Assembly (NCBI GenBank): GCA_964537935.1
Contig: CAZICT010000001.1
Span: forward strand, 70,870 to 134,869
Length of the DNA: 64,000 nt
Direction: 5' to 3'
Source: an uncultured Candidatus Saccharibacteria bacterium
Lineage (GTDB): Bacteria > Patescibacteriota > Saccharimonadia > Saccharimonadales > CAZICT01
Both the position numbers and the translations under genes were made by a program. Under the pieces are notes generated by a model. That model searched no databases, had not been told where the DNA came from, and was given only the letters and a program-made list of their open reading frames with translations. Each line of letters starts with the position of its first letter. Position 1 is the stretch's first letter. Positions 1 through 64,000 of the stretch are shown in pieces.

Positions 1-1
1 T

Positions 2-781
2 AATAGCACTCAACTATTGACCGCGGCCGCTAAACAGTCAAACACGGCTATTATCATTGTCGGTCATGTTACCAAAGAAGGTTCGATTGCCGGGCCGAAG
101 GTGCTTGAGCACGTAGTCGATGTGGTGTTACAGCTCGAAGGCGATCGCTACGGCGGCTTTAAAACGCTCAGGGCGGTAAAAAACCGGTTTGGATCAACCA
201 ATGAGACCGGGATTTTTGAAATGACGGAAAAAGGACTTGAGGTGGTCACAAATCCTTCGGCAGCATTGCTTGAAGAGCGTCAGGTCAGTGATGGCTCGAT
301 TGTTCTTGCAACCATGCAGGGAACAAGACCTTTACTGGTTGAGGTCCAAGCTTTAGTTAACCGGACAAATTACGGTTATCCAAAGAGAGCCGCCAGCGGG
401 ATTGACCTGAACAGGGTGAACCTGCTTGTTGCTATGCTGGAAAGGCGAACCAAGCTTAACCTGGCCGATCAAGACATTTACATTAATATTGTCGGTGGTA
501 TTAAGCTCAATGAACCTGCTGCTGATCTGGCTATTGTGATGGCTATTGCATCTGCCTGTAAGGGTATGCAGCTTAGAAAAAATAATGTTGTTTTTGGAGA
601 AGTGGGATTATCTGGCGAAGTGCGACACGTGCCATTTATTGAGAAGCGTATAGCTGAAGCCCGTAAGCTAGGTTTTGATGGCGCAATTGGCCCTAAACTT
701 AAAGCAAAAAGCAAACAACCGGCTCATTACGAACCGGTCGTTGATGTGCGGAGCGCACTTAACAGCTTTTTAGAGAATTAG
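2..781 (+). CDS. radA: DNA repair protein RadA/Sms, C-terminal portion (gene starts upstream of window)
   Basis: Frame open from the window edge; IIIVGHVTKEGSIAGPKVLEHVVD and KNRFGSTNETGIFEM motifs; Lon-like C-terminal domain. Confidence 0.9.
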   Translation, partial: NSTQLLTAAAKQSNTAIIIVGHVTKEGSIAGPKVLEHVVDVVLQLEGDRYGGFKTLRAVKNRFGSTNETGIFEMTEKGLEVVTNPSAALLEERQVSDGSIVLATMQGTRPLLVEVQALVNRTNYGYPKRAASGIDLNRVNLLVAMLERRTKLNLADQDIYINIVGGIKLNEPAADLAIVMAIASACKGMQLRKNNVVFGEVGLSGEVRHVPFIEKRIAEARKLGFDGAIGPKLKAKSKQPAHYEPVVDVRSALNSFLEN

Positions 782-782
782 C

Positions 783-3700
783 TTATCTTTCTACTTCAAC
801 CGAAGCGGTTTTGCCACTGCTGTCGGTCACGGTGATGGTGTACTCTGTATTATTGTCTGACAGCTCGACTTCACATTCTTTGTTATTGGTGTTCGCACAA
901 CCGTTAGCATCACCGCCTGTAACTGTAACGTTATATGGCGCGGTTCCACCTGTCCACCTAAGCTTAACCGTTGATCCTACATTATCGCCGTTTTGATGGC
1001 TGGTTATGGTTATCGACTGACCGCCGCCTCCACCGGAGGACGTTGATCCTTTAACATTGCCGCTGTCAGTCGCCGAGTAGAGTACGCTGTCAACGACCTC
1101 TACCGTGACTTGTTTTGTGCCATTAAAGTTTGCAGTGTAGTTTACACTCACCAGTCCCGGTCCACTAATATTCCGTGATTGTATTTCTTGACCATCCACC
1201 CGGAAGGTAACTGTTCCAGGGTACTGGCTACTGCTGAGCGGATGCGTACCTTGAGTTATGTCTGCTTCGAGCCGGTATTTGTTTCCTCCTGTATTTACCA
1301 TGCTTAATCGCACCGCTGGTTTAATGTCTTCGCACCTGTGTATGTCATCCAGTGCCGTGGTATTGGCGCTTCTGTTACCATCTACAAACTTGTCTGCCGA
1401 AAATTGATTAGCGGTACCTTCGTTTACGGTTTTACGTGCCCGCTCAGGCGTACAGTCAGTCGCAAGCTTGTTTGAAACAATGTCAATCGTTTGTTGCTGT
1501 CTTGAACTATCGACCGGCTCATACCAGGAAGGGAATAAATCGGTTTGAGGACTTGGCTCAATTGACCCCACTCCAACATGATTGCGTACGACGTATGCCG
1601 GTAGGGTTTTCACTCCTTCAGGCCGAGGTCTTTCTATAGGTTCCAAATCGGTGTGAACAGCACGCATCCAACCTTCCCAAATCGGTAGGGTCATGTTTTC
1701 CATGAAACCGCTCATTTCCACTCGCCGGTTATGATAACCTACCCAAACTCCGGCTGCGTACTTGGTTGAAAAGCCCATCATCCAACCGTCCTTAGCATCA
1801 TTGGTCGTACCGGTCTTTATGCTGAAATCCCAATTTCCTTTACCGCCGTTAAAATCGTGTGGTTTGCGACTAAAATAGCTGGCACGCGGATCAGCGAGCA
1901 TGTCTGCTGTTATGTAAGCAGAGTCAGGGCGGACGGCTTGTTCACCCTCGGTTTGTTCCCATTCCTGAATAACATCACCATCACCATCTTCTATTTTCAG
2001 TATGTATGTCATAGGCAGAACTTTACCGTTTCGGGAAATTGATGCGAAACCGTGAACATGCTCATCAAGTTGCAGGTAAGCACCATCTCCGATTGCTGAT
2101 GAAGCATAACATTGTGTAGGAACAGTAAGTTCTTCATCTTCAAAACACTTGTAACCGTCTTCCTCGTCACCCATCAGCTTGTTGGCTGTTTCAATTGTCT
2201 TATCAACACCCGCAGTAAGCATGGCTTTAACTGCCGGCACGTTGCGTGAACCGCCTAGAGCATAACGCAGCGTCAATGGACCGGGATAACGAAAATCATA
2301 GTTCCATAAACAGTTACCGCCGCTTTGCGGACGATTTTTATTGGTACACGGATAACCGTCAATAGGTGATTGAATATCATACAGTACAGACCCGGCTCCA
2401 GCGTTATTTGTGTTTTCCATCATTGCAATGTAATCGTACGGCTTGAAACTCGATCCCGGAGGCAAACGGTAGCGAGCGTAATTGTTCTGTCCGTATTCCG
2501 AATTAGTAAAGTCAGGACCGCCCACAAGCGCCACAATCTGGCCTGTTTCAACATCTTCAGCTACAAACGCCGCTACATCACCTCCCTGGCGACGGACCTG
2601 ATGAATACCGTCAGCGACTTGCTTTTCAGCCTCACGCTGCAGGTTCAGATCAAGGGTGGTAATAACTTTCCAGCCACCGCGCTCTACGTTTTGAGCGCCG
2701 AATTCATGCTCTAACGCTTCTTTCGCGGTTAGCACAAACCATGGCGCAGTGATACCTTCGTATTTCGGCTGTACTTCTTTAACCTTGGCAAGCGTATCAG
2801 TCTGTTTAGCCTCGTCGCGCTCCTCGGCTGAAATCATCCCTTGCTGTTCCATAAGATCAAGTATGTAGTGTTGGCGCCCAACCAGTGCTTCTGGATTATA
2901 GATTGGCCCGTAAGGTGAATAATACGAAGGAGACTGTGGAATTGCGGCCAGAAAAGCGGCTTCATCCAAGGTTAGTTCTTTGGCTGATTTCTGAAAATAA
3001 TCCCTAGTAGCGGCTTCGACGCCGTACTGAACGTTTCCATAAGGAGCCGTATTGAGGTAACCGGTTAAAATTTCCTGTTTGGAGTATGACCTTTCAAGCT
3101 CAATCGATAGAATGAGTTCTTTGATTTTTCTTTGGTATGTTTGCTCTTTACCAACGTCTGATTGAGTTAAGCGGACCAACTGCTGCGTAATCGTGGAACC
3201 ACCTTGCCGGGTGCCATTGTCACCGAAGGTGTTGTTGTAAGCTGCGCGCATAATACCCTTAAGGTCAAAGCCGCTATGCTCAAAAAATTCCTTGTCTTCA
3301 ATAGCGATGGTTGCGTCTTTAATAAACTGGCTAATGTCATCATCCTGTACCGGAATACGCTTTACAGCGTCATAATCTTCCCAAAGCAGAGTCTCGCCTG
3401 TCCTATCGTAATAACGAATACTTCCGCCGATATTATTGCCGGAAATATCCCTTAGGTTAGGAAGATCTTTTCTAAAGTATGCAAAAACGCCTATAACCAG
3501 CAAAAAGCCAGCTATAATCCCGATGCCAGTGACTTTGAGCGCCATGATTGCGCCTTCACGGCTAAACCAGTATTTATAAAGTCGCTTCGGGTGCAGTCGA
3601 TAAAAAAATCGCTTTATGCGTGACTTAGGCATTCCCGCCAATCGCTCGGCACGTTTTTTGGCCAGCGCTTCCCGGCGTGATTTGAACTTTTCACTCAATG

Positions 3701-3809
3701 AGCGATTAATCTTGATCGTCTTTCCGCTTTTAGTGACAAAAGTGTTTTTGCTCTTGCGACCCAGCTGCTTTGAACCACGCGTCGCAATACGCTTACTCTT
3801 CTTATTCAT
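783..3809 (-). CDS. Class A penicillin-binding protein (GT51 transglycosylase + transpeptidase) with ~250-aa C-terminal extension
   Basis: 1008-aa ORF; basic N-tail + TM helix; EDKEFFEHSGFD and GGSTITQQL (GT51); SSFKP (SxxK), SRN, KTGT (transpeptidase). Confidence 0.9.
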   Translation of the reverse strand: MNKKSKRIATRGSKQLGRKSKNTFVTKSGKTIKINRSLSEKFKSRREALAKKRAERLAGMPKSRIKRFFYRLHPKRLYKYWFSREGAIMALKVTGIGIIAGFLLVIGVFAYFRKDLPNLRDISGNNIGGSIRYYDRTGETLLWEDYDAVKRIPVQDDDISQFIKDATIAIEDKEFFEHSGFDLKGIMRAAYNNTFGDNGTRQGGSTITQQLVRLTQSDVGKEQTYQRKIKELILSIELERSYSKQEILTGYLNTAPYGNVQYGVEAATRDYFQKSAKELTLDEAAFLAAIPQSPSYYSPYGPIYNPEALVGRQHYILDLMEQQGMISAEERDEAKQTDTLAKVKEVQPKYEGITAPWFVLTAKEALEHEFGAQNVERGGWKVITTLDLNLQREAEKQVADGIHQVRRQGGDVAAFVAEDVETGQIVALVGGPDFTNSEYGQNNYARYRLPPGSSFKPYDYIAMMENTNNAGAGSVLYDIQSPIDGYPCTNKNRPQSGGNCLWNYDFRYPGPLTLRYALGGSRNVPAVKAMLTAGVDKTIETANKLMGDEEDGYKCFEDEELTVPTQCYASSAIGDGAYLQLDEHVHGFASISRNGKVLPMTYILKIEDGDGDVIQEWEQTEGEQAVRPDSAYITADMLADPRASYFSRKPHDFNGGKGNWDFSIKTGTTNDAKDGWMMGFSTKYAAGVWVGYHNRRVEMSGFMENMTLPIWEGWMRAVHTDLEPIERPRPEGVKTLPAYVVRNHVGVGSIEPSPQTDLFPSWYEPVDSSRQQQTIDIVSNKLATDCTPERARKTVNEGTANQFSADKFVDGNRSANTTALDDIHRCEDIKPAVRLSMVNTGGNKYRLEADITQGTHPLSSSQYPGTVTFRVDGQEIQSRNISGPGLVSVNYTANFNGTKQVTVEVVDSVLYSATDSGNVKGSTSSGGGGGQSITITSHQNGDNVGSTVKLRWTGGTAPYNVTVTGGDANGCANTNNKECEVELSDNNTEYTITVTDSSGKTASVEVER

Positions 3810-3932
3810 GAGAATAACCAGTTAACTCCTTTAATATAAGTCATGAGCTTCAAAGACTATTATAGCAAACCTCAAGCTCGTTCAAGGCTTAAAATTGGCG
3901 AACAATTACACTATTACGTTATACTTCTCATT

Positions 3933-5186
3933 ATGAATATGACATTGTCTGAAGAGTTACTTTGGCGAGGATTCGTAAATCAATCAACTTTCAACGATAT
4001 TTCTGACCTCGATAAAGCAAAACATAAGTTTTACTGGGGTGTCGATCCTAGCGCGTCTTCAATGACCATCGGCAACTTAGCGGCTGCAATGATGGTTCGC
4101 GTCTTCATGAAACACGGATATGAGGCCGTTTTGCTTGTAGGCGGAGCTACGGGACTGATTGGTGATCCGGACGGCAAATCAGAAGAGCGTTCACTCAAAA
4201 CAAAAGAAGAAATAGACAACAACAAGCAATCTATAGTCGAGCAGTATCAAACAATATTCGGTGACAAGCAGTTCGAGGTAGTCGACAACTATGATTGGTT
4301 TAAGGATATCGGCTATCTGGAGTTTTTACGTGAGGTAGGCAAGCATGTTCCAATGCGTCAAATGCTTGGCCGTGAGTTTGTCCAGACACGTTTGGCAGAA
4401 GATGGAGCCGGCATCAGTTACGCTGAATTCAGCTATGCGCTTATCCAGGGCTATGATTTTTTGCATCTGTTTAGAGAATACGGTGTAACCATGCAGGTTG
4501 CAGCATCTGACCAGTGGGGAAATAGCATAGCCGGCGTAGAGCTCGTTAGGCGAATTACCGGTGGTGAAGCACACATATGGACCACTCCGTTAATTGTCAA
4601 TAAATCCACCGGCAGAAAATTTGGCAAAAGCGAAGAGGGAGCTGTCTGGCTTGATTCGAACCTGACCAGTGTTTTTAAGTTTTATCAATTTTGGCTCAAT
4701 GCTGACGATGAAGGGGTAGAAGATTACCTAAAAATCTACACCGAGCTTGATAAGCCGGCAGTCGATGAAATTATGAAAGATTTTAATACTGACCGGGCCG
4801 GGAGGCTTGCTCAAAAGTCATTAGCCTATGAAGTAACTAAAATCGTGCACGGCAAAGAACGTGCGGACTCAGTAAAACGAGTCAGCGAAGTCTTATTTGA
4901 AGGAGGTTCGTATCAATCTCTGAGCAGAGACGATATTTCGCAGCTTAAAGAAGAGCTTCCTTTTAACGAGCTTAAAGCAGGAACAAGCATCGTCGACGTT
5001 CTAGTGACCAGCGGTTTAGCCAGTAGCAAAAGCGAAGCGCGTCGGTTTCTGGAAGGTAATGCAGTCTATATTAATGGTCAACAGGTAGACGTGAGCAAGC
5101 AAACGTTAGATAATGAAGATACACTGAACGGCTTTACTATAATCCGACGAGGAAAAAATACCATGGCTCTTATTGAGCTTGATTAA
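3933..5186 (+). CDS. tyrS: Tyrosine--tRNA ligase
   Basis: GLIGDPDGKS, KFGKS (KMSKS-type loop), C-terminal S4-like domain; ORF opens at 3843 but the conserved N-terminus starts at MNMTLSEELLWRGF (3933). Confidence 0.9.
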   Translation: MNMTLSEELLWRGFVNQSTFNDISDLDKAKHKFYWGVDPSASSMTIGNLAAAMMVRVFMKHGYEAVLLVGGATGLIGDPDGKSEERSLKTKEEIDNNKQSIVEQYQTIFGDKQFEVVDNYDWFKDIGYLEFLREVGKHVPMRQMLGREFVQTRLAEDGAGISYAEFSYALIQGYDFLHLFREYGVTMQVAASDQWGNSIAGVELVRRITGGEAHIWTTPLIVNKSTGRKFGKSEEGAVWLDSNLTSVFKFYQFWLNADDEGVEDYLKIYTELDKPAVDEIMKDFNTDRAGRLAQKSLAYEVTKIVHGKERADSVKRVSEVLFEGGSYQSLSRDDISQLKEELPFNELKAGTSIVDVLVTSGLASSKSEARRFLEGNAVYINGQQVDVSKQTLDNEDTLNGFTIIRRGKNTMALIELD

Positions 5187-5200
5187 CACAAGAGGAATTT

Positions 5201-5983
5201 ATGGCTACACAAAAGAAGAAGACAGCACCGAAGAAGAAAGCAGATCAATACGACGATCCTACGCACAACTACCTGCACTACTGGACAGGCAGAGATTACG
5301 AGCATGAGGCTGAACAGCTTGCCATTAAACGATTCTTAAAAGGCAAGCGGTTTAAGCATGCCGTAGATATCGGCGGCGGCTATGGACGCCTCTGTCTGCT
5401 TCTTGAAAAGTACGCACAAAAGGTAACACTTGTCGAACCATCAAAACAGCAGCTAGAAATCGCTAAGGATTTTCTAAAAAATTATCGCCATATAGAACAA
5501 AAGCAAATGCAGGCTGACGATCTGAAATTCAAAGACGGATCGCTTGATCTGGTAACTATGATCAGAGTCATGCATCATTTGCCTGATCCGAGCCCAGAAT
5601 TCAAAGAGCTGAACAGAGTATTGAGTGATGACGGTTATCTTATTTTAGAAATGGCCAATTATGCACATGGCCGGAACCGGCTTAAGCATCTTGTAAAAGG
5701 GAAAAAGCTGCCTAAAGAACCCGTAGATATCCGCTCAGAAGAAAATAAAACCAAAGACGAAATCCCTTTTGTTAACCATAATCCGCACACCGTTATCCGT
5801 CAGTTGGCTCACGCCGGCCTGAAAGTCGAAAAGGTTTTATCGGTATCAAATTTACGTAGCCCCGGTCTTAAGAAGGTAATGCCCAAAGGACTTATGCTGG
5901 CCGTAGAAGGGTTCTTGCAGCCTACGTTAGCTAAATCGTACTTCGGGCCAAGCGTTTTTATGCTCGTCAAAAAAGCCAAATAG
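5201..5983 (+). CDS. Class I SAM-dependent methyltransferase
   Basis: VDIGGGYGRL glycine-rich SAM motif, Methyltransf_11/25-like layout; SD agagga upstream. Confidence 0.7.
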   Translation: MATQKKKTAPKKKADQYDDPTHNYLHYWTGRDYEHEAEQLAIKRFLKGKRFKHAVDIGGGYGRLCLLLEKYAQKVTLVEPSKQQLEIAKDFLKNYRHIEQKQMQADDLKFKDGSLDLVTMIRVMHHLPDPSPEFKELNRVLSDDGYLILEMANYAHGRNRLKHLVKGKKLPKEPVDIRSEENKTKDEIPFVNHNPHTVIRQLAHAGLKVEKVLSVSNLRSPGLKKVMPKGLMLAVEGFLQPTLAKSYFGPSVFMLVKKAK

Positions 5984-6000
5984 TCAGTATACTTGCAGTT

Positions 6001-8037
6001 ATGCGAGGCGACAGTCCGGTTACCGAAATAAGAGGGGTTGGTGAAGCCGTAGCCAAGAAATTTAAAATTCTTGGCATTGAAACAGTTGATGATCTTATAA
6101 ATTACTTTCCGCGTCGCTACGATGATTATTCTGAAGTACAGAATATTAAATCTATCCAGCCTGGGCCGGTTACGATAGAGGCTACCATCAAGCAGGTCGT
6201 CGGTCGTTATGTTCGGCGTGGCTTGCATGTAACCGAGGCTGTGGCTAGCGATGAAACGGGAAGCGTCAAGCTGGTTTGGTTCAACCAGCCGTATCGAGCA
6301 TCAGCTATAAAACGAGATGTTAAATACTATATCTCAGGTGATTTTACTTTCAACAAACAGCGTTTAAGCATCAATAATCCGTCGATGGAGCTGGTGTCTG
6401 ATTTTCCGGTTAGTACCGCGAGAATTGTACCTGTCTACAAAGAAACCAAGGGCCTGAAGTCCGCGGTTATTCGAAAATCCGTTAGCCAATGCCGGCATCA
6501 CATAGACGAATTACCGGAAGTTTTACCTAAGTGGCTGATCAAACAAGAAAAGTTACTCTCATATTCTGATGCTGTTATGGCAATGCATTTCCCCGGTTCT
6601 AAAAAAGAACTGGAGCTTGCAAAACAGCGACTTGGCTTTCAGGAGGTATTTGAAATAACTCTAGCTGCTTTGCTTAATAAGCAGGAATTACTACAAGAAG
6701 TATCGGTTAAGATACCGTTTATCGAAAGTGTAGCTCAAAAATTCGTTGGTCACCTGCCGTTCAAGCTTACCGATGCCCAGCGGAAAGCCATATGGCGCAT
6801 CTATAAGGATATGGAAAAGTCACAACCGATGAACCGCTTAGTTGAGGGTGATGTCGGCTCAGGCAAAACCGTCGTAGCTGCCATGGCTGGAGTTATGGCA
6901 CTGGAACAAGGTTTTCAAGTAGCTTTGATGGCACCGACCGAGCTCCTGGCCAGGCAGCACGCCGAAACAATCCACAATTTGCTTGAGCCGCTTGGCTATG
7001 GCAAATCCGTCGGTTTATTAGTCGGCGGAATGACTACGTCACAAAAAGAAAGGGCCCGCAAGGCGGTTGCTTCGGGTAATATTTCATTCATCATCGGTAC
7101 GCATGCGTTAATTCAAGAAAAAGTTGACATGCATAAGCTGGGGCTGGTGGTAATTGACGAACAACACCGGTTTGGAGTTGAGCAGCGTAAGTCGTTGCAG
7201 GCAAAAGCTGGACATATGCCGCATGTATTGTCGATGACCGCCACGCCGATACCTCGTACTCTAGCGCTTACACTATTCGGGGAACTTGATATATCTGTTA
7301 TTGACACAAAACCTGAAGGCAGAAAACCGATAATCACCAAACTATGCTCTCCTAATTCCCGAAAACAGCTTTATGAGGCCATTGATCTTGATCTGGCGGC
7401 TGGTCGACAGATGTTTGTCGTCTGTCCTTTGATTACTGAATCTTCAGTTATGGACGTCAGATCGGCTGAGAAAGTTTTTGAAGACTTAAGTAAAGGCGCT
7501 TTTAAGCACAGGCGAGTCGGACTTCTCCATGGCAAAATGAAGCCTCAAGATAAGGATAGCGTTATGCAGGAATTTGTCGAAGGTAAGTTGGATATATTGG
7601 TTTCAACCACCGTCATTGAAGTCGGTGTTAATGTGCCGGAGGCTACGGTTATGTTGATAGAGAATGCGGAACGCTTCGGTCTAGCACAAATTCATCAGTT
7701 ACGCGGACGAGTAGGTCGCAGCCAGCATCAGGGCTATTGTTACCTAATGCTTGGCAACAGTCAGCAGCCAAGCCGTCGCTTAAGAGCACTGGAGCAATCG
7801 AGTAATGGCTTTGAATTAGCCGAGCTAGATCTTGAGATTAGGGGACCTGGAGCTATTTACGGTTCAATGCAGCATGGCCAGCTTGACCTTAGAGTAGCGA
7901 CTTTAACCGATACGCTGTTGATTGAGCGTGCTAGAACAGCTGCTCAGACTTTTATAGATAAAGATGAAGATCTGCTACAATATAGCCATATATACGCTAA
8001 TGTCTCGAAGTATCGAGCTGTCACAAATTTAAACTAG
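6001..8037 (+). CDS. recG: ATP-dependent DNA helicase RecG
   Basis: 678 aa; helicase motifs GDVGSGKT, DEQHRFGV, TATPIPRT, QLRGRVGR; N-terminal wedge/OB region. Confidence 0.93.
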   Translation: MRGDSPVTEIRGVGEAVAKKFKILGIETVDDLINYFPRRYDDYSEVQNIKSIQPGPVTIEATIKQVVGRYVRRGLHVTEAVASDETGSVKLVWFNQPYRASAIKRDVKYYISGDFTFNKQRLSINNPSMELVSDFPVSTARIVPVYKETKGLKSAVIRKSVSQCRHHIDELPEVLPKWLIKQEKLLSYSDAVMAMHFPGSKKELELAKQRLGFQEVFEITLAALLNKQELLQEVSVKIPFIESVAQKFVGHLPFKLTDAQRKAIWRIYKDMEKSQPMNRLVEGDVGSGKTVVAAMAGVMALEQGFQVALMAPTELLARQHAETIHNLLEPLGYGKSVGLLVGGMTTSQKERARKAVASGNISFIIGTHALIQEKVDMHKLGLVVIDEQHRFGVEQRKSLQAKAGHMPHVLSMTATPIPRTLALTLFGELDISVIDTKPEGRKPIITKLCSPNSRKQLYEAIDLDLAAGRQMFVVCPLITESSVMDVRSAEKVFEDLSKGAFKHRRVGLLHGKMKPQDKDSVMQEFVEGKLDILVSTTVIEVGVNVPEATVMLIENAERFGLAQIHQLRGRVGRSQHQGYCYLMLGNSQQPSRRLRALEQSSNGFELAELDLEIRGPGAIYGSMQHGQLDLRVATLTDTLLIERARTAAQTFIDKDEDLLQYSHIYANVSKYRAVTNLN

Positions 8038-8049
8038 GCTATTACAATT

Positions 8050-8922
8050 ATGTATTCCGGAACAACCTTAACCAGGTTCTCGGGGCGCGTACTTGGTGCG
8101 CATCAGAAAATCGATCGAGTGGCACGTAAGCATTTATCTAAACTGATAAGTGATAATAGCTTATTTCCGGCAGCCAAGGAAATACTTAACTTCGAGGGTA
8201 AAAACGGCCCCGATGGCATTAAACGTAAAAGTCCGGCCCGTGACGAGCCATGGCATTATTTCGATCCGTTCGATGACACAGACAAACAGTTAACCGAAAT
8301 AATTGAGCAGCATTATAATGCGCTGGTCAAAGAGCTCAAGGCTAAAAACAATGAAAAGGTGGCATTCGAAGCTGCCTGGTTGGCTCATGCATTGGTTGAT
8401 GGATTGACTCCTGCTCATCATTTTCCGTATGAGGAGAAGCTGATAGAGCTCCGTGGTGGAAAACCCATAGAATCACGAACAACCATAAAGGAAAAGCTGG
8501 TTATGCACGGTGACACCAGACGGGAGAAGATTAAGAATAACTGGCAGATGTGGGGCCCGAAGGGTTTGCTTACTACTCATGGACTTTTCGAGATAGGCAT
8601 TGCAACTCTGATGCTGCCAGCGAGGTTTACTGATGTTACGCCAACCACTGAAGAGCGCCAAGAAGCGGCCGAGCTCGGTATAGTTGAAATATTCAAACGT
8701 TATGCCCGTGAAATTGCTGTACTGGATATGTATGAGCGTTATTATCAACACGGATGGACTCCTAAGCTAGCCTATGATGTACGGCATAAGCTCGGACCTC
8801 TCATTATAAAAGCCGTTACGCTGGCATGGTACAGTGCGCTTATAGATGCTAAGTTAGCCTCGGAGAAAACACATGAAAATAGTCAGCGGAAAGCTCGGCG
8901 GAAGAACGATAGAAAGTCCTAA
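8050..8922 (+). CDS. Hypothetical protein (His/Asp-rich helical, possibly zinc-dependent phospholipase C / P1-nuclease-like fold)
   Basis: 290-aa ORF; AWLAHALVDGLTPAHH segment; functional assignment uncertain. Confidence 0.55.
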   Translation: MYSGTTLTRFSGRVLGAHQKIDRVARKHLSKLISDNSLFPAAKEILNFEGKNGPDGIKRKSPARDEPWHYFDPFDDTDKQLTEIIEQHYNALVKELKAKNNEKVAFEAAWLAHALVDGLTPAHHFPYEEKLIELRGGKPIESRTTIKEKLVMHGDTRREKIKNNWQMWGPKGLLTTHGLFEIGIATLMLPARFTDVTPTTEERQEAAELGIVEIFKRYAREIAVLDMYERYYQHGWTPKLAYDVRHKLGPLIIKAVTLAWYSALIDAKLASEKTHENSQRKARRKNDRKS

Positions 8923-9409
8923 AAATCCCAAAACACACCCGATGAGTGAAAAAATTCGGGGAGCTATATTTAATATGCTTGGTGATGTTTCGGGGCTAAA
9001 TTTTATTGATGCGTTTGCCGGCACGGGAGCGGTCGGTATAGAAGCACTAAGTCGAGGCGCTAAACGCACGGTTTTTATTGAACAAGACCCAAAAGTTGGC
9101 AGGATTCTTATTGGTAATGTTAAGCGTTTGGAAATTAGCAACACCGCAAAAATATTTATTGGCAGCTGCAATAAGTGGTCGCAAAATAATCAAAGACATA
9201 GAGCAGATATTGTTTTCTGTGATCCACCATACGATAATCCGCAACCCGAAGAAGTTGTCAGCATCGTTAGTCACGTAAAACCCAATGGGTTAGCGGTCGT
9301 ATCCTGGCCTGCTGCAGTTACACCCCTAAAGCTAACTGACTTCTCAATTGTCCGAGAAAAGAAATACGGCATTGCTACGATCTTTGTATACCGTCAAACG
9401 CCTAAATAA
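8873..9409 (+). CDS. rsmD: 16S rRNA (guanine966-N2)-methyltransferase RsmD family
   Basis: DAFAGTGAVGIEALSRGA SAM motif, DPPY motif, N-terminal KIVSGKLGGRTI...IRGAIFNML typical of RsmD; overlaps upstream ORF by 50 nt. Confidence 0.8.
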   Translation: MKIVSGKLGGRTIESPKNPKTHPMSEKIRGAIFNMLGDVSGLNFIDAFAGTGAVGIEALSRGAKRTVFIEQDPKVGRILIGNVKRLEISNTAKIFIGSCNKWSQNNQRHRADIVFCDPPYDNPQPEEVVSIVSHVKPNGLAVVSWPAAVTPLKLTDFSIVREKKYGIATIFVYRQTPK

Positions 9410-9419
9410 AGCTGAGTTG

Positions 9420-9448
9420 TTGTGCTCTTGAGCTTAAGTTCGTATAAT
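9420..9448 (+). promoter_or_regulatory. Sigma70-type promoter for tRNA-Leu
   Basis: TTGTGC-N17-TATAAT, ~26 nt upstream of the tRNA 5' end. Confidence 0.5.
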
Positions 9449-9474
9449 GTCACGGTCAAATCCCTGCACGCGAT

Positions 9475-9559
9475 GGGCGAGTGGTGGAATTGGTAGACAC
9501 GCATGCCTTAGGAGCATGTGTCGCAAGACGTGAAGGTTCAAGTCCTTTCTCGCCCACCA
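9475..9559 (+). tRNA. tRNA-Leu (anticodon TAG), CCA encoded
   Basis: Acceptor GGGCGAG/CTCGCCC, D-arm GTGGAATTGGTAGACAC, anticodon loop CTTAGGA, long variable arm, T-loop TTCAAGT. Confidence 0.92.
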
Positions 9560-9601
9560 TCCTCCGTCGCTCCGCTTTTTGCGGAGCTATGGAGGATTTT
9601 T
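9560..9601. terminator. Rho-independent terminator (bidirectional hairpin)
   Basis: tcctcc..gctccgc-ttttt-gcggagc..ggagga followed by ttttt. Confidence 0.7.
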
Positions 9602-9678
9602 AGTTGGAGGAATTGAACCGAGAGGTGATAAGCGTCAAGGGCATTTCTCAAGGAGACTTTTCAGATTTTAAAATATTC

Positions 9679-10407
9679 TCATTGTTTATTATTTTTATGG
9701 GTAGATGATTCAGCTAGCGGCCCTTTCTTAACCTCAGGGTATATGTCGCCCGTAGCTTTGTTTAGTGAAATTGCCGTTAAAGAAGATTCCGAAAGCAGCT
9801 GTGCCTCACCAGCACTTAATTTTTGTCTGTCTGAAGTGGTTGCGATTTTATATATTACCCAAGCCGAAAAAATTAACCCGATAATTCCTGCAAGTATTCC
9901 GATAAAACGAACGCTAATTGCAATTATATTGTCCATCTCCAACAAATTGAACTTACCTAGTATAAAATTCCAGTCGTGAATTATCTCTTCTCCACCGGCC
10001 AGTCCGCCACCAAGACTCACTAAGGGCAGTTGCTGGGTTCTAGCATCGCTTATGTATGTCGCAACACTTTGGCAAGCAAGAAATAACCATAGGAAACAAA
10101 ACAAACTGGCAAAATACGTCCGAGTTTTGAATGCGCCGTATACCAGCAAACCGCCGAGCAGAAGTTCCGAGAGCGAACCGGCTGCCACAGCAAAAAATTC
10201 CGGTAAAAAGCTGGCAAATATGTGAGCCATTTCGTGCAAGAAGAAGTTAAACGAATAAGGCACGGCTATAACGAACGGCATATGAATATGCGAAAAAGAC
10301 AGTAATTTAATAAATACGTATAGCCCAAACAGCCATACCGGCACATACCAATACCAGGTATGTGATGCAGCATAATCTTCAATAGCTGCATTTATATCTT
10401 TAAACAT
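9679..10407 (-). CDS. Polytopic membrane protein with HExxH motif (putative membrane metalloprotease-like)
   Basis: 242 aa, ~6 predicted TM segments, HEMAH motif; no family recognised with certainty. Confidence 0.6.
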   Translation of the reverse strand: MFKDINAAIEDYAASHTWYWYVPVWLFGLYVFIKLLSFSHIHMPFVIAVPYSFNFFLHEMAHIFASFLPEFFAVAAGSLSELLLGGLLVYGAFKTRTYFASLFCFLWLFLACQSVATYISDARTQQLPLVSLGGGLAGGEEIIHDWNFILGKFNLLEMDNIIAISVRFIGILAGIIGLIFSAWVIYKIATTSDRQKLSAGEAQLLSESSLTAISLNKATGDIYPEVKKGPLAESSTHKNNKQ

Positions 10408-10413
10408 AAGCTG

Positions 10414-10422
10414 ATTTTAACA
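10414..10422 (-). promoter_or_regulatory. Extended -10 promoter (cTGtTAAAAT) 6 nt upstream of the ATG at 10407
   Basis: Minus-strand reading tttcTGtTAAAATcagcttATG; no SD. Confidence 0.5.
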
Positions 10423-10463
10423 GAAACAGACGAGGTGTTACCTGTGGCTGGGCTTATTCACCT

Positions 10464-10565
10464 CTATGCGTCTGCTTGAGTGTCTATAAAAAGCACTTTT
10501 ATGACTACAGCTATTACGCCACCTAAGATGGCCCCCGCAAGCTGTATTATGTCTGCTTCGGACAT
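10464..10565 (-). CDS. Candidate 33-aa single-TM peptide (MSEADIIQLAGAILGGVIAVVIKVLFIDTQADA)
   Basis: Below ORF-track cutoff; GGAG 6 nt upstream of ATG; extended -10 aTGgTATAGT at 10607-10615 (minus). Confidence 0.25.
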   Translation of the reverse strand: MSEADIIQLAGAILGGVIAVVIKVLFIDTQADA

Positions 10566-10652
10566 TGGAATCTCCAAATTGTTTTATGTTAAGTGAGGTT
10601 GCCTGCACTATACCATATTTCTTATGTTTAAAGTTATAAATATCCATGTAAT

Positions 10653-10682
10653 TTGTCAGCCGTATCTAATCTGACGTATAAT
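10653..10682 (+). promoter_or_regulatory. Sigma70-type promoter for hisS
   Basis: TTGTCA-N18-TATAAT; ATG 10 nt downstream of the -10, no SD. Confidence 0.55.
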
Positions 10683-10692
10683 CACCGCTGAA

Positions 10693-12000
10693 ATGGCTTT
10701 ATCAACACAACCCTATAAAGGCACCCGGGATTTTTATCCGGAAGATAAGCGTTTGCAAAAATATATCTTTCAAACAATGCGAAAAGTTGCTGAGCGCTAT
10801 GGTTATGAAGAATATGATGCACCGCTGCTCGAGCCATTAGAGCTATATATGGCAAAAACCGGCGAAGAAATCGTCAATGAGCAAACATATCTGTTTACGG
10901 ATCGTGGTGAGCGGCAAGTGGTAATCAGACCGGAAATGACTCCATCGGTCTCGCGTATGGTTGCTGCGCGGCGTCAGGAGCTGGGTTATCCGCTGCGCTG
11001 GTATTCTATCCCTAACCTATGGCGATACGAACGACCGCAAAGAGGAAGGTTGCGCGAACATTGGCAACTTAATGTCGATCTATTTGGTGTTGAGGGTCTG
11101 GAAGCTGAGCAGGAAATAATTATGTTGGCAAACGACATAATGAAAAAGTTTGGCGCTAAACCAGACATGTACACCATTAAGCTCAACAGTCGCAAATTAA
11201 TGAATTACTTTATGGACGAGGTGCTCGGACTCGATGACACACAAGCCAATACTATAAGCAGGCTGATAGACCGTATGCATAAAATGGAATACGCGGAATT
11301 TGTTGCACAGACCGATGCCGTGTTTAGTCCGTCACAACGTGAGAACAACGGTCCGGATCAGCTATTCGAGTTCTTAAAAACATATTCTCTAGCCACCTTG
11401 CCCGAAACACTCAAAGATCAACCGGCTGTTACAGAGCTTAGAGGTTTGCTGGGAATGCTAGAAACCGCCGGAGTAAGCAATGCCGTATTTGATCCTTCAT
11501 TAATGCGGGGCTTTGATTACTACACTGATATCGTATTTGAGATTTATGACACACATCCTGACAACAATCGTTCAATGTTCGGTGGCGGTCGGTATGACGG
11601 GCTCGTCGGGCTTTTCGGTGTTGAACCGGTGCCGACAATCGGTTTTGGCATGGGCGACGTTGCCTTGCAGAATTTTCTTGAGGTTCATGGTCTTTTACCA
11701 ACTTTACCGTCCGAGACGGATGTGTATGTAGTATTAATCGGTGACGTGCAAAACAAATCTCAAAAAGCTATATCGTATTTGCGTAGCAACGGATTAAACG
11801 TCGCGGTTGATTTTTCAGGCCGGAAACCAGATAAACAAATCAAAACTGCCGATAAAAAGGGCATCGCTTATGTGTTGTTCATCGGTGAAGACGAGCTCAC
11901 GGAAGAGCGATTTAACCTCAAACATCTAAAAACAGGTGAAACAGAGACTCACGGTCTTGACCGTATAATCTCAATCGTCAAAGATTACCGTAAAAAATGA
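10693..12000 (+). CDS. hisS: Histidine--tRNA ligase
   Basis: 435 aa; class II aaRS, GTRDFYPED, RPEMTPSVSRM, GGGRYDGL motifs, C-terminal anticodon-binding domain. Confidence 0.93.
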   Translation: MALSTQPYKGTRDFYPEDKRLQKYIFQTMRKVAERYGYEEYDAPLLEPLELYMAKTGEEIVNEQTYLFTDRGERQVVIRPEMTPSVSRMVAARRQELGYPLRWYSIPNLWRYERPQRGRLREHWQLNVDLFGVEGLEAEQEIIMLANDIMKKFGAKPDMYTIKLNSRKLMNYFMDEVLGLDDTQANTISRLIDRMHKMEYAEFVAQTDAVFSPSQRENNGPDQLFEFLKTYSLATLPETLKDQPAVTELRGLLGMLETAGVSNAVFDPSLMRGFDYYTDIVFEIYDTHPDNNRSMFGGGRYDGLVGLFGVEPVPTIGFGMGDVALQNFLEVHGLLPTLPSETDVYVVLIGDVQNKSQKAISYLRSNGLNVAVDFSGRKPDKQIKTADKKGIAYVLFIGEDELTEERFNLKHLKTGETETHGLDRIISIVKDYRKK

Positions 12001-12443
12001 CGGCCACCAACCACGCATTAACCGGTGCGATTATCGGGACCACTATTCATAATCCGGCGATGGCTATAACTTTCGCAGTTTTATCACATTTTCTATTGGA
12101 TAGCCTACCGCACTTCGGATTTAGTGACCTTAAGTCGCGAGACTCTAAATTTACAAAAATGCTTTTAGCTGATATTGCTCTTTGTGTCGGCCTTGTGGTG
12201 CTGCTGTTTTTTACGACTACATCGTGGTTAATAATTAGTCTTTGTGCCTTTATGGCCACGTTACCGGATATCATGTGGCTGCCGGATTATGTCCGAAACC
12301 TAAAAGGCAGCCAGCCGGCAAACGCCACTAACTGGTTAATAGAATTTCATAGCTCCATACAGTGGTCGCAAACACCCAAAGGGGGTGTGATAGAAATGGT
12401 GTGGGCCGCGGTCTCGTTTTTGATTCTTATACAAATTACATAA
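11997..12443 (+). CDS. YdjM/DUF457-like membrane-bound metal-dependent hydrolase
   Basis: 148 aa; HALTGA...SHFLLDSLPH N-terminus, 3-4 TM; start overlaps hisS stop (ATGA). Confidence 0.6.
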   Translation: MTATNHALTGAIIGTTIHNPAMAITFAVLSHFLLDSLPHFGFSDLKSRDSKFTKMLLADIALCVGLVVLLFFTTTSWLIISLCAFMATLPDIMWLPDYVRNLKGSQPANATNWLIEFHSSIQWSQTPKGGVIEMVWAAVSFLILIQIT

Positions 12444-12476
12444 AAGACATACTTTATGGAAAAATTCGCCATAATC

Positions 12477-12485
12477 TGTTAGAGT
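12477..12485 (+). promoter_or_regulatory. Extended -10 promoter (cTGtTAGAGT) 8 nt upstream of tig ATG
   Basis: ataatcTGtTAGAGTaaatactcATG; no SD. Confidence 0.5.
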
Positions 12486-12493
12486 AAATACTC

Positions 12494-13771
12494 ATGCAAG
12501 TAAAAAAATCAGTTTCCAAGACTAAAGCGACACTTACAGTCAATGCCAATGAAAAAGATCTCGGCAGTATAAAAGCACATGTGCTTGGCCACTTTCAGGA
12601 AAATATGAAAGTCGCTGGCTTTCGTGAAGGCAAGGCCCCTCTTTCAGTGGTCGAAAAAAATGTTGACCAAAACTCATTCCAGACTGAGTTTTTGCAAGAA
12701 GCTATCGGCGCTCTTTATTCTCAGGCGGTACGTGAAACTAATCTGAGGGTTGTTGATCAGCCGGAAGTGCAGCTGACCAAGTTTGTTCCGTTTACTGAGT
12801 TGGAATTCACCGCTGAAGTGCCGGTTGTCGGAGAAGTTAAGTTAGGTGATTACAAAGAGCTAAAAGCAGATAAGCCAAAAGTAAGCGTTACGACCAAAGA
12901 TGTTAATGAAGTCGTTAAGTCATTACAGACTCGAATGGCCGAGAAAAAAGATGTCAAACGCGCTGCCAAGAACGGTGACCAGGTCTGGATTGACTTTAGG
13001 GGGGTTGATGACAAAGGCAAGCCGGTAAACGGTGCCGATGGAAAAGATTATCCTTTGCTGCTTGGCAGCAATACCTTTATTCCCGGATTTGAGCCGGAGC
13101 TCGTGGGCCTCAAAGCGGGTGACGAAAAGACATTTACAGTTACTTTCCCTAAAGACTACCGAGTCGCGGCACTTAAAGGCAAAAAAGTTACTTTTACTGT
13201 CAACGTCACTAAAGTTCAGGAAGTTATCGAACCTGAAGTGAACGACGAATTCGCTGCGAAAGCCGGCCCGTTTAAAACCGTGTCCGAGCTCAAAGATGAT
13301 ATAAAAAAGCAACTTACGCATGAACGCTCAAACCAGGCTGAACGTGATTATGAATCCGAGCTGGTGCGTCAACTGGCCGACAAAAGTACCATAGAAATAC
13401 CAGATGTGTTATTGAATGACCAGATCGATCGAATGCTCAACGAACTTAAGCAGAATTTGACATATCGTGGTCAGACATTACAGGAGTTTTTAGAAGCTGA
13501 ACATACCACCGAAGAGAAATACAAAAATGAAGTATTGCGACCGGAAGCCGAGCAGCGGGTTAAGGCAGGGCTAGTGTTGGCTGAAGTTGCTGATGCTGAA
13601 AACCTGACAGTACAACCAGAGGAGCTGGAGATTCGTATGCAAGTGCTAAAGGGTCAATACAAAGACCCGCAAATGCAAGCTGAACTAGAAAAGCCTGAGA
13701 ATCGTCGCGAGATAGCATCGCGACTTTTGACTGAAAAAACTATCGCTAAATTAAAGAGTATAAACTCATAA
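12494..13771 (+). CDS. tig: Trigger factor
   Basis: 425 aa; ribosome-binding N domain (GFREGKAP), central FKBP PPIase (FIPGFEPELVGLKAGDEKTF). Confidence 0.9.
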   Translation: MQVKKSVSKTKATLTVNANEKDLGSIKAHVLGHFQENMKVAGFREGKAPLSVVEKNVDQNSFQTEFLQEAIGALYSQAVRETNLRVVDQPEVQLTKFVPFTELEFTAEVPVVGEVKLGDYKELKADKPKVSVTTKDVNEVVKSLQTRMAEKKDVKRAAKNGDQVWIDFRGVDDKGKPVNGADGKDYPLLLGSNTFIPGFEPELVGLKAGDEKTFTVTFPKDYRVAALKGKKVTFTVNVTKVQEVIEPEVNDEFAAKAGPFKTVSELKDDIKKQLTHERSNQAERDYESELVRQLADKSTIEIPDVLLNDQIDRMLNELKQNLTYRGQTLQEFLEAEHTTEEKYKNEVLRPEAEQRVKAGLVLAEVADAENLTVQPEELEIRMQVLKGQYKDPQMQAELEKPENRREIASRLLTEKTIAKLKSINS

Positions 13772-13792
13772 TCATCTATTGCGGCTAATTAT

Positions 13793-13830
13793 AATTAGCA
13801 CTCTTGCATTGAGAGTGCTAATTTATTATG
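13793..13830 (+). terminator. Rho-independent terminator after tig
   Basis: 12-bp stem aattagcactct/agagtgctaatt, loop tgcattg, then ttatt. Confidence 0.65.
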
Positions 13831-13856
13831 ATGATAGGTACTAAGGAGAAATTGAC

Positions 13857-14447
13857 ATGCCATTAGTACCAACCGTTATTGAACAAGAAGGCCGTGTAGA
13901 ACGGGCTTATGATATATATTCTCGCCTATTAAAAGATCGTATTATCTTTGTCGGCGAAGATATAAACCCGCACACCGCCAACCTTATCGTTGCTCAGCTG
14001 TTGTTCTTGCAGGCTGAAGATTCCAAAAAAGATATCTATCTTTATATAAACAGTCCAGGTGGCAGCGTCTATGATGCGCTTGCTATCTATGACACAATGC
14101 AATACGTCAAAAACGATGTCCAAACCGTTGGAATTGGCGTTCAAGCATCGGCGGCAGCCTTCCTGTTAAGCTCAGGAACCAAAGGTAAACGCTTCTTATT
14201 GCCTAATGCTTCAGTAATGATTCATCAGCCATCAAGCGGAACTCGGGGCAAAGTTACCGACCAGGAAATTGACTTGCGTGAAGCTTTACGGGTCAAGAAA
14301 CTCTTAGAAGAAATTATGGCTAAGAATACCGGACAAAAGGCTTCAAAAATACACGAAGACATGGAACGTGACAAGTGGCTTGACGCAAAAGAGGCCAAAG
14401 CCTACGGTATTGTTGATGCGGTTATCAATACGCCGCCTAAGGGTTAA
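13857..14447 (+). CDS. clpP: ATP-dependent Clp protease proteolytic subunit
   Basis: 196 aa; [25 protein letters not shown]; SD aaggag upstream. Confidence 0.95.
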
Positions 14448-14539
14448 GCGATTAACATAACTGTAAGAAAATTTACTGCCTAGGGCTGGACTGCAAACCT
14501 ATACTTAATTTTTGGCTAAACGTCTGATAGGAGAATATT

Positions 14540-15364
14540 GTGCCTCAATTTACCGATCCCGAGTATATTCAATCACTGGATTATAGAGTTATTCCAGCCT
14601 CAAAACTTTCGTCAGCACAAGCTGAAGACCTAGACGAGCTTCTGCACGCCTCACTTTCTGTAGATTTTCCTGATAGAACTGCCGCTGAAATAGAAGGCTT
14701 TGTGCACATATATCATTCCAGACATAAAAATTTAAATAGACATCTTGGCAGCGCATCTTTGCGGGCAAATCAATTGTATCGTCACCAGCGGCTAGCTGTA
14801 GCAACCGATAAGAACCTTGACAGGGCGGTAAGCTTTTTATTTTTTGCAGATAACGCTTCCAGTACCCGCGATATAGAAATCCCGGCTTTCTTAAGCAAGG
14901 TGATGAATAGAGTGCCTAAGCCGGCTGAATCATTGCTACGAAGAGCAGAGATAGAAGCAAAATTACGTACCGAGCGATTGGTTACTAAGCGATGGCACTG
15001 GTTGGGGATGCGTGCGGTTCTGCCGGAATTAGTACCTGAAGAGACAAGCGAAGCGGATAGTAAAGTATCGGTAGTCGATGTACTGGGATATTTGTCACTA
15101 GATGGAAAAAACTGGGTACAGCCGGTGTCGGCCTATCCATGGCATGGCGAGAAGTGGTGGATGGAATCTCTGAGCAGTTGGGGTTTACGTGCCCAAGAAG
15201 ACGAAGAAACTGAACCCATTTACGCTTTTGGATCAGAGCAGCAACCTGTTCTGCAAGAACGGTGGGTGGCTGAATCTGTTTCTGCGGTTGATGCTCATCT
15301 TCGGTCAAAGCCCTTAGGGCACATGCTTTTATCAGAAGCTAAGCAGAAAGCAGCGATACTCTAA
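14540..15364 (+). CDS. Hypothetical protein
   Basis: 274-aa ORF, GTG start with aggag SD; no recognisable motif. Confidence 0.55.
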   Translation: MPQFTDPEYIQSLDYRVIPASKLSSAQAEDLDELLHASLSVDFPDRTAAEIEGFVHIYHSRHKNLNRHLGSASLRANQLYRHQRLAVATDKNLDRAVSFLFFADNASSTRDIEIPAFLSKVMNRVPKPAESLLRRAEIEAKLRTERLVTKRWHWLGMRAVLPELVPEETSEADSKVSVVDVLGYLSLDGKNWVQPVSAYPWHGEKWWMESLSSWGLRAQEDEETEPIYAFGSEQQPVLQERWVAESVSAVDAHLRSKPLGHMLLSEAKQKAAIL

Positions 15365-15375
15365 GTCATGCCCAC

Positions 15376-15404
15376 TTGACTTCATACACAAGCTAGCTCA
15401 TACT
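15376..15404 (+). promoter_or_regulatory. Sigma70-type promoter for rpoBC
   Basis: TTGACT-N17-CATACT (or N19-TACTAT); ~130-nt leader. Confidence 0.5.
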
Positions 15405-15533
15405 ATACAGTAAGAAGTAGTGTACGCAGGTAGTGCTAAGGAGTTACGAGGACTCGCTTAAGCATCAAAAGCCACGTAGTGAACTTTGTCTTAAAAGGCC
15501 AAAAGACATCAATCTAAATCAAGTGGGAGTAGC

Positions 15534-18500
15534 ATGGCGAAATCAGACGCTGTTAAAGGCGCTTCTAAGCGCACATATTTTACTAATACAAAAGATATTC
15601 TTGATTTACCTAACCTGGTAGATCATCAAAACAGATCGTTTAAATGGTTTATAGAAGAGGGGCTCGGGGAATTATTAGCCGAAATCAGCCCGATCGAAGA
15701 CTATACCGGCACAAAACTGTCACTACGCTTCAAGGATTATCACTTTGAAGATCCTAAAATTTCCGAAGCCGAAGCCCGTGAAAACAATGTCAGCTTCGAC
15801 GCTTCACTCAAAGCTACGATAGAATTAACCAACAAGGTCACAGGTGAGGTCAAGGATCAGGAAATCTACCTCGGTGATTATCCGTGGATGACCGAACGCG
15901 GCACATTCGTTATTAATGGCGCTGAAAGAGTGGTTGTTTCTCAGCTGATACGTTCAGCCGGTGTTTTCTTCACCGCGGACGGTCAAGGTACGAGCAGTCT
16001 TTATGGAGCAAAAGTCATCCCTGGACGCGGTGCATGGCTTGAATTCGAAACAGCTTCATCCGGTGCTATTTATGTGAAGATTGATCGCAAGCGTAAAATT
16101 CCGGTAACCACTTTATTGCGTGCGCTTGGCATGACTGAAGCGCAAATGAAAGACGCCTTCAAACACGTTGATCAGGGAGAGACCAACTATCTGGAAGCAA
16201 CACTTGAAAAGGATCCGGCTCGTGGAACCAACGAGGCTTTGATAGAGGTCTATAGGCGCTTGCGTCCTGGCGATCTGGCGACTGTCGATAACGCCCGCGG
16301 TCTTATAGAAAACATGTTCTATAACTTTAAGCGCTTTGACTTTTCCCGAGTTGGACGCTACAAAATCAACAAGCGCTTAAACCTTGATGTGCCGAACACG
16401 ATCGAAAACCGGGTTATGCGGCTTGATGATCTGACGGCCATTATTGCCGAAATTATCCGTTTGAATAACACCCAGGAACCGGCTGATGATATCGATTCGC
16501 TTGCCAACCGACGCGTCAAGCTGGTCGGCGAGCTGGTGCAGCGCCAATTCCGTATCGGCCTATTACGTATGGAGCGCAATACCAAAGACAGAATGTCAAT
16601 GAGTGAGATAGAAACTGTAACTCCGGCACAATTAATCAATGCCCGGCCGATTGTTGCGGCCGTGCGCGAATTCTTTGCCAGCTCACAGCTTTCTCAGTTC
16701 ATGGATCAAATAAATCCGCTTTCAGAATTGGCCCACAAGCGTCGTCTCAGTTCGATGGGTCCAGGCGGACTTTCCCGCGAACGAGCCGGCTTTGAGGTGC
16801 GTGATGCTCACGCGACTCACTACGGTCGTATTTGTGCAGTTGAAACTCCGGAAGGCGCAAACATTGGATTGGTACTTAACCTGGCAAGTTATGCCCGTAT
16901 TAATGATTACGGCTTGATAGAAACGCCGTATCGTAAAGTTATCAATGCGGTTACAGCAAAAGAGGCTGTTGGGCATACTGCCAACGTCGACCTGGAAGAC
17001 GCTAACGGTAAAGTCATTGTTAAGGCTGGCCAGAAGATATCTGCCGAAGCAGCCAAAAAATTAGACACAGTCAAAGAGCAGGTTACTTGGCCGGTTAAAG
17101 CTGTGGTTACTGATGAGGTTATTTACCTGGACGCTGCCGAAGAAGAGCAGGCAACAATTGCCAGCTCTGGAGAGCCGGTTGATGAAAACGGTCATTTTAT
17201 AAATGAACGTATTTCTGCCCGTAGTCATCTTAAATCAGGAGAAGTCGATTCGAATGATGTTACCCATATGGATGCCACACACAAACAAATTATCGGTTCA
17301 AGCGCTGGTTTAATTCCTTTCATTGAAAAGAATTATGTTTACCGAAGCCTCATGGGCAGCAACCAGCAACGACAGGCTGTACCTCTCGTTAAGCCCGAGT
17401 CGCCGCTCGTAGGCACAGGCATGGAAGCGGTTGTAGCAAACAACAGCGGTCAACTTTTGGTGGCAGAAGCTGATGGTGAAGTCGTAAAAGCAAGCGCAGA
17501 TGAAGTGGTTGTTAAGTACAAGGAAGGTACAAAAACTTATCGACCACAGCACTTCGTTCGCAGTAACGAAGGCAGTTCGATCAACCAAAAGGTTGTCGTA
17601 AGTTCCGGCGATAAACTGAAAAAAGGCGATGCTATCGTTGAGGGTATGTCGGTCGCTGACGGAGAGCTGGCGCTTGGAAAAGATTTGTTGGTTGCGTTTA
17701 TGCCATGGGCTGGTTACAACTTCGAGGATGCCATAATTTTGAGCCGTAGACTCGTTGAAGACGATACGCTGACAAGCATTCACATCGTTGACTTCATGGT
17801 AGAAGTTCGCGAAACCAAGCTTGGCCCGGAAATCGTTACCCGTGACATTCCAAACGTATCAGAAGACGCCTTAAGGCATCTTGACGACGAAGGTATTGTG
17901 CGTATTGGTGCCGAGGTGCATCCTGGTGACATCCTGGTAGGAAAAATTACTCCTAAAGGTGAGCAGGAACTAAGCTCAGAAGAGCGACTTCTGCGGGCAA
18001 TCTTCGGTGAGAAAGCCAAAGAAGTGCGCGATACCTCACAGCGAATGCCTAACGGCAAGCACGGAAAAGTTGTTGGCGTTCGGATCTTCAGTCGCGACAA
18101 AGGTCACGAACTAAAGTCTGGCGTTATCATGCAAATCCAAGTGTTTGTCGCTCAAATGCGTAAAGTCGCTGTCGGAGACAAGTTGGGTGGAAGGCACGGT
18201 AACAAAGGTGTTATCGCCACTATTTTGCCGGTCGAAGACATGCCGTTCACTGAAGACGGCACTCCGATTGACATCATTCTTAACCCACTTGGTGTTCCAT
18301 CACGCATGAACATCGGTCAGTTGTTTGAGGCCCACCTGGGCATGGCCGCAAGGGCACTTGGCATTAAAGTAGCCAGCCCTTCGTTTGATGGTGTTGAAAG
18401 CCCGAAGATCCGTGAACTGCTTAAAGAAGCAGGATTGCCGGAGGACGGCAAGCAACAGCTATACGATGGCCGCACCGGTGAAGCATTCACCGAACGAACA

Positions 18501-19118
18501 ACTGTCGGAGCCATGTACATGATCAAGCTCAATCACATGATTGCAGATAAAATTCATGCCCGTTCAACCGGACCATACACCATGGTCACCCAGCAGCCTC
18601 TCGGTGGTAAGGCCCAAAACGGCGGTCAGCGCTTCGGCGAGATGGAAGTCTGGGCACTAGAGGCTTACGGTGCAGCTAACACATTGCAAGAAATGCTTAC
18701 TATTAAATCTGACGACGTTTACGGAAGATCAAAGGCCTACGAAGCAATCATAAAAGGCACTGAAATTGTCGGACCTAAAGTTCCTGAAAGCTTTAACGTG
18801 CTTGTTAAGGAACTTCAGGGATTAGGACTTAAAGTAGACCTGATTACTTCAGATAAGCTGATCGACGCAGAAGATATACTGTCTGAAAACATCAAAGACG
18901 AAGCTACTAATCAAGCTGATGTTGAGGTGCCGGATTCAGCTATATCAGACGTAGACGTAACAGATGATGCGACCGTTGATGAATACGTGGTTATGGAACT
19001 TGAAGATGACATTCCTGCCACTACGACGGTTAATTCTCAGGATGAAGATACTAACCAAAGCGACGAGGATGATAGCACTACACTTGTCGCAGCCGATGAT
19101 GAAGAGGAGGAGGCGTAA
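15534..19118 (+). CDS. rpoB: DNA-directed RNA polymerase subunit beta, with ~100-aa acidic C-terminal tail
   Basis: 1194 aa; canonical beta motifs (GRHGNKGV, NPLGVPSRMNIGQ, GGQRFGEMEVWALEAYGA). Confidence 0.97.
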   Translation: MAKSDAVKGASKRTYFTNTKDILDLPNLVDHQNRSFKWFIEEGLGELLAEISPIEDYTGTKLSLRFKDYHFEDPKISEAEARENNVSFDASLKATIELTNKVTGEVKDQEIYLGDYPWMTERGTFVINGAERVVVSQLIRSAGVFFTADGQGTSSLYGAKVIPGRGAWLEFETASSGAIYVKIDRKRKIPVTTLLRALGMTEAQMKDAFKHVDQGETNYLEATLEKDPARGTNEALIEVYRRLRPGDLATVDNARGLIENMFYNFKRFDFSRVGRYKINKRLNLDVPNTIENRVMRLDDLTAIIAEIIRLNNTQEPADDIDSLANRRVKLVGELVQRQFRIGLLRMERNTKDRMSMSEIETVTPAQLINARPIVAAVREFFASSQLSQFMDQINPLSELAHKRRLSSMGPGGLSRERAGFEVRDAHATHYGRICAVETPEGANIGLVLNLASYARINDYGLIETPYRKVINAVTAKEAVGHTANVDLEDANGKVIVKAGQKISAEAAKKLDTVKEQVTWPVKAVVTDEVIYLDAAEEEQATIASSGEPVDENGHFINERISARSHLKSGEVDSNDVTHMDATHKQIIGSSAGLIPFIEKNYVYRSLMGSNQQRQAVPLVKPESPLVGTGMEAVVANNSGQLLVAEADGEVVKASADEVVVKYKEGTKTYRPQHFVRSNEGSSINQKVVVSSGDKLKKGDAIVEGMSVADGELALGKDLLVAFMPWAGYNFEDAIILSRRLVEDDTLTSIHIVDFMVEVRETKLGPEIVTRDIPNVSEDALRHLDDEGIVRIGAEVHPGDILVGKITPKGEQELSSEERLLRAIFGEKAKEVRDTSQRMPNGKHGKVVGVRIFSRDKGHELKSGVIMQIQVFVAQMRKVAVGDKLGGRHGNKGVIATILPVEDMPFTEDGTPIDIILNPLGVPSRMNIGQLFEAHLGMAARALGIKVASPSFDGVESPKIRELLKEAGLPEDGKQQLYDGRTGEAFTERTTVGAMYMIKLNHMIADKIHARSTGPYTMVTQQPLGGKAQNGGQRFGEMEVWALEAYGAANTLQEMLTIKSDDVYGRSKAYEAIIKGTEIVGPKVPESFNVLVKELQGLGLKVDLITSDKLIDAEDILSENIKDEATNQADVEVPDSAISDVDVTDDATVDEYVVMELEDDIPATTTVNSQDEDTNQSDEDDSTTLVAADDEEEEA

Positions 19119-22100
19119 ATGATACGACGCTATTCACACGGAACAAACATTGCTGACTTTGATGCAGTACGCCTCGCGGTTGCCAGCGCAGAAGACATTC
19201 TGGACTGGAGCCACGGCGAAGTAACAAAGCCGGAAACAATCAATTACCGTACACAAAAACCTGAACGAGACGGACTGTTTTGTGAACGGATATTTGGCCC
19301 TGTTAAAGATATAAATCCGCACGACGCAAAGTATAAAGGCGTGCGCTCCCGCGAAGCAGCGGTTGATAAAAAAGGTGAGATCGTTACCAAATCAATCGTT
19401 CGTCGTGAACGCATGGGTCATATTTCGCTAGCATCACCAGTGGCTCATATCTGGTTCTTGCGCGGAACACCTTCGGCAATTGGACTATTGCTTGGTTTGA
19501 CAGTCAAGAACCTGGAGCGCGTGGCTTACTTTGCAAGCTACATAATCAAATCTGTGGACACCGAAAAGCGTGACCAAATGCTGGCTGATAAAGAGGCTGA
19601 ATTCGCAGCCGCTCAAGAAGCCATAAAAGCTCGTTATGAAGCTGAGGCACAGAAGGAAGAAGCCAACCTTAAGGCACTGGCAGAGATGCAAACCAAAGAG
19701 CTCGAAGAAGTTTCAAGCGAATTCGAAACACTCAAGGAGCAGCTTACCTCACTGGAACGACTCAATCTTATTTCCGAAAATCAATATCGCGAGCTTCCTG
19801 ATGAAGTCCAGGACCTTATAGAGGTTGGCATGGGAGGCGCAGCGCTTAAGGACCTGCTTGACACGGTTGACCTGACAGAGCTGATCAGTAAATTAACAGA
19901 GGAATCCGAAGATGCCAAGGGTCAACGCAAGAAGAAGCTCATGAAGCGCTTGCGTTTACTGGAAAGTATGCAACGGGCCGGCATCAAGCCTAACAGCATG
20001 TGCTTATCGGTCTTACCGGTAATTCCTCCGGATCTTCGACCGATGGTGCAGCTCACCGGTGGCCGGTTTGCAACCAGCGACTTGAATGATCTTTACCGTC
20101 GTGTCATTAACCGCAACAACCGCCTTAAAAAGCTGATCGAACTAAACGCCCCGGAAGTCATTCGCCGCAATGAACAACGAATGCTCCAGGAAGCAGTAGA
20201 CGCTTTGATCGACAACAACAATGCCCGCAGCGGACGTGCAGTGGCCGCAACCGGTCAGCGCCGACGCCTGAAGTCTCTCAGCGATATGCTGAAAGGTAAG
20301 CAAGGCCGTTTCCGCCAGAACCTGCTCGGTAAGCGCGTTGACTATTCAGGGCGCTCAGTCATCGTTGCCGGACCGGAACTAAAAATCAACCAGTGTGGTC
20401 TTCCTAAGATGATGGCCCTTGAACTCTTCAAACCATTCGTTATAGGACACCTGATAAGTAACGATTACGCACATAATATCCGTTCCGCTACCCGCATGAT
20501 AGAGACTGGCGAAACAGCTGTCTGGGACGCGCTTGACGAAGTCATTAAGGGTAAATACGTACTGCTTAACCGCGCTCCAAGTCTGCACCGACTTTCAATC
20601 CAAGCTTTTCAGCCCGTGCTGATTGAGGGTAAAGCAATTCAATTGCACCCATTAGTTTGTAAAGGCTTTAATGCTGACTTTGACGGTGACCAGATGGCTG
20701 TCCACCTTCCGCTTTCAGATGAGGCTCAGACAGAAGCCAGAGAAATCATGGCCGCCAATCGTAACCTGCTTAAGCCGGCTGACGGTTCGCCGATTCTTCA
20801 TATTGATCAAGACATCGTGCTTGGCTGTTACTTCTTGACGTACCACCGACCGGGACTGAGCAAAGAATACAAACCTTTTGCAGATATTAATGAAGCGCTG
20901 ATGGCCTACGATGCCGGCAAAATTAAACTTCAAAGCCGGGTTAGGTTGCCATTCCGCAATCAAGTCAGAGAAACTACTTTGGGACGATTGCTGTTTAACG
21001 AGCTTTTCCCGGAAGACTTCCCATTCCAGGACGAAGCAATGACCAAGAAAAAATTGCAGTCAACCCTGGCCGTTGCCTATCAATATTATGGTCAGGAAAG
21101 AACGGCAGCTATAGCAGACGCCTTAAAAGACTTAGGCTTTGATTACGCTACCAAGTCCGGACTGAGCATGGGCATGGACGACTTCAGTGACATTGAAGGT
21201 CTATCTGAGATCGTCGAAGCCGGAGAAAAGCGTTCAGCTGAAATAAGTGAACAGTTTGAGCAAGGCTTCATTACAGAAGAAGAACGTCGACGACTGACAG
21301 TTGAAACCTGGATGGAAACTGATGCTACAGTTCAAAAGACTCTTTCCGAGCAATTCGCCGATGAAGACAGTTCTATGTCAATCGCTGTAGTGTCGGGTGC
21401 TCGTGGTAATATCGGTCAGGTTAAGACTGCCGTAGGTATGCTAGGTGTAACCACCGATGCAACCGGACGGGCTATTGAGCTTCCAATTCGCTCTAACTAT
21501 AAGGTCGGTTTGATGCCTCTTGAGTACTTTACCGCCACTCGTGGAGCCCGAAAGGGTATGATCGACACCGCACTGAAAACCGCTGACTCGGGCTACTTGA
21601 CCCGTCGCCTGGTTGATGTGGCACAAGATGTGTTCACGATCGATGGAGAGGATAATGATCCTGGCTTTGCGCTAAACCGTGAAGATTCCGAATACATCGG
21701 CGTATCATTTGGCGAAAGACTTGAAGGACGCTATGCCGCCGAAAATGTTAACGGACACGTCAAGCGAGGTGAACTCATTAATAATGAGATAGCCAAAGCG
21801 ATTGATGCAGACGAAAATATAACCAGCGTCAAAATTATGAGCGTTCTTAGCGCTACATCGGTACATGGCGTACCACGTAAATCGTATGGTATTGACCCGG
21901 CTACAGGTGACCTTATAGCCGATCATCATCCGGTAGGCGTCATCGCGGCCCAAAGTATCGGTGAGCCTGGAACGCAGTTAACGCTTCGTACCTTCCACAG
22001 TGGTGGTTCGGCGGTCGCCGAAGATATTACCCAGGGTTTGCCGCGTGTTGAGGAACTGTTCGAAGTTCGTACACCTAAAGGTCAGGCATATCTAAGCGAC

Positions 22101-22925
22101 ATCGCCGGTACCGTAACGGTGTGGGAGGAAGGCGATCATTACATCGTTCAAGTTTCTGCCGAAGATCAGGAGAATGTTGAACTAGCTATCGAAGACCGGC
22201 AGGCGCGGGTCGAGAACGGCACTTCTGTTGCCATCGGTGATGTCCTGGCAGAGGAAGAAAACGGTGCCAATCCGTTAATTTCACCGATTGCCGGCAAGGT
22301 CAAGGTCACCAAAAAGGCTATAACCGTGACACCTACCAGCAAGAGTGTTGAACGTTACGAAATCCCAGGCTATAAGCAACTACTTGTCAAAGATGGCGAC
22401 ACAGTGGTTGCCGGCCAGCGGCTGACAAACGGTTCGATCAACCTGCATGAGTTGATGAGACTCCAAGGAGTTGAAGCGACACAGCGTTACATCATGAATG
22501 AAGTGCTTCGCATCTTTGCTTCACAAGGCCAGAATATCGCCGATAAACACCTGGAAATCATAGTTCGCCAGATGTTCTCACGCGTTCAAATCGAAGATGC
22601 CGGAGACACCGAATTCGTAACAGGTGACATCGTTTCCAAGCTGGCAGTAGTTAAGGCGAATGAACAGCTGATGGAATCTGGAAAGCAACCAGCTAAGTTT
22701 AACCAGCTTCTACTTGGTATCACTAAGGCTAGCCTCTCAACAGACTCGTTCTTGAGCGCCGCATCATTCCAGGACACGACACGTGTATTGATTGCGGCAG
22801 CTACCAGTGGTAAGGTGGATCACCTCTATGGACTCAAAGAGAACGTTATCTTAGGTCGTCGCATCCCGGTAGGAACCGGTTATTTGCCGGACAAGGATAA
22901 CGATGGCTTCTCTGACGTAGATTAG
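19119..22925 (+). CDS. rpoC: DNA-directed RNA polymerase subunit beta'
   Basis: 1268 aa; NADFDGDQMAVH catalytic motif; start abuts rpoB stop (TAAATG). Confidence 0.97.
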   Translation: MIRRYSHGTNIADFDAVRLAVASAEDILDWSHGEVTKPETINYRTQKPERDGLFCERIFGPVKDINPHDAKYKGVRSREAAVDKKGEIVTKSIVRRERMGHISLASPVAHIWFLRGTPSAIGLLLGLTVKNLERVAYFASYIIKSVDTEKRDQMLADKEAEFAAAQEAIKARYEAEAQKEEANLKALAEMQTKELEEVSSEFETLKEQLTSLERLNLISENQYRELPDEVQDLIEVGMGGAALKDLLDTVDLTELISKLTEESEDAKGQRKKKLMKRLRLLESMQRAGIKPNSMCLSVLPVIPPDLRPMVQLTGGRFATSDLNDLYRRVINRNNRLKKLIELNAPEVIRRNEQRMLQEAVDALIDNNNARSGRAVAATGQRRRLKSLSDMLKGKQGRFRQNLLGKRVDYSGRSVIVAGPELKINQCGLPKMMALELFKPFVIGHLISNDYAHNIRSATRMIETGETAVWDALDEVIKGKYVLLNRAPSLHRLSIQAFQPVLIEGKAIQLHPLVCKGFNADFDGDQMAVHLPLSDEAQTEAREIMAANRNLLKPADGSPILHIDQDIVLGCYFLTYHRPGLSKEYKPFADINEALMAYDAGKIKLQSRVRLPFRNQVRETTLGRLLFNELFPEDFPFQDEAMTKKKLQSTLAVAYQYYGQERTAAIADALKDLGFDYATKSGLSMGMDDFSDIEGLSEIVEAGEKRSAEISEQFEQGFITEEERRRLTVETWMETDATVQKTLSEQFADEDSSMSIAVVSGARGNIGQVKTAVGMLGVTTDATGRAIELPIRSNYKVGLMPLEYFTATRGARKGMIDTALKTADSGYLTRRLVDVAQDVFTIDGEDNDPGFALNREDSEYIGVSFGERLEGRYAAENVNGHVKRGELINNEIAKAIDADENITSVKIMSVLSATSVHGVPRKSYGIDPATGDLIADHHPVGVIAAQSIGEPGTQLTLRTFHSGGSAVAEDITQGLPRVEELFEVRTPKGQAYLSDIAGTVTVWEEGDHYIVQVSAEDQENVELAIEDRQARVENGTSVAIGDVLAEEENGANPLISPIAGKVKVTKKAITVTPTSKSVERYEIPGYKQLLVKDGDTVVAGQRLTNGSINLHELMRLQGVEATQRYIMNEVLRIFASQGQNIADKHLEIIVRQMFSRVQIEDAGDTEFVTGDIVSKLAVVKANEQLMESGKQPAKFNQLLLGITKASLSTDSFLSAASFQDTTRVLIAAATSGKVDHLYGLKENVILGRRIPVGTGYLPDKDNDGFSDVD

Positions 22926-22927
22926 GC

Positions 22928-22956
22928 TTGCAAAATACTTCCGTATCTGTTAAAGT
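22928..22956 (+). promoter_or_regulatory. Promoter of the str operon
   Basis: TTGCAA-N17-TAAAGT with extended -10 (cTGtTAAAGT); ~110-nt leader with hairpin gtgcgac...gtcgcac. Confidence 0.6.
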
Positions 22957-23068
22957 CAAAGTTTGTAAAAATAAGTAATCCGAGCGGGTGAATTTTGGGG
23001 TGCGACAGGGTTGGCACTCGTCGCACGTCTCACCAATGCAGCAGATTACACCTAAATAAGGAGAAGTA

Positions 23069-23479
23069 ATGCCAACAATTAATCAATTAGTGCGCAAAGG
23101 ACGCGGAACCAAAGCCAAGGGCTCTAATTCACCGCACCTGCACCGCGTGGTCAACAACTTAAAGACCACCAAATATGAAAAGCCTGCCCCGTTCAAGCGC
23201 GGAGTATGCGTTAAAGTTACTACCAAAACACCGAAGAAGCCGAACTCGGCACTTCGTAAGGTGGCGCGTGTACGCTTGAACAACGGACATGAGGTTTGGG
23301 CTTATATCGGTGGAGAAGGTCATAATCTTCAGGAGCACGCAGTTGTGATGGTTCGCGGCGGTCGTGTAAAAGACCTTCCTGGTGTACGCTATCACATCGT
23401 TCGCGGCGCTCTTGACCTCCAAGGCGTAAATAATCGTAAGCAAGGCCGCTCCAAGTACGGCACCAAGAAAGAGGGCTAA
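23069..23479 (+). CDS. rpsL: 30S ribosomal protein S12 (uS12)
   Basis: [12 protein letters not shown]..., PNSALRKV motif. Confidence 0.97.
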
Positions 23480-23482
23480 GCG

Positions 23483-23962
23483 ATGCCTAGGAAAGTAACT
23501 AAGTCTCTAGTCCGACAAGTCCAACCAGATCGAATATATAACAGCGTTATGGTAACCAAGCTTATCAACCGCGTCATGCTTGACGGTAAAAAACAGGTTG
23601 CTGAACGATTGGTATATAACGGTATGCAGAAAGCTGCTGACAAACTTAAAGTGCAAAATCCGCTTGATGTATTTGAACAGGCGCTTGCAAACGTACGCCC
23701 ACAAGTCGAAACGCGTTCGCGCCGAGTAGGTGGTGCAAACTATCAAATTCCGTTTGAAGTCAAAGGCCAGCGCCAAAATCATCTGACAATTATGTGGTTC
23801 GTTGCAGCTGCCCGGGCCCGTAAAGGCATGAGTATGGAAGACCGGATCGCGTTAGAGCTGGTTGACGCATACAACAACACCGGTACGGCAGTAAAAAAAC
23901 GCGAAGATACTCATAAAATGGCAGAAGCCAACCGCGCCTTTGCCCACTTCGCGAGGTACTAG
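23483..23962 (+). CDS. rpsG: 30S ribosomal protein S7 (uS7)
   Basis: Translation recognisable as uS7; follows rpsL. Confidence 0.96.
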   Translation: MPRKVTKSLVRQVQPDRIYNSVMVTKLINRVMLDGKKQVAERLVYNGMQKAADKLKVQNPLDVFEQALANVRPQVETRSRRVGGANYQIPFEVKGQRQNHLTIMWFVAAARARKGMSMEDRIALELVDAYNNTGTAVKKREDTHKMAEANRAFAHFARY

Positions 23963-24232
23963 ATGTCGTTTGTCACATCTGGAAGAGCAGATCAACCAAT
24001 TACTGCAGCTCAGCGTGAGCAGTTAACCGCAATAGATATACTTAACTCTGCACCATTATTTGATGATGCAGAAATACCATTAGAACAAGCAACTGATGCG
24101 TTAAGGTATCGCCCTGTCAATCTTGACGAATTAAGCACCTGTGTTATAAGAACTATTGTCTATAATTCATACGGTAGTTGTATCACAGGCTCTAGTGCAC
24201 ATGATTTCGAAAAGTATGAGCATGGAAGTTAG
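23963..24232 (+). CDS. Hypothetical 89-aa protein inserted between rpsG and fusA
   Basis: ATG directly abuts the rpsG TAG stop; no family recognised. Confidence 0.45.
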   Translation: MSFVTSGRADQPITAAQREQLTAIDILNSAPLFDDAEIPLEQATDALRYRPVNLDELSTCVIRTIVYNSYGSCITGSSAHDFEKYEHGS

Positions 24233-24500
24233 AACAACTCATATCCCTCACCATTTACAAACAAGAGATTCTGGTTCGCGCTGGTGTGGCGGCACAGAAC
24301 CACCTACAGAAGTAATCCATAATCCCGTAACTGACGAACTCACGGTCGAGATATTACCGGTAGGATCAAATAATCATGTCGGTGAAGTGATACAACCAAG
24401 TTCAGCTGTAGAGTTTCATACCGATAAGGGACTTGTACTCAACCAAGATAATGTAAGTGAGTTCGCGATAAAGGCACTGAAATCTAAAGGAACTATATAA
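24216..24500 (+). CDS. Hypothetical ~94-aa protein inserted between rpsG and fusA
   Basis: ORF open from 24156; ATGs at 24216/24222 overlap the end of the preceding ORF; ends 14 nt before fusA. Confidence 0.45.
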
Positions 24501-24514
24501 GTAAGGAAGATATT

Positions 24515-26596
24515 ATGGCAGCAGCAAAATATGATATAGGAAAGATAAGAAACATTGGGATTATCGCGCACATTGACGCCGGTAAGACCACCACGACCGA
24601 AGGTATCCTGTACCGAACCGGCATCAAGCACAAGATTGGTACGACTCACGAAGGCGAGACCACGACTGACTGGATGGCCCAGGAACGTGAACGAGGAATC
24701 ACTATCGTTTCTGCCGCTGTGACTTGTTATTGGAAGGACCATCAGATAAACATTATTGATACACCGGGACACATTGACTTTACGGTTGAAGTGGAGCGCA
24801 GTTTGCGTGTTCTTGACGGTGCAGTTGTTGTCTTTGACGGCAAAATGGGTGTTGAATCACAGAGTGAAACCGTATGGCGACAGGCCGACAAATACGGTGT
24901 TCCACGTATCTGCTTTATTAATAAGATCAATCAGACCGGTGGGGATTTTTATAAATCACTAGAATCAATCCATAACCGTTTGAACAAACACGCTTTTCCT
25001 ATTCACCTGCCAATCGGTTTTGAGCAGGGCATCAATGGTGTAGTCGACCTAATTACCATGAAGGCGTACACCTACAATGAATTCACCGACAAAAACCTCC
25101 AGGTTGGCGAGATTCCGGAAGACATGCTTGAAAAAGCTAAGCGTTACCGCAGCCTGCTGATCGAAAACGCTGTCTCTGAAGACGAAACTATGCTTGAGCG
25201 GTACCTCGAGGTTGGCGAAGAAGGCATGACCGAAGATGAGATCCGTCACGCCGTCCGTTATGCCGTACTATCAGGAAACTTCTTCGCAGTTACCGGCGGT
25301 GATGGCCGCGGTGTTATTGTTGAAAAAGTACTTGATATGATTACCGACCTGCTGCCAAGTCCTGAAGAGCGTGGCAGCACCTGGGGAACCCACCCGAAGT
25401 CCGGTGATGAGATTGAGCGCAAACCGACTGATAGCGAGCCGTTTGCTGGATTGGCTTTCAAGATCGCTACAGACCCATTCGTAGGAAAACTTGCCTATTT
25501 CCGTGTTTATTCAGGAAAAATCAAATCAGGTTCATACGTATTAAATAGTTCAACCGGTACCAAAGAACGCGTGGGGCGAATTGTCCGCATGCAAGCCGAT
25601 AAGCGTGAAGATGTAGAAGAAGTAAGTGCGGGTGACATCGCCGCTATCGTCGGCCTTAAGGGTACCACGACCGGTAACACATTGTGCGACCTTAATGATT
25701 CTATCGTTTTGGAGAGCATTACATTCCCTGAGCCGCCAGTTTCAATCGCGATTGAACCCAAGACTAAAAGCGACCAAGAAAAGATGTCGCTAGCCCTGCA
25801 GCGTCTTTCAGAAGAAGATCCGACTTTCCGGATACGTGTCGACGACGAAACGGGACAGACCGTAATTTCCGGTATGGGTGAATTACACCTTGAGATTCTA
25901 GTTGATCGTATGAAGCGCGAGTTCAACGTTGAAGCGAACATTGGTGCGCCGCAGGTTGCATACCGTGAAACCATTCGCAAAGATGGTGTCGAAGCTGAAG
26001 GTAAATTCATTCGTCAAAGTGGTGGCCGTGGTCAATACGGTCACGTATGGCTACGCCTTAGTCAGAACGAAACCGGTAAAGGTTTTGAGTTTATCGACTC
26101 CATCAAAGGCGGCGTCGTGCCAAGTGAATACGTACCGGCTGTACGCAAAGGTATTGAAGAGGCTATGACAAGTGGTGTTGTCGCCGGCTATCCGGTCGTA
26201 GACATTAAGGTAGAGCTGTATGACGGTAGCTACCACGATGTTGACTCATCAGAAATGGCCTTTAGTGCTGCCGGTTCAATCGGTTTCAAAGAAGGTATGA
26301 AGAAAGCCGGTCCTGTGCTACTGGAACCAGTCATGAAGGTTGTCGTTGTCACACCTGAAGAATTCATGGGTGATGTCATCGGTGATCTTAACGCCAAGCG
26401 AGGTCGGATCGATTCTATGGAAGACCTGTCCTCAGGTGTTAAAGAAATTACCGGCTACGTACCGTTAGCTGAAATGTTCGGTTATACCACCAACCTTCGT
26501 TCAATGACCCAAGGTCGGGCCAGCTCAAGCATGGAGCTGGATCACTATGCAGACGTACCTAGCCACATTGCCGAAGCCATAGCCGCCAAAAAATAA
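24515..26596 (+). CDS. fusA: Elongation factor G
   Basis: 693 aa; [22 protein letters not shown]-motifs. Confidence 0.97.
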
Positions 26597-26610
26597 ATTA
26601 CTGCGCAATA

Positions 26611-26832
26611 ATGCCACCTGTTAACAGTGATATCACGAAAAATTACCCTAACATATACGCTTCAGCCGAATGTTTCAGGGATTGTCCGAAGCTTCAGGGT
26701 GTGATGAGTGATGAGACTCAGGATATAGCCGCATGTGAAAGGCAGAGACCACCGTTGATATTGCCCGGAACCCGTTGCGGCATAATAATGATTCCGGTTA
26801 ATGAAAACAGTCGCCGTGCCGACGAAGCTTAA
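26611..26832 (+). CDS. Hypothetical 73-aa Cys-containing ORF in fusA-tuf spacer
   Basis: ORF only; competes with antisense ORF 26662-26868; no SD seen. Confidence 0.2.
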   Translation: MPPVNSDITKNYPNIYASAECFRDCPKLQGVMSDETQDIAACERQRPPLILPGTRCGIIMIPVNENSRRADEA

Positions 26833-26887
26833 ACTCAAGGTAAAATTTCTCGCTTCATCAATTAACAAAAGCCAGTAATATCGACTG

Positions 26888-27094
26888 GTGGAAAAAGATG
26901 CCAGTGAAGATTTATATACAGTAGGGTTGATGAGTACTTCCAGCCGTTGTCACAGGTGTAAGGTCATTGACGGATTGATTGACGAAGCGGTTTCACAAAT
27001 GAACCGTGTACCTCCGGATTCAAGAAAAACACCGGCCCGCTACAGAGTAGACATAGATTGCAAAAACGGCCCCCATGAGGAATATTACCCGTGA
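26888..27094 (+). CDS. Hypothetical 68-aa ORF (CHRC...C...H) in fusA-tuf spacer
   Basis: GTG start, ORF only. Confidence 0.2.
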   Translation: MEKDASEDLYTVGLMSTSSRCHRCKVIDGLIDEAVSQMNRVPPDSRKTPARYRVDIDCKNGPHEEYYP

Positions 27095-27233
27095 AAAATA
27101 CATTTGCAGTGCGGTTGGTTCATTGTGTATAGAATCCGATAATCGTGAAGTCATTACGTATACTGATGTCAACGACATACGCAATGACATAGAAGTCGGC
27201 CCACCAGATAGGTAATTAACTCCTTAAATTTGC

Positions 27234-27262
27234 TTTACATAACGCTTATTGTGCTCTATAAT
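27234..27262 (+). promoter_or_regulatory. Sigma70-type promoter for tuf
   Basis: TTTACA-N17-TATAAT; ~80-nt leader, SD aggag before ATG 27351. Confidence 0.6.
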
Positions 27263-27350
27263 ATTCGGGTATCTCGCGTGAGGGCTTTGCTCATAATGCA
27301 ATATGGATCGCGGACATATTACAATTAACTAACCTATAGGAGTAACTCTT

Positions 27351-28535
27351 ATGGCAGGAACATTTGACCGAAGTAAGCCGCATGTGAACGTCGGTACTAT
27401 GGGTCACGTTGACCACGGTAAAACCAGTTTGACTGCAGCTATCACCCTAACACTATCTAAGCGCCTTCCAAGCGACGTCAATAAGGCAATCGCGTATGAC
27501 CAGATTGACAACGCTCCAGAAGAAAAGCAGCGTGGGATTACCATTGCTACATCTCACCAGGAATATGAGTCAGAAAAGCGTCACTACGCTCACGTCGACA
27601 TGCCTGGACACGCCGACTACGTTAAGAACATGATTACCGGTGCTGCTCAGATCGACGGTGCTATTTTGGTTGTATCAGCAGCTGACGGCCCTATGCCTCA
27701 AACCCGTGAACACGTACTGCTTGCCAAGCAGGTAGGTGTTCCAAGCATCCTTGTTTTCATGAACAAGATGGACCTTGCTGATCCTGAATTGGTTGAGCTA
27801 GTTGAAATGGACATCCGTGAACTGCTTGCTAAGTATGAATTCGATGAAAACTGTCCTATTGTTAAAGGTTCTGCTACTAAAGCCATTGAAGGCGACGAAG
27901 CAAACATGGACGCTGTCATGGAGCTTGTTAAGGCTATGGATGACTACATTCCGGAACCGACTCGTGATTTGGACAAGTCATTCATGATGGCTATCGAAGA
28001 CGTCTTTTCAATCAAAGGTCGCGGTACTGTAGCTACCGGCCGTATTGAGCAAGGTGTCGTGAAGGTTAACGATGAAGTCGAAATCATCGGCGTTCGACCT
28101 ACTCAGAAATCAGTCGTTACCGGTATTGAGATGTTTAAGAAGAGCCTTGACCAAGGTCAGGCTGGCGACAACGCTGGTATTTTGCTACGCGGTATTGAGC
28201 GCGAAGACATCGAACGAGGTCAGGTTTTGGCCAAGCCAGGTTCAATTACCCCTCACACTGAGTTTGAAGCTGAAGTTTATATTCTTACTAAAGAAGAAGG
28301 TGGACGACACACCCCATTCTTTAAGGGATACAAGCCACAGTTCTACTTCCGAACTACTGACGTAACCGGTGAAGTTGAGCTTCCAGCTGACAAAGAAATG
28401 GTCATGCCCGGTGACACAATAAGCTTTAAGGTCAAGCTTTTGCAACCGATTGCCATGGACCAAGGTTTGCGTTTCGCTATCCGTGAAGGTGGTCGTACGG
28501 TTGGCGCCGGTGTTGTTACAAAGATCAACAAATAA
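27351..28535 (+). CDS. tuf: Elongation factor Tu
   Basis: 394 aa; [21 protein letters not shown]. Confidence 0.98.
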
Positions 28536-28551
28536 AGTTGATAAACACCAA

Positions 28552-28586
28552 AAAAGCCCTTACTTCAAGTAGGGGCTTTTTGTTTT
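28552..28586 (+). terminator. Rho-independent terminator after tuf
   Basis: aaaagcccttact-tca-agtaggggctttt followed by tgtttt. Confidence 0.75.
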
Positions 28587-28696
28587 GACTCGGGGCTTTG
28601 ACAATCAGCCCTATACATAGTATTGTCAGCACTAATCGCATCGATAGCGTAGCTTCGGTCTTTAAAGAGTAATTTATTAAATGGTATTCTGTGTTA

Positions 28697-29281
28697 ATGT
28701 TTAAGTTGGTTAAATCAAGAAAATATTTAGTGATTCTCTGCATAGTTTTAGTTGGGATAGCAGGAATTATTTCGTTCGATTTTTATACATACCAGCGCAG
28801 TGGTAACTCTGTTTTATTCGGGAGGCAAGAAGTGCCGGCCGCAGAAACAAACCTGGATGACCTTTCTATCGATGCAGTGCATATCGATACCAAGCCGCTC
28901 AAGTCCAGCATACCGTCTGAATGCCATAGCGTAACACCGGAATTTCATCCTGATGTATCAGAAGAACTCAAACAATGTTTAAATTCGGTCGAACAGCAGA
29001 ACGATAAGAACAATCAGCAGACGAAAAAAGAAACAACCATACGTTTTGAACTGGAAAACAACACTAAAAAACCCATAAACACCAAAGATTACACTATTCA
29101 GATACCTGAAGGGGCCGATATAACTGACCCGGTTATCTCTTTGCCTGAGGTAATTCCTCCCGGAGAAAAACGTGAAGGGCTCATAAAAGGCCTGGTAGGC
29201 GAGGTGCAAGACTCGCTTTTAGACCTTAAAGTCCAAAAAAACAAAGATAATTCACTGCTTAAATTAGACTTGGGATTATAG
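28697..29281 (+). CDS. Hypothetical N-terminally membrane-anchored protein
   Basis: ORF from GTG 28691 / ATG 28697; basic N-terminus + TM (YLVILCIVLVGIAGIISF); extended -10 aTGgTATTCT 6 nt upstream. Confidence 0.55.
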   Translation: MFKLVKSRKYLVILCIVLVGIAGIISFDFYTYQRSGNSVLFGRQEVPAAETNLDDLSIDAVHIDTKPLKSSIPSECHSVTPEFHPDVSEELKQCLNSVEQQNDKNNQQTKKETTIRFELENNTKKPINTKDYTIQIPEGADITDPVISLPEVIPPGEKREGLIKGLVGEVQDSLLDLKVQKNKDNSLLKLDLGL

Positions 29282-29351
29282 CTCAACAAATTTTGAAAAT
29301 TGTTACGGTTTGTCGTACATTGTTAGCAAAGCAACTACAGAAAGGGCTGTA

Positions 29352-29603
29352 ATGGCCATTTACGGTGACAGGTTAACCAATCCTCAGCAGGCCGAAGAAA
29401 CAAGACCTCAGTCAGTGCGTGTCGATATAATTAACCCTGATACCGGAGTATGCGAAGCGTCTTTATCGCAAACGACTTTCAACCAAGATGAACGGTTCAA
29501 AAAAGATGTTTTTCTGGAATCACTCGGCAATGCAATATTAAGAGCTTTGCCTGACGGTGGAAGAATCACGATTGAGTTAACGCAAAGCCCTCAGGACAAT
29601 TAA
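29352..29603 (+). CDS. Hypothetical small protein (83 aa from ATG; 97 aa from TTG at 29310)
   Basis: ORF only; no family recognised. Confidence 0.4.
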   Translation: MAIYGDRLTNPQQAEETRPQSVRVDIINPDTGVCEASLSQTTFNQDERFKKDVFLESLGNAILRALPDGGRITIELTQSPQDN

Positions 29604-29644
29604 TTATTTTGTAGCTGATTAATATGGCGGGAAGTAGACGAAAG

Positions 29645-29653
29645 TGCTATAAT
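29645..29653 (+). promoter_or_regulatory. Extended -10 promoter (gTGcTATAAT) for rpsJ
   Basis: Followed by ~140-nt structured leader. Confidence 0.55.
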
Positions 29654-29800
29654 TCAGTTCGTAAATTAATCGTGGTGACTAAAAGTCGTTGAATATGCTC
29701 TCTATAGCAACTCAGAGATGTTACACCGCAAAAGAATAGATAGCAGTCAGCAGGATACTGCTTACTAAACATCTATTCGCCGACTGAAAGGAGTCGATAA

Positions 29801-30151
29801 ATGGCAGAAGCCAAAAAAACAGCTGCAACCAAAAGCGAGGCTACGTCTAAACAGCGGATACGTATTCGCCTTAAGGCCTATGACCATAAGGTAATAGATC
29901 AGTCTGCAAAGCAGATCGTTGATACTGCGATACGTACTGGTGCAAATATTGCCGGGCCAATTCCATTACCGACAAAAAAGACAACCTATACGGTTATAAA
30001 AAGCCCGCATGTATATAAGAAGGGACGGGAGCAGTTTGAAATGCGCGTCCACAAGCGGCTTATTGACGTCTTTGACCCAACGCCGAAGACAATCGATAGC
30101 CTTATGAACTTAAGCCTGCCGGCTGGTTGCGACGCAGAAATCAAGATGTAA
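29801..30151 (+). CDS. rpsJ: 30S ribosomal protein S10 (uS10) with ~15-aa N-terminal extension
   Basis: [26 protein letters not shown]... typical uS10 core. Confidence 0.96.
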
Positions 30152-30175
30152 TTGATATTTCTTGAGGAACACAGG

Positions 30176-30214
30176 ACTCGGAGTTGAATCGGATTCGACT
30201 CCGAGTTTCATTTT
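30176..30214 (+). terminator. Rho-independent terminator immediately after rpsJ
   Basis: Near-perfect 15-bp palindrome actcggagttgaatc/gattcgactccgagt followed by ttcatttt. Confidence 0.7.
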
Positions 30215-30450
30215 ATAAAAAGATACTAAGAATCAAGCCATGATGAGCCAGAGATTATAATTATAAGGGCAATGTACGCACAGCATGTGTTAACTCGTGG
30301 CATTATAAAGCGAGAATAGTATAGGGTGGGGCTTAATAGAATGAAAATTGAGCCTTACATACGAAAAGCAAAGATCATTAACTGCCTCTGTTTAGTATGT
30401 TCATTAAAGCCAATAGATTGTTGTCGTATACTTGTTATAGTATGGTTATT

Positions 30451-30663
30451 ATGACAGAGGCAGAGGGTGCAAATGTACATGGGTTGCCGCCTAAAGACGA
30501 CCAAGAAACTATAGTGATTCTGGCAGAAAACGCTATAAACGCTATAAGAGAAATTCGAGATTTCTTATGTAGCTCTGACGACGCATGCGTTAACCTTGCC
30601 AAGGCAGCCTTAAACGACATCGTAGATTTTTCTAAAACTGGCAATCATATTGGAAGCGAGTAG
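30451..30663 (+). CDS. Hypothetical small helical protein (70 aa from 30451; ORF open from 30397)
   Basis: ORF only; TATAGT 9 nt upstream of 30451. Confidence 0.4.
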   Translation: MTEAEGANVHGLPPKDDQETIVILAENAINAIREIRDFLCSSDDACVNLAKAALNDIVDFSKTGNHIGSE

Positions 30664-30678
30664 GAGGTAAGGTAAATT

Positions 30679-31314
30679 TTGCGAACAAATCTAAATGCTA
30701 TGATTGAAGTGGTAATCGGGACGTCAAATCCTTCTAAATTAAATGAATTTCGGAACATTGCTGCGTCAAGTAACGTAAAAATATTTTCTTTGGCGGATAT
30801 AGGCGTAGAGGCTCCGGAAATAGAAGAATCGGGAAGCTCTTATGAGGAAAATGCTCACATCAAGTATGATGCCCTCAGACCGTTAATACCAGACAAATAT
30901 ATTCTGATTACCGAAGATTCCGGTGTTTCGATTGATGCGTTAAACGGCGAGCCAGGTGTTCATTCACGACGATGGAATGATGAAGGCCGGGAAATGTCCG
31001 ATAAGGAGCTGATTGAAAAAATGCAAAGCCAACTTGCAGACAAACCTGATAGAACAGCCAGGTTTATAGTTGCAGCAGCCTTCGGCGGATCAGGCTATAG
31101 AATGAAGGCCGTACACGGTGAGATTGTAGGCGAAATGCTTAAAACACCTAGGGTTGAGCTGGCGACAGAAGGCTTTCCTTATAGGGCTTTCTTTTTCATA
31201 CCTTCACTGGGCATCATGCTTTCTGAGCTGCACAACATGCCAGCCAAAACCAGGCCGGGATTTAGGACGCACCGAGAGCAGATTTGGGATCAGATTTTAG
31301 AAACACTTGAGTAG
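30679..31314 (+). CDS. rdgB: Non-canonical purine NTP pyrophosphatase (RdgB/HAM1 family)
   Basis: VIGTSNPSKLNEF, ENAHIKY, EDSGVSIDALNGEPGVHSRRW motifs; TTG start after aggagg (alternative ATG 30700). Confidence 0.8.
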   Translation: MRTNLNAMIEVVIGTSNPSKLNEFRNIAASSNVKIFSLADIGVEAPEIEESGSSYEENAHIKYDALRPLIPDKYILITEDSGVSIDALNGEPGVHSRRWNDEGREMSDKELIEKMQSQLADKPDRTARFIVAAAFGGSGYRMKAVHGEIVGEMLKTPRVELATEGFPYRAFFFIPSLGIMLSELHNMPAKTRPGFRTHREQIWDQILETLE

Positions 31315-31318
31315 AAGG

Positions 31319-31771
31319 CTATTTAGCTTTTGGGTTTTCAATAGATTCTGGAATTTGAGGAGGAAACGTCCTAACATTGTTTTGACTGCGCTCAAGAGAT
31401 AAGGGCGATTCATCGGTAAAGGGAGCTGAATGGAACTCGTCAGACTGGTAGCGCGGCAAAACTTCATCAGTTACAGGCATATTGGCTTCGGTGACAATAA
31501 CCGGCACGGGCTCTTCTTTGCTGGTTAATAAGTTCACACTACCAAAGCCAGCGACACCAATAAGCACCAGACTGCCAACAGCTTTAGCTAGGTGTGGTTT
31601 CGTTGTGGCTTTGTAAGGATCAGATTCGCCCTTTATGGTACCTTCGAAGTTCTTGGCAACTGCACGTAATACCCGTCGAAGCCTGGGTAAACGACCCGGG
31701 CCGACAAAATCCACTCCAGGTCTAGGCTCATATGTTTCGTAAATTCTGGGCTCTAGATCTTTGAGTGTCAT
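31319..31771 (-). CDS. Hypothetical protein with one central TM helix
   Basis: 150-aa ORF convergent with rdgB; AVGSLVLIGVAGFGSVNLL TM. Confidence 0.5.
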   Translation of the reverse strand: MTLKDLEPRIYETYEPRPGVDFVGPGRLPRLRRVLRAVAKNFEGTIKGESDPYKATTKPHLAKAVGSLVLIGVAGFGSVNLLTSKEEPVPVIVTEANMPVTDEVLPRYQSDEFHSAPFTDESPLSLERSQNNVRTFPPQIPESIENPKAK

Positions 31772-31876
31772 TGTTTATATCTTTAATTATTCTCTTTAAT
31801 TTGATTACGTTTATTAAACTTATATTAACAAAAGCGGCTATGGCCGTAAAGCCGCGAAGTATGGTTAAATGGATGT

Positions 31877-32152
31877 ATGGCAAAAAGAAAAACAAAAAAG
31901 AGAAATTATTCGGAATCCGACGGAACTTATTTCCTCAAGCTAGTACTGTACGTAATAGTTGGTTCGCAGTGGGTATGGTTCATTGATGGCGTGCGCCAAG
32001 CATTTTTACCCCTGCCTATTGGGTTGTTTCTCGGTTTGGCATTTGCAACGCATGAAAAGTTTCGGGTAGATCGTAAGATCGAATTCGCATTGCTTCTGGT
32101 CGCAGCTTTGATAGGTTTTTGGTCACAGATTGGCATATTTATAGACGTGTAG
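31877..32152 (+). CDS. Hypothetical small membrane protein (basic N-tail, ~3 TM)
   Basis: 91-aa ORF; upstream TTGATT-N16-TATTAA; competing frames rejected. Confidence 0.45.
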   Translation: MAKRKTKKRNYSESDGTYFLKLVLYVIVGSQWVWFIDGVRQAFLPLPIGLFLGLAFATHEKFRVDRKIEFALLLVAALIGFWSQIGIFIDV

Positions 32153-32165
32153 AAATTGCAACATA

Positions 32166-32195
32166 TTGACACTAGTAACTGTTTTGTGCTACTCT
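32166..32195 (+). promoter_or_regulatory. Promoter for rplC-led ribosomal operon
   Basis: TTGACA-N18-TACTCT with TGc extended -10. Confidence 0.6.
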
Positions 32196-32220
32196 TGCGT
32201 GGTATATAAATTTTCCTGTA

Positions 32221-32283
32221 CTTGGTGAGTCGGTCTAAGTCCCTCCTAAACAGAGGTGAAACTAGCGAACACCAAGCATTTTT
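32221..32283 (+). promoter_or_regulatory. Attenuator-like stem-loop with U-tract in the rplC leader
   Basis: cttggtg (32221-27) pairs with caccaag (32270-76), followed by cattttt; internal cctc/gagg helix. Confidence 0.45.
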
Positions 32284-32349
32284 GTGTCAAAACAAGATGA
32301 ATTGGGTATCCAAAACAGGTGGTAATAAAGGGTAGAGGCCTAAATAACT

Positions 32350-32964
32350 ATGAAAGCTTTAATCACACGAAAGGTTGGCATGACAAGCACCATTGCTGAA
32401 GATGGCACTGTTCAAGCTATTACCTTGCTTTCCGCTAGTCCTTGTGTCATTACGCAAGTGAAGACCGATGAGACCGACGGTTATAGCGCCGTGCAGCTTG
32501 GCACTGAAGAAGCGAAGCACATGGGCAAAGCACAAGCCGGTCACTTTAAAGCAGCAAAGACACAACCGAAAGTTGTGCGCGAATTCCGCATTGCTGAATT
32601 AGATGAAAACACACGCGTCGGCGAGACAATCTCGGCCGACGTTTTTTCTGTCGGAGACACCGTTCATGTTACCGGCACCAGCAAGGGTAAGGGTTGGGCT
32701 GGCACAATTAAGCGCCATAACTTCCACCGACAACGCAAGACACACGGTGGTAAAGGCAACACCAGGAAAGTCGGTTCTATCGGATCTATGTATCCTCAAA
32801 AGATATTCAAGGGCAAGAAAATGGCTGGTCAAATGGGCGATGAACAGGTAACTGTTCGTAACCTTAAAGTTGCGCTGGTTGACACGGAGCTGGGCGTAAT
32901 CGGAGTTACCGGAGCCGTGCCAGGTCCTAAAAAAGGCATTGTAATCATTCGGGAGGCACTGTAA
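32350..32964 (+). CDS. rplC: 50S ribosomal protein L3 (uL3)
   Basis: Translation recognisable as uL3; conserved S10-cluster order. Confidence 0.96.
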   Translation: MKALITRKVGMTSTIAEDGTVQAITLLSASPCVITQVKTDETDGYSAVQLGTEEAKHMGKAQAGHFKAAKTQPKVVREFRIAELDENTRVGETISADVFSVGDTVHVTGTSKGKGWAGTIKRHNFHRQRKTHGGKGNTRKVGSIGSMYPQKIFKGKKMAGQMGDEQVTVRNLKVALVDTELGVIGVTGAVPGPKKGIVIIREAL

Positions 32965-33611
32965 TGGCTGTAAAGACATTCACCAAGACCGGCAATAAGG
33001 CTACCACGACCGCCAAGCTTGATAAGAAAATTTTCGGTGTTGCTCCAGAAAATCATGAGTTATTAAAGCAAGCTTACGTTTCATATCTGGCAAACGGACG
33101 TGAAAGTTCAGCAACCACCAAAACCCGCGGTCTAGTAAGAGGCGGCGGCCGCAAACCATGGCGTCAAAAGGGTACCGGCCGAGCACGGTTCGGTTCTTCA
33201 CGTAACCCGATTTGGCGGGGCGGCGGTATAGTTTTTGGACCTTCCGGAACTGAAAATTACACCAAGAAGCTCAACACGACCGCCAAGCGCCTGGCCATCC
33301 GACAAGCACTAAGCCTTGCAGCTGACAGCAAAGTGGTTGTTATCGAAGAATTTGCAGTTAAGGATAATAAGACATCAGAGGCTGCAAAGTTACTGAGTAA
33401 GATCGGCGCCACCAAGAAAACGCTGGTTGTAGTAGACAACAAGTCAGATGAAGTTGCCCGGTCTGTCAGTAATTTAAAAGATGTAAAACTTGTTCAAGCT
33501 ACCTATCTAAATGTTTTCGACATTCTAAACGCCGACAGCATTGTAATAACCAACAAGGCGCTGGCGTCACTTTCCGAATGGTTAAACAGTACTAAGGGAG
33601 GAGAAAAATAA
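32964..33611 (+). CDS. rplD: 50S ribosomal protein L4 (uL4)
   Basis: TAATG overlap with rplC; uL4-like (GGGRKPWRQKGTGRAR). Confidence 0.96.
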   Translation: MAVKTFTKTGNKATTTAKLDKKIFGVAPENHELLKQAYVSYLANGRESSATTKTRGLVRGGGRKPWRQKGTGRARFGSSRNPIWRGGGIVFGPSGTENYTKKLNTTAKRLAIRQALSLAADSKVVVIEEFAVKDNKTSEAAKLLSKIGATKKTLVVVDNKSDEVARSVSNLKDVKLVQATYLNVFDILNADSIVITNKALASLSEWLNSTKGGEK

Positions 33612-33952
33612 TGAGCAAAACAATGATACTCCGTCCCCGCATCAGCGAAAAGGCTTACGCACACAGCCAGGAAAAGAATGTTTACGTCTTTATGGTACCG
33701 ACTGATTCTAATAAAGCGACTGTAGCTGACGCAGTTGAAGCGCAGTTTGGCGTAACAGTAGAAACAGTTAATTTACTGAATGTAAAAGGTAAGACTAAGC
33801 GAACATATCGTCGTGGTGGCCGTTTTAGTATGGGCAAGCGGGCTGATGTCAAGAAAGCATATGTGACTGTCAAAGAAGGAGACAACATCCCTGTTTTTGC
33901 AGCCGAGGAAGAAGCCGACAATAAAGCTGCTAAGTCTGGAGGTAAGAAATAA
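33611..33952 (+). CDS. rplW: 50S ribosomal protein L23 (uL23)
   Basis: TAATG overlap; uL23-like. Confidence 0.94.
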   Translation: MSKTMILRPRISEKAYAHSQEKNVYVFMVPTDSNKATVADAVEAQFGVTVETVNLLNVKGKTKRTYRRGGRFSMGKRADVKKAYVTVKEGDNIPVFAAEEEADNKAAKSGGKK

Positions 33953-34788
33953 TGGCTATTAAGACATACAAGCCAACGACTCCCGGAAGGCGAGGCATGA
34001 CTGGCCAAGACTTGAGCACTATCACCACTAAGAAGCCGCTTAAGTCGTTGACGGTAATAAAGAACAAGAATTCCGGACGTAACAATCAAGGCAGGATTAC
34101 TACCCGTCACCGTGGCGGTGGTACCCGCAAATTCTATCGGTTGGTAGATTTCAAGCTGTCACCTGGTACTGAGGCCGTAGTTGAGCATATAGAATACGAC
34201 CCAAACCGCAGCGCACATATCGCGCGTATTAAAGATTCAAATAACACTTATCATTACGTACTGGCAGCAGCTGGAATGAAAGTCGGAACCAAAATTACTA
34301 GCGGTGAAGATGCGCCTATCGAGAACGGCAACCGATTGCCACTAAAAAATATTCCTGTTGGAACCATCGTACACGCTGTTGAACTTAGCCCTGGTAAGGG
34401 CGCACAAATGGTGCGTTCAGCAGGAGCGGGCGCACAGCTGATGGCTAAAGAAGACAACTATGCTCAACTTAAGCTGCCAAGCGGCGAAGTACGACGTGTG
34501 CTGGTTACTTGCACGGCAAGTGTTGGGGTAGTAGGAAATGAGCAACACCAAAACATCAAGGTAGGAAAAGCCGGACGTAATCGCAATAAAGGTATCCGTC
34601 CTACCGTCCGTGGTGTTGTTATGAACGCGGCAGATCACCCTCATGGTGGTGGAGATGGTGGACGACACGGTCCAGGTAAAGACCCGCGAACACCTTGGGG
34701 GCAGCGCACGCTTGGTTACAAGACCCGCCGCCGCAAGAATACTAATAAATTTATTGTCCGCAGTCGTCATGCGGCGAAGAGGAAATAA
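33952..34788 (+). CDS. rplB: 50S ribosomal protein L2 (uL2)
   Basis: 278 aa; MNAADHPHGGGDG motif. Confidence 0.97.
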   Translation: MAIKTYKPTTPGRRGMTGQDLSTITTKKPLKSLTVIKNKNSGRNNQGRITTRHRGGGTRKFYRLVDFKLSPGTEAVVEHIEYDPNRSAHIARIKDSNNTYHYVLAAAGMKVGTKITSGEDAPIENGNRLPLKNIPVGTIVHAVELSPGKGAQMVRSAGAGAQLMAKEDNYAQLKLPSGEVRRVLVTCTASVGVVGNEQHQNIKVGKAGRNRNKGIRPTVRGVVMNAADHPHGGGDGGRHGPGKDPRTPWGQRTLGYKTRRRKNTNKFIVRSRHAAKRK

Positions 34789-34791
34789 GCG

Positions 34792-35067
34792 ATGAGTAGA
34801 TCACTGAAAAAAGGTCCATTCATTGACCCAAAGCTCGCTAAAAAAGTTGACGCACTGGGCAAGGAAGACCGAACCATCATTAAGACCTGGGCGCGCAGTA
34901 GCACAATCAGCCCTGAGTTTGTGGGCCGCACCATTGCTGTTCACAACGGAAAAGTTCACGTTCCGGTGTTTATTACCGAAAACATGGTAGGACACAAACT
35001 AGGAGAGTTTGCGCCGACCCGTAAATTCCGCCGACACGGTGGTAAGCTCGCGAAAGGTGGTAGATAA
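34792..35067 (+). CDS. rpsS: 30S ribosomal protein S19 (uS19)
   Basis: [12 protein letters not shown]..., HNGK motif. Confidence 0.97.
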
Positions 35068-35069
35068 TC

Positions 35070-35468
35070 ATGTCAGTTACCGCAACCGCTAAGAGCGTTC
35101 GTATGAGCCCGCGAAAAGTTGGCGTGGTTGCTGCGCTTGTTCGTGGCCGCAGCGTGGCTGATGCTATTACGATTTTAGAACATACACCTCGCCGAGCCGC
35201 CCTAACCGTAAAGAAAGTCATTGAGAGTGCTAGAGCTAATGCTGAAAATAACCACAACTACAAAGCCGACACACTGCAATTGACCACCATAACGGTTACT
35301 CCGGGTCCCCGTCTTAAGCGTTATCGCCCGGCCGCTCATGGTCGTGCACTTCCGTACCAAAGGCGCACATCTCATATTCATGTAGTAGTTGACGGAGAAG
35401 TCCGAGCTCCTAAGAAGCCGGCAGCTCCCGCAAAGAAAGCTGACGCAAAGAAGGAGGCTAAGAAATGA
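35070..35468 (+). CDS. rplV: 50S ribosomal protein L22 (uL22) with Lys/Ala/Pro-rich C-tail
   Basis: uL22-like core; TGA stop at 35466-68. Confidence 0.95.
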   Translation: MSVTATAKSVRMSPRKVGVVAALVRGRSVADAITILEHTPRRAALTVKKVIESARANAENNHNYKADTLQLTTITVTPGPRLKRYRPAAHGRALPYQRRTSHIHVVVDGEVRAPKKPAAPAKKADAKKEAKK

Positions 35469-35569
35469 ATTTAAGAAAAGACAGCAGCCAGAGTTTGAAT
35501 TCATTTCAAGCCCTGCGCGATGTGAAAAACCGTAGGTTTGTATTTAAGACCGAACGGAGTGAGGTGTAG
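35465..35569 (+). CDS. Candidate 34-aa micro-ORF ([34 protein letters not shown]), paralog of 38368-38484
   Basis: ATG overlaps rplV stop (ATGA); stop 2 nt before rpsC ATG; frame conserved with paralog. Confidence 0.35.
   Translation: MNLRKDSSQSLNSFQALRDVKNRRFVFKTERSEV
35468..35545 (+). repeat. Copy 1 of ~77-nt intergenic repeat (partner 38383-38458)
   Basis: 66/75 identical in the core by manual alignment; hairpins ttgaa-ttcat-ttcaa and aaacc-gta-ggttt. Confidence 0.85.
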
Positions 35570-35571
35570 TT

Positions 35572-36204
35572 ATGGGTCAGAAAGTAAATCCGATTAGCAT
35601 GCGACTCCAGGTTAATAAGAACTGGCGCAGCAAGTGGTTCGCCAATAAGCGCGAGTACGCTAAGTATTTGACGCAAGACCTTGAGGTTCGCCGTTTGATT
35701 AAAAATAAGCTCGGTAAACGTGCAGCTATCAATACTATTGATATCGAACGTTCACCTAACCTTGTTTCAGTAACTATCACGACCGCTAAAGCCGGTGTAG
35801 TCATCGGACGCGGTGGTTCAGGCGCTCAAGAATTAAAAGCGGCCATAGAAAAAATCTATGGTGTACCAACCAGGGTTAACATTGAAGAGATCAAGAAACC
35901 TGAGCTTTATGCCAAGCTGGTTGCTGAAAATATCGCTCATCAACTTGAGCGGCGTATCGCATTTCGTCGAGCAGTAAAATCAGCCGCAGCCGCAACCATG
36001 CGTGCCGGAGCTAAGGGAATCCGTATTGAGGTTGCCGGCCGGCTTGGAGGCGCAGAAATGAGCCGCCGTGAAAAAACCGTCGAAGGTTCCGTGCCGCTGC
36101 ACACACTCCGTGCCGATATCGATTATCATGCCGCACGAGCCAATTACCCAGGCGCTGGCATCATCGGTGTCAAGGTGTGGATCTATAAGGGGGAGGTGAA
36201 GTAA
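35572..36204 (+). CDS. rpsC: 30S ribosomal protein S3 (uS3)
   Basis: [12 protein letters not shown]..., KH domain. Confidence 0.97.
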
Positions 36205-36205
36205 C

Positions 36206-36619
36206 ATGTTGATGCCTAACCGAACTAAGCACCGCAAGGTGTTCAAAGGAAGAGTACGCGGACCGGCCACCAAGGGTAACTATATCGCCTTCGGGCAATA
36301 CGCCCTCCAAAGCCAAGGCCATGAACGTATTACTTCCCGTCAAATTGAGTCAGCCCGTCAGGCAATGACCCGCTACATTAAGCGAGGTGGTAAAATTTGG
36401 ATCCGCATTTTCCCTCATACACCTGTAACCCGCAAGGCACTTGGTACGAAGATGGGGAGCGGTAAAGGAAATCCGGAATTTTTTGCAGCCAAAGTAAGAC
36501 CCGGAACTATCCTGTTCGAGATGCAAGGAGTGAGCGAAGAAGTAGCCCGTGAAGCAATGCGACTGGCTGCCCACAAACTGCCTGTGAAGACTAAGTTTTT
36601 AGTGAAGGAGGAGGCGTAA
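36206..36619 (+). CDS. rplP: 50S ribosomal protein L16 (uL16)
   Basis: [16 protein letters not shown]... Confidence 0.97.
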
Positions 36620-36620
36620 T

Positions 36621-36821
36621 ATGAAAATCGCTGATATCCGTAAATTTTCTACAGCAGAACTGGCAACAGAAAGTTCTAAGCTGCGCGAGGAAATTGCCGA
36701 ACTGAAACGAAGAGTCCACATGGGCGAAACCCAGAATGTGCGTGCAATTCGCAATAAACGTAAAGATTTAGCCCGAATGCTGACCGTGCTAGGTGAGCAG
36801 CTGGCGAAGGAGAACATGTAA
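36621..36821 (+). CDS. rpmC: 50S ribosomal protein L29 (uL29)
   Basis: 66 aa, helical uL29-like; position. Confidence 0.92.
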   Translation: MKIADIRKFSTAELATESSKLREEIAELKRRVHMGETQNVRAIRNKRKDLARMLTVLGEQLAKENM

Positions 36822-37096
36822 TGGCAAAAACGCTATACGGTGTTGTGTCCTCAGACAAGGGCGACAAGACAATTGTCGTTACTGTTTCTACCCGAAAAAC
36901 ACACCGGCTCTATAACAAGCAATACACTGAGGACCATAAATTTATGGCGCATGATGAAAAGAACGAAGCGCAGATTGGCGATAAGGTCGCTATCAGTGAA
37001 ACTAAACCACTCAGTGCTCGTAAGCGCTTTAAGCTCGACCGCATTATTGAGAAAGCGGCTATCCGTCACGTTGAGGACGGGGAGGTAGAAGTGTAA
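36821..37096 (+). CDS. rpsQ: 30S ribosomal protein S17 (uS17)
   Basis: TAATG overlap; [14 protein letters not shown] typical uS17. Confidence 0.95.
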
Positions 37097-37464
37097 TGAT
37101 ACAGCAAGAATCCCGATTAACCGTCTGTGACAACAGTGGTGCAAAAGAAATTTTGTGCATCCGAGTTCTTGGCGGCACACGTAAACGCTATGCGCGTGTC
37201 GGTGATCTGATCACTGCTACGGTAAAAGAGGCGAGTCCGACTGGTGCCGTTAAGAAAAAGTCGGTCGTTAAAGCGGTAGTTGTGCGAAGTCAACGCGAAA
37301 TAAAGCGCAAAGACGGATCGACTATCAAATTTGATGATAACGCAGCCGTAATTGTCGGCGACGACAAAAATCCACGCGCAACCCGTATTTTTGGCCCTGT
37401 TCCCCGTGAATTGCGCGATTTAGGTTACACAAAAATTGTGAGCTTAGCTCCGGAGGTACTCTAA
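37096..37464 (+). CDS. rplN: 50S ribosomal protein L14 (uL14)
   Basis: [18 protein letters not shown]... Confidence 0.97.
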
Positions 37465-37793
37465 TGAATACCGTATATAAGATACGATTGCAAAAGGGTG
37501 ACACCGTACAGGTCCTATCCGGTAAGTACAAAGGCAAGACCGGTAAGGTTACTGCCGTACACCCGAAAGAGAATAAAGTAACGGTTGAAGGTGTAAACAT
37601 CGTTAAAAAGCATGTGAAGCCTAATCGCGAATATCCTCAAGGAACTATTCTTGAGATCACCAAACCCATCTGGGTAAGCAAGGTTGGCATTGTCGAACCG
37701 ACCACCAAGAAGCCGTCACGCATCGCTTATAAAATCGGTAAGGATGGCAAAAAGGTTCGCGTATATGCATCAACCGGGAAGGAAGTTAAGTAA
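37464..37793 (+). CDS. rplX: 50S ribosomal protein L24 (uL24)
   Basis: KGDTVQVLSGKYKGKTGKV KOW motif. Confidence 0.96.
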   Translation: MNTVYKIRLQKGDTVQVLSGKYKGKTGKVTAVHPKENKVTVEGVNIVKKHVKPNREYPQGTILEITKPIWVSKVGIVEPTTKKPSRIAYKIGKDGKKVRVYASTGKEVK

Positions 37794-38368
37794 TGGCTAC
37801 CGCTACTAAGATCACACCAACAGCCCGGTTAAAACATGAGTTTAATGAGAAATATGCTCGTGAACTACAAAAAGAATTGGGGCTTAAAAATATCCAGCAG
37901 GTTCCGCGGCTGGAAAAGATTGTTTTGAACGTAGGACTCGGACGCGCAAAGGACGATAAAAAGATTATCGAAGTTGCAACCAACACTATTACAAAGATTA
38001 CCGGCCAGAAACCAGTCGACACATTCGCCAAAAATTCCATAGCCGGATTTAAGCTACGTGAAGGCAATAAGATCGGTATCAAAGTAACACTGCGAGATGA
38101 GCGGATGTATGAATTTTTAGACCGTTTGATTAATATTGTCCTGCCGCGACTTCGTGACTTTCACGGTGTTAGCAATAAAGCATTCGATAAGTCAGGCAAC
38201 TACAGCATCGGTATTCCCGATCAGTCAGTTTTTCCGGAATTAACTTTCGATGAAACGACAACCAGCCACGGATTGCAAGCGGTACTGGTAGTAGAATGTC
38301 AAGAACAAGCGCATGCCAAGGCATTGTTACAAAAGTTTGGTATGCCATTTGAAAAGGAGGCAAAGTAA
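37793..38368 (+). CDS. rplE: 50S ribosomal protein L5 (uL5)
   Basis: 191 aa uL5-like; TAATG overlaps on both sides. Confidence 0.96.
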   Translation: MATATKITPTARLKHEFNEKYARELQKELGLKNIQQVPRLEKIVLNVGLGRAKDDKKIIEVATNTITKITGQKPVDTFAKNSIAGFKLREGNKIGIKVTLRDERMYEFLDRLINIVLPRLRDFHGVSNKAFDKSGNYSIGIPDQSVFPELTFDETTTSHGLQAVLVVECQEQAHAKALLQKFGMPFEKEAK

Positions 38369-38484
38369 TGTTTGCCGTAAGTAATTTAAGGGAAAAGAGC
38401 AGCCAGAGCTTGAATTCATTTCAAACCCTGCGCGATGAGAAAAACCGCAGGTTTGTTTCATGCTCAGACAAGGAGGCAAAGTAA
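38368..38484 (+). CDS. Candidate 38-aa micro-ORF ([38 protein letters not shown]), paralog of 35465-35569
   Basis: ATG overlaps rplE stop (TAATG) and its stop overlaps the rpsN ATG (TAATG). Confidence 0.35.
38383..38458 (+). repeat. Copy 2 of ~77-nt intergenic repeat (partner 35468-35545)
   Basis: Manual alignment; flanked by 17-nt direct repeat aaggaggcaaagtaatg (38354-70, 38470-86). Confidence 0.85.
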
Positions 38485-38753
38485 TGGCTAAAAAGTCTAT
38501 CGTAGCACGCGACCGTAAGCGCCAGAAAATGATCCAGCGCTACGCCGCAAAGCGAGCAGAACTGAAGGCCCTCGGTGACCGAGAAGGCCTCCATTTACTG
38601 CCGCGAAATTCATCACCAACCCGATGGAAGAATCGTTGTAACGAAACCGGACGTCCGCATGGCTATATGCGTCAATTCGGCTTAAACCGTATTTCTTTCC
38701 GTGAACATGCAAGCAAGGGCGAAATCCCTGGTGTAACAAAGTCAAGCTGGTAA
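38484..38753 (+). CDS. rpsN: 30S ribosomal protein S14 (uS14), 89-aa Cys-poor (non-zinc) form
   Basis: [16 protein letters not shown]...; ORF opens at 38460 but conserved start is 38484 after aaggagg. Confidence 0.94.
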
Positions 38754-38763
38754 AGGAGCAGAT

Positions 38764-39165
38764 ATGTCTACAGTAACAACCGACCCAATAGCTGATATGC
38801 TCTCTCGAATTCGGAACGCAATTGCTGTTCGGAAGTCCGAGGTGTCTTTACCGCACTCAAAAGTCAAGGAAGCGGTAGCCCGACTGCTTAAAGAAAACCA
38901 CATGATCGCTGATGTTACGGTTGAAGAAGCCGTGGTTGGTAAAACGCTTAGGATTGTGGTTAATACCGAAAACACCAACGCCAATATCACTGAGATTAAG
39001 CGCCTAAGTACGCCAGGACGTCGTATGTACAGCAGTGCTGATAAAATTCCAGTAGTTAAGCGTGGTCGCGGAATTGTCATCGTCAGCACCAGCAAAGGCA
39101 TGTTGACCGGACAGGAAGCTAAACGCCTTGGTATTGGCGGCGAATTAATCTGCCAGGTGTATTAA
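38764..39165 (+). CDS. rpsH: 30S ribosomal protein S8 (uS8)
   Basis: DPIADMLSRIRNA typical uS8. Confidence 0.97.
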   Translation: MSTVTTDPIADMLSRIRNAIAVRKSEVSLPHSKVKEAVARLLKENHMIADVTVEEAVVGKTLRIVVNTENTNANITEIKRLSTPGRRMYSSADKIPVVKRGRGIVIVSTSKGMLTGQEAKRLGIGGELICQVY

Positions 39166-39183
39166 TAAAGTAAAGGATTAGAA

Positions 39184-39723
39184 ATGAGTCGTATAGGAAA
39201 ACTACCGATCGAAATTCCATCCGGTGTGACAATCACTGTCGACCCAGACGTAATTACAGTAGCGGGCTCCAAGGGCACGCTCACGCAATTTACAATGCCT
39301 GGGGTAGCCGTAAAGCAAGAAGACAATAAAATTGTCGTCACCCGGGATAATGACGAACCGAAGAATCGTGCCAAACACGGCTTAATGCGTTCGCTTATAA
39401 ACAATATGGTTTTAGGCGTTACTCAAGGTTTCAGCAAAAAGCTTGAAATCAATGGTGTTGGTTACCGTGTATCTCTTGCCGGTAACGCTTTAAAATTTAA
39501 TATCGGCTACTCGCATGAAGTGACGTTTACTTTGCCGCAAGGTATCACGGCTACGGTTGAACAAAATGTGATAACCGTCAACGGTATCAATAAGCAACAA
39601 GTAGGTCAGGTAGCTGCAGAAATCCGTGCGCTCCGCAAGCCTGAGCCATACAAGGGCAAGGGCATTAAGTATGCAGACGAGCGAATTATTCGTAAGTCTG
39701 GTAAATCAGGAAAGGATAAGTAA
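39184..39723 (+). CDS. rplF: 50S ribosomal protein L6 (uL6)
   Basis: MSRIGKLPIEIPSGV... Confidence 0.97.
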   Translation: MSRIGKLPIEIPSGVTITVDPDVITVAGSKGTLTQFTMPGVAVKQEDNKIVVTRDNDEPKNRAKHGLMRSLINNMVLGVTQGFSKKLEINGVGYRVSLAGNALKFNIGYSHEVTFTLPQGITATVEQNVITVNGINKQQVGQVAAEIRALRKPEPYKGKGIKYADERIIRKSGKSGKDK

Positions 39724-39734
39724 GGTAGGCTGTC

Positions 39735-40091
39735 ATGAATAGACTGAAGCAAACTACAAACAATCTTGCTCGACGAAAACACCGTATCCGTAAGACAGTT
39801 ACCGGAACAACGGAGCGTCCGCGTCTCAGCGTGTACATTAGCAATCAGCATGTTACCGCTCAAATCGTCGATGATAGCAAACAACATACACTGGCCTATG
39901 TTACTACAGTTGGACAGAAGGCGACTGGCGACACGATGACGGCAAAAGCTGTTTGGGTTGGCAAAGAAGTTGCCAAAAAAGCTAAGTCGGCTAAGGTCAA
40001 AAAAGTAGTTTTTGACCGTAACGGCCGATTGTATCATGGTAGAATAAAAGCCCTCGCCGATGCCGCAAGGGAAGGCGGATTGGAGTTTTAA
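39735..40091 (+). CDS. rplR: 50S ribosomal protein L18 (uL18)
   Basis: uL18-like, ...YHGRIKALADAAREGGLEF. Confidence 0.96.
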   Translation: MNRLKQTTNNLARRKHRIRKTVTGTTERPRLSVYISNQHVTAQIVDDSKQHTLAYVTTVGQKATGDTMTAKAVWVGKEVAKKAKSAKVKKVVFDRNGRLYHGRIKALADAAREGGLEF

Positions 40092-40092
40092 T

Positions 40093-40689
40093 ATGGCACA
40101 AGCACAGACAAATCGTAGACGAGCCGAAGCACCGCGTGAAGAAAAGCAGTTCGACGAGCGAGTCGTAAATATTGACCGGGTTGCCCGCGTAGTTAAGGGC
40201 GGACGTCGTTTCCGTTTCCGCGCATTGGTAGTGATCGGCGATCATAAAGGCAAAGTCGGAATCGGAGTTTCTAAAGGAGCCGATGTTACAACTGCAGTTG
40301 CTAAAGCTGTCGATGTAGCTAAGAAAAACATGATCACAATCAGCACCTACAATGACACGATTCCTCATGAGGCACAGGCAAAGGTCGGTGGCGCACAAAT
40401 CTTAGTTAAACCGGCTGCCCAGGGTACCGGTTTGATAGCCGGTGGTGTCGTACGAACCATTTTAGAGGTTGCTGGAATTAGTAACGCACTTTCTAAGTCA
40501 CTTGGTTCAACCAATAAGATAAATACAGCTTACGCAACCATTACAGCACTTCAAAGTATACAACCGGCAAATAAATGGATTACGCGGCAAAGCAAGGAAC
40601 GTACAGATTCAAAGAAATCCACTACGAAAGAACAAGCTAAGCCTGCAGATAAGAAGCCGGTTAAAAAAGCAAAAGCGGAGACTAAGTAA
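40093..40689 (+). CDS. rpsE: 30S ribosomal protein S5 (uS5) with basic C-terminal tail
   Basis: ORF opens at 40060; ATG 40093 follows rplR stop; VVKGGRRFRFRALVVIGD typical. Confidence 0.95.
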   Translation: MAQAQTNRRRAEAPREEKQFDERVVNIDRVARVVKGGRRFRFRALVVIGDHKGKVGIGVSKGADVTTAVAKAVDVAKKNMITISTYNDTIPHEAQAKVGGAQILVKPAAQGTGLIAGGVVRTILEVAGISNALSKSLGSTNKINTAYATITALQSIQPANKWITRQSKERTDSKKSTTKEQAKPADKKPVKKAKAETK

Positions 40690-41159
40690 TGAAGTATAAC
40701 GAACTAAATATCTCAGCCAATCGTCGTTCACGTCGTGTCGGACGCGGTATCGCCGCCGGACAAGGTAAAACCGCCGGACGCGGTACAAAAGGACAGAGCG
40801 CACGCAAGGGAAATGGACGACGTCCAGGATTTGAAGGTGGGCAAAACCCCTTAATGCAACGCCTGCCTAAGCTTCCTGGCTTTACTTCCATACGCCCTAA
40901 AGCTGAGCTGGTCTATACCGGACAGTTGGACCAATTTGCCGGTGGTACAGTTGACAACTTTACGGTCGCTAATGCCGGCCTGACCTCCAGCCCTTACGTT
41001 AAGGTCAAACTGATTAATAAAGGCGAAGTGACTAAAAAAGTCACTGTTAAGCTTCAAGCTGCCAGCCAATCAGCGATTGAAGCTGTTCAAAAAGCCGGCG
41101 GAACCTTTGCTCAGGTCAAACAAGTGGGCCGCAGCAAGAAGGAAAAAAAGACCGATTAA
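40689..41159 (+). CDS. rplO: 50S ribosomal protein L15 (uL15)
   Basis: TAATG overlap directly with rpsE (no rpmD between); GRGIAAGQGKTAGRGTKGQ. Confidence 0.96.
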   Translation: MKYNELNISANRRSRRVGRGIAAGQGKTAGRGTKGQSARKGNGRRPGFEGGQNPLMQRLPKLPGFTSIRPKAELVYTGQLDQFAGGTVDNFTVANAGLTSSPYVKVKLINKGEVTKKVTVKLQAASQSAIEAVQKAGGTFAQVKQVGRSKKEKKTD

Positions 41160-41184
41160 CATATCATGCCTACCAGGGCTACAA

Positions 41185-41217
41185 TAACCGCTCTAACATT
41201 CAGGGCGGTTATTTTTA
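41185..41217 (+). terminator. Rho-independent terminator after rplO
   Basis: ataaccgc-13 nt loop-gcggttat followed by ttttatt. Confidence 0.6.
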
Positions 41218-41323
41218 TTGAATTTTAGTCAAAATATTAATGCGAAAACATCGTTGCTCATGTATACTAGGTAGAAGTTTTATGTTGGAATAATCTCAAA
41301 AAAGAGGGAAAACAGTTTTTGTT

Positions 41324-42835
41324 ATGAGCTGGAAAATCATCTGGAAATCACTGAAAAGCAGCGATATGCGCAACCGCATATTGGCTGTTTTGGGCATGCT
41401 GCTGGTGTTTAGAATACTTGCACACATACCTATTCCGCTAAGTGACCCGCAAACATTACGTCAAGTACTCGATAACCTGTTTAATACCGATACGCCTCAG
41501 CTTCTGAACTTTATCAATGTTTTATCCGGGGGAGCGCTAACTAATTTCTCCATAATGCTTGTTGGGCTTGGGCCTTATATTAATGCCAGCATCATTATGC
41601 AGTTGCTCACCAAGGCCATACCAAAGCTGGAAGAACTTAACAAAGAGGGTGAATTCGGCCGCAAGAAAATCAACCAGTACACGCGTATGCTTACATTGCC
41701 TTTGGCTATAATTCAATCAATCGGTGCTATTTATCTGGTACGACAACAAGCCAGCCAGGTGGCCGGTATCGGAGATATTACGGCCAACACAACGTTAATG
41801 CAGTGGGGATTGATGGTTGCTGCCCTGACAGGTGGGGCAATGCTGCTTATGTGGCTGGGTGAACTCATTACCGAACAAAGTATCGGTAACGGTATCTCAC
41901 TGATTATTACAATTGGTATCGTGAGTACTTTGCCGACAACCATATCAAGTATTGCCAGTGCGGTGACCGATCCTTCTATCGCAGACAGGACCTTCTCGCT
42001 GCTTAACAGGAGTATTTCTATCAACTATCAACAGTTATGGGTAGCGCTGGCTATTTTGCTCGTTACTATTTTAGTAACCGTCTTCATAGTCAAGATAAAC
42101 GAAGCGTCCAGGCGACTTACCGTGCAGTACGCTAAGCGTGTTCAAGGTAACCGCGCATATGGCGGCGTAACGACCGTCCTGCCGGTTAAACTTATAACAG
42201 CTGGTGTTATTCCGATCATTTTCGCGGTGGCTTTCCTCAGTGTGCCCAGCTTCGTCGGTCAGCTGTTACTTAATAATTCAAGCGCCAGGCTACAGGAATT
42301 AGGTAGCAACCTCGTTTTATGGTTCCAGCCACCTACATCTCAAACATTTGCTCAGGGCGGCTTTGAGCCTTTTATCTATCCGGTAACTTACTTTCTGTTA
42401 GTTTTTATATTTACCTTCTTCTATACGGGCATTACCTTCAACTCCAAAGAGATTGCCGAAAACCTGCAGAAACAAGGCGGCTTCATAGAAGGTGTCCGAT
42501 CCGGAAAACAAACCGAAAAATATCTAAGCAAGGTTGTTAACCGGCTAACATTGTTTGGCGCTTTGGCGCTCGGTTTAATCGCTATTTTGCCGATCGTCGG
42601 TCAAATCTTCGTTGCCAGCAGCATTGCTATCGGAGGAACCAGCATTTTGATCCTGGTGTCGGTAGCTCTTGAAACGCTGCGATCTGTCGAGTCACGCGCT
42701 CTGATGGTGACCTATGATCAGTATGAGCAACCTGACTTTTTCTATGACCAAAGCGCACCCGCACACGCTGCCACCGGCGCCCGAAAATTACGCTTTTTAC
42801 CACGTCGCAATAAAAAAGACAAAAAAGAATCATAA
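41324..42835 (+). CDS. secY: Protein translocase subunit SecY (503 aa, longer than typical)
   Basis: 10-TM SecY-like translation, GGALTNFSIMLVGLGPYINASII motif. Confidence 0.95.
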   Translation: MSWKIIWKSLKSSDMRNRILAVLGMLLVFRILAHIPIPLSDPQTLRQVLDNLFNTDTPQLLNFINVLSGGALTNFSIMLVGLGPYINASIIMQLLTKAIPKLEELNKEGEFGRKKINQYTRMLTLPLAIIQSIGAIYLVRQQASQVAGIGDITANTTLMQWGLMVAALTGGAMLLMWLGELITEQSIGNGISLIITIGIVSTLPTTISSIASAVTDPSIADRTFSLLNRSISINYQQLWVALAILLVTILVTVFIVKINEASRRLTVQYAKRVQGNRAYGGVTTVLPVKLITAGVIPIIFAVAFLSVPSFVGQLLLNNSSARLQELGSNLVLWFQPPTSQTFAQGGFEPFIYPVTYFLLVFIFTFFYTGITFNSKEIAENLQKQGGFIEGVRSGKQTEKYLSKVVNRLTLFGALALGLIAILPIVGQIFVASSIAIGGTSILILVSVALETLRSVESRALMVTYDQYEQPDFFYDQSAPAHAATGARKLRFLPRRNKKDKKES

Positions 42836-42840
42836 AACCC

Positions 42841-42870
42841 TTTACAAGTCGTTGTAGTTTTTGGTATAGT
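42841..42870 (+). promoter_or_regulatory. Promoter for infA-rpmJ-rpsM...
   Basis: TTTACA-N18-TATAGT with TGg extended -10. Confidence 0.6.
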
Positions 42871-42889
42871 TAAACCTTGTTATATCTGT

Positions 42890-43108
42890 ATGGCCAAAAA
42901 TAAGGAAGTTATCGAGTTGACGGGGGTGGTAACCGAGGCATTGCCTGGGACACAATTCCGCGTGGAGCTCGAAAACGGTCACCAGATCATAGCTCATGTC
43001 GCCGGCAAGATGCGAAAACATTACATTCGTTTAGTGCCCGGAGACAGCGTTACGGTTGAGTTAACCCCTTACGACCTTTCGAAGGGCAGAATCACCTACC
43101 GCAAGTAA
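42890..43108 (+). CDS. infA: Translation initiation factor IF-1
   Basis: 72 aa S1-like; [25 protein letters not shown]. Confidence 0.96.
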
Positions 43109-43168
43109 TTTTATAAATCATATAAGCAGTGTGTCATTGACCGAAGCAAGAAAGGAACAATGATCCGT

Positions 43169-43285
43169 ATGAAAGTACGTGCAAGCATCAAGAAGATCAG
43201 CCCTGACGACAAAATTGTTCGTCGCAAGGGGCGTCTTTACGTTATCAACAAGAATAAACCTAAGCACAAGCAGCGCCAGGGGTAA
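43169..43285 (+). CDS. rpmJ: 50S ribosomal protein L36 (bL36), Cys-free form
   Basis: Not in ORF track (38 aa): [38 protein letters not shown]. Confidence 0.92.
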
Positions 43286-43291
43286 TTATAT

Positions 43292-43678
43292 ATGGCAAGA
43301 ATTTCCGGAGTAACTATTCCTGACAACAAACAGCTGCATGTGGCCTTGACCTATATTTACGGCATTGGTCCTAAGACAAGTGCTGACATCATCGAGACGG
43401 CTAAGATTGACCCGACAGTCCGCGTCAAGAACCTAACCGATACCGAAATTGCTCGCATCCAGGACATAATCAATGACGAGTATACCGTTGAAGGTGAGCT
43501 ACAGCGTATCGTGACCACTAATATTAAAAGACTCAAGGACATCAATAGCTACCGCGGCATAAGACACAAGGGTAATTTACCGTCACGCGGACAACGCACC
43601 CGCACCAACGCACGTACCCGACGCGGCAGGCGTATCGCTGTTGGTGGCAGTCAACCTAAAGCAGCGTCTAAGACCTAG
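43292..43678 (+). CDS. rpsM: 30S ribosomal protein S13 (uS13)
   Basis: MARISGVTIPDNK... Confidence 0.97.
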   Translation: MARISGVTIPDNKQLHVALTYIYGIGPKTSADIIETAKIDPTVRVKNLTDTEIARIQDIINDEYTVEGELQRIVTTNIKRLKDINSYRGIRHKGNLPSRGQRTRTNARTRRGRRIAVGGSQPKAASKT

Positions 43679-43690
43679 GAGTAAAGTAAT

Positions 43691-44086
43691 ATGGCAGAAA
43701 TTTCTACCGCAGCTCGCAAAAAGAAGGCAAAGCGCTCCGTACCATACGGTCAGATGCATGTACTTGCGACCTTCAATAATACGATCATCACATTTACCGA
43801 CCCCACAGGCGGCGTTTTGACAATCGCCAGCGCCGGTGCTATGGGTTTTCGTGGCTCAAAGAAGGGCACAGCCTACGCAGCTCAGGTTGCTGCTGAAAAG
43901 GCAGCCAATGCTGCAAAACAGCTCCACGGGCTTAGTAAAGTTGATGTTTTTATTAAGGGAATCGGTTTAGGTCGGGAGGCGGCGGTTCGAACGCTCACCA
44001 ATCTAGACATCCGTGTTGAATCAATTAAAGACGTTACGGGAATACCGCATGGTGGTGTGCGACCCCGCAAGGCACGTCGAGTTTAA
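43691..44086 (+). CDS. rpsK: 30S ribosomal protein S11 (uS11)
   Basis: uS11-like, ...TGIPHGGVRPRKARRV. Confidence 0.97.
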   Translation: MAEISTAARKKKAKRSVPYGQMHVLATFNNTIITFTDPTGGVLTIASAGAMGFRGSKKGTAYAAQVAAEKAANAAKQLHGLSKVDVFIKGIGLGREAAVRTLTNLDIRVESIKDVTGIPHGGVRPRKARRV

Positions 44087-44104
44087 GGGTGAGGAGATAA
44101 TATA

Positions 44105-44719
44105 ATGGCAAGAGATACTCACTCAATCGTAAAAATGAGCCGACGTGAAGGTTATGCGCTTCATCCCAAGGCTCACAAGGCACTGGTCAAACGTTCGACT
44201 ATTCCGGGTGAACATGGCCGCTCAAGGCAAGGCAAACCAAGCCAGTACGCGCTGCAATTACGCGAGAAGCAAAAAGTAAAGCGGCTTTATGGCTTATTGG
44301 AACGTCAGTTCGCTAATTTGATGAATGAAGCAACTCGCCGCGAAGGCCAAGCAGGTGAAATGCTCTTACAACTACTTGAGCGCAGAGCTGACAACGCGAT
44401 TTACCGCGCTGGTTTTGCTCCATCACGTCGAGCAGCTCGTCAGCTTGTTACCCACGGCCACTTTATGTTAAACGGCCGGCGAGTTGATATACCGTCGATA
44501 CGCCTAAAGGCAGGTGACGTGCTTGTTATTCGTGACAAAAGCAAGTCAAATGAATACTTCAAGAAAATTGATGATGTAAGCCCGACTCCTTCTGAAGTTC
44601 CAGGCTGGCTTAAGGTTAACCGTAAGAAATTTGAAGTAACCGTTACCGGCGTTCCTTCTCGTGAAGAAGCCGAACCGGATATTAATGAACAATTAATCGT
44701 TGAATATTACTCACGCTAA
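44105..44719 (+). CDS. rpsD: 30S ribosomal protein S4 (uS4)
   Basis: 204 aa; S4 RNA-binding domain. Confidence 0.96.
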   Translation: MARDTHSIVKMSRREGYALHPKAHKALVKRSTIPGEHGRSRQGKPSQYALQLREKQKVKRLYGLLERQFANLMNEATRREGQAGEMLLQLLERRADNAIYRAGFAPSRRAARQLVTHGHFMLNGRRVDIPSIRLKAGDVLVIRDKSKSNEYFKKIDDVSPTPSEVPGWLKVNRKKFEVTVTGVPSREEAEPDINEQLIVEYYSR

Positions 44720-44738
44720 GGGAGGCGAAGAAGATATT

Positions 44739-45677
44739 ATGTCAAAAACAATATACACACCGGGAGTAGTCAGCGTAGACGAGCACAACGATAACAGTGC
44801 TACATTTACCGTTGAACCGCTCCACACAGGCTACGGCATGACCCTCGGCAACAGCCTTCGTCGCGTGTTGCTGTCAAGCATTGCCGGTGCAGCAGTTACT
44901 GCCTTCAAGGTAGAGGGCGCAACCCATGAGTTTACAACTCTACCGGGCGTCAAAGAAGATATTGTCGACATTATGCTAAACCTTAAGGGTATACGGTTCC
45001 GTGTGTTTGGTGATGATGCTCAAACGCTCCGTATCACTAAGAAGGGTAAAGGCGCAGTAACTGCCAAGGATATTCAGGTAAACGCTGACGTTGAAGTTGT
45101 AAATCCGGACCATGTTATTGCTAACGTTGACGATGATAAAGCGAACTTTGTAATGGACTTAACCGTAGAAGTAGGCCGAGGTTACCGAACGATCGAAGAA
45201 GGTACTGCCCGAAAAGCGAGCGATATGATTGCCGTTGATGCTGTATTTAGCCCGGTTCAACGAGTTCGCTACAAGGTGGAAAATACCCGTGTCGGCCAAA
45301 TGACTGACCTGGATAAATTGCTGCTTACGGTTGATACCGACGGTTCAATCACTCCACAAGACGCTTTTGAAGAAGCATCTGCAATCCTGGTAAATCAATA
45401 CACTGCCCTAGCTGGCCAAACGACCGTTGAGGCTTCAGCACCTCTAACAGCCAGTGGAGCAGATGATATGAATGAGGAAGAAGATTCAGCTGAACTAATG
45501 ACACCGATCGAAGATCTTAACCTGTCAGCACGCACAACCAATGCGCTTATCAATAACGACATTCATACACTTAAAGACCTGTTTTCGCTGAGCGATACCG
45601 AACTGCGAGAACTCAAGGGATTTGGCAGCAAAGCACTTGACGAGGTAAAAGATAAACTCGCGGAGTTGGAGCTGTAG
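44739..45677 (+). CDS. rpoA: DNA-directed RNA polymerase subunit alpha
   Basis: ORF opens at 44700; ATG 44739 follows aagggagg; NTD + CTD (LNLSARTTNALINNDIHTLKDL). Confidence 0.95.
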   Translation: MSKTIYTPGVVSVDEHNDNSATFTVEPLHTGYGMTLGNSLRRVLLSSIAGAAVTAFKVEGATHEFTTLPGVKEDIVDIMLNLKGIRFRVFGDDAQTLRITKKGKGAVTAKDIQVNADVEVVNPDHVIANVDDDKANFVMDLTVEVGRGYRTIEEGTARKASDMIAVDAVFSPVQRVRYKVENTRVGQMTDLDKLLLTVDTDGSITPQDAFEEASAILVNQYTALAGQTTVEASAPLTASGADDMNEEEDSAELMTPIEDLNLSARTTNALINNDIHTLKDLFSLSDTELRELKGFGSKALDEVKDKLAELEL

Positions 45678-45678
45678 T

Positions 45679-46137
45679 ATGCATCGTCATGGATATAAAG
45701 GACGTAAGTTCAATCGCGAACGAGATCAGCGCCGAGCACTCATGAAGGGCTTAGCTGACAGTCTGATTAAATACGAATCGATTGAAACTACTTTGCCTAA
45801 GGCAAAAGAGGTGGTGCCATACGTAGAAAAGCTTATCACCAAAGCTAAAAAGGGTGATTTACACAATCGACGTCAGGTTATAGGCAAGCTTCAGACGCTA
45901 GAAGCAGCTCATAAGCTGGTCGACGATATCGCACCAAAGCTCAATGCACGCAACAGCGGACACTTAAAGGTCGAGCGCACTACTGTGCGCCGTGGTGATA
46001 ATGCACAATTGGCACGTGTAAGCTTTGTGGACGACTTAAAAGAAGCTCCAGTTGCTAAGGCCGCCACTCCTAAAGCAAAGAAAGCTGGAACACCGTCCAC
46101 CAAAAAGGCGGCCGTCGCTACTAAGGAGACCAAGTAA
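45679..46137 (+). CDS. rplQ: 50S ribosomal protein L17 (bL17) with Lys/Ala/Pro-rich C-tail
   Basis: MHRHGYKGRKFNRERDQRRAL... typical bL17. Confidence 0.96.
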   Translation: MHRHGYKGRKFNRERDQRRALMKGLADSLIKYESIETTLPKAKEVVPYVEKLITKAKKGDLHNRRQVIGKLQTLEAAHKLVDDIAPKLNARNSGHLKVERTTVRRGDNAQLARVSFVDDLKEAPVAKAATPKAKKAGTPSTKKAAVATKETK

Positions 46138-46583
46138 TGAAAACTTACAATGCCAAACCATCAGAAATCACCCGTAAGTGGTATGTTCTCGATGCTTCAA
46201 AGGTAGCTTTAGGGCGTCTTTCTACTCAGGCAGCCTCATTATTGACCGGTAAAAATAAGCCGAGCTACACACCGCACATTGACACTGGCGATTATGTGAT
46301 TGTTGTGAACGCTGACAATCTGATTGTTACCGGTAATAAGCAGGAAAAGAAGAAGTATTATCGTCACACCCAGTACCCCGGTGGAATAAAGGAAGAAACC
46401 CTGAAAGACAAGATGGAAAAAGATTCTACTCAGGTAATTTACCGGTCTATCAGGGGAATGCTCCCGGTCAATAAGCTTCGTGATGGCCGTCTGGCTCGCC
46501 TAAAGGTATACGCCGGCGCAGAGCATAATCACGAGGCGCAAAAACCAGTAGCACTAGATATAAAGGAAGGCAAAAAGTCATGA
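46137..46583 (+). CDS. rplM: 50S ribosomal protein L13 (uL13)
   Basis: TAATG overlap with rplQ; MKTYNAKPSEITRKWYVLDA. Confidence 0.96.
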   Translation: MKTYNAKPSEITRKWYVLDASKVALGRLSTQAASLLTGKNKPSYTPHIDTGDYVIVVNADNLIVTGNKQEKKKYYRHTQYPGGIKEETLKDKMEKDSTQVIYRSIRGMLPVNKLRDGRLARLKVYAGAEHNHEAQKPVALDIKEGKKS

Positions 46584-46681
46584 TTTCATCATTTCATTTA
46601 ACACTTCGCGTTTATCAGTTTCCATTTGAAATGACAAATGACAAACGACCAATGACAAATGCCTCCAAAGGAGGTTTCTAA
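46580..46681 (+). CDS. Candidate 33-aa micro-ORF (MISSFHLTLRVYQFPFEMTNDKRPMTNASKGGF) between rplM and rpsI
   Basis: ATG overlaps rplM stop (ATGA); stop overlaps rpsI ATG (TAATG); spacer also rich in CATTT/AAATG repeats. Confidence 0.2.
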   Translation: MISSFHLTLRVYQFPFEMTNDKRPMTNASKGGF

Positions 46682-47082
46682 TGGCCGCAGCCAATTATTT
46701 TTATGCACTTGGACGACGTAAGAGCGCTACAGCTCGAGTTCGACTGATGAACGGCAAAGGCAATATCACTATTAATGATAAGCCGGCAAACGAGTATTTT
46801 TCAGGAAGCAAATATCTGCTCACAGAACTTACACGTCCGTTTAATGCAGTTGAACTTGAGAACAATAAGTTCGATGTCAGCGTTGTTGTTTCAGGTGGCG
46901 GACATAACGGACAAGTAGAAGCAATCCGCTTGGGCATTGCAAAAGCTCTGGCCGTTATGAACGAAGACCTTAAGGGTACGCTTCGTCGCGCTGAACTTCT
47001 TGGTCGAGACCCAAGAGAAAAAGAACGCAAGAAGTTTGGCCTCAAGGGCGCCCGTAAACAACGACAGTTCACCAAGCGTTAA
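46681..47082 (+). CDS. rpsI: 30S ribosomal protein S9 (uS9)
   Basis: uS9-like, ends ...KGARKQRQFTKR. Confidence 0.96.
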   Translation: MAAANYFYALGRRKSATARVRLMNGKGNITINDKPANEYFSGSKYLLTELTRPFNAVELENNKFDVSVVVSGGGHNGQVEAIRLGIAKALAVMNEDLKGTLRRAELLGRDPREKERKKFGLKGARKQRQFTKR

Positions 47083-47101
47083 ACAATACGGTATTAATAT
47101 C

Positions 47102-47128
47102 AAAAGCTCGGACCAGTTCCGGGCTTTT
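47102..47128 (+). terminator. Rho-independent terminator after rpsI
   Basis: aaaagctcgga-ccagt-tccgggctttt. Confidence 0.7.
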
Positions 47129-47142
47129 GGTATATTTATCTA

Positions 47143-47305
47143 TTGCATAAAATGACAATGTTGATATATTACACCTTATGATAGCGAGCTTGCGGAACAA
47201 GAATTATTTTTGGTTTACCGACACCTGCCGTGGCGGTTTGTTCCGTGTGTTTGCATAAAATACCCTCGAATATATAGAAGAAACCGCCACCAAGGGCGGT
47301 TTTTT
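47143..47305 (+). promoter_or_regulatory. Promoter + leader-peptide-type transcription attenuator upstream of ORF47334-trpS
   Basis: TTGCAT-N16-TATATT. 26-aa ORF 47178-47258 with Trp codon at 47211. Mutually exclusive helices 1:2 (47217-24/47230-37), 2:3 (47230-39/47281-90, 10 bp perfect) and 3:4 terminator (47281-88/47295-302 + T-run). Confidence 0.5.
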
Positions 47306-47333
47306 AATTATTAAGTCAGAGAGAATAATAGCA

Positions 47334-47531
47334 ATGGAATTAAAAACAAGATCAATAATTGACGAGACCCATGCGCGCCAGATACTGCGCGAAAACAGGG
47401 TGACGGTTGAAGTTGAAGAAAGAGATACATACCCGCTTATAGTTCATAGGCTAGGTCATTGCGTGATAGATGGTATGGTTTGTGTCTATTGTGTAGATTA
47501 TCAGGAATCAAACACTGAGGTTGCGGTATAA
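47334..47531 (+). CDS. Hypothetical 65-aa protein translationally coupled to trpS
   Basis: Stop overlaps trpS ATG (TAATG); no family recognised. Confidence 0.4.
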   Translation: MELKTRSIIDETHARQILRENRVTVEVEERDTYPLIVHRLGHCVIDGMVCVYCVDYQESNTEVAV

Positions 47532-48571
47532 TGCAGGTAATGACCAAACCTGTGATTTTAACCGGGCTTCGCTCTAATAATGAGCTGCATGTAGGCAACT
47601 ACCTGGGCGGGTTGTTGCCGATAATTGATATGGCTAAAAACCATGCTGACGAGTGCCAGATTAACTTGTTTGTGCCGGATTTACATAGCTTTACCACACC
47701 TATTGATCACGGCCAACTGTATCAACAGACCATACATAATATTAAGTCATATGTAGCGTGTGGCTTGCCGCTTGATAACCCAGACATTCACATTTACCGC
47801 CAAAGCTATATACCGGCGCACAGTGAGCTTACCTGGATTCTTGATTGTTTTACCGGCTTTGGAGAAATGTCGAGAATGACCCAATTCAAAGATAAGTCTT
47901 CCACGCTTAGTGACGATCGTATTAGTGTCGGATTATTTAACTATCCTGTTTTAATGGCAGCCGATATCCTTTTGTACGGCGCTACATATGTGCCGGTCGG
48001 CGACGACCAAACACAACATCTGGAGTTTACACGAGATATAGCCGAGAGAATGAATAATCAATTCGGGGAACTGTTTGTTATACCAAAGCCCGTCAAAGAA
48101 CAGCATAAGCTCTTCGGTAAAGATCAAGGGCTTCGTATACGTGACCTGACAGACCCAACCAAGAAGATGAGCAAATCTGATCAAACCGGTAAAGGAGTTA
48201 TCTTCTTGAACGACAGTCCGAGTGTAGCTAAGAAAAAAATCATGAGTGCAACAACCGACAGCTACGGCCGGATTGCCTACAACCGAGCCGAACAACCTGG
48301 AATCACTAATTTAATTGACCTGCTGGCCCTTTTATCTGGAAAAGATGTAGGAAAAGTCAGCAGTGAGTACGTCGGAAGCACGGTATACGGTCCGCTGAAG
48401 CAAGCAGTCGCAGAAGCGGTGGAGGCTTTTCTAACCGATTTTCAAAATAAACTTAAAGCCGTAGATGAGAATGGCGTGCTTAAAAAGCTTGAGAAAAGCG
48501 AAGAAGCCATGCGCAAGCAAGCCAATGCGACTTTGCTTAAAGTACAAAAAGCCGTAGGTCTGCGTCCATAA
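47531..48571 (+). CDS. trpS: Tryptophan--tRNA ligase
   Basis: 346 aa; ELHVGNYLGG (HIGH-type), KMSKS motif. Confidence 0.94.
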   Translation: MQVMTKPVILTGLRSNNELHVGNYLGGLLPIIDMAKNHADECQINLFVPDLHSFTTPIDHGQLYQQTIHNIKSYVACGLPLDNPDIHIYRQSYIPAHSELTWILDCFTGFGEMSRMTQFKDKSSTLSDDRISVGLFNYPVLMAADILLYGATYVPVGDDQTQHLEFTRDIAERMNNQFGELFVIPKPVKEQHKLFGKDQGLRIRDLTDPTKKMSKSDQTGKGVIFLNDSPSVAKKKIMSATTDSYGRIAYNRAEQPGITNLIDLLALLSGKDVGKVSSEYVGSTVYGPLKQAVAEAVEAFLTDFQNKLKAVDENGVLKKLEKSEEAMRKQANATLLKVQKAVGLRP

Positions 48572-48574
48572 CTT

Positions 48575-49435
48575 ATGAAAAGTATGGTTATAAATGAAAC
48601 CAATAAAGGCAAACGTTTTGATATAGTAGCGTCCGAAATGCTTCCAGAACTCAGCCGCAGCTATGTGACTAGTCTGATATCTGCCGGGGGTATCAAGCTG
48701 TCTGACAGGATAGAAAAACCTGGTTATAAGCTGCGAGAAGGGGATGAAATAAGTATTGAAGCCGACCTTGAATCGATGCAGCAAATACCTGATATTGACC
48801 TGCCTGTGATTTACGAAGACAACGACGTGCTGGTCATTAATAAGCCGGAAGGGGTTGTTAGCCATAGTCGAGGGCGGTATTGGTATGAACCGTCTGTGGC
48901 ATCTTTTGTGCGGCAAAAAACCGGTCAAGAAGGCGATAGAGCCGGTATAGTTCATCGTTTAGATAGAGCTACTTCGGGTGTTATGGTGTGTGCTAAAAAC
49001 CAGGCTGCCATGAAGCACTTGCAACGTCAATTTTCTGACAGGTCGGTTATCAAAAAATATTCGGCTATCATCGAGGGTCATATCTCGCCTAAGGCAGCTA
49101 TCATCGATATGCCTATAGAACGCAATCCGAAGGCACCAGCTACATTCCGGGTAGGCGCCAATGGCAAGCCCGCAATAACCGAATATAAGGTACTGCGGTC
49201 AATAGGCGATTACGAGCTGGTGGAGCTTTTGCCTAAATCCGGCCGCACGCATCAGCTGCGTGTTCATATGAAGCAATTGGGTCATCCGATTGTCGGCGAT
49301 CATCTTTACGGAACCTCTGGTGAAAGGCTATATCTGCATGCTCATATGCTTGAAATCAACCTACCGAACGGGGTTCGTAAGACATTTGAAGCAAAATTAC
49401 CAAAAGAATTTCATGCTTTCATGGAGAACTATTAG
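48575..49435 (+). CDS. rluD: RluA-family 23S rRNA pseudouridine synthase (RluD-like)
   Basis: N-terminal S4 domain, HRLDRATSGVMV catalytic motif. Confidence 0.85.
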   Translation: MKSMVINETNKGKRFDIVASEMLPELSRSYVTSLISAGGIKLSDRIEKPGYKLREGDEISIEADLESMQQIPDIDLPVIYEDNDVLVINKPEGVVSHSRGRYWYEPSVASFVRQKTGQEGDRAGIVHRLDRATSGVMVCAKNQAAMKHLQRQFSDRSVIKKYSAIIEGHISPKAAIIDMPIERNPKAPATFRVGANGKPAITEYKVLRSIGDYELVELLPKSGRTHQLRVHMKQLGHPIVGDHLYGTSGERLYLHAHMLEINLPNGVRKTFEAKLPKEFHAFMENY

Positions 49436-50301
49436 TGGTTAAGCCAATTTTCAGTACCGTTACCAAATCGCATGTTGAGCGCATCATTTCCCGTCCGCCA
49501 CACGGCCTTTTACTACAAGGCGCGGACGGGGCAGGTAAGCGTTATGCAGCTCGGCAAATCGCTTATCAATTACTAGGATTAACAGCGGAAGATAAGCTTA
49601 CAAATCACCCTTATTACCTACAAATTGAACCGACTAAAGGCGTCCTTGGTATTAATGATGTGCGCTCCCTAACACGCTTTATGCAACTTAAAACCACCGG
49701 CAAAGCCGCTATCCGGCGCGTGGCTGTGGTATGTGACGCACATACAATGACAATCGAAGCGCAGAATGCTCTTCTAAAAATAATGGAAGAGCCACCCGCA
49801 GACAGCGTTATCATACTAAGCGCAGAAGGCGAGAGATCACTGCTCACAACAATTTACTCCCGCCTGCACGCAGTAAATTTACAACCCATATCTTTTGAAG
49901 AAGCTAAAGCCGTATTGCCTGACATTAACGAGCTAGAGCTAAAAAAAGCATACCTTTTAAGCGGCGGTAATGTAGGCTTGCTCTTGGCCTTACTTGATAA
50001 ATCGGTGGAGCATCCGCTGGTAGAGGCCATAGGAACAGCAAAATCATTGCTAGGCGAAACCGTATATGAACGACTTGGACGCATTGATAAGTTAGCAAAA
50101 CAAAAAGAAAGCTGTGAACTGCTGTTTGATGCTTTGAGCAGAATAGCCAGAGCGGGATTAGAACAATCTGTTTCGTCTCACAAAGCGCAACAGGTAAAGC
50201 GGTGGCATTCTATAAGACAGCAAGTATACGACGCAAAGTCTTCGTTATCTGCTAATCCGAACCTTAAGCTTTTACTGACTGACTTGTTCATGAGTCTGTA
50301 G
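49435..50301 (+). CDS. holB: DNA polymerase III subunit delta'
   Basis: GTG start overlapping rluD stop; HGLLLQGADGAGKRY P-loop-like, NALLKIMEEPP motif. Confidence 0.75.
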   Translation: MVKPIFSTVTKSHVERIISRPPHGLLLQGADGAGKRYAARQIAYQLLGLTAEDKLTNHPYYLQIEPTKGVLGINDVRSLTRFMQLKTTGKAAIRRVAVVCDAHTMTIEAQNALLKIMEEPPADSVIILSAEGERSLLTTIYSRLHAVNLQPISFEEAKAVLPDINELELKKAYLLSGGNVGLLLALLDKSVEHPLVEAIGTAKSLLGETVYERLGRIDKLAKQKESCELLFDALSRIARAGLEQSVSSHKAQQVKRWHSIRQQVYDAKSSLSANPNLKLLLTDLFMSL

Positions 50302-50315
50302 TATAATTACCTTCG

Positions 50316-50969
50316 ATGTACGAGTTATTGGCATTGGTAGGATTTGGAGTGTTAGCTTTTCGCAACTCCAAAATTAAGCATGACGGCGAAGATTCGCTGC
50401 CGCGTAAAGTAAGTGACCGCATGGGCAAGCTATGGGATATAGCCCATCAGGGCATGCGTGAAAATCGCTTTTTGAGGGCCGAAAAAGCTTTGCTAACCAT
50501 TCTTAACATGGACCAACGAAACGCCGCGGCCTACAACCGACTAGGAATTCTTTATGCCAAACAAAAAGAATATCGTGATGCAATTGACTGTTTTGAGATC
50601 GCCTCATCAATCGAACCAACCGCCTCAAGCTTGCACAACTTAGGGCTTATTTATTACGAAACTGAAAATTATATGAAAGCTGCAACCGCTTTTGAACAGG
50701 CTTTAAAACTTGAAGAAGATTTAGCAGCAAGGCATATTGCCTATGCCAAAGTTCAAGAAAAACTTGGCAATACCAAAATGATGCTCTCTGGTTTAGAACG
50801 AGCGGTCGAGCTTGAGCCAAATCATGAAAGTTACACACTGTTGCTTAAGGCATACGAGAGTGCCGGCAAAGCCATAGAAGCAGACCAGATCAAAGAAAAG
50901 CTTGATAAGTTGATAGTTGGATCCGGTCGACGAAAGCGCGTATCAAGGCCCAGAAAGGTTGTAATTTAA
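50316..50969 (+). CDS. TPR-repeat protein with N-terminal TM helix
   Basis: Repeated A..YN.LG..Y.....Y..A...FE.AL TPR signatures. Confidence 0.7.
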   Translation: MYELLALVGFGVLAFRNSKIKHDGEDSLPRKVSDRMGKLWDIAHQGMRENRFLRAEKALLTILNMDQRNAAAYNRLGILYAKQKEYRDAIDCFEIASSIEPTASSLHNLGLIYYETENYMKAATAFEQALKLEEDLAARHIAYAKVQEKLGNTKMMLSGLERAVELEPNHESYTLLLKAYESAGKAIEADQIKEKLDKLIVGSGRRKRVSRPRKVVI

Positions 50970-51041
50970 CTTAATTTTTCATCTGTTGCTGAAGAGTTAA
51001 GTTTTTGATACACTTCATCGGTAGTTTTAGCGCAAATACGC

Positions 51042-51118
51042 GCCACCTTAGCTCAGCTGGTTAGAGCGGCGGTTTTGTAAACCGTAGGTCGTCGGTTCGA
51101 ATCCGACAGGTGGCTCCA
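51042..51118 (+). tRNA. tRNA-Thr (anticodon TGT), CCA encoded
   Basis: Acceptor GCCACCT/AGGTGGC, anticodon loop TTTGTAA, T-loop TTCGAAT. Confidence 0.92.
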
Positions 51119-51119
51119 T

Positions 51120-51148
51120 AATTAGCTTATAGCTATCAGCTAATAGCT
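51120..51148 (+). repeat. AGCT heptad array (AGCTnnn x4); 22/24 match to 63680-63703
   Basis: AGCT at 51124, 51131, 51138, 51145 (exact 7-nt period). Confidence 0.8.
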
Positions 51149-51161
51149 CATAGATAAATGT

Positions 51162-51247
51162 GCAGGGATAGTGAAGCGGTCAAACACGGCAGACTGTAAA
51201 TCTGCTGGCATTCGCCTTCGGGGGTTCGAATCCCTCTCCCTGCACCA
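51162..51247 (+). tRNA. tRNA-Tyr (anticodon GTA), long variable arm, CCA encoded
   Basis: Acceptor GCAGGGA/TCCCTGC, anticodon loop ACTGTAAATC context, T-loop TTCGAAT. Confidence 0.9.
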
Positions 51248-51249
51248 TG

Positions 51250-51284
51250 CTAAAATAGCTCACCTTCATGGTGGGCTGTTTTAG
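51250..51284 (+). terminator. Hairpin after tRNA-Tyr (terminator-like)
   Basis: ctaaaa-tagctcacc-ttca-tggtgggctg-ttttag then tttctg. Confidence 0.45.
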
Positions 51285-51311
51285 TTTCTGTAACCGGGTA
51301 GGGATTCGAAC

Positions 51312-51332
51312 GGGTTTGCCAGTGGCAAACCC
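51312..51332 (+). other. Hairpin A: 8-bp stem, AGT loop (apex TGCC-AGT-GGCA)
   Basis: ggtttgcc-agt-ggcaaacc; covaries with hairpin B at 51675-51693. Confidence 0.7.
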
Positions 51333-51363
51333 CGGCACTTTTGGAGATTCATCGACAAAAGCG

Positions 51364-51381
51364 ATCCCTCTCCCTGCACCA
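51364..51381 (+). repeat. 18-nt exact duplicate of the tRNA-Tyr 3' end (atccctctccctgcacca = 51230-51247)
   Basis: Direct repeat 116 nt downstream of the genuine 3' end. Confidence 0.9.
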
Positions 51382-51419
51382 AACTAAGGGTCGGGCCATG
51401 AGCCCGGCTTTTAGTTTGG
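51379..51419 (+). terminator. Long hairpin after the duplicated tRNA-Tyr 3' end
   Basis: ccaaactaa-gggtcgggc-catg-agcccggctt-ttagtttgg. Confidence 0.45.
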
Positions 51420-51486
51420 TTACCCATAATCAATGTAGATAAGTTTTTAAATTATCTTATAAAAGTACTGATTACGTTAAGGGCGG

Positions 51487-51515
51487 TTTAAAATTAGGTT
51501 GATATCTGTTAAAAT
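51487..51515 (+). promoter_or_regulatory. Promoter upstream of the tRNA-Thr(GGT) unit
   Basis: TTTAAA-N17-TAAAAT with extended -10 (cTGtTAAAAT). Confidence 0.5.
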
Positions 51516-51529
51516 CTGGTAGTTGTTAC

Positions 51530-51557
51530 ACCATCTTAGCTCAGGGGTAGAGCACCT
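51530..51557 (+). pseudogene. 5' tRNA fragment (acceptor strand ACCATCT + D-arm + start of anticodon stem)
   Basis: 51537-51557 is 21/21 identical to 51581-51601 of tRNA-Thr(GGT); diverges after cacct. Confidence 0.6.
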
Positions 51558-51573
51558 AGTACATTTTCATTAT

Positions 51574-51648
51574 GCCGTTGTAGCTCAGGGGTAGAGCACC
51601 TCCATGGTAAGGAGGGGGTCACGAGTTCAAATCTCGTCAACGGCTCCA
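51574..51648 (+). tRNA. tRNA-Thr (anticodon GGT), CCA encoded
   Basis: Acceptor GCCGTTG/CAACGGC, anticodon stem-loop cctcc-atggtaa-ggagg, T-loop TTCAAAT. Confidence 0.92.
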
Positions 51649-51674
51649 GATCACAGAGAGATGGTCTCGGGTGA

Positions 51675-51693
51675 GAACTGCCAGTGGCAGTTC
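51675..51693 (+). other. Hairpin B: 8-bp stem, AGT loop (apex TGCC-AGT-GGCA)
   Basis: gaactgcc-agt-ggcagttc; three basal pairs changed compensatorily relative to hairpin A. Confidence 0.7.
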
Positions 51694-51758
51694 GCAAGGA
51701 AACCTTCCGATGAAAACTTGTTTTCAATCGTGAAGTTTCGGGGTCGCCGAAGGTGACT

Positions 51759-51778
51759 AAATCCCGAAGATGGCTCCA
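51759..51778 (+). pseudogene. 3' tRNA fragment (aaatcccgaAGATGGCtcca) matching the 51530 5' fragment
   Basis: AGATGGC (51768-74) complements CCATCT (51531-36) in 6 of 7 acceptor positions; ends in TCCA like a tRNA. Confidence 0.5.
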
Positions 51779-51780
51779 GG

Positions 51781-51809
51781 TTGAAAAACATCGTATAATC
51801 TGTTAAAGT
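51781..51809 (+). promoter_or_regulatory. Promoter for rpmG
   Basis: TTGAAA-N17-TAAAGT with extended -10 (cTGtTAAAGT); a TATAAT also at 51794-99. Confidence 0.55.
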
Positions 51810-51842
51810 TAATTGGATTGATTTAGAAAAGGTAGGATAATA

Positions 51843-52043
51843 ATGGCTAAAAATACTAAACGAAAGACTGTTGGGCTGGTTTCGACCGAGAGTGGCCACC
51901 GACACTACTACACACGTAAAAATACAATGAACACGGCAGAAAAACTTACTTTGCGTAAGTACGATCCCGTACTGCGCAAGCATGTAGTATATGAAGAAAC
52001 CAAAAAGAATCTTGGCCGCAACGAAGTTAAGCCAAAGAAATAA
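51843..52043 (+). CDS. rpmG: 50S ribosomal protein L33 (bL33), Cys-free form
   Basis: MAKNTKRKTVGLVSTESGHRHYYTRKN...LRKYDPVLRKHVVYEETK. Confidence 0.9.
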   Translation: MAKNTKRKTVGLVSTESGHRHYYTRKNTMNTAEKLTLRKYDPVLRKHVVYEETKKNLGRNEVKPKK

Positions 52044-52097
52044 TTAAAGTTTAAAACTGCTATAAAAACACCCCCGGTGGTAACCTACGGGGTATTT

Positions 52098-54029
52098 TTA
52101 TAGCTTGGTGATATCGAGTACCGTATTGATGTATTCGGCGTGACTCCAAACCAGGGGAGTGACTCCTATGGGTGTCGAATCATTAGGGTTTACTTGCTCG
52201 GACAACACACCGCTTGGCAGAGAGCGCTCCATAGCCCAGTCAACTATACTATTAGCTTTGTCTACCTGCTGCGTTCGCGCATAATACTGCGCCATCCAAA
52301 ACGTCGTTACAAACCAAGGATTTCCAAGATGACTCGGTTCTGATTCGAAATACTGGTCATGCTCATAGCGCGGTGCTCCGCCTGACGGAGATACGTCAAT
52401 CAAAACTTCTTCAGCAGTAGCAACAGAAGTTTTGAGTTTTTCTATGTCATCACACAGTCCGAACATCATGGCGCCATAAATGCTGGATATATCGATAGTA
52501 TTATCAAAACTAAGTGAACCATCCTGCTGCAACAAATATCCTTTGCGATAAGCCTGACGATCTTCATCGAAAAATACCGCCGATCCGGCATGTATCGATT
52601 CCGCCACCGTTCGCCAGTGCGCGGCATCATCGGGATGCTCGAACTTTTCAGCAAATTCAGCGGCTACTTGTAGCGCTTGATAGGTTACAGCTACGGTATA
52701 GGTTGAAGTCAAGAATTTTTCTTCCCATAAGTCATAGCTGGCGTGAGGTAAGCTGGTTTGCTCATCAATGAATTCACTCATGAAGTGGGCTGCCGGTTGT
52801 ATGAGTGTTTCGTACAAGCTTTCGACAAACTCCTCGTCACCTGAATAATGAAGATATTCACCGAGCATGTAAATAACAATTGCGGTTTCATCTTCTTGAA
52901 TAGCTAATTCTTTGTGTCGTCCATGCAGCATTGGATGCCAGGTACTACCAATAGCTTTATCCGGCTGAAATTTGTGCCTTATATATCCATCAGGGTGGAG
53001 AATATCGCGGCAGAAGGCAAAAAATCGCTTAGCTTCCTCTGTATAGCCTAGTCTTATGAGCGGCCAGATGGCATACGCGCCGTCACGTGGCCAAACGTAA
53101 CTGTAATAATCACGGCCGTAATTATAAATCGACGAATCACACGAAGCGATAATACCACCGCGCTTATCAGTGTGAGCCTTGATTACCATCAGTGATTTTT
53201 TCATAAAATCCAAGTGTTGTTTGTCTACGGAATGAAGCTTGTTGGCTCCGATAGCCAGCCAATCATGCCAATTTTTTCTGGTAGATTTAAGTCTCGATTC
53301 AAGTCCGTTTTTCTTAATAGCCAAGTGGATTTTTTCAGCTGCATACTGGGATTCGGCTGCCACAATCCAGTAGTGTACGTCCTTTGAATTGTTGCCGCCA
53401 ATTTGCAATGAAAGCCTTTGCACCGAGTCTACACCGCCATGCTCTACAGCGCTTCCTGATAGCTCTCCGTCTTCAGCGTCAATGTAAGTACCTTGCTTTC
53501 CCTCGATTCCGTAATTACCGATAGCAAATTGGTCATAAGCCTGCCCATCAGCATCCTGACTATAGATGAGTAAAGCGCAACGACCTTTGTAATCAAGAAT
53601 ATAGTGCTCATCCGGCTCATACAACGCCGTATCGGCCCGACCACCGCGGGATATTTCAAATACCTGATGTAGGAAAAGACGAATTTCCCTGGTTTCATCA
53701 CGTTGATTGGTAACGATAATTTTTCTAAGCAAGGCATTGTATTTATGATCTACAAAATCATTAAAGAAAAGTTCCACGCCAAGCTCGTCGTTTTGCATTC
53801 TGACTTGGCTTATAAGCGCATCATTGTCAAAATTGACATTAATGTCCCATGCACCTTCATCCACCCAAGAAAACACACCATCAACCCATACGCCAATACG
53901 ATGTTGTGTGCTCCGGGCAGTAGTTAGATTTTCCAAACCGACGTACGGATAGTAAAAATCATGCACTAAACCCTGTTCGTTTATTCCGACAGTTAAACTG
54001 CCGTTTCCAAGTATTACCGGTCTTGCCAT
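52098..54029 (-). CDS. Glycoside hydrolase family 15 (glucoamylase-like)
   Basis: 643 aa; N-terminal beta-sandwich + (alpha/alpha)6 catalytic domain look, WPRDGAY-type motif (YVWPRDGAYAIWPL). Confidence 0.8.
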   Translation of the reverse strand: MARPVILGNGSLTVGINEQGLVHDFYYPYVGLENLTTARSTQHRIGVWVDGVFSWVDEGAWDINVNFDNDALISQVRMQNDELGVELFFNDFVDHKYNALLRKIIVTNQRDETREIRLFLHQVFEISRGGRADTALYEPDEHYILDYKGRCALLIYSQDADGQAYDQFAIGNYGIEGKQGTYIDAEDGELSGSAVEHGGVDSVQRLSLQIGGNNSKDVHYWIVAAESQYAAEKIHLAIKKNGLESRLKSTRKNWHDWLAIGANKLHSVDKQHLDFMKKSLMVIKAHTDKRGGIIASCDSSIYNYGRDYYSYVWPRDGAYAIWPLIRLGYTEEAKRFFAFCRDILHPDGYIRHKFQPDKAIGSTWHPMLHGRHKELAIQEDETAIVIYMLGEYLHYSGDEEFVESLYETLIQPAAHFMSEFIDEQTSLPHASYDLWEEKFLTSTYTVAVTYQALQVAAEFAEKFEHPDDAAHWRTVAESIHAGSAVFFDEDRQAYRKGYLLQQDGSLSFDNTIDISSIYGAMMFGLCDDIEKLKTSVATAEEVLIDVSPSGGAPRYEHDQYFESEPSHLGNPWFVTTFWMAQYYARTQQVDKANSIVDWAMERSLPSGVLSEQVNPNDSTPIGVTPLVWSHAEYINTVLDITKL

Positions 54030-55240
54030 TAGACTTCAAAGCCTTTCTCCGTCAAACGGAATTTAAGATCGTGGTAAGTGTTGATGAAATTCATGAAAGC
54101 TTCGTACGGCGTTTCGTACGGACTGAAATAGGCGTGAATATCTCCGTCACTAAACCATTTGGTGCACATATAATAAAAGTGGTCGGACGTTTGTAATTTT
54201 CGCCAATCTTCAATCAACTGCCAGTCGCCACTTTTGATTATCGGTGTCTGAAGTTCGTACAAAGCAGTTATGGCCTGATGCTGCATAGGATTACCCAACC
54301 AGGCCGAAAGATCTCGTTCGGTATCAGCCCAGGTTGTGGTGTGCGGTGTATCGACTCTGTCAACCGGATCAAAGCTGTCAGCAGCTTCACTGACCGTCAT
54401 GAACGTATGGCCGTCTCCTGTCAGCCACTTTTCTGGCAGATGTTTTAAAAATTCAAAAATCCCGGAATCGCTCCACTGGTGCTCGCCAAACGTCTCGTAA
54501 TCCATAAATAAGTTAAAGTTTGTAGCTTCACCAGATTCGCTTAGCCAGTGGGTGAACTTATCGGTTGTTAGCGGCCACTCCTTCCAGTGACGGTTACCGA
54601 AGCGGAAAGCAATATCATCGCTCAACTTGTAGTTTTTCATGAGCAGGCGAATGTTATTAGTATAAGTCGGTCGATAGACAAAATTTGGACTGCGCCAACC
54701 GAGGATTGGGTCCCAGCCTTCGGCTAAAATAGCCTTGTAGCCAGCTCTATCAGCCCAGTAAGCTAAATCATTGTTGTAGCTGAGTTCAGTATTTCTAAAA
54801 ACTTGAGGTGTCACGCCAAATAATTGTTGGACCTTATTTTTGTGCATTTCCACTTGGGCCTCGAATTCAGCCAGGGAATAGAAAAAGGCCAAGCTGTGAT
54901 GATAGGTTTCAGCGACAATCTCTACTTTGCCGGTAGAAACAAGCTCCTGGAACGAAGCCAAAGTTGCCGGCGACCAAGCTTCTAGCTGCTCGAGTAAGGT
55001 GCCGGTAATCGACAAACTCACCTTAAACTCCGGATATTTATTCAGGAGCTCAAGCAGCACTTTATTGGTTGGGATATATGATTTATCAGCAACTTTGTGC
55101 ACGATCCTTTCATTATTGGTACGAGCATCATAATCAGCAGCAAAATAGTTATGGTCTACGCCCGGATCAAACACCGTATAGTGCTTTATGCGGTAAGGTT
55201 GGTGTACATGTAAATATAAGACAATGGCTTTTTGACTCAT
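54029..55240 (-). CDS. Glycoside hydrolase family 57 (alpha-glucan acting)
   Basis: 403 aa; N-terminal LHVHQPYR motif typical of GH57; overlaps neighbours by 1 and 4 nt. Confidence 0.75.
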   Translation of the reverse strand: MSQKAIVLYLHVHQPYRIKHYTVFDPGVDHNYFAADYDARTNNERIVHKVADKSYIPTNKVLLELLNKYPEFKVSLSITGTLLEQLEAWSPATLASFQELVSTGKVEIVAETYHHSLAFFYSLAEFEAQVEMHKNKVQQLFGVTPQVFRNTELSYNNDLAYWADRAGYKAILAEGWDPILGWRSPNFVYRPTYTNNIRLLMKNYKLSDDIAFRFGNRHWKEWPLTTDKFTHWLSESGEATNFNLFMDYETFGEHQWSDSGIFEFLKHLPEKWLTGDGHTFMTVSEAADSFDPVDRVDTPHTTTWADTERDLSAWLGNPMQHQAITALYELQTPIIKSGDWQLIEDWRKLQTSDHFYYMCTKWFSDGDIHAYFSPYETPYEAFMNFINTYHDLKFRLTEKGFEV

Positions 55241-56445
55241 GCCGGCACCACCTTTCGATGGTGGTGATTATACAAATCAATCAGTTTATCTGCCGATGCA
55301 TCCCAGCTCAGGCGGTTATACTCTTTTAAAGAATTAGTATGGAGTTCGTCTCTGAGAGAATCGTTCTGAACCACGGCTGTTATCTGATTAGCCATTTCCG
55401 CTACATCCCAAAAGTCAACCTTAAGGCAATTAGTGAGAACTTCAGCGACTCCGGACTGCTTACTAATAAGGGCAGGGGTACCGTAACCAATTGCTTCGAG
55501 CGGCGTTAAGCCGAACGGTTCGGATATTGAGGGCATTACGAACAAATCACCAATTGCATAGGCATCACGCCATTTTTTACCCCTTTGAAAACCGGCGAAC
55601 ATGACATTTTTGCTTATTCCTAGTTCGGCAGCTAGTTGAATAAGCTCAATTTCTTGCTCACCACTCCCAACGATTAGAAAAATTGTTTTCGGAGCTCGGG
55701 CTACGACCTCTTTTGCCGCCCTGAGCAAATTCGGAAGTCCTTTTTGTACAGTTATACGACCAATGTTCACAACCACACGATAGCCTTGCTGCTTCATGCG
55801 GTCTAAATAATGGTAAATATTGCTACCATCCAAAGGCTCTACGGCTGAGATATCCATGCTGTTATGGACCACTTCTATGCGTTCTTCAGGTATGGCATAG
55901 TCACGAATGATGGCGTTTTTGGTTTGTTGGCTAACAGCGATGACCCTATCGGCTAGCATCATCGACATGTATTCGATTTCACGCACCATTGGATTACCGT
56001 AGCCGCCACCGGCACGATCCCGCTCCACCGAATGAACGTGCAAAATCATCGGCTTGTTGGCTTTTTGTCTTGCTCTTACGGCCGCGCGAAAGGTCAACCA
56101 GTCATGGGCATGAATTACATCGAACTCGGTACATTCTACGATCTTTTCTACGGCTTTTTCATAAGCGAACTGCTGCCCGAATATATTGACTACCTCTTCC
56201 TTGCCATCGGTATAAATGTACTTGTAGCTATCATAGGCAATTCCAGATTTAAGGATTTCTTTTACTCCTTGTGGGTGCGCTGCATTGATACGCATAAAAT
56301 CAATGTTGTGTTCGGCGGAGTAGGGGAGAATAAACTCTATATCAACACCTTTTTTTGAGAGAGTCTTACAGAGCTGGTAGCATGCTACACCAAGTCCACC
56401 ACTGTTATGCGGGGGAAGTTCCCACCCCAACATTAATACTTTCAT
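55237..56445 (-). CDS. GT-B glycosyltransferase (GT4/GT5-like, glycogen-synthase-like)
   Basis: 402 aa; MKVLMLGWELPPHNSGGLGVAC N-terminus, C-terminal E-x7-E-like region (EPFGLTPLEA). Confidence 0.8.
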   Translation of the reverse strand: MKVLMLGWELPPHNSGGLGVACYQLCKTLSKKGVDIEFILPYSAEHNIDFMRINAAHPQGVKEILKSGIAYDSYKYIYTDGKEEVVNIFGQQFAYEKAVEKIVECTEFDVIHAHDWLTFRAAVRARQKANKPMILHVHSVERDRAGGGYGNPMVREIEYMSMMLADRVIAVSQQTKNAIIRDYAIPEERIEVVHNSMDISAVEPLDGSNIYHYLDRMKQQGYRVVVNIGRITVQKGLPNLLRAAKEVVARAPKTIFLIVGSGEQEIELIQLAAELGISKNVMFAGFQRGKKWRDAYAIGDLFVMPSISEPFGLTPLEAIGYGTPALISKQSGVAEVLTNCLKVDFWDVAEMANQITAVVQNDSLRDELHTNSLKEYNRLSWDASADKLIDLYNHHHRKVVPA

Positions 56446-56633
56446 ACCCTCTTTTTGCTTGTTTTTAAGTTTGCTTTAACCTCAGTATAGTAAGAATAAT
56501 TACAAAGCACAACCGCGTTAATCAATTACTTTTAAAGCAATATGTGATTAAATATTAGTTTCATACGCTTAACAAGAGAAATGACAAAAGCCAACTTCTT
56601 AGGTATTATTATTTCCGACAGCGCAGCTACCGA

Positions 56634-56709
56634 AGGGGAGTAGCTCAGTTGGTAGAGCACCGGTCTCCAAAACCGGGTGTCGCAGGTTCAAGTCCTGTCT
56701 CCCCTGCCA
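56634..56709 (+). tRNA. tRNA-Trp (anticodon CCA), CCA end encoded
   Basis: Acceptor AGGGGAG/CTCCCCT, anticodon stem-loop ccggt-ctccaaa-accgg, T-loop TTCAAGT. Confidence 0.92.
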
Positions 56710-56746
56710 ACACAAAAGTCCGGCCGCGTGTCGGGCTTTTGTGTTG
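56710..56746 (+). terminator. Hairpin terminator after tRNA-Trp
   Basis: acacaaaagtccgg-ccgcg-tgtcgggcttttgtgt. Confidence 0.55.
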
Positions 56747-56898
56747 ACGGTAATGCACGATTAATACTTTTGTGGCAAATATCGAACTAAGAGTTACAGT
56801 ACTTGATATTCTCGTATTATTATGCTGCGTATTTTATAATATAGGTATGTCTCATAGCGAGGCAGTTCTTTAAAATTTTTTACTAAGGGGATGGACTG

Positions 56899-57486
56899 AT
56901 GAGCAACGATGGCAATGCCGGAGGTATCGTTAGCACTATTGCAGGCATGGCATTACTCTATTGGTTGGCAGTCGGACTGGTCTGGACATTAATTTTCGCA
57001 GTAGCAGCCATCATTCTTGCTTTTGTGATTGGTATAACCCTGCTGTGGGGAGCATTTAATTATATACGCCTTGCCAACAGGGCAATTGCTGATCATAACG
57101 AGACCGAAATCAAACATCTAATAATTGCACCTATGTTGGTGCCTGCAGGAATCATGCTAGGGCTCTTTATGACGGAAGTCATCCACATTGCTCCTATGAT
57201 AGATTTAATGACATTACTCGAGGAAGCCAATGAACATGGATATGATACAGGAGAAAGTGCACTTATAAGCTTTATGCGGCTTATTCTAATGTTTGCTTTT
57301 GCTTTTTTGTATGTACCATTCTTGTGGTTCGGCTGGGCCTTTGCAGGACGCTATTCTTATAAGAATAGTTCTTTCGAAGGTAGCGTACCTATATCCTTCA
57401 GCTTGTGGTTCGGCTGGGGATTTGCTTGGGCATTAGCTATTGGATGGACACACCTCCAAGAGCTCGTCGAGAAACTATCCGGGTAA
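56899..57486 (+). CDS. Hypothetical polytopic membrane protein
   Basis: 195 aa, ~5 TM, Trp/Phe-rich; SD aagggga. Confidence 0.6.
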   Translation: MSNDGNAGGIVSTIAGMALLYWLAVGLVWTLIFAVAAIILAFVIGITLLWGAFNYIRLANRAIADHNETEIKHLIIAPMLVPAGIMLGLFMTEVIHIAPMIDLMTLLEEANEHGYDTGESALISFMRLILMFAFAFLYVPFLWFGWAFAGRYSYKNSSFEGSVPISFSLWFGWGFAWALAIGWTHLQELVEKLSG

Positions 57487-57699
57487 GAAATTTATAGGTG
57501 TGCATATTATATGAGAAATGAACTGTATTGAGTAATTACTCGTACACTTTAACAGTCTCAGAACTTGCGCACCTATTTTCATTGCAAAAACGTATTCAAC
57601 GTTATTTATCTTAATAGCTAGCAACAAGCACGTTTGTAAGTTTTTTAAGCTGTTTTTACTTTGCAATAACACCTTAAATGTTGTAGTGTACATACATAG

Positions 57700-58362
57700 A
57701 TGAGCAAACTGACACTCAACAAACCTTCTATGATAATGCTGTATGGTTTTCCCGGTGCGGGTAAGACTCATTTCGCGCGTCAGTTCTGCGAACAGGTCTA
57801 TGCCGCACACCTGCAAAGCGACCGTATACGCTACGAACTTTTTGAAGACCCAAGACATGACCAGCAAGAAGACCAGGTCATTAGCCACCTGATGCAGTAC
57901 ATGGCTGAAGAATTTTTAAAAGCAGGCGTTAGCGTCGTATACGACATGAACGCAATGCGTATGAGCGATAGAAGACAGCTGAGAGAACTTGCCCGAAAGG
58001 CAAAGGCTCAACCAATCCTTATTTGGTTCCAGATAGATCTTGAAAGCGCGTTTACACGAGTCGTTAAACGCGATCGCCGAAAGGCTGATGATAAATATGC
58101 CAGTCCGCTCGATAGAACGACTTTTGAAAAAATTGTTACCCAAATGAAGAACCCGGCACCAACAGAAGATTATTTTGTAGTCAGCGGCAAGCACACATTC
58201 AAAACCCAGTACAGTGCGATTATCAAACGATTCTATGAAAACGGCCTGATTGCAGCCGACACAGCCAGCGCCAAAGTAGTAAAACCGGGTATGGTTAATC
58301 TGATTCCCAAAGTAAGCGGCGGTCGAGTCGATAACTCGCGAAGAAACATCGTTATACGGTAA
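57700..58362 (+). CDS. P-loop kinase/ATPase (AAA_33 / zeta-toxin-like fold)
   Basis: LYGFPGAGKTHFARQF Walker A at N-terminus; 220 aa. Confidence 0.65.
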   Translation: MSKLTLNKPSMIMLYGFPGAGKTHFARQFCEQVYAAHLQSDRIRYELFEDPRHDQQEDQVISHLMQYMAEEFLKAGVSVVYDMNAMRMSDRRQLRELARKAKAQPILIWFQIDLESAFTRVVKRDRRKADDKYASPLDRTTFEKIVTQMKNPAPTEDYFVVSGKHTFKTQYSAIIKRFYENGLIAADTASAKVVKPGMVNLIPKVSGGRVDNSRRNIVIR

Positions 58363-58366
58363 AAAT

Positions 58367-59122
58367 ATGGCATCAAAACTATTTCATATACCTGACGTTG
58401 GTCAGGTTGTTTTGCACAAACGCAAAGGTACCCGAAGCATGCGCCTCACCATAACCCACGAGGGTGTAGTACGCGTCACCATGCCACCATGGGCACCTTA
58501 CCGCCTAGGAGTAGAGTTTGCCAAAGCCAAGTCCGAATGGATTATCAGTAAGCAAAAGCCACAGGTAATTCTTGAAAATGGGGATGTTATTGGCAAATCT
58601 CATGTGATATCAGTAACTTTAGCGGCAGATTTACAAAAACCATTGGTACGAGTCAATGCCACCTATATAAATTTACGGCTACCGGCAACGATGCCAATCA
58701 GCGATCCATTGGTCCAAAACGAACTTTCAAAAGCAGCTATCAGGGCTCTAAAAAGGCAGGCCGAGCAGATATTGCCACAACGGTTGCGGGCTCTATCGGA
58801 AACATATAACCTGCCATTTAAATCGCTCACTATTAAACGGCTTAAGAGCCGGTGGGGCAGCTGTAATGAACAAAAGAACATTGTTCTTAATTGTTATCTG
58901 ATGCAGCTGCCGTGGGAGCTTATTGACTATGTGATGTTACATGAGTTGACGCATACCAAAGTGATGTCTCACGGAAAGCCCTTCTGGACACAAATGCAAA
59001 CCTACATCGATGATGTTGCGTGGTATAGAAAAGCGATTAAGCAATATCATCCTTCGCTTATACCAATAAAGCAAACTTCTGACTACTCCAGTTCCGGATC
59101 GCGACAGATACAAGTTGCTTAG
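58367..59122 (+). CDS. DUF45/YgjP-like (M48-related) metal-dependent hydrolase
   Basis: LKSRWGSC and HELTH (HExxH) motifs. Confidence 0.75.
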   Translation: MASKLFHIPDVGQVVLHKRKGTRSMRLTITHEGVVRVTMPPWAPYRLGVEFAKAKSEWIISKQKPQVILENGDVIGKSHVISVTLAADLQKPLVRVNATYINLRLPATMPISDPLVQNELSKAAIRALKRQAEQILPQRLRALSETYNLPFKSLTIKRLKSRWGSCNEQKNIVLNCYLMQLPWELIDYVMLHELTHTKVMSHGKPFWTQMQTYIDDVAWYRKAIKQYHPSLIPIKQTSDYSSSGSRQIQVA

Positions 59123-59160
59123 CTGTTTTCTGTAGTGTTTTGTATGTCATAATGGTGCTA

Positions 59161-60321
59161 ATGGCAAAAACCAAGTTAAGTAAACATCGTGGTGCGCGTG
59201 TTCGTGCTGCAGCCAAAAGAGTACGTATGACTGTCAGAAAGCCTGCTGATGCAGAAATTGAACGCGAGCGTTTAACCAGTCTTATCAATAGTATGGCTGA
59301 TGGAGTTATCGCTATTGATAAGAGCGGAAGCATAGTGATAACCAACGGAGCCGCGCTAAACATACTGGACGTTAACACGACTATTGCCGGCATGTCCCTC
59401 AAACAAGTGGTTAAACTTATTGACAAAAACGGTCAAGAGGTTGACCTTGAAAAAATAATTAGGGAAACAAAAACCCAGACCTCATCCAGAGATTGGCGTC
59501 TGCAGTATAAGGATGGAGACACTATTAACCTCTATACTAGTATCGCACCGGTAAGGCTTGGCTATGGACAAGAAGGACTAAAAGGCCATGTAGTGCTGAT
59601 TCGTGACATCACACGAGAAAAATCACTTGAAGAAGAACGCGATGAATTTATTAGCGTCGTCAGTCACGAACTTCGAACACCTATCGCCATTGCTGAAGGT
59701 AATATTAGCAACGCCGAATTTTTGTTCGAAAAATCCGGATTGAAAAACGATACGGTTCAACAGGCACTTAAAGCAGCTCACGACCAAATTACTTTTCTAT
59801 CCGGTATGATGAACGATCTGGCAACACTCTCCCGTGCAGAACGCGGCAAACTAACAGTCGAAATAGAACCAATCAACGCGCTTGAGCTTGTCACGGAAAT
59901 TGCCGCAACCTATAAAACCGATGCAAAAGCTAAAGGGCTTGAGATACGCAACGAGGCCGATCCGCGTCTGGAACTACTCTATACAAGCAGACTATACGCC
60001 AAAGAAATTCTTCAAAACTTCGTTACTAACGCCATTAAATACACCGAGAAAGGTCACGTAACCATAGGTGCGCATGCACATGATAATGGCGTTGAATTTT
60101 ACGTAACGGATACTGGCATAGGCATAAGCAAGGCCGATCAGGAAAAGATATTCGATAAGTTCTTCAGAAGCGAGGATTACCGCACAAGAGCCAGCACCGG
60201 CACCGGATTAGGGCTGTACGTTACGATGAAATTAGCAAGGCTCTTGCACGCTGAAATCGATATTAGGAGCGAGATAAATAAAGGTTCTACCTTTACGATT
60301 TTTATGCCTAACCTTCAGTGA
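59161..60321 (+). CDS. Cytoplasmic PAS-domain sensor histidine kinase (no cognate response regulator nearby)
   Basis: H-box SVVSHELRTPI; N, G1 (DTGIGI) and G2 (GTGLGLY) boxes; ORF opens at 59140, ATG 59161 lies 7 nt after TGtCATAAT. Confidence 0.85.
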   Translation: MAKTKLSKHRGARVRAAAKRVRMTVRKPADAEIERERLTSLINSMADGVIAIDKSGSIVITNGAALNILDVNTTIAGMSLKQVVKLIDKNGQEVDLEKIIRETKTQTSSRDWRLQYKDGDTINLYTSIAPVRLGYGQEGLKGHVVLIRDITREKSLEEERDEFISVVSHELRTPIAIAEGNISNAEFLFEKSGLKNDTVQQALKAAHDQITFLSGMMNDLATLSRAERGKLTVEIEPINALELVTEIAATYKTDAKAKGLEIRNEADPRLELLYTSRLYAKEILQNFVTNAIKYTEKGHVTIGAHAHDNGVEFYVTDTGIGISKADQEKIFDKFFRSEDYRTRASTGTGLGLYVTMKLARLLHAEIDIRSEINKGSTFTIFMPNLQ

Positions 60322-60610
60322 TAATCTGTTGTCTTGGTTGTTGAAGTTGTTCTATGAGGCTGGTAGTATGGCGGACATTTGATTCCAGCTCAATTCCGGC
60401 CTCCCAGGTTCTCCAAGCTACCGGAATGGCAGTTGCAGTAAGTGAGGCGCCTATTACTGGCTGCCCATTATCCATAAGCAGTATGCCTGCGCCCGCCAAA
60501 GCACTTGCGCCAATCGCAATACCTTTGCTTACTATCTCTGCAGCCCTTAAAAACTTGATTTCTATAACCATGTCAGCAACGCTTCGTTCTGGTTGCTCCA
60601 CTCTGTTCAT
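60308..60610 (-). CDS. Hypothetical 100-aa protein with Gly/Ala-rich TM segment
   Basis: ORF downstream of GT2 on the same strand; overlaps the HK 3' end by 14 nt; no SD. Confidence 0.3.
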   Translation of the reverse strand: MNRVEQPERSVADMVIEIKFLRAAEIVSKGIAIGASALAGAGILLMDNGQPVIGASLTATAIPVAWRTWEAGIELESNVRHTTSLIEQLQQPRQQIITEG

Positions 60611-60630
60611 GCCGTAAAGTATATATTTAA

Positions 60631-62148
60631 CTAGATTTTTGGCAAGCGAGGCGTTACATGCATAACCGGAATGCAGACATTACGTTCTTTCCATATAACT
60701 TTTCCGAATTCATACCTATACATAGATAAAATGAGCAAGCCTAATTCAGAAATAACCACGGCCGGGAAATTAATGAATGCCAAAGGTACGTTGGCCGGAC
60801 AGGTAATGTGAATTATCAGCGTATGTGTAAGTGTAAGTAAAAACGAGCTGATTATGGCGCCCGTAGCCAATATGATGTTTCCAAACAATATTGACGCTAT
60901 TGCCAGCACGAACGGTCCGATCAAAAACAGTAGTTCAGCTGCAAAAAGCAACATTATATTCTCAGGGCGGCGCTTAAGCTGAGGATAGCGAGTTCTGATA
61001 GCGGTATTGCGCTGTTCTTCGAATGACTTTACGGTTTGCACATCCAGCTCTTCGTCAGCCCGAATAAAGCTGTAGGCGTCATCTCGTACGGCTAATTCAC
61101 GCGCAAAGTAAGTTTCGGGAATAATTGCTCGGCTGACGGCCTTGAAGCCACCAAGAGAGTTTAACGCCTGTCGTGTAATCAGCCAACAGGTACTAAGTGC
61201 CGGCGGACGATTAAAGAAGCGCCTCGGAGGCACCAGTTCCCACCAATAGCGCATTGGTTGGATTAACGTGCCGTCAGGTGTCGCATAATGTCGCAGAGGC
61301 AGTACGCTTATCATGGATTTTTTACGATTTAACATAGTCGTAACAAGTGCTCTTATCGCCCGTGGCCCAAACCGGGTATCAACGCCGCAAAACATCAATA
61401 TTTCACCGGTAGCTTCATCTCGTAATTTTTCGTATGCCTGATTTTTTGCCAACCATCTATCTTGCGGCTCACTGCCACTAATAAACCGTACGCCATCATG
61501 AGCAAAACTTTTAATAATTTCGGCTGTTTTATCTTGAGAACAATCGTCATATACAAGTATTTCGAGCTTTGGATAATCGTTTGCAATCAGTGAGTGAAGA
61601 CAAGCCTCAAGGTCAGTCGTTTCGTTGCGGGCCGGAATAGCTACGCTGACCGTCGGCAATTCACTATCGGCAAAATGATTTGTATTTTTGCGGTGAGTTG
61701 CCTTGGTGATAGTACGTAACAGCGACAAAAATGCCATCGCACTAACAAAAACCTGTATTGTTACCAACGTATAAAGAACTGGCCAAGAGAGCAAATTAAG
61801 CTTATCCGGGTAGCGCACCGAAAGAAGCAGCATAACTAAGCTGATTATAATAAGCACTAAACTTGAACGAAGCGTGTGGTGTCTTAAGTATTGCTCATGC
61901 ATACGTCCCTTAATAACTCGTGCCAAATTGAAAATTCTAAAAGCAAACACAAATGCCAAACATAACCAAAAAGCTATCGGAACATTCGGTATGACCGCAA
62001 ATGCCGTGAATGCCACGATTGCCACGGTCAAGCTGGCAAGCATTGCGCGCCATCGCCACAGTGGCCTGAACATAAGTAGTGACAGCTCGACAACAACAGT
62101 TATTAGGAATAAAAGCACTATCATTATTACAATAAAACTATAACTCAA
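60631..62148 (-). CDS. Membrane-embedded family 2 glycosyltransferase (synthase-like: TM-GT2-TM)
   Basis: 505 aa; VSVAIPARNE, YDDCSQD (DxD-type) motifs flanked by multiple TM helices. Confidence 0.8.
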   Translation of the reverse strand: MSYSFIVIMIVLLFLITVVVELSLLMFRPLWRWRAMLASLTVAIVAFTAFAVIPNVPIAFWLCLAFVFAFRIFNLARVIKGRMHEQYLRHHTLRSSLVLIIISLVMLLLSVRYPDKLNLLSWPVLYTLVTIQVFVSAMAFLSLLRTITKATHRKNTNHFADSELPTVSVAIPARNETTDLEACLHSLIANDYPKLEILVYDDCSQDKTAEIIKSFAHDGVRFISGSEPQDRWLAKNQAYEKLRDEATGEILMFCGVDTRFGPRAIRALVTTMLNRKKSMISVLPLRHYATPDGTLIQPMRYWWELVPPRRFFNRPPALSTCWLITRQALNSLGGFKAVSRAIIPETYFARELAVRDDAYSFIRADEELDVQTVKSFEEQRNTAIRTRYPQLKRRPENIMLLFAAELLFLIGPFVLAIASILFGNIILATGAIISSFLLTLTHTLIIHITCPANVPLAFINFPAVVISELGLLILSMYRYEFGKVIWKERNVCIPVMHVTPRLPKI

Positions 62149-62218
62149 GCACAGATAACCCGCCAGCTAAAGGCTAGTTGATAATAAAATGTTGGCAAGC
62201 AGTCTTACCCGTGTTATA

Positions 62219-62246
62219 TTGACATCTGACGAACATACCATAATGG
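62219..62246 (+). promoter_or_regulatory. Possible promoter for secE-nusG
   Basis: TTGACA-N16-TAATGG (weak -10). Confidence 0.35.
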
Positions 62247-62272
62247 TATGTTTTTAAATTTTAGGAGAACTT

Positions 62273-62677
62273 ATGGCCGCTGAGGAATCAAAAAAGAAGC
62301 GCCGCATAAAGAAGGTAGAGACTGTTCGGGAGAAAACCGAAAAATCCACAACTGCTAAGCCAAAGCCTCATCGCATAAAGCGAGCAGCATCGGGTGTAAA
62401 GCGGCCTATTATTGCTGCACGGAATGTCGCACGCAAGGAATATCACATCGTTAAACCTAAAGAAGGCAAGGAATCTGGCTTCTTTACTAAAAGCCGCCGG
62501 CTTACTCCGGGTTTTTTGGTAAATGCCTGGAAAGAACTTCGTCAGGTCACCTGGCCGTCACGCGGGGAAACTTTTAAGCTTACCTTAGCGGTGCTGATTT
62601 TTGCTGTCGTGCTCGGGCTAGCTATCGCCGGAGTCGATTATCTACTACAAAAGCTATTTAGAGAGGTAATTTTATAA
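62273..62677 (+). CDS. secE: Protein translocase subunit SecE with ~70-aa basic N-terminal extension
   Basis: C-terminal ELRQVTWPSRGET + single TM (LAVLIFAVVLGLAIAGV). Confidence 0.8.
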   Translation: MAAEESKKKRRIKKVETVREKTEKSTTAKPKPHRIKRAASGVKRPIIAARNVARKEYHIVKPKEGKESGFFTKSRRLTPGFLVNAWKELRQVTWPSRGETFKLTLAVLIFAVVLGLAIAGVDYLLQKLFREVIL

Positions 62678-62761
62678 TGAGTCCCCTTAGGAAATATGCG
62701 GGACAAAAAAGAGGAGCAAATATGAAACTACAGTATGTTAACGGAGAGGATTTCTAACAGG

Positions 62762-63304
62762 ATGAGTAAACGCTACGATTCGCACAAACAATGGTATGCG
62801 ATCCATACCTATAGCGGCTATGAAGAAAAGGTCGCCGAAAGTATCAGGCAACGTGCAGAAAGCCTTGATATGCGGGACAAAATCTTCCAGGTTTTGGTAC
62901 CCAAAGAGAAAATGATAGAAGTTAAAAACGGTAAACGCAAAGTCGTAGAAAAGCGTATTTTTCAAGGCTATGTCATGGTTCAGATGAAAATGAGCGAAGA
63001 CGCCTGGTATATCGTACGTAATACACCTTCAGTTACCGGATTTGTTGGTTCAGGATCAGAGCCAACGCCAATCAGCACGGAAGAGATCGAAAAGATTATG
63101 AAGCGCATGGGCCGTGAAGAACCGAAGCACAAAATTGATTTCAAAGAAGGCGAAGTGGTCAATATCATTGATGGGCCATTCAAAGGCTTTGACGGTACGA
63201 TTAACGAGATCGACGTCGCCAAAGGCAAGCTTAAAGTGCTGGTCAACATGTTCGGCCGCGAAACCCCAGTCGAACTCGACAGCCTCCAGGTAAAGCGAGT
63301 GTAA
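62762..63304 (+). CDS. nusG: Transcription termination/antitermination factor NusG
   Basis: WYAIHTYSGYEEKV NGN start, KOW (GEVVNIIDGPFKGFDGTI); ORF opens at 62735. Confidence 0.92.
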   Translation: MSKRYDSHKQWYAIHTYSGYEEKVAESIRQRAESLDMRDKIFQVLVPKEKMIEVKNGKRKVVEKRIFQGYVMVQMKMSEDAWYIVRNTPSVTGFVGSGSEPTPISTEEIEKIMKRMGREEPKHKIDFKEGEVVNIIDGPFKGFDGTINEIDVAKGKLKVLVNMFGRETPVELDSLQVKRV

Positions 63305-63308
63305 TCTT

Positions 63309-63620
63309 GTGGAGCTGTTTGGTGCAGATGGCCGTCCATACCCTGAAAACGACCCCATGTTTGAGCCGGTGCCAATCACGCTTTTCCCGGAGATTTCAGA
63401 CCATTTATCGGCGTTTTCTTTTTATGGTTTCCTATTAGAGACTTATGATGACTATTCGACAGGAGAAGTAATTCTATCTGTAGAAGCGATTGTCGATACG
63501 CCAGCTGACAGAATTATGAGCGCCGTGACAAGCGGTGAACTATCCGAGATAGACTTTTATAAAATTTTCGATGACATCCCTCGCGACCAGCTTGAAAAAA
63601 ACTGGCCGGAATATCTCTAG
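63309..63620 (+). CDS. Hypothetical acidic ~100-aa protein inserted between nusG and rplK
   Basis: GTG 63309 (or ATG 63357); ORF only. Confidence 0.4.
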   Translation: MELFGADGRPYPENDPMFEPVPITLFPEISDHLSAFSFYGFLLETYDDYSTGEVILSVEAIVDTPADRIMSAVTSGELSEIDFYKIFDDIPRDQLEKNWPEYL

Positions 63621-63669
63621 ACAACAGAGGTAACTTGTAGTACAATTTATCAGTTACGCACTCCTGGCT

Positions 63670-63703
63670 AGCTGTAAGCAATTAGCTAATAGCTGTCAGC
63701 TAA
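63670..63703 (+). repeat. AGCT heptad array upstream of rplK; 63680-63703 matches 51120-51143 (22/24)
   Basis: AGCT at 63670, 63684, 63691, 63698. Confidence 0.8.
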
Positions 63704-63720
63704 ATTTACGGAGTAATTTC

Positions 63721-64000
63721 ATGGCTAAAGAAGTAAGAGCAAATCTTAAAATGAAAATTAAGGGCGGGCAGGCATCTGCAGCGCCGCCGGTTGGTAGCAC
63801 CCTCGGTCAGTACGGTGTGAATATGATGGATTTCATTAATCCCTTTAATGAAGCCACCAAAGATTACATGGGCAAAGATTTGACCGTTCACATCACAATC
63901 TATGAAGACCGTTCTATGGATTTTCGTTTCGTTACGACTCCAACCGACGATCTAATTCGTCAAAAATTAGGCGTCCAGAAGGGATCTGGCCGGCCTAATA
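63721..64000 (+). CDS. rplK: 50S ribosomal protein L11 (uL11), N-terminal part (runs off window)
   Basis: Own translation: MAKEVRANLKMKIKGGQASAAPPVGSTLGQYGVNMMDFINPFNEATK...; SD ggag upstream. Confidence 0.92.
   Translation, partial: MAKEVRANLKMKIKGGQASAAPPVGSTLGQYGVNMMDFINPFNEATKDYMGKDLTVHITIYEDRSMDFRFVTTPTDDLIRQKLGVQKGSGRPN

Follow-up and report, generated by a model that had tools for sequence, protein, structure and literature searches.

A resident tRNA-Thr(GGT) gene in the window, the 64,000-nucleotide stretch of a Saccharibacteria contig analysed here as a whole, has probably been disrupted at two of its loops, and the folded module that now occupies its T-loop (E2) probably belongs to a new family that spread as a passenger of tRNA genes. 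The displaced gene, here called A-type, is represented by a 5', a mid-gene, and a 3' remnant, and an intact tRNA-Thr(GGT) with a different acceptor stem, here called B-type, is nested between its two ends. The features of the locus and of related elements in the window are collected in Table 1.

Table 1. Features of the disrupted tRNA-Thr(GGT) locus and of related elements, in positions of the window.
Feature	Position	Strand	Sequence or evidence
Decayed copy after tRNA-Leu(TAG) and its terminator	9606-9687	+	R1 10.9 bits, E 0.06
E1, after tRNA-Tyr and its terminator	51280-51381	+	Repeats; homologues after tRNA-Tyr in L057 and L065
E1, inverted copy of the tRNA-Tyr 3' end	51300-51311		AGGGATTCGAAC
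E1, hairpin	51312-51332		GGGTTTGCC AGT GGCAAACCC; a second hairpin after it
E1, 18-nt direct repeat of the tRNA-Tyr 3' end, without mismatch	51364-51381		A second terminator downstream
Promoter-like site upstream of the 5' remnant	51487-51515	+	TTTAAA-17-TAAAAT with TG
5' remnant of A-type tRNA-Thr(GGT)	51530-51557	+	ACCATCTTAGCTCAGGGGTAGAGCACCT; 27/28 identity to the best-fitting intact A-type gene
16-nt spacer, leader of the intact B-type tRNA	51558-51573	+	Ends in CATTAT before the first G of the tRNA, like tRNA leaders in related contigs
Intact B-type tRNA-Thr(GGT)	51574-51648	+	Acceptor GCCGTTG/CAACGGC; ARAGORN; Rfam tRNA 67.8 bits
A-type mid-gene remnant	51655-51672	+	GGTCTCGGGT, 10/10 identical to A-type genes
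E2, 86-nt four-way-junction module	51673-51758	+	R1 covariance model, covariation, fold z-score -3.2
E2, P2 (behind the (T)GA start)	51675-51693	+	GAACTGCC AGT GGCAGTTC
E2, GCAAG	51694-51698	+	
E2, P3 (before GG)	51699-51739	+	
E2, P4	51742-51758	+	GGTCGCC GAA GGTGACT
3' remnant of A-type tRNA-Thr(GGT)	51759-51778	+	AAATCCCGAAGATGGCTCCA; 20/20 identical to A-type genes
rpmG (L33) promoter-like site	51781-51809	+	Marks the ancestral downstream flank
rpmG (L33)	51843-52043		

The 5' remnant covers tRNA positions 1 to about 31, including the acceptor 5' strand, the D-arm, and the start of the anticodon stem, and its sole mismatch to the best-fitting A-type allele is the first base, A for G. The intact tRNA-Thr(GGT) starts 16 nt downstream, and a repeat search aligns 51526-51557 with 51570-51601 at 84% over 32 nt, the final 21 nt being identical. 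The 3' remnant, located 110 nt past the intact tRNA, consists of the T-loop remainder AAAT, the T-stem 3' strand CCCGA, the acceptor 3' strand AGATGGC, the discriminator T, and CCA; to the 3' end of the intact tRNA itself it is only a 76% match. ACCATCT of the 5' remnant and AGATGGC of the 3' remnant form six of seven pairs, with a lone A/C mismatch at the first pair. The mid-gene remnant contains, in order, a degenerate anticodon-stem 3' strand, the variable loop GGTC, the T-stem 5' strand TCGGG, and T54; the variable loop and the T-stem strand are situated at 51663-51672 and had been overlooked. An intact A-type allele, GCCATCT..GGTCTCGGGTTCAAATCCCGAAGATGGCTCCA, occurs in five relatives (L011, L029, L033, L046, and L056), and the allele is intact at this same locus in related Saccharimonadales genomes. 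Judged by these identities, the match of both end pieces to the intact allele is far beyond chance, and all three segments can be assigned to one A-type tRNA-Thr(GGT) gene.

The preliminary description had already placed a 5' fragment with 21 identical nucleotides, a complementary 3' piece, an upstream promoter, and a nested intact tRNA-Thr(GGT) at this locus, and had derived both fragments from one gene with a replaced middle, all of which is borne out. Its assignment of the disrupted gene to a tRNA-Gly slot, by synteny with a thrU-tyrU-glyT-thrT cluster, does not hold: the fragments are tRNA-Thr(GGT), and no tRNA-Gly is found in the Thr-Tyr-Thr cluster of about 70 related loci. A comparison with relatives, which it had proposed, reveals the intact A-type allele at the same locus, and matching halves in none of them.

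On both sides, the flanks correspond to those of intact genes. The leader in front of the 5' remnant, TAGTTGTTAC followed by A, resembles the corresponding leader in L066, TAGTTGTTGC followed by G, where the A-type gene is intact, and GGTTGAAAAACATCGTATAATCTGTTAAAG, behind the 3' remnant, is homologous to the trailer of an intact tRNA-Thr(GGT) in L014. Since the promoter and leader upstream and the L33 promoter downstream are syntenic with those of relatives, the A-type gene is taken to be the resident one. The site at 51487-51515 is probably the promoter of this resident gene, now driving the fragment, the intact tRNA, and the module.

In place of the A-type anticodon-loop region, which is missing from both A-type end fragments, a 97-nt segment carries the complete B-type tRNA-Thr(GGT). 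The B-type allele is also present in L014, L018, L030, L032, L060, and L086, and the copy in the window appears to be the functional one, now performing decoding. No terminator was found between it and E2. In the window, as in L037, L105, and L155, the fragment and the intact gene represent different alleles, the stems being compensated. Single-event histories of the nested tRNA were also considered, namely Campbell-type integration, tandem duplication with deletion, and transformation with one-sided homology, and none of them yields all of the junctions. Independent assemblies confirm the locus from 51688 onwards, and the junctions 51557/51558 and 51648/51649 have this window as their single source; the short-read contigs of the same species, recognised by exact L33 and TPR protein matches, all end in tRNA-Thr(TGT) or inside E2. 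Sequencing runs that contain the species are SRR36387337, SRR36387334, SRR36387325, SRR36387331, SRR7082976, SRR7082982, and SRR23005872.

E2 is situated between T54 and T55 of the A-type T-loop, and the T-stem serves as its closing helix P1, with TCGGG as the 5' strand and a predicted pairing with 51763-51767. The hairpin-rich 110-nt segment of the preliminary description is indeed present; it had been treated as filler, and is actually a conserved, recurrent module. The family is defined by the covariance model R1, which comprises GGUGA, P2 with GCC-NGU-GGC, GCAAG, P3, GG, P4 with a G-U pair, and closure by a host stem. Against this model, the stretch 51666-51771 scores 111.5 bits (E 1.9e-36), and all of the family helices appear in the single-sequence fold prediction of E2. 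Across 74 homologues, 94.9% of the cells are paired, as against 72.5% in shuffles and 29-49% with the partners slid, compensatory changes occur in 25 of the 32 pairs, and the G-U pair is conserved in 68 of the 74 sequences. The complementarity of P1 is also kept, with at least four of five base pairs in 38 of 50 cases. The module has the orientation of the nearest tRNA in 87 cases and the opposite one in two, and the G-U pairs on the tRNA sense strand correspond to A/C mismatches on the opposite strand. Family members are predicted to fold on the tRNA sense strand and would be co-transcribed with the tRNAs. The module represents an uncatalogued, widespread family of folded RNA-like elements of about 90 bases.

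At least 120 metagenome contigs carry the core pattern, and the family extends to several Saccharimonadales genomes; R1 matches number 125 and 30 in two overlapping sets of core-pattern loci, and nine in 1.28 Mb of Saccharimonadales genome loci. Going by the sequence context, the module always occupies the loop of a hairpin within a partial tRNA copy, next to an intact cognate tRNA. As a rule the T-loop hosts it, and at times it is found instead in the anticodon loop or the D-loop, within a further module, or in a different hairpin; the module-bearing fragments represent at least 17 isoacceptor families and three different loops. In size, such fragments extend from a few bases of a single stem to 54 nt, and they are 5' or 3' parts. 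Two arrangements are common, both with regular spacings. In 39 copies, the intact tRNA is followed by a terminator, an inverted 3' copy, the module, and a copy of the 3' end, the inverted copy being significant in 26 of 35 cases. In another 26 copies, a 5' part is followed by the module, a -10-like box, and the intact tRNA. The duplicated target-gene material amounts to 20-75 nt, with no fixed short target-site duplication apparent. Modules also occur nested in modules, in tandem arrays, as stand-alone copies with a non-tRNA P1 (L071), and as decayed copies (9620-9687 of the window; L036), and at this locus about 70 relatives lack the module. This distribution, along with the breaks of the short-read contigs inside E2, suggests that the module is mobile, and the proposed insertion boundaries likewise derive from the distribution. 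Other scaffold types are seen in relatives as well (L024/L030, L059, L018, and L031), for each of which the nhmmer seeds retrieved only one or two relatives.

Beyond E2, the window contains two elements that the preliminary description had not noticed, one after tRNA-Tyr and one after tRNA-Leu. In the case of tRNA-Tyr, the 3' end recurs as a direct repeat downstream of the gene (51230-47 and 51364-81, 18 of 18 identical). The element after tRNA-Leu has an inverted T-arm, GGAGGAATTGAACC, followed by a degenerate module start, GGTGATAAGCGTCAAGGGCATTTCTCAAGG; the score of its inverted copy lies above all 200 shuffles.

In Rfam 15, searched with the window and 20 related loci at gathering and permissive thresholds (E up to 10), no family covers the module. 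A sub-threshold partial match of 16 bits to DUF3800-VI in the window is not reproduced in the 20 other loci. Hammerhead, twister-sister, hatchet, and T-loop mimic structures, compared by eye only and without Rfam support, do not fit. A group I intron gives no Rfam match even at E up to 10, and the module measures 86 nt as against more than about 200 nt. Full-text searches of open-access papers found no description of the module.

Mobility genes were sought around the copies. Among the 25 most frequent Pfam families of each scan, no tyrosine or serine recombinase is found in the 55 ORFs of the inter-tRNA insertions or in the 150 ORFs adjoining modules; these families represent housekeeping genes and one IS110-type transposase, and no enrichment of reverse transcriptase, transposase, or integrase near the copies is seen among them. 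OrfB_IS605 and IscB are absent among the listed neighbour families, and the single IS110-type gene in 205 ORFs is not located beside a module; apart from this gene, a Y1/Y2 or DDE transposase was not found in about 1.8 Mb of examined loci. The phage and plasmid collections give no blastn match to the module, and IMG/VR gives one pattern match only, in coding-looking DNA.

The complementarity of the acceptor strands had raised the possibility of a functional split, permuted, or intron-containing gene, in which the ACCATCT/AGATGGC stem folds the precursor, the inner tRNA and the module are excised, and the halves act together. The intact D-arm and T-stem agree with such a gene, as does the probable location of all parts on one transcript. 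Nevertheless, an anticodon loop is missing from each half, AGTACATTTTCATTAT and GATCACAGAGAGAT, which adjoin the break, are by inspection not complementary, and the genome is a bacterial one, with no splicing-endonuclease motif, no group I core, and no Rfam intron family; an intact tRNA-Thr(GGT) is present, and matching halves exist at this locus in no relative. Within 51530-51778, ARAGORN and the Rfam tRNA model detect only the tRNA at 51574-51648. Removal of the insert in silico (154,488 deletions over 134 core-pattern matches, which include a few chance matches in coding DNA) never restored a tRNA in any copy examined; the junction-spanning tRNAs all needed the removal of at least 137 nt, by which a fragment was joined to the next intact gene. 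Because the host copy of the module is a fragment, splicing could not restore the tRNA. This reading is largely refuted and retains hardly any probability, and the halves are most likely relics of a displaced gene, which would have no function of their own. Scars of tRNA-targeting integrative elements or phages, with the hairpin-rich segment as a leftover att arm, are very improbable too. As in attL/attR repeats, the tRNA is targeted with its function preserved, and downstream of the intact gene its last 18-25 nt are repeated, the classic signature of integration; moreover, in many relatives an additional 2-8 kb separates tRNA-Tyr from tRNA-Thr(GGT). However, the unit here is about 130 nt without an integrase, its copy is interrupted in the T-loop by a folded module, and the fragment allele can differ from that of the working gene. 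The Pfam scans and the phage, plasmid, and IMG/VR searches provide no recombinase among the 25 most frequent families of each scan and no match apart from the one in coding DNA, and att scars leave the 5' fragments, the insertions in anticodon and D-loops, the inverted middle copy, and the covariation with G-U pairs on one strand unexplained.

Hairpins that conserve their structure while varying in sequence are characteristic of the substrates of single-strand transposition, such as IS200/IS605 and integron attC sites, and the hairpins of the module resemble them in this respect. The module might be a repeat of the MITE, REP, or PATE type that acts at the DNA level; a transposase from elsewhere in the genome, for instance an HUH enzyme, would mobilise it in single-stranded form, and its fold would serve transposition instead of an RNA. 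Like MITEs, REPs, and palindromes derived from IS200/IS605, it is small, multi-copy, gene-less, and hairpin-rich, with insertion into hairpin loops and nesting, and inverted repeats flank it in the common arrangement. We regard this explanation as improbable: the near-absolute co-orientation with tRNA transcription, the four-way junction with invariant unpaired bases, and the conserved and frequent G-U pairs of one strand fit RNA better, long target duplications appear to replace short fixed ones, and the search for transposases in the examined loci identified none beyond the IS110-type gene. A host-useful small RNA, whose tRNA piece is functional, for example as a specificity or guide segment toward the cognate tRNA, its gene, or its enzymes, and whose copies are maintained, is unlikely. 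The junction nucleotides, the triloops, and the G-U pair are under strong purifying selection across many contigs, each copy lies beside its cognate tRNA at a regular spacing, P1 remains complementary, the A-type fragments of the window are undecayed, and no mobility gene is linked to the module. On the other hand, presence at the same locus is patchy among relatives, decayed copies exist, the widely varying size and the 5' or 3' origin of the fragments are hard to fit to one guide geometry, stand-alone copies have a P1 without tRNA sequence, and no partner protein was identified. The strong sequence conservation and the covariation as such could equally mean a host function.

Several known systems share part of this organisation. 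Disrupted tRNAs of Archaea and red algae include the split genes of Nanoarchaeum, tri-split and permuted genes, and non-canonical introns in the D- and T-arms (PMC4390854, PMC3978253). They have in common with the present locus the interruption of loops, including those of the T- and D-arms, and the separation of the pieces in the genome, but the present case concerns a bacterium, a bulge-helix-bulge is lacking, the pieces cannot be put together as a complete tRNA, and the cognate gene always lies alongside in uninterrupted form. Group I introns in the anticodon loops of bacterial tRNAs (bioRxiv 10.1101/2020.01.27.920355) are likewise structured, apparently mobile RNAs on the sense strand of a tRNA gene loop, but they exceed 200 nt, whereas the module has about 86 nt, lacks a group I core, and is mostly found in the T-loop. 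The omega RNAs or reRNAs of TnpB and IscB and the bridge RNAs of IS110 elements also have a conserved scaffold, to which about 20 nt reproducing the target sequence at the flank are directly attached; in contrast, no TnpB, IscB, or IS110 gene adjoins the copies, no Rfam match is obtained, and the flank-derived part of the module lies 5' or 3' and pairs with the other flank as P1.

Tandem inversion duplications in Salmonella are inverted triplications that arise by template switching. Inverted triplications by template switching at short inverted repeats are also described for yeast as ODIRA (PMC11507740). The forward-inverted-forward order of the tRNA 3' third is the same here, and its junctions lie at palindromes, namely the hairpin of the terminator and a small one close to the variable loop, but template switching of this kind is a general rearrangement mechanism, operates over kilobases rather than tens of bases, and leaves the conserved module unexplained.

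In the reading that we prefer, that of a tRNA passenger, the module would live on tRNA genes as a genetic parasite or passenger that is RNA-structured and non-autonomous, and recombination at the highly conserved sequence of tRNAs would spread it, both within a genome and from one genome to another. Its survival would be limited to sites where recombination or template switching also leaves or brings a whole tRNA. Recombination at tRNA sequence together with this restriction would account for partial duplications of a stereotyped kind, for the inverted copies in the middle, and for fragment alleles that differ from the working gene. A more speculative proposal, to which we give little weight, is that the module is the scaffold of a new tRNA-directed RNA system, in which the junction recruits a protein or is catalytic and the fragment closing P1 is the address to the cognate tRNA or its gene; the outcome would be either self-propagation into tRNA loops without a transposase or the control or protection of individual tRNAs.

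If this account is true, an abundant, conserved, structured RNA-like element, which current tools miss and which has no entry in RNA databases, is carried by Saccharibacteria and by the organisms from which many metagenome contigs derive. It would remodel tRNA loci, whose conservation is among the highest in any genome. It would explain the assembly breaks at tRNA clusters in these genomes, as well as the tRNA fragments and "pseudo-tRNAs" beside real genes, and through it lineages could exchange tRNA alleles whose acceptor stems differ. Within the window, the apparent "split tRNA" would become a dated, interpretable rearrangement. The family is a candidate for ribozyme or RNA-protein work, and it raises the question of how a gene-less element of about 90 nt comes to lie in the T, anticodon, or D loop of so many tRNA fragments while a working copy is always kept.

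At the tRNA-Thr(GGT) locus of the window, the intact gene, a B-type allele, is embedded in the remains of a second allele, the A-type, which is interrupted at two points. In repeat searches, 21 bases of the 5' fragment are identical to the D-arm region of the intact tRNA, and the 3' fragment matches its 3' end at just 76%; the acceptor strands of the two fragments (ACCATCT and AGATGGC) are complementary at 6/7 positions. The preliminary description, which had reported the 21-base identity, the 6/7 complementarity, and the promoter-like site, is correct in every detail of the sequence, coordinates included. At the first, positions ~32-36 (the anticodon loop) of the A-type gene have given way to the B-type tRNA, preceded by a 16-nt leader and followed by 6 nt. 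At the second, E2, an 86-nt folded module, separates T54 of the T-loop (51672) from the rest of that loop, AAAT (51759-51762). The central junctions are read from the window assembly alone, without support in other assemblies. In other samples, seven short-read contigs match the window at 99.7-100% identity, and every one begins within E2. Public short-read assemblies of the same species (L001-L008; 99.7-100% identical) end in tRNA-Thr(TGT) (window 51070) or inside E2 (51688-51762), and none spans the tRNA cluster. Breaks inside E2 are the expected behaviour of a repeated sequence in assembly.

Features of the tRNA loci in the window and of related elements at comparison loci (L numbers; relatives' genomes or metagenome contigs)
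Feature	Position	Remarks
Decayed module after tRNA-Leu(TAG) and terminator	9620-9687 (region 9590-9690)	Covariance model R1
tRNA-Thr(TGT)	51042-51118	
tRNA-Tyr	51162-51247	
E1 region, smaller element after tRNA-Tyr	51280-51416	Inverted tRNA 3' end, two hairpins, tRNA 3'-end copy, duplicated terminator
Promoter-like site	51487-51515	Upstream of 5' fragment
5' tRNA fragment ACCATCTTAGCTCAGGGGTAGAGCACCT	51530-51557	16 nt 5' of tRNA-Thr(GGT)
tRNA-Thr(GGT), intact, B-type	51574-51648	
3' tRNA fragment AAATCCCGAAGATGGCTCCA	51759-51778	110 nt past tRNA-Thr(GGT)
Ribosomal protein L33 gene	51843-52043	3' of tRNA-Thr(GGT)
Other scaffolds	L024 3913-4059(-); L030 14484-14615(-); L059 12949-13229(+); L018 14464-14595(-); L031 14479-14616(-)	
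pth-dprA non-coding region	L129 1370-1760; L128 820-1200; L101 1-360(-); L208 1600-1960(-)	

The comparison with relatives drew on 80 loci retrieved via the neighbouring GH15 gene from genomes labelled Candidatus Saccharibacteria or Saccharimonadales. The order GH15, L33, tRNA-Thr(GGT) is conserved in most of them, and their cluster comprises Thr(TGT), Tyr, and Thr(GGT); tRNA-Gly, which had been proposed for the disrupted slot, occurs in the cluster at none of ~70 related loci. The tRNA-Thr(GGT) genes sort into discrete alleles, distinguished by compensated acceptor- and T-stem changes. The A-type allele GCCATCT..GGTCTCGGGTTCAAATCCCGAAGATGGCTCCA is present in L011, L029, L033, L046, and L056; the 5' fragment is 27/28 identical to its best-fitting version, GGTCTCGGGT (51663-51672) 10/10, and the 3' fragment 20/20. 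The B-type allele (GCCGTTG..CAACGGC) also occurs in L014, L018, L030, L032, L060, and L086. Furthermore, the 5' fragment is preceded by TAGTTGTTAC|A, a leader similar to the one before the L066 A-type gene (TAGTTGTTGC|G). Downstream of the 3' fragment, GGTTGAAAAACATCGTATAATCTGTTAAAG includes the L33 promoter and shares homology with the trailer of L014's intact gene. With both flanks homologous to those of relatives' intact genes, the A-type gene is, on this sequence evidence, the resident, and 51558-51758 lies entirely inside it. Among the tRNA-Thr(GGT) genes of L009-L088, acceptor/T-stem alleles are patchily spread over Saccharimonadales (A-type in six genomes, B-type in seven), which suggests that whole tRNA genes have been replaced between lineages.

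The two halves, previously assigned to one ancestral or split tRNA-like gene, are most likely relics of this resident gene: both lack an anticodon loop, no complementarity is seen between the sequences at their break, and the locus has an intact gene. Transcription of the halves probably continues; the sole promoter-like site is located 5' of the first of them, and no terminator was found at the locus before L33. On that reading, the 5' fragment would form the leader of the working tRNA, and the module and 3' fragment its trailer.

E2 belongs to a module family found with the pattern GGTGA N5 GCC N GTGGC N5 GCAAG, derived from six homologues, on at least 120 metagenome contigs; in a viral collection the pattern occurs on one contig, in coding-looking DNA. 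An alignment of 74 copies gives a four-way junction composed of a closing helix supplied by the host stem (P1), UGA, P2, GCAAG, a long P3, GG, and P4, with an invariant P2 top (GCC-NGU-GGC). Paired cells reach 94.9%, against 72.5% in column shuffles and 29-49% with slid partners, and 25/32 pairs change on both sides, the controls being not phylogeny-aware. One G-U pair is conserved in 68/74 sequences and three further positions are often G-U, so the fold exists on the tRNA sense strand only. The window copy (51666-51771) reaches 111.5 bits with the covariance model R1, whose E-values are rough. Rfam 15 contains no matching family, blastn against phage and plasmid collections gave no match, and no account of the module was found in the open-access literature. 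A sub-threshold match to DUF3800-VI (window 51673-51707, P2 and GCAAG; 16.2 bits, gathering score 35) is probably due to chance, as it is absent from other copies.

Among the 130 core matches, the nearest tRNA is co-oriented with the module in 87 cases and oppositely oriented in 2, and half of the copies fall into two stereotyped contexts. In the first (n = 39), an intact tRNA and its terminator are followed by an inverted, degenerate copy of the 3' third of the tRNA, then by a forward copy of its variable loop and 5' T-stem strand, the module (starting 65-90 nt past the tRNA), the rest of the T-loop, the T-stem 3' strand, the acceptor strand, NCCA, and often a second terminator copy. The inverted copy beats at least 198/200 shuffles in 26/35 cases, as do those of the window Tyr and Leu elements. 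In the second (n = 26), a 5' tRNA part that ends at the interrupted loop precedes the module. Next come the interrupted stem's 3' strand, a short piece of inverted T-arm, a -10-like box, and the intact cognate tRNA, which begins 126-145 nt past the start of the module. The T-loop is the usual site of interruption, with anticodon-loop cases in tRNA-Pro(GGG), tRNA-Leu(TAG), and tRNA-Leu(GAG), and D-loop cases in tRNA-Gln(TTG). In L047, the whole 5' part of tRNA-Tyr passes directly into the module at T54, with an intact tRNA-Tyr downstream. Among 80 standard-length copies, 50 retain a recognisable T-loop remainder and T-stem strand after the module; 30 of these 50 continue into the full acceptor strand and NCCA, and 38 have at least 4/5 P1 pairs. 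The host fragments represent at least 17 isoacceptor families, and in-silico removal of the module yields a tRNA from no copy.

Modules also occur within modules (L110 1789-1968(-), L174 847-1025(-), L181 571-1450(+)), the inner copy standing in place of the outer P4 start, after GG; arrays also include D-loop insertions in tRNA-Gln fragments. At four loci (L101, L128, L129, L208), the module occupies a hairpin loop between pth (peptidyl-tRNA hydrolase) and dprA. This region is conserved, non-coding, ~400 nt long, and without an Rfam match; it opens with a long hairpin (loop GGGGGTGGGCACC), a partial upstream duplicate of which holds the module.

Parallel elements exist elsewhere in the window. 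Past tRNA-Tyr and its terminator, the folded segment of E1 is followed by 18 nt that exactly repeat the 3' end of tRNA-Tyr (51364-51381; repeat search) and by a second terminator, and the hairpin TGCCAGTGGCA is common to E1 (its first hairpin) and E2, with compensated lower stems. E1 homologues were found in L057 and L065 only, likewise after tRNA-Tyr; homologous segments in relatives follow tRNA-Tyr or tRNA-Thr(TGT), each terminating in the last 18-20 nt of the upstream tRNA. The decayed tRNA-Leu(TAG) module is preceded by an inverted T-arm, GGAGGAATTGAACC. With the elements after Tyr and Leu(TAG) and at Thr(GGT), 3/5 tRNA genes in the window carry one. Other, unrelated-looking folded scaffolds occupy the same position past a tRNA and terminator, and close by repeating the 3' end of that tRNA, so this lifestyle is not confined to one RNA family. 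L024 (Tyr) and L030 (Thr-TGT) share a scaffold with different tRNA ends, and L059 carries its unit twice in tandem. In L037, a 52-nt mini-element with one hairpin comes after tRNA-Thr(TGT), and then a perfect copy of the last 26 nt of that tRNA (8700-8810(-)); 42 nt past tRNA-Thr(GGT) lies a 3' end belonging to another Thr(GGT) allele, the module being absent (8230-8300(-)).

Several signs point to mobility. The module is missing at the tRNA-Thr(GGT) locus of ~70 relatives, forms tandem arrays (L105, L059, L204), and occurs in decayed copies. In addition, the fragment allele differs from the adjacent working gene, with compensated stems, in the window (A versus B), L037 (3' fragment AGGTGGC next to an intact CTTCGGC gene), L105 (Gln anticodon stem), and L155. 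Fragment and working copy thus derive from different functional lineages, and tRNA sequence travels with these rearrangements. Pfam scans of 55 ORFs in relatives' inter-tRNA insertions and 150 module-flanking ORFs returned housekeeping genes; the top 25 families per scan included no recombinase, reverse transcriptase, or TnpB/IscB, and the sole mobility gene was one IS110-type transposase.

The favoured reading is a non-autonomous parasite or passenger that may spread by recombination at conserved tRNA sequence, with palindrome-driven template switching perhaps supplying the partial tRNA copies. Module loci show the forward-inverted-forward arrangement that is known from ODIRA (PMC11507740). 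No single event placing the whole B-type tRNA in the A-type anticodon loop could be reconstructed; L155 has a comparable trimmed arrangement, its intact tRNA just 28 nt upstream of the module without a terminator. The most interesting alternative is that the module could serve a host function, with the tRNA fragment as its address. The module itself is most plausibly a transcribed, structured element; it would require a host stem to close its junction, and its persistence is limited to redundant tRNA fragments.
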